DNA of 35,455 nucleotides. Origin: Bacteroidales bacterium. GTDB taxonomy: Bacteria > Bacteroidota > Bacteroidia > Bacteroidales > JAADGE01. This document shows positions 1 through 35,455 of this stretch, piece by piece; positions within the stretch are counted from its first letter, which is position 1; each line of letters opens with the position of its first letter. The notes under the pieces are model-generated. The model did no database searches, was not told the DNA's origin, and was given only the letters and a program-made list of their open reading frames with translations. The translations under genes and the position numbers were made by a program. The stretch spans positions 1 through 35,455 of the forward strand of contig JAOZQB010000001.1 in NCBI GenBank assembly GCA_029932445.1, written 5' to 3'.

Positions 1-914
1 TCACTTAAATTGTTTTCAATAATTATTTCCAAACTTGCAAGTGCTCCGGCAGCAGAAACGGGATGTCCGCCAAATGTGGTTATATGTCCCAATGCAGGAT
101 TGAAAGTTAATGTTTTCATAATTTCCGTATCGGCAACAAAAGCTCCGATCGGCATTCCGCCGCCCATGCCTTTGGCAATGCAAATAATATCGGGTACAAT
201 GTCGTAATGCTCAAAGGCAAAAAGTTTTCCGGTTCGTCCGAAACCGGTTTGAATTTCATCAATAATTAAAAGTGTGCCGGTTTCATCACAGTGTTTTCGC
301 AGAGCTTTCATAAAATCATAATCTGCGGGAACAATGCCGCCTTCCGCTTGTATTGCTTCAATAACAACGGCTGCCGTATGTTCGGTAATTTTGCTTATTT
401 GAGAAACATCATTAAAATCAAGAAAAGAAATTCCCGGGATCAAAGGCCTGAAGGCCTGCGTTAAGTTTTCATCGTTCATCAAACTCAATGCACCGTGTGT
501 ACTGCCGTGATACGCATTTTTAAAGGCGATAATTTCCGGTTTCCCTGTGTATCGTTTAGCCAATTTCATAGCTCCTTCTATTGCTTCACTACCGGAATTT
601 ACAAAGTAAACGGCATTTAATTTTTCAGGAAGTTGTTGTGTCAGTAATTCGGCAAATTTCACTTGCGGGTTTTGAATGTACTCGCCGTAAACCATCAAAT
701 GCATGTATTTATCAAGCTGGTCTTTAACGGCTTTTATAACTTTCGGGTGACGATGTCCCACATTACTTACCGATACTCCCGAAACCAAATCGATATATTT
801 TTTGCCTTTATTGTCGTACATATAAATGCCTTCGGCTTTAACAATTTCAAGAGCCATAGGGTTTTGAGATGTTTGACCGACATGTTGAAAAAAAATTTGT
901 CTGTGAGAAATCAT
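1..914 (-). CDS. Class-III PLP-dependent aminotransferase (acetylornithine/ornithine aminotransferase-like); C-terminal end runs off the window
   Basis: Absent from the ORF track because it has no in-window stop. My reverse-complement translation from the ATG (complement of 912-914) reads MISHRQIFFQHVGQTSQNPMALEIVKAEGIYMYDNKGKKYIDLVSGVSVSNVGHRHPKV...VNSGSEAIEGAMKLAKRYTG...LLIIDEIQTGFGRTGKLFAFEHYDIVPDIICIAKGMGGGMPIGAF, open down to base 3. DEIQTGFGRTG and the AKG PLP-lysine motif are family hallmarks. Confidence 0.8.
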   Translation of the reverse strand, partial: MISHRQIFFQHVGQTSQNPMALEIVKAEGIYMYDNKGKKYIDLVSGVSVSNVGHRHPKVIKAVKDQLDKYMHLMVYGEYIQNPQVKFAELLTQQLPEKLNAVYFVNSGSEAIEGAMKLAKRYTGKPEIIAFKNAYHGSTHGALSLMNDENLTQAFRPLIPGISFLDFNDVSQISKITEHTAAVVIEAIQAEGGIVPADYDFMKALRKHCDETGTLLIIDEIQTGFGRTGKLFAFEHYDIVPDIICIAKGMGGGMPIGAFVADTEIMKTLTFNPALGHITTFGGHPVSAAGALASLEIIIENNLS

Positions 915-916
915 GA

Positions 917-1591
917 TTACTTTATTTTTTTCGTAAGAAATTTTTCAATAATTAAATCTGATTTTTTAATGCTTTGCTTCAACCATTCTAAAATAATCGT
1001 ATTTTGCTCATCTTCAGAAAGTTTGAATTTGATATCAGATTGTCTTAATTTTAATGATAAATGATGCAAAATAACGGCTGCCGAAACGGAGATATTAAAA
1101 CTTTCGGTAAAACCAAACATCGGAATTTTCAGGAATTCATCGGCATTTTCCATTGCAATGTTACTTAATCCGGGTTGTTCCGAACCGAACATTAATGCAA
1201 ATTTCCCTTTGCTTATATCAAAATCTTCTAAATTTACGTCATCATTGTGAGGTGTTGTCGCAATAATGCGGTATCCTTTTTTTTTAAGTGCATTAATTGT
1301 GCTGAGCGTATTATTTTCGGCTTCATTATATTTATATAAATTCAACCATTTTGAAGAACCGAGTGCCACATCAGGATTCACCTTATATTCATTTTCGTTT
1401 TCAATAATATGAACATCCTGCACACCGAAACAATCGCAAGAACGCAGAACAGCACTGGCATTGTGCGGTTGGAAAATATCTTCCAAAACCACGGTCATGT
1501 ATCGGGTTCTGTCTTTTATAATTTTATTGAACAAAGAAAAACGTTCGGGAGTAATAACTTTACTTAAATATGAGATTAATTCTTCAGTCAT
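917..1591 (-). CDS. trmH: SpoU-family tRNA (guanosine-2'-O)-methyltransferase (TrmH-like)
   Basis: 224-aa ORF. MTVVLEDIFQPHNASAVLRSCDCFGVQDVHII, LMFGSEQPGLS and IPMFGFTESFNISVSAAVILH match the SpoU/TrmH motifs. The stop is 2 nt from the start of the downstream aminotransferase gene. Confidence 0.85.
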   Translation of the reverse strand: MTEELISYLSKVITPERFSLFNKIIKDRTRYMTVVLEDIFQPHNASAVLRSCDCFGVQDVHIIENENEYKVNPDVALGSSKWLNLYKYNEAENNTLSTINALKKKGYRIIATTPHNDDVNLEDFDISKGKFALMFGSEQPGLSNIAMENADEFLKIPMFGFTESFNISVSAAVILHHLSLKLRQSDIKFKLSEDEQNTIILEWLKQSIKKSDLIIEKFLTKKIK

Positions 1592-1608
1592 TTTGTTTTA
1601 TAAAATTG

Positions 1609-1616
1609 CAAAGATA
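1609..1616 (-). promoter_or_regulatory. Bacteroidota-type -7 promoter box (TATCTTTG on minus strand) for trmH
   Basis: Plus-strand CAAAGATA is the reverse complement of TATCTTTG and matches TAnnTTTG. It lies 18 nt upstream of the trmH ATG. Confidence 0.4.
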
Positions 1617-1642
1617 AAAAGACTGTTTAATTTATGTGAAAT

Positions 1643-1674
1643 AAAAAAAGGAATACTATCGCATTCCTTTTTTC
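1643..1674 (-). terminator. Intrinsic terminator downstream of hup (bidirectional architecture)
   Basis: Stem AAAGGAAT (1647-1654) / ATTCCTTT (1663-1670) with an 8-nt loop. It is flanked by an A-run on the left and a T-run on the right, and sits 20 nt past the hup stop. Confidence 0.6.
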
Positions 1675-1693
1675 AGTAAGGTGTGAGGATTAA

Positions 1694-1966
1694 TTAATTA
1701 ACTTTTCGAGTTAAATCAGTTCCTGCTTTAAATTTAACAACATTTTTAGCCGGAATGTTAATTTCTTTACCTGTTTGAGGGTTTCTTCCTTTTCTTGCTT
1801 CTCTTCTGGTTACACCAAAAGAACCGAAACCTACGAGAGCAACTCTTTCACCTTTTTTAAGTGTGCCTTCTGTTGCTTCTACAAATGCATCTAAAGCTCT
1901 TCTTGAGTCAGCTTTTGTTAATCCTGAACCTGATGCGATGGCATCAATTAATTCTGCTTTGTTCAT
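1694..1966 (-). CDS. hup: HU-family DNA-binding protein
   Basis: 90 aa. MNKAELIDAIA...GFGSFGVTRREARKGRNPQTGKEINIPAKNVVKFKAG is the canonical HU/IHF fold signature. Confidence 0.9.
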   Translation of the reverse strand: MNKAELIDAIASGSGLTKADSRRALDAFVEATEGTLKKGERVALVGFGSFGVTRREARKGRNPQTGKEINIPAKNVVKFKAGTDLTRKVN

Positions 1967-2010
1967 AATAAAATAATTTTTTTAGTGATTAGATAATATT
2001 AATTCTTATG

Positions 2011-2018
2011 CAAATATA
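2011..2018 (-). promoter_or_regulatory. -7 promoter box (TATATTTG on minus strand) for hup
   Basis: Plus-strand CAAATATA is the reverse complement of TATATTTG, 45 nt upstream of the hup ATG. Confidence 0.4.
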
Positions 2019-2279
2019 GATTATTTCTGGTATATAGCAAATTTCAAGCACTTTTTTTTTGAAAATTATTAAATTTTAATGTCCTCTGTATCCTTTTGTT
2101 TATAGGCATTTCAGGATAAGTAGCTGAGCTATAGATTAATAGAGTAGTGATATGCTCTTTAAGGTTAATAATCAACAGAATGTGAAATTTTATACAATTT
2201 TACCGAAATTTGGTTTAAATTATCAAACGAAACAAAAAATAAAATTAAAAATAATTTGTATTTTTTAAAAGATAGTTTT

Positions 2280-2287
2280 TATATTTG
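2280..2287 (+). promoter_or_regulatory. -7 promoter box TATATTTG for tRNA-Ser
   Basis: Perfect TAnnTTTG ending 15 nt before the first tRNA base. Confidence 0.45.
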
Positions 2288-2301
2288 CAGCCGCATTTTT
2301 A

Positions 2302-2387
2302 GGAGAGATGGCAGAGTGGTCGAATGCGGTAGTCTTGAAAACTATTGTACTCACAAGGTACCGGGGGTTCGAATCCCTCTCTCTCCG
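2302..2387 (+). tRNA. tRNA-Ser (anticodon UGA), class II with long variable arm
   Basis: Hand-folded cloverleaf. Acceptor GGAGAGA/TCTCTCC, D-stem GCA/TGC, anticodon stem GTAGT/ACTAT with loop CTTGAAA (anticodon TGA). Variable arm GTAC-TCACAAG-GTAC, T-arm GGGGG-TTCGAAT-CCCTC, discriminator G. CCA is not encoded. Confidence 0.9.
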
Positions 2388-2389
2388 CA

Positions 2390-2423
2390 AAAAAAACTCG
2401 AAACAATTGTTTCGAGTTTTTTT
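2390..2423. terminator. Bidirectional intrinsic terminator shared by tRNA-Ser (+) and fabI (-)
   Basis: CTCGAAA-caattg-TTTCGAG hairpin (2397-2416), preceded by A7 and followed by T7. It lies between the convergent tRNA and the fabI stop. Confidence 0.7.
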
Positions 2424-2440
2424 GTTTTTATGTACTAAAC

Positions 2441-3289
2441 TTATTCATCATAACTTTCCGGTTCTATCGGATTTTCAAGTGCTTGATTGTACATAGTCAT
2501 CGCACGCAAACTCATTCCCATACTGGAAAAACCGCCGTCATGAAATAAATTTTGCATGGTTATTTTTTTTGTCAAATCAGAAAAAAGTGTGATACAGAAA
2601 TTTGCAAATTCATCAGCATTAGCATTACCGAGAGGCGACATACGTTCCGTAAAGTCCATTAAGCCGTCAATTCCTTTTACACCGCTACCGGCAGTTGTCA
2701 TTGTCGGCGATTGAGAAATCGTATTTACACGAATTTTCTTTTCTCTTCCGTATATGTACCCGAAACTTCTTGCAATGGATTCGAGCATGGCTTTTGCATC
2801 AGCCATATCATTATATCGATATAGAGTTTTTTGTGCAGCAACATAAGATAAAGCAACGACTGAGCCCCATTCATTTATAGCATCTTTCTTTTTTGCAACT
2901 TGCAATAATTTATGAAATGAAATAGCTGAAATATCCAGTGTTTTACCTAAGAAATTATAATCAAGATTATCATAAGCTCTGCCTTTTCGAACATTTAAAG
3001 ACATTGCAACGGAATGAAGTATAAAATCAATTTTCCCTCCGAAATGTTCCATAGTTTTATCAATCAGATTTTCCAAATCTTTTACACTTGTTGCATCGGC
3101 AGGAACAACAATGGTATTGCATTTTTTTGCCAATTCATGAATTTCACCGAAACGCATCGAAACCGGTGTATTGGTTAATACAAATTCTGCACCTTCTTCA
3201 TAAGCTCTTTCCGCAACTTTCCATGCTAAAGATTTGTCGTTTAAGGCACCGAATATCAGACCTTTTTTACCTTTTAATAAATTGTACAT
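2441..3289 (-). CDS. fabI: Enoyl-[acyl-carrier-protein] reductase (NADH), FabI
   Basis: MYNLLKGKKGLIFGALNDKSLAWKVAERAYEEGAEFVLTN (glycine-rich dinucleotide fold) plus the SYVAAQKTLYRYNDMADAKAMLES (Y-x6-K region) are typical FabI. I start it at the ATG at complement 3287-3289, not at 3355, because a -7 promoter box lies inside the longer extension. Confidence 0.85.
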   Translation of the reverse strand: MYNLLKGKKGLIFGALNDKSLAWKVAERAYEEGAEFVLTNTPVSMRFGEIHELAKKCNTIVVPADATSVKDLENLIDKTMEHFGGKIDFILHSVAMSLNVRKGRAYDNLDYNFLGKTLDISAISFHKLLQVAKKKDAINEWGSVVALSYVAAQKTLYRYNDMADAKAMLESIARSFGYIYGREKKIRVNTISQSPTMTTAGSGVKGIDGLMDFTERMSPLGNANADEFANFCITLFSDLTKKITMQNLFHDGGFSSMGMSLRAMTMYNQALENPIEPESYDE

Positions 3290-3314
3290 AATATTTTTAT
3301 TTTTATTTATGACG

Positions 3315-3322
3315 CAAAGATA
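3315..3322 (-). promoter_or_regulatory. -7 promoter box (TATCTTTG on minus strand) for fabI
   Basis: Plus-strand CAAAGATA, 26 nt upstream of the chosen fabI ATG at 3289. Confidence 0.45.
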
Positions 3323-3416
3323 ATAACAATCCGGAAATCTACTGTTTTTTAACATGTTTTAAGATTTCAGAAGTCTTAGTTTTTTTTGTCAAATAGTTGA
3401 ATTTGACTTTTATTTT

Positions 3417-3424
3417 TATTTTTG
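3417..3424 (+). promoter_or_regulatory. -7 promoter box TATTTTTG for the symporter gene
   Basis: Matches TAnnTTTG, 26 nt upstream of the ATG at 3450. Confidence 0.4.
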
Positions 3425-3449
3425 TATGAAATTCATATAAATTATTGAT

Positions 3450-5270
3450 ATGCATATTACAACTGTTGACTGGCTGATTATTGCCGTATATTTCTTGATA
3501 AGTATCAGTATCGGATTGTTTATGTCGAAACGTGCAGGAAAAGGGATGAATGATTTTTTTCTCAGCGGAAGGAAACTGCCTTGGTATATTGCCGGAACGA
3601 GTATGGTTGCAACGACTTTTGCAGCGGATACACCTCTTGCCGTTACCGAATTGGTTGCTGAACACGGAATTGCCGGGAATTGGTTGTGGTGGAATATGCT
3701 TTTAGGCGGAATGCTCACGGTATTCTTTTTTGCAAAACTTTGGAGACGAGCGGGAATTATTACCGATGCCGAATTTGTCAGTATTCGATATTCCGGAGGG
3801 GCTGCCCGATTTTTAAGAGGTTTCAGAGCCGTTTATATTGGGATTTTTATGAATACAATTGTGATTGCATGGGTCAATCTTGCAATGGTAAAAATTTTGA
3901 CGGTTATGTTTCCCGATTTAATGATATTCGGTCATTCAAGTTTTAATTTTTTGGGAATTGAAATTAGTTCACAATTAATTGCCGTTGCCGGATTAATGTT
4001 GTTTACAACGTTTTATTCAGCTCTTTCAGGGCTTTGGGGGATTTCTTTAACAGATAGTTTTCAATTTATTATTGCAATGACGGGCAGTATTATTTTAGCT
4101 GTTTTTGCCGTAAGAAATATTGATGTCGGCGGCATACAGGGTTTAAAAGAAAAATTGCCCGAATGGAGTTTTGATTTTTTCCCTTCCGTCGGTGATGCAG
4201 CTAAAAATAGTAACGACACCGGAGCTTCGGGAATTTTAAAAATGACTGTTACGGCATTCATAGCTTATCTTGGTGTACAATGGTGGTCGAGTTGGTATCC
4301 CGGTGCCGAACCCGGCGGGGGAGGTTATATTGCACAACGTATGATGTCGGCAAAAAATGAGAAACATTCGGTGCTTGCAACACTTTGGTTTCAAGTTGCT
4401 CATTATGCTTTAAGACCTTGGCCGTGGATAATTGCTGCATTTGCGGCTTTAATTCTCTATCCGGATGTCAGCGACAAAGGAGCTTCGTATGTGATGCTGA
4501 TTCGTGATTTAATGCCTGCCGGTTTGCTTGGTTTATTATTAGCAGCTTTTTTGGCGGCATATATGTCAACCATTGCTTCACAAACGGTTTGGGGAACTTC
4601 ATATATTGTGAATGATCTTTATAAACCTTTTATTAATAAAAAAGCAGATGAAAAACAATATGTTAAAGTGTCAAGAATTACGACTTTCATATTAATGATT
4701 TTAGCATTATTTATTACAACACAATTTGACAAAATCAGTGATGCATGGAAATTTGTTTTGGCAATGAGTGCCGGTATAGGATTGGTTTTGCTTTTGAGAT
4801 GGTTTTGGTGGCGGATTAATGCCTGGTCGGAAATTTCGGCAATGATTGCACCTTATATAATATATCCGATTTTAAGATATGTATTTAAATTAGATGTTTT
4901 ATCGAAAGATTTTGAATTAAGCTTAATATTAATTGTGATATGGTCAACTGTCGTATGGGTTACTGTTACATTTTTGACAAAACCTGACAGTGATGAGAAA
5001 TTACAATCATTTTACCGAAAAATACATCCGGGGGGCAGAGGGTGGCGTAAAATATCCTCAGATATGCCTGATGTTAAAGGAGATACCGGTTACGGAAGAT
5101 TGTTCGTAAATTGGTTTGCCGGAAGTATTATGGTTATGTTTGCTTTATTCGGTATCGGGAAAATAATTTTTGCTGAATATTTAACCGGCTTTGTTTTTAT
5201 TGCTGTTTCAATCCTTCTCGGATTTGTGATTTCGTATAACTTATCCAAGAATATAAATGAAAATAAATAA
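3450..5270 (+). CDS. Sodium:solute symporter family (SSF) transporter
   Basis: 606 aa, polytopic. DFFLSGRKLPWYIAGTSMVATTFAADTPLAVTE and GGGGYIAQRMMSAKNEKHS resemble the conserved SSF N-terminal and central segments. About 13 or more hydrophobic spans by eye. Confidence 0.8.
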   Translation: MHITTVDWLIIAVYFLISISIGLFMSKRAGKGMNDFFLSGRKLPWYIAGTSMVATTFAADTPLAVTELVAEHGIAGNWLWWNMLLGGMLTVFFFAKLWRRAGIITDAEFVSIRYSGGAARFLRGFRAVYIGIFMNTIVIAWVNLAMVKILTVMFPDLMIFGHSSFNFLGIEISSQLIAVAGLMLFTTFYSALSGLWGISLTDSFQFIIAMTGSIILAVFAVRNIDVGGIQGLKEKLPEWSFDFFPSVGDAAKNSNDTGASGILKMTVTAFIAYLGVQWWSSWYPGAEPGGGGYIAQRMMSAKNEKHSVLATLWFQVAHYALRPWPWIIAAFAALILYPDVSDKGASYVMLIRDLMPAGLLGLLLAAFLAAYMSTIASQTVWGTSYIVNDLYKPFINKKADEKQYVKVSRITTFILMILALFITTQFDKISDAWKFVLAMSAGIGLVLLLRWFWWRINAWSEISAMIAPYIIYPILRYVFKLDVLSKDFELSLILIVIWSTVVWVTVTFLTKPDSDEKLQSFYRKIHPGGRGWRKISSDMPDVKGDTGYGRLFVNWFAGSIMVMFALFGIGKIIFAEYLTGFVFIAVSILLGFVISYNLSKNINENK

Positions 5271-5284
5271 TTCTTTTCGGAAAT

Positions 5285-6370
5285 TTGAATAAAGAAAAAA
5301 CAAACATATTGATTGCCCCTTTAAATTGGGGTTTGGGACATGCCGTCAGAGATATTCCCCTCATTTATGATTTGCTTAAGAATAAATTTGAAGTTATTAT
5401 AGGAGGTGAAGGGCAATCCGGCGAACTGTTGAAGAACGAATTTCCCGAGCTTCAATATATTGAAATACAGTCGTTTAAAATAAAATATCCGAAGAATCAA
5501 TTTTTTATTTTGAAACTATTATTCCAAATTCCGAAAATTTTCATCGGTATTATCGGGGAACACAGACATTTACAAAATATTATTGATAAATACGAAATTG
5601 ATATTATTATTTCCGATAACCGTTACGGGTTATATTCCGATAAAATACCGTCTGTTTTTATAACGCATCAAGTTTTTCCGGCTTTGCCGAAGTCATTAAA
5701 GATTTTCGAAAAAATAATTTATAAAAGTCATCGAAAACGAATTGATAAATTTGAGAAATGTTTAATTCCTGATTTTGAAGGCAAAATTAATCTTTCCGGT
5801 GATTTATCGCATAAATATAAGTTTTCCGAAAATTATCATTTCATCGGAATTTTATCTCAGTTTGAAAAAGATGATATTGAAACCGCTGATTATAAATATG
5901 ATATAGCAGTAATTATTTCCGGACCCGAGCCGCAAAGAAGCATTTTTGAAGAAAAAATTACGGAACAAATTTTACAATTCGGAAAAAAAGCAATTTTAAT
6001 TTCAGGATTACCCGAGACTTCTATCCGAAAACAAGTTGAAAATTTAACAATTGTGAATCATCTTTCAAGAGCAGAAATGCAAGATGTAATTGTAAATTCC
6101 GAAATTATAATAAGTCGTTCCGGTTATACAACAATAATGGATTTGGTTAAGCTTCAAAAAAAGGCCGTTCTGATACCCACTCCCGGACAAACGGAACAAG
6201 AGTATTTTTCTGATTATCTGAAAGATAAAACGATGTTTGTTTTCAGGAAACAAAATAATTTTGATCTGAATAATGCTGTAAGTGAATTAAAAACATTAAA
6301 TCCGGATTTTAAAAAAATCTCAAACTTAGATTGCAATAGTTTTATAAATATCATAAAATCATTGAAATAA
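5285..6370 (+). CDS. GT-B fold glycosyltransferase (MurG/GT28 C-terminal-domain-like)
   Basis: 361 aa with a TTG start. The N-terminal ILIAPLNWGLGHAVRDIPLI (G-x-G-H loop) and C-terminal IISRSGYTTIMDLVKLQKKAVLIPTPGQTEQEYFSDYL (donor-binding E-Q-E region) are typical of this class. The substrate is unknown. Confidence 0.55.
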   Translation: MNKEKTNILIAPLNWGLGHAVRDIPLIYDLLKNKFEVIIGGEGQSGELLKNEFPELQYIEIQSFKIKYPKNQFFILKLLFQIPKIFIGIIGEHRHLQNIIDKYEIDIIISDNRYGLYSDKIPSVFITHQVFPALPKSLKIFEKIIYKSHRKRIDKFEKCLIPDFEGKINLSGDLSHKYKFSENYHFIGILSQFEKDDIETADYKYDIAVIISGPEPQRSIFEEKITEQILQFGKKAILISGLPETSIRKQVENLTIVNHLSRAEMQDVIVNSEIIISRSGYTTIMDLVKLQKKAVLIPTPGQTEQEYFSDYLKDKTMFVFRKQNNFDLNNAVSELKTLNPDFKKISNLDCNSFINIIKSLK

Positions 6371-6426
6371 TATTTCCCGAAACTTAATTTTACTTGCATT
6401 TCCTTTGCAGATTAAAACATATTGCT

Positions 6427-6434
6427 TAACTTTG
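6427..6434 (+). promoter_or_regulatory. -7 promoter box TAACTTTG upstream of rimP-nusA-infB
   Basis: Perfect TAnnTTTG in the context ...TAACTTTGCAGCC. The same TTTGCAG(C/A) context recurs at the tRNA-Ser, hisS and ABC-F promoters. Confidence 0.45.
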
Positions 6435-6463
6435 CAGCCGAAAATGAGGATAAGAAGAAATTG

Positions 6464-6490
6464 AGGGGACTGACAGTCCCCTGTTTTATT
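6464..6490 (+). terminator. GC-rich hairpin plus U-tract in the rimP leader (terminator/attenuator candidate)
   Basis: AGGGGAC-tgaca-GTCCCCT followed by GTTTTATT. It lies 94 nt after the glycosyltransferase stop, downstream of the 6427 promoter box and 9 nt before the rimP TTG. Confidence 0.55.
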
Positions 6491-6498
6491 GAATAAAT

Positions 6499-6987
6499 TT
6501 GAAGTACTCTAAAGAAAATATTATTAAACTGTCTGAAAATATTATGAAATCGGAAATTGAAGATTTTACCGATAAAGATATTTTTATAACAGATGTGAAA
6601 ATCTCGGGAGATAACAGAATAACGGTTCTGATTGATAGCTTTGAAGGCATAAAAATAAAAGATTGTGCCAAATTGAGTAAAAAAATTGAAAGTAAATTAG
6701 ACCGTGAAAATGAAGATTTTGAACTTGTTGTATCTTCAGCAGGCATGGATAATCCTTTCACCGTTCATAAACAATATGAAAAAAATAAAGGTAAATTGAT
6801 TAAGGTCTTAACATCGGATGGTGAAAAAATTAAAGGTAAATTAATTTCTGTTTTTGAAACTGAAATTGAAATTGAACCGGAGATTAAAAAGAATAAAAAA
6901 AATAAAACAAAAACTGAAACAATAAAAGAAAATTTAACTGTGGCATTTAGCCGAATAAAAGAAGCTAAAATTGTTATAACGTTTTAA
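6499..6987 (+). CDS. rimP: Ribosome maturation factor RimP
   Basis: Sits immediately upstream of nusA-infB (conserved operon). ITVLIDSFEGIKIKDCAKLSKKIESKLD...ELVVSSAGMDNPF matches the RimP core. The start is uncertain: TTG at 6499 or ATG at 6544. Confidence 0.8.
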   Translation: MKYSKENIIKLSENIMKSEIEDFTDKDIFITDVKISGDNRITVLIDSFEGIKIKDCAKLSKKIESKLDRENEDFELVVSSAGMDNPFTVHKQYEKNKGKLIKVLTSDGEKIKGKLISVFETEIEIEPEIKKNKKNKTKTETIKENLTVAFSRIKEAKIVITF

Positions 6988-6998
6988 TACATAGTGAA

Positions 6999-8252
6999 AT
7001 GGATAATATGAATTTAATAGATACTTTCGCGAGTTTTAAGGAAAACAAAGACATAGACCGAGTGACAATGATGGGTGTTTTGGAAGAAGTTTTTCGAGGT
7101 ATGTTTGAAAAGCAATTCGGGACATCTGAAAATTTTGATTTTATTATCAATATTGATAAAGGTGACTTTGAAATATGGAGAAATCGAATAGTAACAGCCG
7201 ATGGTGAAGCAGAAGATCCGAATCTCCAAGTTGAAGTTAGTGAAGTCCATAAAATTGACCCTGACTATGAAGTAGGAGAGGAGTTTGCAGATGAAGTTAA
7301 ATTGGAAGACTTCGGAAGAAGAAGTATTTTATCGCTACGTCAAAATTTATCGTCCAAGATCTTACAATTGGAAAGAGAAAATGTCTATGAGAGGTATAAA
7401 GATAAAATCGGAGATATCGTAACCGGTGAGGTTTATCAGGTTTGGAAAAAGGAGATGCTTATTCTTGATGATGAGGAAAATGAAATGATATTACCGAGAA
7501 ATGAACAAATACCGTCTGATTTTTTCCGAAAAGGAGATACATTAAGAGCTGTTATTGAGCGTGTTGACATGAAAAATAACGCTCCTTTAATTATCATTTC
7601 CCGAACATCATCGAAATTTCTTGAACGTTTGTTTGAATTAGAAGTTCCTGAGATTTATGACGGATTAATAACAATTAAAAAAATAGTAAGAGTTGCCGGT
7701 GAAAGGGCAAAAGTTGCCGTAGAATCTTATGATGACAGAATTGATCCCGTCGGTGCTTGTGTTGGTATGAAAGGAGCACGAATTCACGGAATTGTCAGAG
7801 AATTACGCAATGAAAATATTGACGTTATCAATTATTCCGAAAATTTAAAACTATACATTCAAAGAGCATTAAGTCCTGCCAAAGTAAAGAATATTAAAAT
7901 TCTGGAAGAAGAGAAAAAAGCTGAAGTATTTTTAGATCCTGATGAAGTTTCTAAAGCAATCGGTAAAGGCGGATTGAATATAAAATTAGCCGGGAAATTA
8001 GTCGGTTATGAAATAGATGTTTTCAGAGATATTGATGAAAGCGAATTGGAGGATGATGTTGACATCATGGAATTTAACGATGAAATTGATGAATGGGTAT
8101 TGGAATCATTTAAAAAAATCGGCTGTGATACGGCAAAAAGTGTTTTAAATATTTCCAGAGAAGAGTTAATTAAAAGAACCGATCTTGAAGAAGAAACTGT
8201 AGATTCAGTTATTAATATACTGAAAAGTGAATTTGAAGATCACAAAGAATAA
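6999..8252 (+). CDS. nusA: Transcription termination/antitermination factor NusA
   Basis: 417 aa. Contains an S1-like GDIVTGEVYQV segment, KH-domain motifs RIDPVGACVGMKGARIHGIVREL and AIGKGGLNIKLAGKLVGYEIDV, and sits between rimP and infB. Confidence 0.95.
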   Translation: MDNMNLIDTFASFKENKDIDRVTMMGVLEEVFRGMFEKQFGTSENFDFIINIDKGDFEIWRNRIVTADGEAEDPNLQVEVSEVHKIDPDYEVGEEFADEVKLEDFGRRSILSLRQNLSSKILQLERENVYERYKDKIGDIVTGEVYQVWKKEMLILDDEENEMILPRNEQIPSDFFRKGDTLRAVIERVDMKNNAPLIIISRTSSKFLERLFELEVPEIYDGLITIKKIVRVAGERAKVAVESYDDRIDPVGACVGMKGARIHGIVRELRNENIDVINYSENLKLYIQRALSPAKVKNIKILEEEKKAEVFLDPDEVSKAIGKGGLNIKLAGKLVGYEIDVFRDIDESELEDDVDIMEFNDEIDEWVLESFKKIGCDTAKSVLNISREELIKRTDLEEETVDSVINILKSEFEDHKE

Positions 8253-8350
8253 AGTTTTGATACAGAAAAATTTATATTAATATTGCATTTAAAGTGCTGA
8301 TTCTGTATTCATAAAATAAAAATAGAATTGTTTAAATATTTGTAAATTAT

Positions 8351-11221
8351 ATGGCAGAAGTTAAAAAAAGCAAAAGACTCGCACAAATTGCCGGAGAACT
8401 TAATGTGGGAATTCCGCATCTGATTGAACATCTTCAAAGCAAAGGTATTGAAGTAGATGCAAGACCTAATGCAAAAGTTTCTCCGGAAGGATATGAACTG
8501 CTTTTAGAAAAATTCAGCTCTGACAAGAAAGTTAAAGAAGAATCTGAAAAGATTATTCAACTTAAGCGTGAATCGGAAATTGACGAAATAAATGAAGTTC
8601 AAGAAAGCCCTGAAGAAACTGTTAAGGAAACTTTGAATGAGGAATCTGCCGAAATAGAAACTCGGAATAAAAGAGATCTTTCAGTTGATAAAACTAAGGA
8701 TATTGAAATCGATACAGAAGTACAAGTTGAAGATGTAAAAGCTGAATCGAAAAAGGCGGAAGAAGAAGTTGTTGAAAAAGAAGATTCTTTAAAAGAAGAA
8801 ATTAAAACTGAAACTAAAGAAAAAGAAGATCCTTCCAAACCCAAAATAGTCGGTAAAATTGATTTAAATTCAATTAATACAAAGACTAAACCTGATTCGA
8901 AATCAAGAAAAGAGAAAGAAGAAGAAAAGAAAAAGCGCAAAAAAGCTTCTGAAGAGGCCGTTTTAAAAGCTAAAGAGGAAAGAGAAAAAGAAGAACTGAG
9001 AAAAGCGACGGAAGCGAAACAAAAACTTGAAGAAGAAAAACAAGCCGAAATTGACAAGAAAAAGGAAGAAGCCGAGAAAAATTTTATTAAAACGGAATTT
9101 AAAGAACTTCAAAAACCAAAAATCATCGGTAAAATTGAAATAAAAGAAGAACCGAAACCTCAAAAAAATAAGAATAAACCCGGAGCAGATTCCGCTAATA
9201 AAAAACGAAAACGAAAACGAACCAGAATCAGAAAACCGGTTGCCACAAATAAAGTCGTTCCCGGAACAGTAAAAAAGAAAGCTCATCCGAATGCTAAAAA
9301 GTTTAAAAAACGACCTGTAGTAAATGAAGAAGATGTTCAAAAGCAAGTTCGTGAAACACTTGCAAAACTGACTAATAAGACTAAGAAAACTGCGGTTACT
9401 CACAGAAAACAGAAACGGGAAGAAAAACAACTGCAGATTCAAGAACAACTTGAACAACAGGAAAAAGAAAAATTAATTCTTAAAGTCACAGAATTTATTT
9501 CTGCAAATGAGCTTGCTAAGTTGATGAATATCAATGTAAATGAAGTTATTTCCACTAGTTTTGATTTGGGAAAGATGGTTACTATTAATTCTCGACTCGA
9601 TGCAGAATTAATTGCAATTATTGCTGAAGAATACGGCTTTGAGATTCAATTTATATCTGTTACCGAAACAGATATAGTGGAAGAAATTGTTGATAAGGAA
9701 GAAGATTTATTGTCTCGTTCGCCTATTGTTACCGTTATGGGACATGTTGATCACGGGAAAACATCTTTACTTGATTATATCAGAGATGCAAATGTTATAG
9801 CCGGTGAAGCCGGCGGTATAACACAACATATCGGAGCTTACAGTGTAGAGTTAAAAGATGAAAAAAGAGTCACTTTTTTAGATACTCCCGGGCATGAAGC
9901 TTTTACGGCAATGCGTGCCAGAGGTGCAAAAGTAACGGATATAGCAATTATCATTATTGCTGCTGATGATAATATTATGCCTCAAACCGAAGAGGCAATC
10001 AGTCATGCTAAAGCTGCTGAAGTTCCCATTATTTTTGCCATTAATAAAATTGATAAACCCGGAGCCGATCCCGAAAGAATTAAACAGGAATTAGCAGAAC
10101 GTAATATGCTTATTGAATCCTGGGGCGGAAAATATCAATCAGCTGATATTTCTGCTAAAAAAGGTGAAAATATTGAAGCTTTGATGGATGAAGTTGTTCT
10201 GGCAGCTGAGATGCTTGAATTGAAAGCTAATCCGAACAGACCGGCAAAAGGAACAATCATTGAAGCCGAATTGGATAAAGGAAGAGGATATTTATCAACT
10301 ATTTTGGTTTCAACCGGAACTCTTAACGTTGGTGATATTATTTTAGCAGGAGCTTATTCCGGTAAAGTAAAAGCCATGTATGACGAACGAAATAATCGTG
10401 TTAAAGAAGCCGGTCCTTCTACACCGGTACAAGTTTTAGGTTTGGACGGTGCACCTCAAGCCGGGGAGACTTTTTATGCCATGAAAAATGAAAAAGAAGC
10501 ACGAGAAATTGCAGCCAGAAATAAAAGAATTCGAAGAGAACAAACGCTCAGAACAAACAAACATATTACTCTTGATGAAATAGGAAGACGATTACAACTC
10601 GGAAACTTTCAAGAAATTAATCTTATTATTAAAGGCGATGTTATCGGTTCGGTTGAAGCTGTTGCGGATTCGCTTATTAAACTCGGAACGGATGAAATTC
10701 AAATAAACGTCATCCATCAAGGTGTCGGTCAAATTTCAGAAGCAGATGTTATGTTAGCTTCGGCTTCCGATGCAATTATTATCGGTTTCCAAGTGCGACC
10801 GGCTTTGGCTGCTAAAAAATTAGCTGAAAAAGAAGAAATAGATATTCGCTTATATTCTATTATATATCAAGCAATTGAAGAACTTAAATTGGCGATGGAA
10901 GGCATGCTTTCTCCCGAAGTTAAAGAAGAAATTACGGCTACGGTTGAAATTCGCGACATCTTTAAAATTACGAAAGTCGGTAAAGTTGCCGGATGTTTTG
11001 TCCTTGACGGAAAAATTGCTCGAGATGATAAAGTAAGATTGATTCGTGAAGGAATTGTAAAATATGACGGTGAACTCGGTTCATTGAAACGTTATAAAGA
11101 TGATGCAAAAGATGTTACGGCAGGAATGGAATGCGGATTAAATATTGAAAATTTCAATGATATTAAAGTAGGAGATATTGTTGAAGCATACCGAACAACA
11201 GAAACAGCAAGAAAACTTTAA
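8351..11221 (+). CDS. infB: Translation initiation factor IF-2
   Basis: 956 aa. Lys/Glu-rich low-complexity N-terminal region, then the GTPase core [24 protein letters not shown] and NKIDK. Confidence 0.97.
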
Positions 11222-11242
11222 TAAAGATTTTCTAAAAACTTT

Positions 11243-11274
11243 AATGCTCTGTATCTTTGCAGAGCATTTTTTTT
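11243..11274 (+). terminator. Intrinsic terminator of the nusA-infB operon
   Basis: AATGCTCTG (11243-11251) / CAGAGCATT (11260-11268) with an 8-nt loop, followed by a T-run. Begins 22 nt after the infB stop. Confidence 0.75.
11252..11259 (+). promoter_or_regulatory. -7 promoter box TATCTTTG for hisS, located in the loop of the infB terminator
   Basis: Perfect TAnnTTTG, 36 nt upstream of the hisS ATG. Confidence 0.4.
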
Positions 11275-11294
11275 GAAATTCAGAAAACAGAACT

Positions 11295-12656
11295 ATGGCA
11301 AATGTACCCGGAATACCTAAAGGAACAAGAGATTTTTCACCCGAAATTTTAGCAAAAAGAAACTATATTTTTGATACGATTAAAGCTGTTTTTAAAAAAT
11401 TTGCTTATAAACAATTAGAAACTCCGGCAATGGAAAATTTATCGGTACTAACCGGGAAATATGGTGAAGAAGGTGATAAATTATTGTTTAAAATTCTTAA
11501 TTCGGGAAATTTTCTTAAAAAAGTGAGTGATTCGGAGTTGCATGAAAGAAATACGGCAAAAATGGCACACCTGGTTTCGGAAAAAGGTTTACGTTATGAT
11601 TTAACCGTTCCTTTTGCACGTTACGTTGTACAGCATAAAAATGAAATTACGTTTCCGTTTAAGCGCTTTCAAATTCAACCCGTATGGCGAGCTGACAGAC
11701 CGCAAAAAGGCAGATACAGAGAGTTTTATCAATGCGATGCCGATATTATCGGTAGTAATTCCCTAATCAATGAATTGGAAATTGTTCAAATGATTGATGA
11801 GGTTTTTACCAAATTGAATTTGAAGGTTACCATTAAAATTAACAATCGTAAATTGCTTGCAGGAATTGCCGAACGTATCGGACATCCCGACAAATTAATT
11901 AATTTGACTGTTGCAATTGACAAATTAGATAAAATCGGACATGAAAAAGTTTATGATGAACTCAGGCAATCCGGTTTTTCGGAAGACGGAATTAAATTGC
12001 TTGAACCGATTCTTAATTTCGGCGGAAGTTTTAATGACCAAATGCAGTGTATTGAAAAATTTCTCGGTGAAACCGACACGGGTGTTACGGGAATTGATGA
12101 AATTCAAAAGCTTTTTGCTTATATCGATTTATTTAAATTCAATAATAACATTCAATTAGATTTAACTTTGGCAAGAGGTCTGAATTATTACACGGGCGCC
12201 ATTTTTGAAGTTGTTTCGGATGAAGTACATATAGGAAGTATCTGCGGAGGAGGAAGATACGATGATCTAACAGGAGTTTTCGGTCTTGAGAATGTCTCCG
12301 GAGTCGGTATTTCTTTCGGAGCAGACAGAATTTATGATGTTTTGGAAAATTTGAATCGATTTCCGGAAGGCGTTAAAACAAATGTAAAATTAATGTTTGT
12401 AAATTTTGGAGCGAAAGAAGAAAAATATTGCTTACAAGTTTTGAAAAATTTAAGAGATTCCGGAATTTCTGCTGAAATTTATCCTGAAAGCAGTAAAATG
12501 AAAAAGCAAATGAAATATGCAAACAGCAACAATATTCCTTTTGTAGCAATAGCCGGTGAAGATGAAATTAAAAAAAATAAATTTACACTAAAAAACATGC
12601 AAACCGGTGATCAACAATTAGTAACAGAAGAAGAAATGATTATTCTTTTGTCTTAA
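11295..12656 (+). CDS. hisS: Histidine--tRNA ligase
   Basis: 453 aa. Class-II motifs [43 protein letters not shown] and GGGRYDDL...[11 protein letters not shown]. Confidence 0.95.
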
Positions 12657-12672
12657 CCAAGTGTTGAGATAT

Positions 12673-12710
12673 AAAAATCCCTAACAAGTTACGACATGTT
12701 CGGGATTTTT
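12673..12710. terminator. Hairpin between convergent hisS and the coiled-coil protein gene
   Basis: AAAAATCCC (12673-12681) / GGGATTTTT (12702-12710). A-run and T-run arms give bidirectional terminator geometry. Confidence 0.55.
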
Positions 12711-12729
12711 TATGATATTTTAAAAATAA

Positions 12730-13608
12730 TTATTTTAAACTAAAGTTTGATTCTCCGATTTGACTGCCGTCCATAAAGATATCGACATCATATTTTCCGG
12801 GAACTAATTCAGTATCAGTTATATAAAAAGTACAAGCATCTGTTTTTTTACCGTTGTAAGTAACTTCTCTTTTAGCTGAATAAGCAATTTCTCTTCCGTG
12901 AAAATTAAACATTCCGGATTCGGAATTCATTAAAATAATACCGTCGGGAGCTGCAACACGGATGTATGCAAATCGTGACCCTTTCTGAGCTAATACATTA
13001 TCATCAATCGTAAAACAGATTTTTACTTTTTTGAATTTTCTGGCACGTGAAGTAGAATTATCTCTTTCATTCAGTGATAAAATTGAAATGTTTTCTGCCT
13101 TTAATTCTTTTGCAATCATAACTTGTGCAGACAAGCTGTCTTTTAAATAGGTCAAAGTTTCGGTTTGCGCAATAACATGATTATAATTTTCCGTGATTTG
13201 AGTATTCTCCTTATGCAATTTTTTATTTTCGGTATTCAATGCATCAATTTGTTTAACGAAATCTTTCATAATTGTTTTTAAAGTTTCCGTTTCATCTTGT
13301 AATTGTTTAATTTTCGTTCTGTCAGCACTTTTAACATATTTCAGCTTTTGAAGTGTTTCGGCAATTTTTTCTTTTTGCACTTCCAGTTTTTCATTTAATA
13401 CTTTGTTATTGGTTTTTAAATTATCGTATTGTTTTGACATTGAAGTTAATTCTTCTTTAATAACAGCTTTGTCACTTTTTACCTGAACCAATTCATGACT
13501 GATTTCTTTGTTTACTTTCTTTTGCTGAAACTTATCAAAGAGTAACCAACCTACAAGCAAGGTTTCAAGAATAACAACTACGATTAATGTTTTTGATGTA
13601 GAATTCAT
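12730..13608 (-). CDS. Membrane-anchored coiled-coil protein of unknown function
   Basis: 292 aa. N-terminal TM (TLIVVVILETLLVGWLLF), about 150 aa of heptad-like K/E/Q-rich sequence, then a beta-rich C-terminal domain. No motif I recognise. Confidence 0.6.
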   Translation of the reverse strand: MNSTSKTLIVVVILETLLVGWLLFDKFQQKKVNKEISHELVQVKSDKAVIKEELTSMSKQYDNLKTNNKVLNEKLEVQKEKIAETLQKLKYVKSADRTKIKQLQDETETLKTIMKDFVKQIDALNTENKKLHKENTQITENYNHVIAQTETLTYLKDSLSAQVMIAKELKAENISILSLNERDNSTSRARKFKKVKICFTIDDNVLAQKGSRFAYIRVAAPDGIILMNSESGMFNFHGREIAYSAKREVTYNGKKTDACTFYITDTELVPGKYDVDIFMDGSQIGESNFSLK

Positions 13609-13682
13609 ATGGATTAATTTAAGAAAATTTGTAAAAAGAATATTTAAAAATACTCAATAGTAATTATTTATTATCAATTAAA

Positions 13683-14396
13683 TTATTTCAGTTGTCTTAA
13701 ATACATTTGTATTGTATTGTGCAAACCGTAATATAAGGCATCGCTGATTAATGCATGTCCGATTGAAACCTCCTTTAATCCGATTACCCGGTCATTAAAG
13801 AACTTTAAATTTTCCGAGTCTAAATCATGTCCGGCATTTAATTCCAATCCGTTTTTTACGGCAATATCACCGGCTTTTGTAAAAGGGTCTACTGCTTTCT
13901 CTTTATTAATATGAAAATTTGCCGCATAAGGTTCGGTATAAAGTTCTACTCGGTTTGTACCTGTTAATGCTGCATGTTCAATCATTTTTGTATCCGGTTC
14001 AATGAAAATTGAAGTTCTGATACCTGCATTTTTAAATTCAGAAATAATTTCTGTTAAAAAACCCTTATTTTTTACCGTATCCCATCCGGCATTTGATGTT
14101 AAAACATCGGGTGAATCAGGAACCAAAGTAACCTGAGCAGGTTTTATTTCCAAAACTAAATCGATAAAACGTTTATTCGGATTGCCTTCAATATTAAATT
14201 CTGTTGTAACAACATCTTTTAATTTATACACATCATCATACCGAATATGTCGCTCATCAGGCCGCGGATGTACCGTTATACCTTGCGCACCGAAATTTTG
14301 ACAATCAACGGCTGCCTTAATAACATCCGGATTATTTCCGCCTCGAGCATTTCTGATAGTGGCAATTTTATTAATATTTACACTTAAACGTGTCAT
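13683..14396 (-). CDS. pdxJ: Pyridoxine 5'-phosphate synthase
   Basis: 237 aa. [39 protein letters not shown] and LNAGHDL...EVSIGHALI are canonical PdxJ segments. Confidence 0.93.
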
Positions 14397-14448
14397 TTTC
14401 TTTTGTTCTGAAATAATTAAATAATAATTTTGATGTTTATATAAATGA

Positions 14449-14456
14449 CAAAAGTA
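14449..14456 (-). promoter_or_regulatory. -7 promoter box (TACTTTTG on minus strand) for pdxJ
   Basis: Plus-strand CAAAAGTA, 53 nt upstream of the pdxJ ATG. Confidence 0.35.
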
Positions 14457-14464
14457 TAAATTTG
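14457..14464 (+). promoter_or_regulatory. -7 promoter box TAAATTTG for the CBS-domain gene
   Basis: Perfect TAnnTTTG, 48 nt upstream of the ATG at 14512. It directly abuts the divergent pdxJ box. Confidence 0.35.
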
Positions 14465-14511
14465 ATTTATATTTATTCTAAAAGTTTCATTTTTATGCAG
14501 ATAAATTTTTT

Positions 14512-15180
14512 ATGCAGGCAAAAGAATTAATATCAGATATATTCCCGGCTGTTAACATCAATGATAAAGGTGAAAAAGCCCTTGTGAGAATGGATTTTTT
14601 TAAAATCTCTCATATTCCCTTAACGGATTCGGACGGAAATTATTTCGGATTGATATCCGAAAATGAAATTTATGATTTTGATTTGATTGAAAAACCGTTT
14701 TCGACCTATAAAAATGTCCTTGCCCGGCCTTTTGTTTTGTGTAAAGAACATATATATTCGGTAATTAATCTTTTTACTAAATTAAATATTTCTGTTGTTC
14801 CCGTTTTGAATGACAGAGAAAAATATATCGGTGCAATTTGTTTTCATGATTTAGTAAAATATTTCGGAAGATTAACGGCTTCGGAAAATCCCGGAACTAT
14901 TTTTATATTAGAATTGGATTCTCATAATTATTCGCTTTCGCAAATTGCACAAATCATTGAAAGTAACGGAGCAAAAGTGTTGAGTTTGTATGCAAATTCG
15001 GTTAAAGATTCTACACAATTAGAAATAACCGTAAAATTAAATGTAACAGATTTTACAGCCGTAAAAAAAACCTTTGAACGTTATGATTATAAAATTAAAG
15101 CAGCATATAATGAGGATGATAAAATAAATGAACTTCTCGAAGAACGTTATAACGAGTTTATGAATTATTTGAATATTTGA
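14512..15180 (+). CDS. CBS-domain pair protein with C-terminal ACT-like region
   Basis: 222 aa. Two CBS-like beta-alpha-beta-beta-alpha units (HIPLTDSDGNYFGLISENEI; VVPVLNDREKYIGAICFHDLVK). Confidence 0.55.
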   Translation: MQAKELISDIFPAVNINDKGEKALVRMDFFKISHIPLTDSDGNYFGLISENEIYDFDLIEKPFSTYKNVLARPFVLCKEHIYSVINLFTKLNISVVPVLNDREKYIGAICFHDLVKYFGRLTASENPGTIFILELDSHNYSLSQIAQIIESNGAKVLSLYANSVKDSTQLEITVKLNVTDFTAVKKTFERYDYKIKAAYNEDDKINELLEERYNEFMNYLNI

Positions 15181-15239
15181 GAGGAAAAAGTTAAAAGTAA
15201 AAAGTTGAAAGTTTTTAAAGTATAAAGCTTATTTGATCG

Positions 15240-16871
15240 ATGGGGAATAAAATATCTTCCGTAAATATAAACTTGTTAATTGCTCTGTTCGGAGCACTGG
15301 TTTTTATTCCGTTTCTCGGCAATGTGCATTTATTTGATTGGGATGAAATTAATTTTGCAGAATCGGCACGCGAAATGATTGTTACCGGCGATTATTTAAA
15401 TGTCAGAATTGATTTTAAATTGTTTTGGGAAAAACCGCCTCTTTTTATCTGGATGCAGGTTTTATCAATGAAAATTTTCGGTATTAACGAATTTGCCGCA
15501 CGTTTTCCGAATGCAATTGCAGGAATTACGACTTTGCTTGTTCTTTTTAATATCGGAAAAAAACATTTCAGCGAAAAATTCGGTTTGCTTTGGGTATTTG
15601 CTTATGCCGGTTCTGTTTTACCGCATTTTTATTTTAAATCGGGAATTATTGATCCGTGGTTTAATTTATTTATATTCTTCGGTATCTATTTCTTTATCAG
15701 ATATTTATCAGAAGATAAAAATCGAATAAGATTTATTATTTTTTCTGCTGCTGCAATCGGACTCGGAACTTTAACCAAAGGTCCCGTAGCTTTATTATTG
15801 TTTTTATTGACGGGTTTTGTGTATTTGCTTTTACATAAATTTAAAATGCGTATTACCTTTAAAGATATTCTCATATATGTTGCGATTTTTTCTTTTGTCG
15901 GCGGATTTTGGTTTTTTCTTCAAATTATGAACGGTAATTTTACGATTATTCAAGATTTTATTAAATATCAGATTGAACTTTTCGGAAGCAATGTTGCCGG
16001 GCATCAGGAACCGTTTTATTATCATTTTATTGTGTTGTTTTTCGGGGTTTTTCCGGCTTCAATTTTTGCTCTTAAATCGTTCAGAAAGGATAAATCGGGA
16101 AACGAAGAACAAAATCTGTTTAAAGAATGGATGATGATTCTATTTTGGGTAGTATTGATTTTATTCAGCATCGTTAAAACCAAAATTGTTCATTATTCTT
16201 CAATGGCCTATTTTCCGCTCACTTTTTTGGCTGCTTACAGCATTTATAAAACCGAAGAAGGCGTTTTTAAAAAATCAAAAGTTATTTCCGGGATACTAAT
16301 TTTTCTTGCATTTTTTTATGCTTTTGCAATTTTTGCTTTTCAATACATAGGCAAAAATCACGAAAAAATTATTCATTCCGGTATTATTAAAGATGCTTTT
16401 GCAAATGCCAATTTGCAAGCGATAACTTCTTTTACCGGCTTTGAATTTTTGCTTGGTGTGTTTCTGCTTGCGGGAGTTATTTTTGCTTTGTATAATACAA
16501 AAAAGCTTTATTTAAAAGCGATGTTCGGTTTGTTTGCCGTCACTATTGTTTTTACCAATCTCACACAAAGCATAATTGTTCCGCAAATTGAAAAAATATC
16601 ACAAAAAGCAGCCGTTGATTTCTTTACTGAACATCAAAATGAAGACGCTTATTTCAGAACATACGGAATGAAAAGTTATGCTCCGTATTTTTATGCAAAA
16701 AAAATGCAAACTGACAATATTTCTCAAACACAAATGCTGACCGGTAAAATCTCAAAACCGGTATATGTAATGTGTCGCATTACAAAAAAAGATGAATTTG
16801 AAAGAAAATACCCTGATTTTAACGTTGTGCAAAATAAAAACGGGTATGTTTTTCTTGAAAGAAAACCCTAA
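15240..16871 (+). CDS. Glycosyltransferase family 39 (ArnT/PMT-like) integral membrane protein
   Basis: 543 aa, polytopic. The first periplasmic loop LFDWDEINFAESAREM (DE motif) and KPPLFIWMQ are characteristic of GT-C/GT39 enzymes. Confidence 0.7.
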   Translation: MGNKISSVNINLLIALFGALVFIPFLGNVHLFDWDEINFAESAREMIVTGDYLNVRIDFKLFWEKPPLFIWMQVLSMKIFGINEFAARFPNAIAGITTLLVLFNIGKKHFSEKFGLLWVFAYAGSVLPHFYFKSGIIDPWFNLFIFFGIYFFIRYLSEDKNRIRFIIFSAAAIGLGTLTKGPVALLLFLLTGFVYLLLHKFKMRITFKDILIYVAIFSFVGGFWFFLQIMNGNFTIIQDFIKYQIELFGSNVAGHQEPFYYHFIVLFFGVFPASIFALKSFRKDKSGNEEQNLFKEWMMILFWVVLILFSIVKTKIVHYSSMAYFPLTFLAAYSIYKTEEGVFKKSKVISGILIFLAFFYAFAIFAFQYIGKNHEKIIHSGIIKDAFANANLQAITSFTGFEFLLGVFLLAGVIFALYNTKKLYLKAMFGLFAVTIVFTNLTQSIIVPQIEKISQKAAVDFFTEHQNEDAYFRTYGMKSYAPYFYAKKMQTDNISQTQMLTGKISKPVYVMCRITKKDEFERKYPDFNVVQNKNGYVFLERKP

Positions 16872-16878
16872 CTGATAA

Positions 16879-16907
16879 CTTTTCCAAAGTTCGAAACTTT
16901 GGAAAAG
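16879..16907 (+). repeat. REP-like hairpin, left copy
   Basis: CTTTTCCAAAGTT-cga-AACTTTGGAAAAG, a perfect 13-bp stem. It begins 8 nt after the GT39 stop. Confidence 0.85.
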
Positions 16908-16951
16908 TGAAAATAATAAACTGAGATTTAAAAGATTAAACTAAAAATATA

Positions 16952-17569
16952 ATGCAAGATTATACCCCTGCTTTTGAATCTGAAAATTTTTACCACATAT
17001 ACAGTCATGCTGTAGGGAGTGATAATTTATTTAAAGAAGATTCAAATTATGATTTTTTTCTTTCGCGTTTTTCAAAATATATTAATCCGGTTGCAGATAC
17101 TTTCGCTTATTGTTTAATGCCCAATCATTTTCATTTTTTGATACGGTTGAAAAATGAAAATGAAATTAATACCGTAATGCAAACTGTAAAAAGTTCGGGA
17201 AAGAAATTAAATCATGAAAAATTTGTCAGTAAACAATTTTCAAATTTATTCAGTTCATATACACAGTCATATAATAAACAACAGAACAGGAAGGGAAATC
17301 TTTTTCAAAAACCGTTTAAACGAAAACATATCAGAAAAGATAAATATATTTTGAATTTAATAAGGTATATTCACAATAATCCTGTGCATCATAAATTTAC
17401 TGATAATTTCAGAAGTTGGAAATACAGTTCTTATACAGGTCTTTTGTCGGACAAAAAAACAAATTTAATGCGAAACGAAGTAATAGAAATATTTGACGGT
17501 AAAGATAATTTTATTTATTTTCATAATGACATATCTGAAGACGAACAGTTTGAATATTTTGAAGATTAG
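16952..17569 (+). CDS. HUH-family Y1 (IS200/IS605 TnpA- or RAYT-like) transposase
   Basis: 205 aa. HUH motif in CLMPNHFHFLIRL and the catalytic-Tyr helix LIRYIHNNPVHHKF, both typical of the Y1_Tnp (COG1943) family. Confidence 0.8.
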   Translation: MQDYTPAFESENFYHIYSHAVGSDNLFKEDSNYDFFLSRFSKYINPVADTFAYCLMPNHFHFLIRLKNENEINTVMQTVKSSGKKLNHEKFVSKQFSNLFSSYTQSYNKQQNRKGNLFQKPFKRKHIRKDKYILNLIRYIHNNPVHHKFTDNFRSWKYSSYTGLLSDKKTNLMRNEVIEIFDGKDNFIYFHNDISEDEQFEYFED

Positions 17570-17583
17570 AAAAATGAAAAAAA

Positions 17584-17612
17584 CTTTTCTAAAGTTCAAA
17601 ACTTTGGAAAAG
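17584..17612 (+). repeat. REP-like hairpin, right copy
   Basis: CTTTTCTAAAGTT-caa-AACTTTGGAAAAG, a 13-bp stem with one mismatch. Same orientation and the same TGAA tail as the left copy. Confidence 0.85.
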
Positions 17613-17673
17613 TGAATGATAACAAATAAAAACGCTTATGTGTTTTTTGTGAAGGAATCGTAAAAAAGAGGAA

Positions 17674-17704
17674 GATGCAAAGCACCTTTAAGGTGCTATG
17701 CATC
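17674..17704. repeat. 31-nt near-perfect hairpin of unknown role
   Basis: GATGCAaAGCACC-tttaa-GGTGCTaTGCATC, 12 bp with one A/A mismatch and no U-tract. It lies in the noncoding stretch between the Y1 unit and the first cassette. Confidence 0.5.
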
Positions 17705-17836
17705 TGACAGAAGAAACCGTAAAATTTCAGCGTTTATTTTTTGAAAGCGGATTAAAAATTTATACATTAGATGCCTGAAATAACATGTTGCTAAAATCGA
17801 AATAAACGTAATAGATTAGTAACCGGTGTTTATACA

Positions 17837-17855
17837 AATGTTGTAAGGCATTGCA
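17837..17855 (+). repeat. attC-like 3' (R') end, site 0: AATGTTGTAAGGCATTGCA
   Basis: 16/19 identical to 18834-18852. Its core GTTGTAA is the exact complement of TTACAAC at 18691-18697. Confidence 0.5.
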
Positions 17856-17899
17856 CCAATAAAAATTTTAGAACACTGAAAACTGATAACAGAAATCTT

Positions 17900-18292
17900 A
17901 TGAAATCTATATTATTTGTAATGTTAATTATCTCAGGTTGCTTTGGACAAAAGACTAATCCTGTGAGCAATAAAAAGGAATTATTTAATGAGTCTGTTAG
18001 TAGTATTGAATTATTTAAAAAACCTAATGGGAATTCTCTTTATTTACCTAAAATAGATTACGAAAATTTCATAAAACATTGGAATAAATCGGAAACAGCT
18101 GGTATTATTGAGTTTAAACCTGATTACTTTTTGAATGTCAATCTTACTGATGGGTCGGTCAGAAAATTTAGGGCTAACTCAAAGTATATTAAAGAAGGAA
18201 GTGATTGGTGTTACACTTTGGAAGACAGTACATTTTTCGAAGATATATTCACAATGAAAATCAAAGAAAACAGTACAAAAACACAACAATGA
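17900..18292 (+). CDS. Small lipoprotein of unknown function
   Basis: 130 aa. Signal peptide with lipobox MKSILFVMLIISGC. No recognisable domain. Confidence 0.65.
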   Translation: MKSILFVMLIISGCFGQKTNPVSNKKELFNESVSSIELFKKPNGNSLYLPKIDYENFIKHWNKSETAGIIEFKPDYFLNVNLTDGSVRKFRANSKYIKEGSDWCYTLEDSTFFEDIFTMKIKENSTKTQQ

Positions 18293-18684
18293 ATATAAAA
18301 ACCTTTATACTAATTGGATTTGTATTTACCTTAGTTTCTTGTGATCGTATGCAAACTATTGAATTTGAAAACAAATGTGTTTCAGAATCAACAGTTAAAT
18401 TCTATTTCAAAGGAAGTTATTACTATAAATTTGATGGTTTTTTAACTAAAGATTCTCTAATACTCAATCTAAAACCGAACGAAAAAAAGATATTTGATTT
18501 TGGAATAGGAACTTGGGAAATTCACAATTCTCTTGATTCATTAGTCTCAAGAATTGAAAAAATAGAAATTGAGACAAATCAATCTACAGCAATTTTTAAT
18601 GGGAAATTACAAGTAGAATCATTCTTTAAAGATCGATTGATTGATGATATATATAAAGCAAGAATAATAATAGAAATTAAATAG
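18289..18684 (+). CDS. Small lipoprotein of unknown function
   Basis: 131 aa from the ATG at 18289 (MNIKTFILIGFVFTLVSC lipobox). ATGA start/stop overlap with the upstream gene. The track ORF start at 18205 is rejected as an out-of-context extension. Confidence 0.65.
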   Translation: MNIKTFILIGFVFTLVSCDRMQTIEFENKCVSESTVKFYFKGSYYYKFDGFLTKDSLILNLKPNEKKIFDFGIGTWEIHNSLDSLVSRIEKIEIETNQSTAIFNGKLQVESFFKDRLIDDIYKARIIIEIK

Positions 18685-18852
18685 AACGCATTACAACACC
18701 AGCTATATTTCATAGTGCGTTTGGTGGTAAATTGGTAGTTCCGTTGGTTTCTGATAGTACGCAAAATCTTTGATTTTGCTTGTGGTAAACTGAAATTTTT
18801 GTACTTTTAATTTGCACTACGAAAACATAGCAGAACGTTGTGTGGCATTGCA
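18685..18852 (+). repeat. attC-like imperfect hairpin, site 1 (R''-L'' ... L'-R')
   Basis: R'' TTACAAC (18691-97), 4-nt spacer, L'' GCTAT (18702-06), then TTTCATAGTGC (18708-18). These pair with GCACTACGAAA (18814-24), L' ATAGC (18827-31), a 5-nt spacer and R' GTTGTGT (18837-43). Bulged bases occur between the helices. Confidence 0.5.
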
Positions 18853-19972
18853 AAGAGAGAAAATTTAACCATTATTTAGTAAATAGTATATGAGAAAAGT
18901 ATTACTTTTAATTCTAATGTTATTGAGTTTGACAGGATTCTCACAAAACCTCAAAACAAAATTACAAGGAGAATGGGTTTGCACAGGAATATTTAATTCT
19001 TCAGGTGACTCAACATCCGGAAAATTTGGAGCTTCAAACGAATATTTGAGATTTAAATTTAGAAAGGGCTATTTATCAATGAACGAATCTCCTGTTGATA
19101 ATAGTCTTGAGTTTCCAATTAAGTACAGAATGGATTATTTTGAATTTGTTTTTAACTCAAATTCAGCACTCCAACCAGGATTACAGCTCTATGATAAACA
19201 ACAAGTCCCTAATATTGATTTTCAAATTCCTGAGAGCAAATACTTTGTAAATTTTGTAAATAATGACCAAATAGTTTTATCAGCATTAAGTTCAAACAAA
19301 GACACAATATTTTACAATTTTACAAAACAAAAATATTTTGTTGATAATCAACATAATGAAAAGTTGATAACAGATATTGGTTATGTGATAATTAAACATT
19401 TAAAACTTTCTAAAGATTCAAAAGGTGCAAATCGAGTTGCTGAGTATTTTGTAACAAATAATATTGCAAATTTGTATCCTGCACCTTTATTTAAGGATTA
19501 TTCAGAAACAACATTTGGTCATTACGTATCAATCAATTTTAAATTTCCAGATTCATATGAGTTAGGAACGGTTTCAGAAGAGCTGATAATTGAATTTGAT
19601 GTAAAAAAAAAAGATGTTAGCAATATCAGAGTTATAAAAGGATTAAGTGATTATTTTGATAGTTCTATTGTGAAAATAATTGAAAAAACGAAAAAGAAAT
19701 GGATACCGGTAAAGATTAATGACAATTTTATAAATACAAGACTAAGAGTTCATTTTATTTTTTACCTTGATGTTGTTGAACTTAATCTGAAATTTTCAAA
19801 GTAGCCAAATAAACGCCACACAACAAACAAATAAACAACATGCGGTTCAGCAGTAATCCGCAAGGACAAAGAGGATTTGCATGGTCGCAAAAATTTTAAA
19901 TTTATAAATAACTAATAAGGCAAAATTTGTGCTGTGAGCAAACCGATAAATTATCGAAATTAACACCGCACG
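18838..19972 (+). mobile_element. Candidate integron-type gene cassette 2 (one secreted-protein gene plus attC-like site)
   Basis: Starts (G)TTGTGTGGCATT. Near its end it carries AACGCCACACAAC (19812-24), whose reverse complement GTTGTGTGGCGTT matches the start 12/13. The right boundary at GTTGCCT (19972) is less certain. Confidence 0.4.
18890..19804 (+). CDS. Secreted protein of unknown function
   Basis: 304 aa. Signal peptide MRKVLLLILMLLSLTGFSQN. No recognisable domain. Confidence 0.65.
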   Translation: MRKVLLLILMLLSLTGFSQNLKTKLQGEWVCTGIFNSSGDSTSGKFGASNEYLRFKFRKGYLSMNESPVDNSLEFPIKYRMDYFEFVFNSNSALQPGLQLYDKQQVPNIDFQIPESKYFVNFVNNDQIVLSALSSNKDTIFYNFTKQKYFVDNQHNEKLITDIGYVIIKHLKLSKDSKGANRVAEYFVTNNIANLYPAPLFKDYSETTFGHYVSINFKFPDSYELGTVSEELIIEFDVKKKDVSNIRVIKGLSDYFDSSIVKIIEKTKKKWIPVKINDNFINTRLRVHFIFYLDVVELNLKFSK

Positions 19973-19978
19973 TTGCCT
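19812..19978 (+). repeat. attC-like site 2 (non-canonical)
   Basis: R'' ACACAAC (19818-24), then A/C-rich ACAACAAACAAATAAACAACA, with TGCGGT (19841-46) pairing ACCGCA (19965-70) next to GTTGCCT (19972-78). Overall length of about 165 nt is similar to site 1. Confidence 0.35.
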
Positions 19979-20928
19979 ATTCAATCGTTAAAATTAAAAA
20001 TAAAAAAATCAAAACAAACTCACCAATTATAATTTCCGCAAGTCGTGCAACGGATATTCCGGCATATTATTCCGATTGGCTGATTAACCGATTGAAAGAG
20101 GGTTTTGTTATTCGTAAAAATCCTTTTAATCAAAAGCCCTATAAAATCAGTTTTGATAACACGCGATTAATTGTTTTTTGGACTAAAAATCCTGAACCTT
20201 TAATGCAAAAACTCGATTGGTTTGACGATAAATTCCCGAATTATTATTTTCAGTTTACTTTAAATGATTACAATCGGCATATTGAACCGAATATGCCTGT
20301 TTTGCAAAAACGCATCGAAACATTTATTAAACTTTCGGAACGCATCGGGAAAGAAAAAGTGATTTGGCGCTTTGATCCTTTGCTCCTGACGGAGAATATT
20401 TCTGTTGATGATTTATTGCGAAAAATTGAAAATGTTGCCGAACAAGTTTCCGCATATACCGAAAAAATGGTTTTCAGTTTTGCGGATATTCAAAAATATC
20501 GCAGTGTTCGTAATAATTTGAAAAGAGCCGGTATTTCTGCCCGTGAGTTTTCCGAAAAAGAGATGTTGCAAACGGCAAAAGGGATTTCTGAAATAATAAA
20601 AAGATTAGGAATAAAAGCAGCAACTTGTGCCGAGGAAATTGATTTGTCGGAATTCGGAATTCTGCATAATAAGTGCATTGATGATGAATTAATCTTAAAA
20701 CTTTTTTCGGAAGATGTGAAATTAATGAACTTTTTGGGCGTTAAGAAAAATGAAAAAGGTATTTTTGTAAAAGCAAAAAAGAATTTAAAAGATAAAGGAC
20801 AACGAAAATTATGCAAATGTATCTCAAGCAAAGATATCGGCGATTATAACACCTGTCCGGCAATGTGTGCTTATTGCTATGCCAATTCAAGCAAAAAATT
20901 GATTGCTCGGAATTTTAAGTCGCTTTAA
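19927..20928 (+). CDS. DUF1848-like protein with C-terminal Cys cluster
   Basis: IIISASRATDIPAYYSDWLINRL near the N-terminus and C-terminal CKCISSKDIGDYNTCPAMCAYCYAN match my memory of the DUF1848 family. The start is uncertain: only the TTG at 19927 is canonical, giving an extension of about 33 aa. Confidence 0.6.
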   Translation: MCCEQTDKLSKLTPHVAYSIVKIKNKKIKTNSPIIISASRATDIPAYYSDWLINRLKEGFVIRKNPFNQKPYKISFDNTRLIVFWTKNPEPLMQKLDWFDDKFPNYYFQFTLNDYNRHIEPNMPVLQKRIETFIKLSERIGKEKVIWRFDPLLLTENISVDDLLRKIENVAEQVSAYTEKMVFSFADIQKYRSVRNNLKRAGISAREFSEKEMLQTAKGISEIIKRLGIKAATCAEEIDLSEFGILHNKCIDDELILKLFSEDVKLMNFLGVKKNEKGIFVKAKKNLKDKGQRKLCKCISSKDIGDYNTCPAMCAYCYANSSKKLIARNFKSL

Positions 20929-20997
20929 AAAAAATAAATTAATATTATAGTATTCCGTTATACTCGTATGTTCGCAAAGTAAATAATCAAAAATTAA

Positions 20998-21510
20998 ATG
21001 AAAGCATTAGTTTTACTGATATTATTTTCAATTTTCAATTTTAATTTTTCCGAAATTTATCATCCGGTGCATTTTTCGGTAATTAATATGGAATATAATA
21101 TTCGTGAAGAAGCATTTGATATTTCGATAAAACTATTTACCGATGATTTTGAGAAGATTATTAATAAAAATGATAATGTTGTTCTTAATCTCGGAAAAGA
21201 AAATCAATTAAAAGATTGTAATAAATTTATAGACAAGTATATAAAAAAGAATTTCGTTATTGTTTTCGATAAAAAAGCGGTCAGCAAAAAGTTAGAACAA
21301 AAGAAATTTACCATTAACGAAAATGATAAAGCAATTTGGATTTATTATGCATTAAAAAGTAAAAAGCCGAGAAAAGTTCTAATCAGAAACACTTTAATGA
21401 ATGATTTGTACAACGATCAGAAGAATTTGTTTATTTTTACGGTCAAAGATTTCCAGGAAGCAAAAAAGTTTAAAAAAAGCGATACAGACTTGCAATTTGT
21501 TGTTAAATAG
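20998..21510 (+). CDS. Secreted hypothetical protein (DUF6702-like by recollection)
   Basis: 170 aa, with a signal peptide. HPVHFSVINMEYNIREEAFDISIKLFTDDFEKII resembles the conserved N-terminal block of that Bacteroidota family. Confidence 0.5.
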   Translation: MKALVLLILFSIFNFNFSEIYHPVHFSVINMEYNIREEAFDISIKLFTDDFEKIINKNDNVVLNLGKENQLKDCNKFIDKYIKKNFVIVFDKKAVSKKLEQKKFTINENDKAIWIYYALKSKKPRKVLIRNTLMNDLYNDQKNLFIFTVKDFQEAKKFKKSDTDLQFVVK

Positions 21511-21543
21511 CTTATATTTCACGAGATATTATTTTAATAAAAA

Positions 21544-24165
21544 ATGAAAAAAACAGTACTTTATATCTTCTTTACATTCATTGTTTTTAATACTTGGGCA
21601 ACGCATAACCGTGCCGGAGAAATTACTTATACTCATGTTTCGGGGAATACATACAGAATAACATTGATTACTTATACCTATACGCCGAGTGCCGCTAATG
21701 AAACACGAAATTATCTGACGATGCAATGGGGTGACAATACAAGTTCTGAGATTCCGCGTATTGATATTCAATACCTTCCCGATGACATTCAAAAAAATAC
21801 CTATGTAATGAATCATACGTTTCCCGGTGCCGGAGTTTACCAAATTGTTATGACGGATCCGAACAGAAATCGCGGGATTATAAATATTCCCGAATCCGTT
21901 ACCGTAAAGTTTACAATTAAAACAACCTTGAAAATTGATCCTGATATCGGTGCTAATAATACACCGGTTTTATTAAATCCGCCGGTTGATAAAGCTGCTC
22001 TTAATCAGATATTTATCCATAATCCGAATGCTTATGATCCGGACGGTGACAGTTTATCCTATAAAATTACCGAATGTCTCGGTAATAACGGACTTCCGAT
22101 TCCCGGCTATACTTATCCTGCAGCAAGTAATACGCTTTATGTGGATGCAGTTACGGGTGATTTTGTTTGGGATTCGCCGATGCAAGTAGGTGAATATAAT
22201 GTTGCCATGTTGATTGAAGAATGGCGAAACGGTATTAAAATAGGTGAAATTGAGCGTGATATGCAAATTGAAGTTCAGGAAACCGATAATCATCCGCCTG
22301 TAATTTTAAATCTTCCTGATTATTGTGTTACGGCAGGAGATACTTTGGATTTTGACGTGACGGCAACCGATCCGGACGGAGACGATATTACTCTTACTGC
22401 TTCAGGAGGTATTTTTAATTTCAGTAACAGTCCCGCAAGTTTTCCCGATACAACAGGAGCTACACCCTTAACTGCTTTATTTCATTGGGAAACGGTTTGT
22501 GATCATGTACGTAAACAACCTTATAATGTTCTTTTCAGAGCAGAAGATATTAATCCTGAAGTCGGGCTGACGGCATATAAAAATGTAATGATTGAAGTTG
22601 ACGCTCCGGCTCCTCAAAATTTATCGGCAACACCTACTCCGAATTCGGTTATATTAAATTGGGATACTTATCAATGCAGTAATGCAACAGGATTTAAAGT
22701 ATATCGGAAAAATGAACCTTTTTCATACACCCCGGCAGATTGCGAAACAGGGATTCCTGCAAATTCGGGATATGTTATTGCCGGAATTATAAATAATTCG
22801 GGAGTTACAAGTTTTGAAGATGATTTTAACGGCTTTGGTTTGCCGCAAGGTTATAATTGGTGCTACAGAATAACGGCAATTTTTGCTGACGGAGCAGAAA
22901 GTTATGTTTCGGAAGAAGTTTGTACCGAACTTATCAAAGCAGCACCGATTATTACTGAAACAAACGTTTCAAATACGGATGAACAAAACGGCAGTATTCA
23001 TCTTACATGGATGCAACCGACAGAATTTGATACGGGAATTTATCCGGGACCTTATAAATATATCATTAAATCTGCCGACGGACAAATATGGGAAAATTTC
23101 TCAAATCCGATTGATGTTCCGGGTATTACGGATACGACTTTTATTGATACACTTATTGATTCAAAAACAGATGCTAAATCGTACGAAATAGGATTATATA
23201 ATCAAAACGGAAGTGATTGGGATCTCATCGGAAGTAATTCTCACAGTTCTTCACTATTTATAGAAGGTATTGCGGGTGATAAACGAATGACAATAAAAGT
23301 AAATGATTTTACCCCTTGGAATAATTATTTGTTTGTTTTGTACAGAAAAAAATCGGATTCGGATTGCAATCCGAATGCCTTACCTTATGATTCGATTACA
23401 TCTTTTTTCGGAAATCAATATACCGATAAGGGCTTAAGTAACGATTCAAATTATTGGTATAAAGTGAAAAGTTACGGACAATACGGCTTAAATTTCATTC
23501 CGAAACCTTTGATAAATTTTTCACAAGAAATTTGCGTGTCACCTCAGGATACTGTTCCTCCTTGCCCTGTGAATTTGTCATTATCAACAGATTGTGACTT
23601 ATTTCAAAATTATTTAGATTGGACGGTTGATACCGAATGTGCACCGGATATTGATAATTTTTTGATTTTTTATTCCGATACGATTGCCGGTGGTTTTCAA
23701 TTAATCGATACGGTTAAAGATAATACCGTAAGAACCTATATTCACTCTCCGGAAGAATCTTTGGGTGCTTGCTATGTTGTGTCGGCACAAGATTCTGCCG
23801 GAAATTTTATTCCTCCGGAAGATTTGGTACGAGTATGTATTGATAATTGTGAATATTATGAACTTCCGAATGTATTTACTCCGAACGGTGACGGGAAAAA
23901 TGATATTTTTAAACCGTTTCCTTATAAATTTGTAGAAAAAATTAATATGACTATTTATAACCGTTGGGGGAATGAAGTATTTAAAACAGAAGATCCGGAC
24001 ATCAATTGGGACGGCAAAGATTTTCAAACTCATAAACCGCTTTCTGACGGAGTATATTATTATGTATGTGATGTTTATGAGCGAAGATTGTCAGGGCTTG
24101 AAGTCAGAAATATAGCCGGCTTAATACGAATTTTTGCTAATGACGGGAATACAAAAAAACAATAA
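21544..24165 (+). CDS. T9SS type-B sorting domain (gliding-motility-associated C-terminal domain) surface protein
   Basis: 873 aa. Signal peptide, N-terminal THNRAGEITY block, DPDGD cadherin/Ig-like repeats, Fn3-like segments, and C-terminal YELPNVFTPNGDGKNDIFKP...NRWGNEVF...INWDGK...DGVYYYV. Confidence 0.85.
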   Translation: MKKTVLYIFFTFIVFNTWATHNRAGEITYTHVSGNTYRITLITYTYTPSAANETRNYLTMQWGDNTSSEIPRIDIQYLPDDIQKNTYVMNHTFPGAGVYQIVMTDPNRNRGIINIPESVTVKFTIKTTLKIDPDIGANNTPVLLNPPVDKAALNQIFIHNPNAYDPDGDSLSYKITECLGNNGLPIPGYTYPAASNTLYVDAVTGDFVWDSPMQVGEYNVAMLIEEWRNGIKIGEIERDMQIEVQETDNHPPVILNLPDYCVTAGDTLDFDVTATDPDGDDITLTASGGIFNFSNSPASFPDTTGATPLTALFHWETVCDHVRKQPYNVLFRAEDINPEVGLTAYKNVMIEVDAPAPQNLSATPTPNSVILNWDTYQCSNATGFKVYRKNEPFSYTPADCETGIPANSGYVIAGIINNSGVTSFEDDFNGFGLPQGYNWCYRITAIFADGAESYVSEEVCTELIKAAPIITETNVSNTDEQNGSIHLTWMQPTEFDTGIYPGPYKYIIKSADGQIWENFSNPIDVPGITDTTFIDTLIDSKTDAKSYEIGLYNQNGSDWDLIGSNSHSSSLFIEGIAGDKRMTIKVNDFTPWNNYLFVLYRKKSDSDCNPNALPYDSITSFFGNQYTDKGLSNDSNYWYKVKSYGQYGLNFIPKPLINFSQEICVSPQDTVPPCPVNLSLSTDCDLFQNYLDWTVDTECAPDIDNFLIFYSDTIAGGFQLIDTVKDNTVRTYIHSPEESLGACYVVSAQDSAGNFIPPEDLVRVCIDNCEYYELPNVFTPNGDGKNDIFKPFPYKFVEKINMTIYNRWGNEVFKTEDPDINWDGKDFQTHKPLSDGVYYYVCDVYERRLSGLEVRNIAGLIRIFANDGNTKKQ

Positions 24166-24166
24166 A

Positions 24167-25381
24167 ATGACAATGATAAGGCAAATCGTTATATCGATAA
24201 TTATAGTATTTTCAGGTTTTGTTGCAAGAAGTCAAACAATTGAAAATAATTTATACCAAAAGGCATTTTCGAATTATTCGCAAAAACAATATGATAAGGT
24301 ATTATCTCTTTTAAATCAAACAAATTTGCAACTTTTAAATGATGCTGAATTTTATTTACTTGCCGGAGATTCTTATTTTAAATTAAATCAATATGAAGAT
24401 GCATTGAAAGATTATTACACGGCTTTTAAATTAAAAAATAAACCTGCAGCTCTAAAAATTGCCGAATGTTATTCACATCTCAATAAACCTTCCAAAGCTG
24501 TTGAATATTTGAAAATTTACCTTAAATCACCGAATAAATTATTACAATCTGAAATAAAATTAATGCCTGCTTTTAATCAAATTGAGAGCAGTAATGTATG
24601 GATTAATTTATGGAAAGAAAATTATTATAACAGCTATGAAAAGAAACTTGATGAAGCAAAATATCAAATTTCTAAAGGCGATTATGCAACGGCATTTGAT
24701 ATACTCGATAAGTTGATAATAAAAAATAAGAAACGTCATAAAGCATACGAGATAAGAGGAGATTTGTTGCTCTTAACGAAGGATTATAAAAATGCGTCAT
24801 CAGCTTTTTTGAAAGCTTCTGAGATAAAAAAACATAATTTAACATATAAAATTAAAGCAGCAGATGCTTTTTATTTATTGAAAAAATACAAACGTGCAGA
24901 AAGTATTTATAATGAGATAATTGCTGACAAATATTACGATCCGAAAATTCTCCTGAATAAAACAAAAAATGAGATTGAAATAAAAAAAACAGCAGAAGCA
25001 AAACAGAGTATAAATTTATTTTTATCGTATTTCCCCGATAATGCCGAAGCATATTATTTATCCGGGAAAATACATTCAGCGGATAATGAGAATATTGCTG
25101 CTTTGGAAGATTTTAATCGGTCGATTGAAAAAGATGATTCAAAACCTGAATATTTTATTTCTTGCGGAGATTCTTATTTGAAAACAAAAACTTTTACATC
25201 AGCAGTAAATTCTTATTCTATGGCATTGGATTTAAATCCTAAATTAGCTGAAGTCTGGTATAAAAAAGGCATGGCTGAAATAAAACTTTATAAATATGCA
25301 GAAGCTTGTGAGGATTTAAAGAAAGCAAAATCAATGAATTACAATAAAGCTGATGATCTTATATTCAAATACTGCAGATAA
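24167..25381 (+). CDS. Tetratricopeptide-repeat protein with signal peptide
   Basis: ATG at 24167 (MTMIRQIVISIIIVFSGFVARSQ), 1 nt after the upstream stop. Multiple 34-aa A/Y/L-patterned repeats (AEAYYLSGKIH..., AEVWYKKGMAE...). Confidence 0.7.
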   Translation: MTMIRQIVISIIIVFSGFVARSQTIENNLYQKAFSNYSQKQYDKVLSLLNQTNLQLLNDAEFYLLAGDSYFKLNQYEDALKDYYTAFKLKNKPAALKIAECYSHLNKPSKAVEYLKIYLKSPNKLLQSEIKLMPAFNQIESSNVWINLWKENYYNSYEKKLDEAKYQISKGDYATAFDILDKLIIKNKKRHKAYEIRGDLLLLTKDYKNASSAFLKASEIKKHNLTYKIKAADAFYLLKKYKRAESIYNEIIADKYYDPKILLNKTKNEIEIKKTAEAKQSINLFLSYFPDNAEAYYLSGKIHSADNENIAALEDFNRSIEKDDSKPEYFISCGDSYLKTKTFTSAVNSYSMALDLNPKLAEVWYKKGMAEIKLYKYAEACEDLKKAKSMNYNKADDLIFKYCR

Positions 25382-25434
25382 ACATTATTTTTACGATAAT
25401 AAAATTTTAGTTTCTTTTGCAAAAAAGTTATAAC

Positions 25435-26319
25435 ATGGATAATAACAAAAATGAAATTGATTTACTGGAATTATTAATAAAAATTTATCTTTATTTAAAA
25501 AAATATTGGTGGATTTTAGTTATTTCCGTTTTTGCGGGAATTATTTTTACTTTTATTAAGAATAAATCGTCCGTTAAATCATATAATTCATCAATGATTG
25601 TATATGCAAAGCAGAATGATAATTATATGTATGCTGTTACATTTAAAGAATTCAGCAAACGTTATGAGAAAAATCCTACGGAAGTGATTACCGGGATTAT
25701 AAATCAAGCTAATGAGTTAATTAAAAGTAATAATCTTGATATTCTGGCAAGGAAGATGAATTTAAAAGCAGAAGACCTGAAAGGACTTAAAGTAATTTCT
25801 TCTTTCTATAAAACAGAAAAGGGGGAAGCTCACGGAAATATTGTAAAAATAAATGCAACATCCTCAAATCAAGACGTATATAATAATTTGGGAAACGGAA
25901 TTGAATATTTAATAAATAATAACGCATATGTTAAATCTCAAATTTCCGAGGATTCTTTGATGTTGATAAATATTATCCGAAAGATTGATATTAAATCTAA
26001 AGAATTGGACAGTATGCTGTCCAAATTATTTAAAAACGGAAAATCTAATGATTTAATAATTTTTAAAGATAATTCTTTTTTCGGTGAAAGTGTGATGTTA
26101 GCTTCTCTTAAAGAAAAATTAATTAAGAAACTTCAAAATCTGGATCAAGTAAAAATTGTTGAAGATTTTTATGTGCCTGAATCAAAAACAGGAAGTATTA
26201 AAACAGCTTTGATATTAAATAGTATTATCTTCTTATTCCTGGGTTTTATTATTATATTTTTTATTGTTTTTAACAAAAAAGCAAAAACTTTTAATCAAAA
26301 CCGAAAGAATTCTCAGTAA
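25435..26319 (+). CDS. Two-TM Wzz-like (polysaccharide chain-length-determinant-like) protein
   Basis: MDNNKNEIDLLELLIKIYLYLKKYWWILVISVFAGIIFTFI N-terminal anchor, a long soluble coiled region, and a C-terminal TM (ALILNSIIFLFLGFIIIFFIVF). The call rests on topology and the N-terminal motif only. Confidence 0.4.
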   Translation: MDNNKNEIDLLELLIKIYLYLKKYWWILVISVFAGIIFTFIKNKSSVKSYNSSMIVYAKQNDNYMYAVTFKEFSKRYEKNPTEVITGIINQANELIKSNNLDILARKMNLKAEDLKGLKVISSFYKTEKGEAHGNIVKINATSSNQDVYNNLGNGIEYLINNNAYVKSQISEDSLMLINIIRKIDIKSKELDSMLSKLFKNGKSNDLIIFKDNSFFGESVMLASLKEKLIKKLQNLDQVKIVEDFYVPESKTGSIKTALILNSIIFLFLGFIIIFFIVFNKKAKTFNQNRKNSQ

Positions 26320-26328
26320 TATTTTTTT

Positions 26329-26859
26329 ATGATAAAGAAGATTGCAATTGCATCTGAAAGTCCCGTTAAAATTGAAGCTGTTAAAATTGCTTTTTCAAAA
26401 GTATTTCCCGATGTGAATTTTAATATTAAAAGTATGTCGGTTGCTTCCGGAGTTCCTGATCAACCTATGGGGAACGAAGAGACATATACGGGAGCAAAAA
26501 ACAGAGCAAAAAATATTCAAACTAAAATTTCTGATTTTAATTTTTGGATAGGAATTGAAGGCGGAATTGAAAAAAATATACACGGAACCGAAGCTTTTGC
26601 ATGGATTTATATTATTTCGGGAAATAAAACCGGAAAAGCACGTACGGCAAGTTTCTTTTTACCGAAAAAAATAACCGATTTGATTGAAAAAGGTTATGAA
26701 CTTGGTGAAGCAGATGATATTGTTTTCAAACAAAAAGATTCAAAAATGAAAACCGGTGCAGTAGGAATATTAACAAAAAATATTACTTCTCGTTCTGACT
26801 ATTATTCAGAAGCCGTTATTTTAGCTCTGATACCTTTTATTAATGATGATTTATATTGA
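26329..26859 (+). CDS. yjjX: Inosine/xanthosine triphosphatase (YjjX/DUF84 NTPase)
   Basis: 176 aa. IAIASESPVKIEAVKIAF...SGVPDQPMGNEETYTGAKNRAKN...IGIEGG. Confidence 0.75.
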   Translation: MIKKIAIASESPVKIEAVKIAFSKVFPDVNFNIKSMSVASGVPDQPMGNEETYTGAKNRAKNIQTKISDFNFWIGIEGGIEKNIHGTEAFAWIYIISGNKTGKARTASFFLPKKITDLIEKGYELGEADDIVFKQKDSKMKTGAVGILTKNITSRSDYYSEAVILALIPFINDDLY

Positions 26860-26882
26860 GAAATGATAATTGAAACAGACTG

Positions 26883-27650
26883 ATGACTTGGATTGAAATA
26901 ACAGAACTTGTATTATTGGGGATTTTCGTCGGTTTTGTCAATACCCTTTCCGGAAGCGGCTCATTGCTGACTTTGCCTTTCCTCATTTCTTTGGGATTGC
27001 CGGCAAATGTGGCTAACGGTACAAACAGAATTGCAATTTTACTGCAAAATGTAGTAGGTGTTGCAAGTTTTAAAAAGCAAAAAGTTTTTGAATTTAAAGA
27101 AGCCGTTTGGCTGACAATTCCTGCAATTATAGGTGCCGTAATCGGTGCTTCGGTTGCCGTAAAAATAAGTGATGCTTTAATGGAAAAAATAATTGCCGGG
27201 ATTTTAGTTTTTATGTTTCTCTTATTAATTTTTAAGCCGAATATGTGGCTGAGGGAACAAGCTAAAGATTTAAAAACAAAGCCGACTTTTATTCAATTTA
27301 TTGTATTATTTTTTGTTGGAATTTACGGCGGATTTATTCAAGCCGGTGTAGGGTTGTTTTTATTAGCCGGTTTGGTACTGGGTGCGGGTTTCGATTTGGT
27401 GAAAGCGAATGCAGTTAAAGGATTTATTATTTTATTGTACACCGTATTCGCCTTATCAATATTTATTTACAACGATTCCGTTGATTATAAAATCGGATTG
27501 ATACTTGCCGGCGGAAATATGGCAGGGGCATTTATTGCGAGCAGATTTGCAGTAGATTGGGGACCGAAATTTGTTCGATACGTTTTATTAGTGGTTTTAT
27601 TTTTAGCATCTTTGAAATTATTCGGAGTGTTTGATTATTTGTTCTCTTGA
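26883..27650 (+). CDS. TauE/SafE-family anion exporter membrane protein
   Basis: 255 aa, about 8 TM. GFVNTLSGSGSLLTLPFLISLGLPANVANGTNRIAIL is the family N-terminal signature. Confidence 0.75.
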   Translation: MTWIEITELVLLGIFVGFVNTLSGSGSLLTLPFLISLGLPANVANGTNRIAILLQNVVGVASFKKQKVFEFKEAVWLTIPAIIGAVIGASVAVKISDALMEKIIAGILVFMFLLLIFKPNMWLREQAKDLKTKPTFIQFIVLFFVGIYGGFIQAGVGLFLLAGLVLGAGFDLVKANAVKGFIILLYTVFALSIFIYNDSVDYKIGLILAGGNMAGAFIASRFAVDWGPKFVRYVLLVVLFLASLKLFGVFDYLFS

Positions 27651-28549
27651 AAATTACAGAAAATCATATCGTATCTGAGGAAATTACCGGACTCGTCAGA
27701 GCCGTTGATTATATCCTGAAAGAATTTTCTTTTTTTGAAACAAAATCAGGTGTTAAAAAAGCAATAAAAAAGCAAAGAATTAAAATTGACGGGCAAATTT
27801 GCCTTACGGGAACAATTATAAAAACCGGACAAATTATAGAACTTTTTGAAGAAAAATCAAGCATTCGCAAAATTTTCAAACTGAAACTTCCGATAATTTT
27901 TGAAGATGATTTTATTGCCGTAATTGATAAACCCGGCGGTATCAGTGTCAGCGGGAATTATTTTAAAACAGTACAAAATGCTTTGCCTTATAATTTGAAA
28001 AAATCAGGTGAAAAAGATGCTTTAGAATTTCCTTTGCCTGTTCATCGTCTTGATAATCAGACTTCAGGATTGTTGTTAATTGCAAAAACCCGACAAGCAA
28101 GAATACATCTCGGAAAACAATTTGAAGAAAAGCAAGTAAAGAAAATGTATTATGCCGTTGTTATCGGTACACCGCCGAACAAAGGCAGCATAAATTTTCC
28201 GATTGAGGGCAAAGATGCATTTACGGAATTTGAATGTATTCGAAGTGAAAAATCATTAAGAAACGGACATTTATCTTTAATAAAATTGTTTCCGCATACC
28301 GGAAGAACACATCAACTGCGAATTCACTGCGAGAAATCCGGTTTCCCTATTCTCGGAGATAAACTGTATCATTCCGATTTGTCTGTTTTTAAAGGGAAAG
28401 GTCTTTTCTTATCGGCTTCGCAATTGGCTTTTAATCATCCGATTACAAATTCTCCCTTGAGTTTTGCTGTTCCGTATCCGAAAAAATTTGACACGATTAT
28501 TGAACGGGAAAAAAGACGCTTTATATCTAATATTGATAGGAATTATTAA
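27647..28549 (+). CDS. RluA-family pseudouridine synthase
   Basis: 300 aa. TTG start overlapping the upstream TGA. S4-like N-terminus, catalytic HRLDNQTSGLLLIAK, and C-terminal TGRTHQLRIH. Confidence 0.85.
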   Translation: MKITENHIVSEEITGLVRAVDYILKEFSFFETKSGVKKAIKKQRIKIDGQICLTGTIIKTGQIIELFEEKSSIRKIFKLKLPIIFEDDFIAVIDKPGGISVSGNYFKTVQNALPYNLKKSGEKDALEFPLPVHRLDNQTSGLLLIAKTRQARIHLGKQFEEKQVKKMYYAVVIGTPPNKGSINFPIEGKDAFTEFECIRSEKSLRNGHLSLIKLFPHTGRTHQLRIHCEKSGFPILGDKLYHSDLSVFKGKGLFLSASQLAFNHPITNSPLSFAVPYPKKFDTIIEREKRRFISNIDRNY

Positions 28550-28586
28550 GGATATTTGTTTGGTTGAGAAATACAAATATCCTTAA
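28546..28586. terminator. 14-bp perfect hairpin between convergent genes
   Basis: TTAAGGATATTTGT (28546-59) / ACAAATATCCTTAA (28573-86). It overlaps the rluA-family stop codon and has no clean U-tract on either side. Confidence 0.5.
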
Positions 28587-28607
28587 TAAAAAAATTAAAA
28601 TAATATA

Positions 28608-29441
28608 CTATTGTTCATGTTGTAAGGTACATTTTGAACAGCCTTCAGCAGAACAATAATGGATTGTTCCTTTTGGAGTCCATGTTGATCCGTATGTACA
28701 CCCGCTTCCGGAACCGCAACTGCAGTTGTATCCTTTAGAATCATCAAGAAAGAAACCCAGAATTCCCTGTTTCTTCATACCGACAACAATTAGTTTTCCA
28801 AGAAATTCTGTAGGAACCATAACGTAGCCTTCAGGTATTTTATTAATTGTTGCTCCTTTTAATTTTTCAATATCAGATTCATTTGTATGTCCTTCAATAA
28901 ATTTATAAAAATGTTCTAATACATCTTTGTCCTTAAAAATGAATGGCTTGGGTGAAGGAATGTTTTGAAAATCATCTTCATCAGTAAAAAAACGTTCGGG
29001 TTTATTGAAATTTACGATTTGTGCATCTTTTAAATAAAACTTTTCAGCACCTTTCTCAATTTGCATCAAACATCTACTGCAAGTTCCGTCTGTAGAACAT
29101 CCGCTTTGATTTCCGATCATATAGGGATCGCAACCTTTCCCTGCCAAACATTCACATGAAACAGAACTTTTTGAAAAAGATTTAACTCTTTCATTTTCGT
29201 CTTTATCAGTTAATAAAGTAATTAACTTATAACCATCCGGAAGAACGAAATTAAGAGATTTACCTTCAATCGATAATTCTGTTTCGACAGGAAATGTAAA
29301 CATTTCATTATACATAACAGATTCTTTAATTTTTATCGGAAATGTTTTGTTTTGTAATGAAGTATCTCTTTCACAAGAATTCAAAAGACTCATTGAAAGA
29401 AAAATTAAAACCGTACTGATAATAAATAAGAACTTTTTCAT
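28608..29441 (-). CDS. Cys-rich lipoprotein with an internally duplicated 6-Cys module; unknown function
   Basis: 277 aa. Lipobox LLNSC. Two modules end in SCECLAGKGCDPYMIGNQSGCSTDGTCSRCLMQ and NCSCGSGSGCTYGSTWTPKGTIHYCSAEGCSKCTLQ. Confidence 0.7.
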   Translation of the reverse strand: MKKFLFIISTVLIFLSMSLLNSCERDTSLQNKTFPIKIKESVMYNEMFTFPVETELSIEGKSLNFVLPDGYKLITLLTDKDENERVKSFSKSSVSCECLAGKGCDPYMIGNQSGCSTDGTCSRCLMQIEKGAEKFYLKDAQIVNFNKPERFFTDEDDFQNIPSPKPFIFKDKDVLEHFYKFIEGHTNESDIEKLKGATINKIPEGYVMVPTEFLGKLIVVGMKKQGILGFFLDDSKGYNCSCGSGSGCTYGSTWTPKGTIHYCSAEGCSKCTLQHEQ

Positions 29442-29477
29442 AATATAAAATTTTAATTATTAAAGTTACGAATTTAG

Positions 29478-29490
29478 AAAAAAAAAAAAA
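29478..29490. repeat. A13 homopolymer (T13 on the gene strand) upstream of the Cys-rich lipoprotein gene
   Basis: Counted directly: g-aaaaaaaaaaaaa-c, 37-49 nt upstream of the ATG at 29441. Confidence 0.9.
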
Positions 29491-29815
29491 CGATTTCGGA
29501 GATTTTTTATCATGTTTTACAGCATCTTATTGAGGAATGATACATATTTAATAAGGTTTAAATTGTTTAAGTAATGTTTTTGCAAACATCTGATTTATAA
29601 ATGTTAAATAATTTGTATATCCGTAATATGTCATAATTCTGTAATTTCGGCATTAAAAGGTCTATCGAAGATACGTTCTCCGAAATATCTTCATAAATCT
29701 TTATTTTTCTCAAAAAAAATACTTAATTTTAATTATGATTGTTTACCAATATACAATTAAATAATATGTATAATAAAAAAATATTGCTTGTAAAGGACTA
29801 AATACATTAAAGTTT

Positions 29816-29823
29816 TATCTTTG
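29816..29823 (+). promoter_or_regulatory. -7 promoter box TATCTTTG for the ABC-F gene
   Basis: Perfect TAnnTTTG in TATCTTTGCAGCC context, 17 nt upstream of the ATG at 29840. Confidence 0.45.
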
Positions 29824-29839
29824 CAGCCAATTTTAAAAA

Positions 29840-31783
29840 ATGGTTTCTGTAAATAACATAATACTTGCCTTCAGCGGAAAAACCTTGCTCGATAATATTT
29901 CTTTTGTCGTAAACAAAAAAGATCGCATCGGTTTAACCGGAAAAAACGGTGCCGGCAAATCCACTTTAATGAAAATTATGAGCGGATTGCAAGAAGTTGA
30001 CGGAGGCAGTATATCATTTCCTTCCGAAATGAAAATCGGATATCTCCCGCAACAAATGACTTATCCGAAAGGAAAAACGGTGTTGGAAGAAACATTTACA
30101 GCTTTTTCTGAAATTTTTAAGCTTGAAAAGCAAATTGAAAATATCGGAAATCAATTAGCCGAAAGAGATGATTATCACAATGATGCGTATTTGGAACTAA
30201 TTGAACAACTGAATAAAAAAGAAGAACAGTTTCGTTTGCTCGGCGGAAATTCTGTTCACGGCGAAGTCGAAAAAACCTTAAAAGGTTTGGGTTTTGAGCA
30301 AAATGATTTTCAACGGCAAGTTACCGAGTTCAGCGGCGGTTGGCGAATGCGTATTGAATTGGCAAAAATAATTCTTCAAAAACCCGATTTACTTTTGCTT
30401 GACGAACCGACCAATCATCTTGATATAGAGTCGATAGAATGGCTGGAACAACTTTTGATTTCATATCCCGGTGCAATTATGTTAATATCGCACGACAGAA
30501 CCTTTTTAGATAATATTACCAAACGAACTATTGAAATTTCACTGGGTAAAATTTATGATTACAAAGCTGCTTACAGTAAATATGAGCAATTGCGGAAAGA
30601 ACGCATCGAACAACAAACGGCGGCTTATGAAAATCAGCAGAAAAAAATAAAAGATACCGAACAATTTATCGAACGGTTCAGAGCAAAAGCAACCAAAGCC
30701 GTGCAAGTGCAATCGCGCATTAAGCAATTGGAAAAAATTGACCGTATTGAAATTGATAAAACCGATATTTCCGATTTACATGTGAAATTTCCGCCGGCTC
30801 CGCATTCCGGAGAATTGACACTTGATGTTGAATATCTTACTAAAAAATATGATCATAAAACCATTCTGAAAGATATTATTTTGACTGTTGAAAGAGGTCG
30901 GAAGATTGCTTTTGTAGGAAAAAACGGTGCGGGAAAAACAACCTTAATAAAAATTATTACCGGTAAAACAGATTTTTCCGGAAAAGTAAAATTGGGACAT
31001 TTGGTTAAAATCGGCTATTTTGCTCAGAATCAGGAAAAAGAATTGGATGAAAATAAAACCGTTTTTGAAACATTGGATGATATTGCGGTAGGAGAGGTGC
31101 GAAAAAAGTTGCGAACAATCTTGGGAAATTTCCTTTTCAGTGATGATGATATTGAAAAAAAAGTTGCCGTATTATCCGGTGGTGAACGTGCTCGATTGGC
31201 ATTGGCGAAGTTGATGTTGGAACCTTATAATTTTTTAATTTTGGATGAACCGACCAACCATTTGGATATTCATTCGAAAGATGTTTTGAAACAGGCACTT
31301 ATGCAATATAACGGAACTTTAATAGTCGTTTCTCACGACAGACATTTTCTGAACGGATTGCCTGATGAGATTTATGAATTTACAAATCATAAAATCAAGA
31401 AACATTCAGGTGATATAAATTTATTTTTGGAAAAGAAAAAAGCAGAAAGTCTAAAACAATTTGAAAAAAACAGTGGTACAAAAAAAAATAAAATTAGTAC
31501 AAGTTCAAACAATAAAGATTTGTATTTAAAACGAAAAGAAGCAGATAAAGAAATTCGTAAAGCCGAAAAAGAACACAATAATCTTGAAAAACGAATTGAA
31601 GAATTAGAAGATTTTATTACCGAATGTGAAGACAAATTATCTTCCGGAGAAAAAATAACCGATACAAATTTTTGGACTGATTTTGAAAATGCAAAAAAAG
31701 AAGTTGATCAAAAGATGTTGATTTGGGATGAGTTAACTCAAAAAATATCCGAATTTACCCAAAAAAAAGATTCGTTAAAATAA
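29840..31783 (+). CDS. ABC-F family ATPase (two NBDs, no TMD) with C-terminal coiled coil
   Basis: 647 aa. Two Walker A sites (GKNGAGKST twice), two signatures (FSGGWRMR, LSGGERAR), two Walker B sites (LLLLDEPTNHLD, FLILDEPTNHLD), an inter-domain linker and a K/E-rich tail. Confidence 0.9.
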   Translation: MVSVNNIILAFSGKTLLDNISFVVNKKDRIGLTGKNGAGKSTLMKIMSGLQEVDGGSISFPSEMKIGYLPQQMTYPKGKTVLEETFTAFSEIFKLEKQIENIGNQLAERDDYHNDAYLELIEQLNKKEEQFRLLGGNSVHGEVEKTLKGLGFEQNDFQRQVTEFSGGWRMRIELAKIILQKPDLLLLDEPTNHLDIESIEWLEQLLISYPGAIMLISHDRTFLDNITKRTIEISLGKIYDYKAAYSKYEQLRKERIEQQTAAYENQQKKIKDTEQFIERFRAKATKAVQVQSRIKQLEKIDRIEIDKTDISDLHVKFPPAPHSGELTLDVEYLTKKYDHKTILKDIILTVERGRKIAFVGKNGAGKTTLIKIITGKTDFSGKVKLGHLVKIGYFAQNQEKELDENKTVFETLDDIAVGEVRKKLRTILGNFLFSDDDIEKKVAVLSGGERARLALAKLMLEPYNFLILDEPTNHLDIHSKDVLKQALMQYNGTLIVVSHDRHFLNGLPDEIYEFTNHKIKKHSGDINLFLEKKKAESLKQFEKNSGTKKNKISTSSNNKDLYLKRKEADKEIRKAEKEHNNLEKRIEELEDFITECEDKLSSGEKITDTNFWTDFENAKKEVDQKMLIWDELTQKISEFTQKKDSLK

Positions 31784-31830
31784 ACTTCACGAAATTTCGA
31801 TTGTGGTTATCCGAAAATAAAATATATTCT

Positions 31831-31838
31831 TATATTTG
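31831..31838 (+). promoter_or_regulatory. -7 promoter box TATATTTG upstream of the three-gene ABCG module
   Basis: Perfect TAnnTTTG, 89 nt upstream of the ATG at 31927. Confidence 0.3.
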
Positions 31839-31926
31839 CATTTAACTTGTTTTTAATATTTTAAGCAAATGTTCTTTTTGTTTTTTACTAAGTTAAGTAT
31901 TTGATAATAAGAAAAAATAGAAATTG

Positions 31927-32826
31927 ATGGTAAGACAAACTTTCAGAATAGTTATTACTGTTTTAATAATTTCCGGATTATTCTTTTATCCGAATTGCAA
32001 AGGAGAAGATTCGGATAAAGATACAAATGCCGACTCTCTTCAAATTCAGAATTCTGATAAAACATTTAAATTCAAAGAAAAGCTGTTCAGTATTCCGTCA
32101 CCTTTTGTTGCATCAGACTTAATAAAAGAAATTTCTGATGATTTTAACAGCGATCTTCTGAATCCTGCCGAAAATAAAATTAATTATACAACAACTTCCG
32201 ACAAAGCGTTAAATCTTGGTGTTTATACTGCAGATTTAGCGTATTCAAATGTATATGAACAGTTTTCTTCAACAACAAAATACATTAAAGTTGTTCGTAA
32301 TTTATCTTCTGAGTTACAAATCATGAATTCATATACGGACAAGGTTCTTGAAAATTTCGAAAAGAATTTGAATGATAAAGATTCATTAAATAAGATTTTT
32401 ACCAATGCATATCGAGAAACTGATTTGTATCTTTCTGAAAATAACAGACAGGAAATTGCTGATTTAGTAGTGACGGGTGCTTGGATTGAAGGATTGTTTT
32501 TAATGACACAAATTGCTCAAGAAGAAAATAATAAAGAATTAATTGACCGAATCGGTGAGCAAAAGTATTCTCTTCAAAATTTAATAATTTTATTGAATAA
32601 GCATCAACAAAAAAATGAACAACTAAAATTTTTAAATAATAAATTGAATGAATTAAACCGTGAATTCAGTCAAATTGAAATAAAATATAAATACATTAAT
32701 CAAATTGTTGTTCCTAATGAACGAAAAAGTATTATTTTGAGCGAAACTCAAATTATTATTACCCCGGAATTATTAAAAAGGATTACTGAAAAAGTTAAAG
32801 AAATCAGAAAATTAATTATTAAATAA
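31927..32826 (+). CDS. Helical secreted or lipoprotein-like protein of unknown function
   Basis: ATG at 31927 (the track lists the adjacent TTG at 31924). Signal anchor VITVLIISGLFFYPNC. The rest is predicted helical and K/E/N-rich. Confidence 0.6.
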   Translation: MVRQTFRIVITVLIISGLFFYPNCKGEDSDKDTNADSLQIQNSDKTFKFKEKLFSIPSPFVASDLIKEISDDFNSDLLNPAENKINYTTTSDKALNLGVYTADLAYSNVYEQFSSTTKYIKVVRNLSSELQIMNSYTDKVLENFEKNLNDKDSLNKIFTNAYRETDLYLSENNRQEIADLVVTGAWIEGLFLMTQIAQEENNKELIDRIGEQKYSLQNLIILLNKHQQKNEQLKFLNNKLNELNREFSQIEIKYKYINQIVVPNERKSIILSETQIIITPELLKRITEKVKEIRKLIIK

Positions 32827-32838
32827 TTCAAAATTAAA

Positions 32839-33264
32839 GTGAAGAATTTAAAATTTAAATATTTCGTTCTTTTATTAAGTTTAATTGTATTAAAATTTAA
32901 TGCAACTGCTCAACTGGATTCGGTAATGGCAAGATGCAACACGCTTCTGACAGAAGATTTTATATCAGACGGACAACAATATTTAAGTTTAATTACAGGT
33001 GATCAAACGGCTGAATTCAGTGTTGTTTTTTACGGCGGGAATATATACAGAGTTATTTCATGCGGTGGTAACGACAGTAAAGATATCATTTTTAATATTT
33101 ATGATAAATATCGAAATTTATTGTTTTCGAATATTGATTATGATAATACCAATTATTGGAATTTTCAGTTTGAATCAACCGTTGAATGCTTTATTGAAGC
33201 AAAATTTGAACCGGGAAACAGCAGGTCCGGTTTTGCCGTTATCTTAATAGGTTTACAAAAATGA
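32839..33264 (+). CDS. Small secreted protein of unknown function
   Basis: 141 aa, GTG start, signal peptide MKNLKFKYFVLLLSLIVLKFNATAQ, beta-rich. Its stop overlaps the next ATG (ATGA). Confidence 0.55.
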   Translation: MKNLKFKYFVLLLSLIVLKFNATAQLDSVMARCNTLLTEDFISDGQQYLSLITGDQTAEFSVVFYGGNIYRVISCGGNDSKDIIFNIYDKYRNLLFSNIDYDNTNYWNFQFESTVECFIEAKFEPGNSRSGFAVILIGLQK

Positions 33265-35455
33265 GTGAAAATATTTTAAAAGCATTAATGCAGCTTTTTG
33301 CCATCATTGCTCGTCCGGACAGTGATGAGAGTTCTCGTCGTCCTCTTGTGAAATTGTTTTTGAACCAGCAACTTAATAAAGAGTTAGTATCGCATTATCT
33401 TATTATTTTTGATAATTTTTATCACGAACATCAAAAAAAATCTCAGAATAAACTTGCAAAAAGAATTGCATCTTCTTCAGTAAGAGTCCTTACTATTTGT
33501 ACAATAATAAATAAAGAACTGACCTTAAAACAAAAAATAATTGTTCTGGTTCGTTTATTGGAATTTATCAATTCTGAGGGTAAAGCTTCGGAGCAGGAAT
33601 ATGAGTTTGTTAAAACCGTTGCCGAAACTTTTTATATCTCCGATGAGGAATATAGAAGACTTAAAATGTTTGTTCTGAATAAAAAAGGGAATATTCCCGA
33701 GTTTGAAAATGTTTTGGTAATTCATGACAAAGAACCCGAAGATAAGAAAGTAAAATATCTTTATACAAAAGCACTTGATGAACCTATAATCGTATATTAC
33801 AGTAAGATATCAAATATGTATATCTTTGAATATTACGGTTCAAAAGAATTATTTCTTAACGGCCAACTGATTCTTAAAGATCGAGTATATGCACTTTCTG
33901 CCGGCTCTGCAATTCGTGATGCTAAACGACATCCGATTTATTTCAGCGATATCGTAAAAGCATTTAAAGACGAATCTCAAAAAACAAGTCTTCTTTTTGA
34001 AGTTAAGAATCTTACTTATAAGTTTCAGAGCGGAAAAATAGCTCTTCATAAAACTGATTTTACTGAAACTGACGGTAAACTTATCGGTATTATGGGTGCA
34101 AGCGGTTCCGGAAAATCAACCTTACTTAATATCCTTAACGGAAATTATCCTTCTTCAACCGGAGAAGTTTTAATAAACGGGTTTGATGTTAACAGAGATA
34201 AAGAAGAACTTGAAGGTATAATCGGTTTTGTTTCGCAAGATGATTTATTGATGGAGGATTTAACCGTTTTTCAAAATTTGTATTATAATGCCGAATTATG
34301 TTTCGGCGGCTTATCGAAAAATCAAATTCTTGAAAAGGTTGTTAAAATTCTAGAGGATCTCGGATTATTTGATATTCGGAACATGAAAGTCGGTAGTCCT
34401 TTGAATAAAAAAATCAGCGGCGGACAACGAAAACGTTTAAATATTGCTCTGGAATTAATCCGTGAACCTGCAATTTTATTTCTGGATGAACCAACTTCGG
34501 GTTTGTCGTCTCGTGATTCTGAAAATATTCTTGACTTACTGAAAGATATTACATTAAAAGGAAAATTGATTTTTGTTGTTATTCATCAACCGTCTTCCGA
34601 TATTTTTAAAATGTTTGATCGCCTGCTTATTCTTGACCAAGGCGGATATGTGGTATATAACAGTGATCCGGTAGATTCTTTAGTCTATTTTAAATCACGA
34701 ATAAAACAAGCCGATTGGAGTGAAAGCGAATGTCCCGTATGCGGAAATGTTAATGCAGAACAGATATTTGATATTTTAGAATCTCAAATATTGGATGAAT
34801 ACGGAAATTTAACTTCGCTGAGAAAATTTAAACCCAGAGAATGGTACACATATTACGAAGAAAATAAACCGAAAGAAGATATTCTGCCAAAAGCTGAAGT
34901 TGATAAAGATAAGATTTATAAATCATTACCCGATATAAAATTTAAAGTTCCTAATAAATTAAAACAATTTTGGATTTTTACTCAACGTGATGTTAAATCT
35001 AAATTAGCCAATGTTCAATATATGGTTCTGAATTTATTAGAAGCTCCGATTTTGGCTTATTTACTGTCAGAAATAATTAAATATTTAAATATTTCGGCAG
35101 AAAATACTATCGGTTATAATTTTAGCGAAAATGATAATATTCCCGTATATATTTTTATGGCTGTAATTATTGCCCTTTTTACCGGTCTAACAATGAGTGC
35201 CGATGAAATTATTAAAGACAGAAAAATAAGAACTCGTGAATCGTTTTTAAATTTGAGCAGAAATAGTTATTTGCTTTCTAAAGTATTCATACTCTTCGCA
35301 ATAGCGGCATATCAAGCATTGGCTTTTACTGTAATAGGCAATTCGATTTTGCATATTAAATCCATGTATTGGGAATATTGGCTAATCTTATTTTCAACTT
35401 GGGCCTCTTCAATAATGATGGGCTTGAATATTTCCGACGGATTTAAAACTTCCGT
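33261..35455 (+). CDS. ABCG-type (NBD-then-TMD) ABC transporter with N-terminal TerB-like and FHA-like regions; runs off the window
   Basis: Absent from the ORF track because it has no stop. My translation from the ATG at 33261 is open to the window end. Walker A GIMGASGSGKSTLLNIL, signature ISGGQRKRLNIALEL, Walker B ILFLDEPTSGLS, H-loop VIHQPS, then ABC-2 type TM helices. About 270 aa precede the NBD. Confidence 0.85.
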   Translation, partial: MSENILKALMQLFAIIARPDSDESSRRPLVKLFLNQQLNKELVSHYLIIFDNFYHEHQKKSQNKLAKRIASSSVRVLTICTIINKELTLKQKIIVLVRLLEFINSEGKASEQEYEFVKTVAETFYISDEEYRRLKMFVLNKKGNIPEFENVLVIHDKEPEDKKVKYLYTKALDEPIIVYYSKISNMYIFEYYGSKELFLNGQLILKDRVYALSAGSAIRDAKRHPIYFSDIVKAFKDESQKTSLLFEVKNLTYKFQSGKIALHKTDFTETDGKLIGIMGASGSGKSTLLNILNGNYPSSTGEVLINGFDVNRDKEELEGIIGFVSQDDLLMEDLTVFQNLYYNAELCFGGLSKNQILEKVVKILEDLGLFDIRNMKVGSPLNKKISGGQRKRLNIALELIREPAILFLDEPTSGLSSRDSENILDLLKDITLKGKLIFVVIHQPSSDIFKMFDRLLILDQGGYVVYNSDPVDSLVYFKSRIKQADWSESECPVCGNVNAEQIFDILESQILDEYGNLTSLRKFKPREWYTYYEENKPKEDILPKAEVDKDKIYKSLPDIKFKVPNKLKQFWIFTQRDVKSKLANVQYMVLNLLEAPILAYLLSEIIKYLNISAENTIGYNFSENDNIPVYIFMAVIIALFTGLTMSADEIIKDRKIRTRESFLNLSRNSYLLSKVFILFAIAAYQALAFTVIGNSILHIKSMYWEYWLILFSTWASSIMMGLNISDGFKTS

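Follow-up and report, generated by a model that had tools for sequence, protein, structure and literature searches.

Layout of the array

Between positions 17841 and 19987, the window (the whole 35,455-nt stretch of DNA that was analysed) contains two co-oriented cassettes. Each begins with TT after a G, and each ends in an imperfect hairpin site with the arrangement R''-L''...L'-R'. The features of the array and its right flank are as follows.

17740-17770, + strand: candidate array promoter (TTTG-N19-TACATTAG), pointing into the cassettes; low confidence
17753-17840, + strand: platform (putative attI-like primary insertion site), 88 nt, ending ...GGTGTTTATACAAATG; the first cassette begins after its last G
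17841-18837, + strand: cassette 1, 997 nt, beginning TTGTAAGGCATT..., with two ORFs and attC-like site 1; last base G 18837
17900-18292, + strand: ORF c1a, 130 aa, lipoprotein-type signal LIISGC
18289-18684, + strand: ORF c1b, 131 aa, lipoprotein-type signal LVSC; start and c1a stop overlap (ATGA)
18685-18849, + strand: attC-like site 1, with R'' 18685-18697 (AACGCATTACAAC), spacer 18698-18701, L'' 18702-18719, a variable middle, L' 18814-18831, spacer 18832-18836 and G|TT at 18837/38
18838-19987, + strand: cassette 2, 1150 nt, beginning TTGTGTGGCATT..., with one ORF and attC-like site 2; last base G 19987
18890-19804, + strand: ORF c2, 304 aa, secreted protein; its family is tiny, with 12 clusters at 90% identity
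19812-19987, + strand: attC-like site 2, with R'' 19812-19824 (AACGCCACACAAC), a spacer, L'' 19830-19846, a variable middle, L' 19965-19981, spacer 19982-19986 (CAATC) and G|TT at 19987/88
19988-20928, + strand: right flank, chromosomal DUF1848 gene; conserved domain from 20029 (Pfam, 1.3e-95)

The cassettes have a GC content of 28.1% and 28.6%, versus 32-34% for the flanking genes. None of the three cassette proteins matches a Pfam or NCBIfam family or has a recognisable immunity domain; c1a is also annotated as a gene in two other loci (L002 and L088). The predicted lipoprotein and secretion signals would suit periplasmic immunity proteins, but are not proof of such a role. The candidate promoter is a near match to the Bacteroidetes -33/-7 consensus, and its TACATTAG part falls inside the conserved platform, which may provide a promoter that drives the cassettes. 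The DUF1848 gene is not a cassette: no hairpin site follows its stop codon.

An earlier note on this DNA, made from the sequence alone, described a conserved block in front of each unit (AATGTTGTAAGGCATTGCA at 17837-17855 and AACGTTGTGTGGCATTGCA at 18834-18852, 16/19 identical) and an inverse block behind each (AACGCATTACAAC and AACGCCACACAAC, at the R'' positions listed above). Re-reading of the sequence confirmed all of these coordinates and reproduced the match counts: the reverse complement of the first 3' block matches the 5' block of its own unit at 11/13 positions and that of the next unit at 9/13, and the reverse complement of the second 3' block matches its own 5' block at 12/13, that of unit 1 at 10/13 and the downstream sequence at 5/13. 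The layout of an attC, R''(..AAC)-spacer-L''-variable-L'-spacer-R'(GTT..), fits the two sites of the window and, beyond them, more than 12 related ones. Measured to the last base of the cassette, the sites are 153 nt (18685-18837) and 176 nt (19812-19987) long, and the R' of site 1 in situ (18837-18849) is borrowed from cassette 2. The note had also placed a third crossover at 19972/73. A crossover of the G|TT type does end cassette 2, but its actual position is 19987/88 (...CAATCG|TT), 15 nt further downstream; the ACGTTGCC at 19970-19977 is part of the inner (L') hairpin arm.

Structure alone, whether fold energy or a rule-based scan, is not significant and does not establish the sites. Neither site stands out by its fold energy (z = -1.2 and -1.8), and when each was folded as DNA and as RNA, on either strand, z lay between -0.4 and -1.8. 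When all AAC...GTT pairs are scanned by energy, the two sites rank high, but false positives reach equal energy. Site 1 is the top + strand candidate of a constrained fold scan after filtering on position 11 (the conserved mismatch described below), and a rule-based structural scan with the same filter leaves exactly these two sites on the + strand of the window; the same structural scan yields about one hit in each shuffled window. Motif counts in the window are likewise not beyond chance, with 4 hits to the 5' motif at up to 3 mismatches (2.26 expected) and 23 hits to the 3' block at up to 2 mismatches (23.35 expected). The two exact copies of GTTGTNNGGCATTGCA in the window are both at the 5' blocks of the array. 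The blocks are not the kind of genome-wide repeat that the earlier note had named as a refutation; the motif is unrepeated elsewhere in the window. An Rfam scan of the window returned one tRNA only; Rfam holds no attC family. What lifts the observation above chance is comparative: cassette 2 occurs in differing contexts with breakpoints at G|TT, and own-end matching extends across 11 cassettes.

Movement of whole cassettes and matching of their ends

Cassette 2 is demonstrably a mobile unit, judging from sequence comparison. An identical 304-aa c2 protein is encoded on contigs of three different neighbourhoods, and across these the cassette 2 DNA is 99.9% identical, with the identity limited to 18831-19989. 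In L003 and L004, it is preceded by a cassette encoding an AhpC-TSA protein. In L006 and L003, other cassettes (TTGTGCTTCATG... and TTGTGTGTCAT...) follow where the window has DUF1848. The left junction reads ...ACG|TTGTGTGG, and the right junction reads ...CAATCG|TT, after which come three different sequences. The site upstream of cassette 2 is 53 nt long in L003 versus 153 nt in the window; among related sites, lengths run from 53 to about 230 nt.

The left end of the array is defined by two loci from a related species, L098 and L099, in a different genomic neighbourhood. These share only 17753-17842 with the window, at 85%-88% identity that stops at 17842. Their platforms are identical and so are their right flanks, and each locus has a different single cassette in between; the 70-nt site of the two cassettes is the same. 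Cassette 1 is thus bounded on the left by the end of the platform homology and on the right by the start of the match to L003 and L004, which bears out the crossovers proposed at 17840/41 and 18837/38: homology with relatives ends or begins there. More generally, presence/absence and replacement breakpoints at GTT cores, which the earlier note had asked for, are found in close relatives (L003, L004, L006, L098 and L099). At least seven independent junction classes were recovered, all at G|TT. Exact copies of the cassette 1 proteins were seen in this one context only.

The platform is present once per array and nowhere else in the fetched loci. Its possible attI-like character refers only to its position. 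An nhmmer comparison revealed no similarity between the platform and the regions that follow the recombinase genes of L110 or L120. A MAFFT alignment of these regions had a suggestive look and was discounted, as the region is AT-rich. The comparison yielded no empty site, because in the closest species of the genome collection (GT39 77% identical) synteny is lost directly after GT39, where cbb3 oxidase genes follow.

Homologues of c2 are found in other co-oriented, cassette-like arrays, including one that is 89% identical (L089), and a single distant homologue is part of an ordinary SusC/D-type locus; none was found in the plasmid collection. TA cassettes and a group II intron are present in related arrays. 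For the SpoIIE-like gene of the L003 array, the best database match was only 55% and no longer contig was found, and the exact DUF1848 protein has no database record. Four loci (L104-L107) may represent a single TA-cassette insertion of the attG sort, with a plausible 3' site. One further candidate (L108) was not counted as a member, its cassette-like genes being separated by GC-rich, REP-like palindromes.

The start of each cassette matches the inverse core at its own 3' end. The earlier note had based this on two units, and it holds well beyond them: for 11 cassettes from 6 arrays, the match is 8.45/10 to self versus 3.26/10 to non-self, a value that 0 of 100000 permutations reach. Within the window, cassette 1 matches itself at 8/10 (positions 4-13) and cassette 2 at 12/13. 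Position 11 of the pairing is an invariant A, facing C in 10 of the 11 cassettes. Conservation among arrays is that of structure and core positions (AAC, G|TT and the C/A at position 11) rather than overall sequence. The same layout was recovered for known attCs of class 1 cassettes used as controls for the scanner (aadB, aadA2, VIM-2, aac(6')-29a/b and aacA4); for arr-3, the true attC came second in rank. By-eye reading of the aadA2 and VIM-2 sequences gave own-end matches of 11-12/13 too.

The L stems pair almost perfectly; they contain G.T wobbles, not clear bulges, and their mismatches are asymmetric: 22 are G.T on the bottom strand and 5 on the top strand (p = 0.0015). Both L-arm mismatches of site 1, which also has a one-base bulge, and all three of site 2 are G.T on the bottom strand. 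Extrahelical bases show no evident pattern; what the sites have instead is the conserved mismatch at position 11.

Linked recombinases and the proposed system

Pfam and tblastn searches of the 35-kb window found no tyrosine recombinase, in agreement with the earlier remark that no integrase was visible. With IntI1, XerD and three array-linked recombinases as queries, tblastn found nothing in the window or at the other orphan-array loci, and no contig carrying the window's own cassettes has a tyrosine recombinase.

Recombinases are found at the head of other arrays that share the site grammar. For example, on Flavobacterium-like contigs (L110-L117), a gene for a 350-aa tyrosine recombinase is followed, ~150 nt past its stop codon, by ...TATTTATGAG|TT and then by any of four alternative first cassettes. 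The R'' of the first cassette of L110 (ACCAGCCCATAAC) matches the cassette's own 5' end at 12/13, the sole mismatch being position 11. Two Chryseobacterium plasmids with a homologous recombinase carry different cassettes, and their breakpoint is exactly at ...AAACAAG|TT; L089 also has a segment homologous to the region that follows the recombinase gene on these plasmids (E = 1e-7). A further homologous recombinase adjoins the B. ovatus rAID-1 array (L121), whose cargo consists of SMI1/KNR4, Imm26, PoNi and Tdi1 immunity genes; it is 47%-48% identical to the recombinase beside window-type sites. In the spacers of L121 (57-60 nt), it is the bottom strand that folds; 9 of the 18 pairs show compensatory changes, and the cassette-specific matches are 9-10 nt long. 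The array-linked recombinase is ~30% identical to IntI1 (32% in the alignment, 30% by tblastn), and its best match among solved structures is VchIntIA (E = 9e-38). The IntI-specific insertion is missing from it, as it is from all recombinases found beside same-grammar arrays (L110-L117, L120, L121 and L122), and all of these are co-directional with the cassettes.

We consider it probable that 17753-19987 is a recombinase-less, two-cassette array of a Bacteroidota integron-like gene-capture system, of the type called rAID-1 in gut Bacteroidales. The short integron-style cassette array proposed in the earlier note is supported by the G|TT crossovers, the mobile cassette 2 and the complementarity of each cassette to its own inverse core; this support does not extend to membership of the classical IntI integron family. 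The only recombinase found linked to sites of this kind is IntI-like but without the IntI-specific insertion, and it points in the same direction as the cassettes, which is the rAID-type architecture. For the window itself, the tie to such an enzyme runs through shared site anatomy, not physical linkage in this genome.

How might such a system operate? A cassette consists of a promoterless ORF module and an attC-like 3' hairpin, in which an R'' ending in AAC is followed by a spacer, L'', a variable middle, L', a second spacer and G|TT. A tyrosine recombinase would excise and insert whole cassettes by strand exchange at G|TT, and this would make the first 10-13 bases of every cassette complementary to its own R''. 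In the excised circle, the cassette's 5' end and its own R'' would form the R stem of the site; most likely, it is the bottom strand that folds. The 88-nt platform would serve as the primary insertion site for the first cassette. As there is no recombinase gene within 17 kb on either side, the enzyme would be encoded at some other place in the genome and act in trans, or else the array would be a relic. The predicted circle junctions are ...CCTATTCAATCG|TTGTGTGGCATT for cassette 2 and ...CATAGCAGAACG|TTGTAAGGCATT for cassette 1, and an empty platform would read ...TTTATACAAATG|TTAAAATTAAAAAT.

What are the implications? Two papers on rAID-1, from 2019 and 2025, provide a predicted recombinase and conserved intergenic motifs only, with no acquisition mechanism, and the arrays of gut Bacteroidales are described only as “reminiscent of integrons” (Ross et al., bioRxiv 10.1101/471110; PMC12247911). 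A dissection of the recombination sites of this system appears to be new, as none was found in the literature searched. First, the locus and its relatives provide the anatomy of a rAID-1-type system: its crossover point, R and L arms, cassette-specific end pairing and strand bias, together with attI-like junctions that have alternative occupants. Second, the system reaches environmental Flavobacteriia, Chitinophagia-like genomes and plasmids. Third, it carries cargo other than recognisable immunity genes, and orphan arrays also occur in core chromosome regions. Fourth, the mechanism is now directly testable, and the system is a natural experiment on the need for the IntI-specific domain. A broader proposal, which we offer tentatively and would put at slightly less than an even chance, is that Bacteroidota hold a second, phylum-wide integron lineage. 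Its IntI-like recombinase, transcribed along with the cassettes, would be of the kind without the IntI-specific domain. In place of extrahelical bases, its folded attC-like sites would have fixed G.T wobbles on the bottom strand as their marks (at position 11, or position 1 in rAID-1). Its orphan arrays would possess a conserved attI-like platform of their own, with the recombinase supplied in trans, and the rAID-1 of gut Bacteroidales would be no more than the branch that is loaded with immunity genes.

Alternatives and comparison with known systems

The array could instead be the remnant of a classical integron, that is, a CALIN that arose by insertion at a genomic GTT (attG) and whose cassettes are moved by a bona fide IntI, one that has the IntI-specific domain and is encoded at another place in the genome or by another member of the community. 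CALIN/SALIN arrays combine promoterless ORFs with imperfect hairpins that have AAC...GTT cores, a G|TT crossover and cassettes whose first bases complement their own inverse core, and they can be remote from integrase genes (Cury et al. 2016, PMC4889954; IntegronFinder 2, PMC9024848). The R/L box layout is likewise an attC feature, and the lack of a recombinase in the window is compatible with a CALIN. Small CALINs and single cassettes far from an integrase are common, and insertion by IntI1 at genomic GWT sites would account for arrays of one or two cassettes in the core chromosome with no integrase nearby (Loot et al., bioRxiv 10.1101/2022.09.11.507474). Other features speak against this reading. 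Whereas the IntI of a complete integron is divergent, each recombinase found beside same-grammar arrays points in the same direction as the cassettes and lacks the IntI insertion. The insertion point in the window is not an arbitrary GWT but a platform common to two species and re-used by different cassettes, which is unexpected under random attG insertion. The R stem of window-type sites is 10-13 bp with a fixed C.A mismatch and no clear extrahelical bases, and the window sites, at 153 and 176 nt, exceed the usual attC length of about 57-141 nt. Integrons are on record in Bacteroidota at the phylum level (PMC8618304, PMC9668308), but IntegronFinder surveys find Bacteroidetes proper to be nearly without them (PMC9024848), and a 2024 preprint lists Bacteroidota among the clades earlier found to lack integrons. 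On balance, a classical remnant seems unlikely.

It is very improbable that the sites are ordinary terminators or regulatory stem-loops, with the mosaics produced by homologous recombination between similar intergenic sequences rather than site-specific movement. The sites do come after stop codons, they fold no better than shuffles, and the structural scan has about one chance hit per window. However, the sites that flank the shared unit are dissimilar save for a few bases around G|TT (53 nt in L003, 153 nt in the window) and thus offer no substrate for homologous recombination. Moreover, all of the independent junction classes fall at G|TT, the cassette-specific end complementarity is left unexplained, and the mismatch asymmetry favours the non-transcribed (bottom) strand.

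It is scarcely credible that the sites are REP/BIME-like or MITE-like palindromes serviced by the adjacent Y1 (RAYT) transposase, with genes trapped between repeats: a REP-associated tyrosine transposase homologue (16952-17569; Pfam Y1_Tnp, NCBIfam NF047646 at 74.9 bits) does lie 270 nt upstream between two 31-nt palindromes (16878-16908 and 17583-17613), and HUH enzymes act on single-stranded hairpins as well, but those palindromes (ACTTTTCCAAAGTTCGAAACTTTGGAAAAGT) bear no relation to the cassette sites, the cassette motifs form no family of near-identical palindromes in the window, other arrays lack a Y1 gene, the RAYT gene of L001 has an in-frame stop beside an intact array, and the units that move are whole genes plus site with exact G|TT boundaries. 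This Y1 gene had been overlooked in the earlier note and turned out to be unrelated to the array.

The pdif (XerC/D-dif) modules of Acinetobacter plasmids have 28-bp duplex sites in alternating orientation. They resemble the array as discrete gene modules bounded by sites, with an Xer-type tyrosine recombinase encoded elsewhere, and differ in that the window sites are long imperfect hairpins with cassette-specific arms.

The closest comparison for the preferred reading, a recombinase-less array of the rAID-1 type, is with rAID-1 itself (bioRxiv 10.1101/471110; PMC12247911). The window differs from rAID-1 in several respects: it has no recombinase beside the array, which begins at a stand-alone conserved platform; its sites are 153-176 nt long, versus 57-60 nt; its core is G|TT with a mismatch at position 11, versus A|TT with a mismatch at position 1; its cargo is lipoproteins and a secreted protein in which no immunity domain is recognisable; and its host is an environmental Bacteroidota of ~32% GC, not one of the gut Bacteroidales. 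The likeness lies in the architecture. rAID-1 arrays are co-oriented, with short, low-GC genes and structured spacers, and the window has three + strand ORFs (130, 131 and 304 aa) with a GC content below that of their surroundings. Indeed, the spacers of the B. ovatus rAID-1 array share both the R''-L''-L'-[A/G]|TT grammar and the cassette-specific end matching.

A mobile unit and its conserved platform

The element between the GT39/PMT_2 glycosyltransferase and DUF1848 genes is probably an array of two cassettes, lacking a recombinase, that belongs to an integron-like system of the rAID type (recombinase-associated acquired interbacterial defence arrays). Its setting is the core chromosome (~32% GC) of an uncultured member of the Bacteroidota, where the window also carries SpoU, enoyl-ACP reductase, RimP, NusA, IF-2, HisS, PdxJ, a CBS protein, DUF6702 and a CHU_C type IX secretion protein. 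The sole Rfam match within the window is a tRNA gene at 2302-2387. Within the genome collection, the closest species is represented by the MAG “Bacteroidetes bacterium Dive96_bin10.164”, with 77% identity to the window's GT39 protein and 81-84% to HisS, PdxJ, the CBS protein and their neighbors. Three small ORFs with lipoprotein or secretion signals, for which Pfam and NCBIfam searches returned no family, occupy the interval:

17753-17840, conserved 88-nt block (the platform)
17900-18292, + strand, first small ORF of unit 1
18289-18684, + strand, second small ORF of unit 1
18685-18837, attC-like site 1
18890-19804, + strand, small ORF of unit 2 (c2)
19812-19987, attC-like site 2

Unit 2 (18838-19987) is a discrete mobile module. 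Its exact 304-aa product is encoded by seven metagenome contigs with differing neighbors. For example, contigs L003 and L004 have only 18831-19989 in common with the window, at 99.9% identity, and carry a 382-aa AhpC-TSA gene in place of unit 1; L003 and a further contig, L006, part from the window past 19989. The left junction reads ...CATAGCAGAACG|TTGTGTGGCATT in the window and ...TCTATTCAGGACG|TTGTGTGGCATT in L003; the right junction reads ...CCTATTCAATCG|TT, followed by AAAATTAAAA (window, DUF1848), GTGTGTCATAAA (L003) or GTGCTTCATGCA (L006). It is this confined identity, together with the differing junction flanks, that identifies unit 2 as a module. The earlier note had suggested looking for breakpoints at G|TT crossover points 17840/41, 18837/38 and 19972/73. 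Contig comparison bears out the first two and moves the third to 19987/88; GTTGCC at 19972 is part of a hairpin inner arm. No ATG, GTG or TTG lies between junction 19987/88 and the start of the conserved DUF1848 domain at 20029, and the single in-frame start is a TTG at 19927, within site 2. Either the N-terminus of DUF1848 now comes from the cassette site, or translation begins at a non-canonical codon, or the gene's original start has been displaced. In one metagenome scaffold (L001), ~160 nt of foreign sequence ending in an N run (1839-2002) interrupts the second lipoprotein ORF of cassette 1, either as a scaffolding gap or as an insertion.

When the metagenome collection was searched for exact copies of the 23 bases to the left of the first junction, the hits were one contig of the window type plus L098 and L099; these last two resemble the window over 17753-17842 only (85-88% identity). 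Their neighborhood is unlike the window's, the upstream gene in L098 being ABC_transp_aux (GldG-like), not GT39. Past ...TTTATACAAATG|TT, the occupants are two small ORFs in L098 and a single large secreted repeat protein in L099; an identical ~70-nt hairpin site and an identical right flank follow in both. Given these alternative occupants, the 88-nt block behaves as a primary insertion site. There is no recombinase gene beside it. A TTTG-N19-TACATTAG motif at 17740-17770, in and beside the platform, is directed into the cassettes; we take it to be close to the Bacteroidetes -33/-7 promoter consensus, making it a putative promoter.

Further left is a homologue of RAYT, a REP-associated tyrosine transposase (16952-17569), which matches Pfam Y1_Tnp and scores 74.9 bits against NCBIfam NF047646, whose cut-off is 80. 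A 31-nt palindrome stands on either side of it (16878-16908 and 17583-17613), and the two are 87% alike. The gene and its palindromes (region 16832-17663) lie between the true GT39 3' end (...QNKNGYVFLERKP-stop, to 16871) and a displaced relic (TNKNAYVFFVKES-stop, 17622-17663). This looks like a separate insertion that carried a copy of the GT39 gene end in with it. In L001 the RAYT gene is a pseudogene with an in-frame stop, and it is absent beside all of the other arrays.

Site anatomy and strand polarity

All four conserved blocks reported in the earlier note as flanking the two units were located at its coordinates by sequence inspection, and a recount found every one of its match counts correct. 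A 16-mer, GTTGTNNGGCATTGCA, has exact copies at 17840 and 18837 only. Motif statistics alone do not place the blocks above chance. A rule-based scan that demanded AAC...GTT with C at -11 and A at +11, forced R to pair and applied an energy cut-off recovers precisely the two sites on the + strand of the window. Nevertheless, structural evidence by itself is weak, because shuffled windows yield a mean of 0.98 hits, and the bottom-strand DNA fold energies of sites 1 and 2 (z = -1.2 and -1.8) are not above chance. The arms of the hairpin site follow a set order: R'' (..AAC), beginning 1-8 nt past the stop codon; a 2-5 nt spacer; L'' of 9-27 nt; a variable middle; L'; a 4-7 nt spacer; and G|TT. The window sites are 153 and 176 nt long; that of the L003 AhpC-TSA cassette is compact, at 53 nt (ACACAAC-AAAA-GAATAAAAAGCA...CGCTTTCTATTC-AGGAC-GTTGTGT).

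The match of each 5' end to the cassette's own inverse core, as claimed in the earlier note, generalizes to eleven cassettes with both ends readable (from the window, L003, L090, L094, L098 and L099). Over positions 4-13, a cassette's 5' end agrees with the reverse-complemented R'' of that same cassette at 8.45/10 bases, versus 3.26/10 for the R'' of other cassettes, and 0 of 100000 permutations reached the observed sum. One cassette has GTA/TAC in place of GTT/AAC at both ends. At position 11, ten of the eleven have A at the 5' end and C in R'', so that the top strand is mismatched (C.A) where the bottom strand forms a G.T wobble; in the window the pairs are 17850/18687 and 18847/19814. The mismatch was also read by eye in 3 of 5 recombinase-linked cassettes. 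Besides the window, the position-11 comparison covers L003, L090, L094, L098, L099, L110 and L120. Transition mismatches in the L arms are likewise polar, with 22 G.T on the bottom strand versus 5 on the top (p = 0.0015), or 17 versus 5 without the window sites. This polarity is consistent with a site whose working form would be the folded bottom strand, as it is in integrons. Alternatively, the wobble polarity could come from deamination bias on an often single-stranded bottom strand.

Recombinases linked to the same site grammar

What enzyme might act on such sites? The earlier note saw no integrase, and Pfam and tblastn searches agree: a tyrosine recombinase or remnant is absent from the 35 kb. 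Flavobacterium-like contigs (L110-L117), reached via a further toxin homologue, encode a 350-aa tyrosine recombinase (PF13495 + PF00589), with ...GCGTATATTTATGAG|TT ~150 nt past its stop. Identity between the contigs stops at that point, and four alternative first cassettes follow across samples (GTTATGGGCTAG, GTTGGCAGACAG, GTTATCGGCAAG and GTTAGCCGTCAG). In L110 the first cassette spans 4 kb and five genes, and its terminal ACCAGCCCATAAC matches its own 5' end at 12/13, the sole mismatch being the position-11 A/G. The recombinase scores 207 bits against NF040815 (“site-specific tyrosine recombinase/integron integrase”), just under the cut-off of 220, and 205 bits in two stretches against TIGR02249 (cut-off 265). 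It is ~30% identical to IntI1 (32% in alignment, 30% by tblastn) and 29% to XerD, and among solved structures it comes closest to the Vibrio integron integrase 2A3V (E = 9e-38). IntI-type motifs (LPES..., SPLD.L) are present, the ~45-aa IntI-specific insertion is missing, and there is an N-terminal extension of ~70 aa.

Two Chryseobacterium plasmids with the same backbone encode homologues at 46-47% identity and part exactly at ...ACATATAAACAAG|TT, after which their cassettes differ. One of the two arrays contains an IS110 element and a group II intron. Classical integron arrays also harbor group II introns. The intron in L120 (Chryseobacterium sp. SNU WT5 plasmid NZ_CP041688) has a reverse transcriptase, and an ORF-less mini-cassette of ~200 nt, starting G|TTGGGAAAAATCGCCCTTTGGGACGATTTTTCCCAAC and with two ends that form a perfect 14-nt inverted repeat, recurs in that array (10149-10340, 12360-12437, 14640-14850). 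A further contig, L089, carries an 89%-identical c2 homologue, together with a stretch homologous (E = 1e-7) to the region that follows the recombinase on the Chryseobacterium plasmids. Widespread on Acinetobacter plasmids is a short tyrosine recombinase (one record names it TnpF) that is 52-53% identical to the catalytic part of the array-linked enzyme (residues 123-350), closer than IntI1.

Wherever a recombinase is visible, the enzyme that runs the system is IntI-like, lacks the IntI insertion and is co-directional with the cassettes, which is the rAID-type architecture. Shared site anatomy suggests a physical link between such an enzyme and the window array. A classical IntI could instead act in trans on this recombinase-free window, but we consider that improbable.

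Related arrays and known systems

Homologues of c2 form a family of just 12 clusters, found in co-oriented arrays of unrelated small genes with spacers of 110-700 nt and a cargo that includes a Gp49/HTH toxin-antitoxin pair, Fic and SnoaL-type genes. One such array, in a Chitinophagaceae MAG, has ~230-nt spacers with a conserved core in common. In L104-L107 the Gp49/HTH pair stands by itself amid core genes, with no recombinase within 10 kb; a 3' site is plausible there. In L092, a ~170-nt segment (…TATTGTGACTGACGGAGCGATGC.GTGTTCGGAACGCAAAC…) is repeated at 1-170 and 5170-5340, in two unusually long spacers (~700 nt) of a cassette-like array. Between the nos and pst operons of L108, at 7560-10700, is a set of cassette-like genes, two Gp49/HTH pairs among them. 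The palindromic repeat that parts these genes (GGCGTAGTCTTCAGACTACGCC...) is GC-rich, departs from the AAC...G|TT grammar and may be a different repeat system.

The same scanner, applied to class 1 integrons from plasmids, ranked the known attCs for aadB, aadA2, blaVIM-2, aac(6')-29a/b and aacA4 first and the true attC of arr-3 second, and all of these share the layout of the window-type sites. Reading by eye gives 11-12/13 matching bases between each of the aadA2 and VIM-2 cassettes and its own inverse-core region. Hence the rule stated in the earlier note, that a cassette's start is complementary to its own inverse core, holds, and extended matching is not peculiar to the window locus.

Integron surveys report next to none in Bacteroidetes proper (PMC9024848). 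A Bacteroides ovatus array of 15 co-directional genes, among them SMI1/KNR4, Imm26, PoNe/PoNi and Tdi1 immunity genes, is headed by a 47-48% identical recombinase homologue and fits the published description of rAID-1. Its 57-60 nt spacers have the same grammar as the window-type sites, R''(..TAAC)-L''-loop-L'-AAACC-A|TTA, with 9-10-nt cassette-specific end matches and a conserved bottom-strand hairpin showing compensatory changes in 9/18 pairs; the fixed mismatch is at position 1 (R' = ATT, R'' = AAC), not position 11. The rAID-1 papers of 2019 and 2025 describe a predicted recombinase and conserved intergenic motifs and give no acquisition mechanism (bioRxiv 10.1101/471110; PMC12247911). A full-text search joining rAID, “integron” and “attC” found the 2019 preprint alone, in which attC is unmentioned. 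The kind of system is already known, because rAID-1 was published as “reminiscent of integrons” owing to its enriched intergenic motifs (bioRxiv 10.1101/471110). The new points are an orphan array equipped with a platform of its own, the anatomy of the sites, a spread that goes past gut Bacteroidales and the fixed wobble positions.
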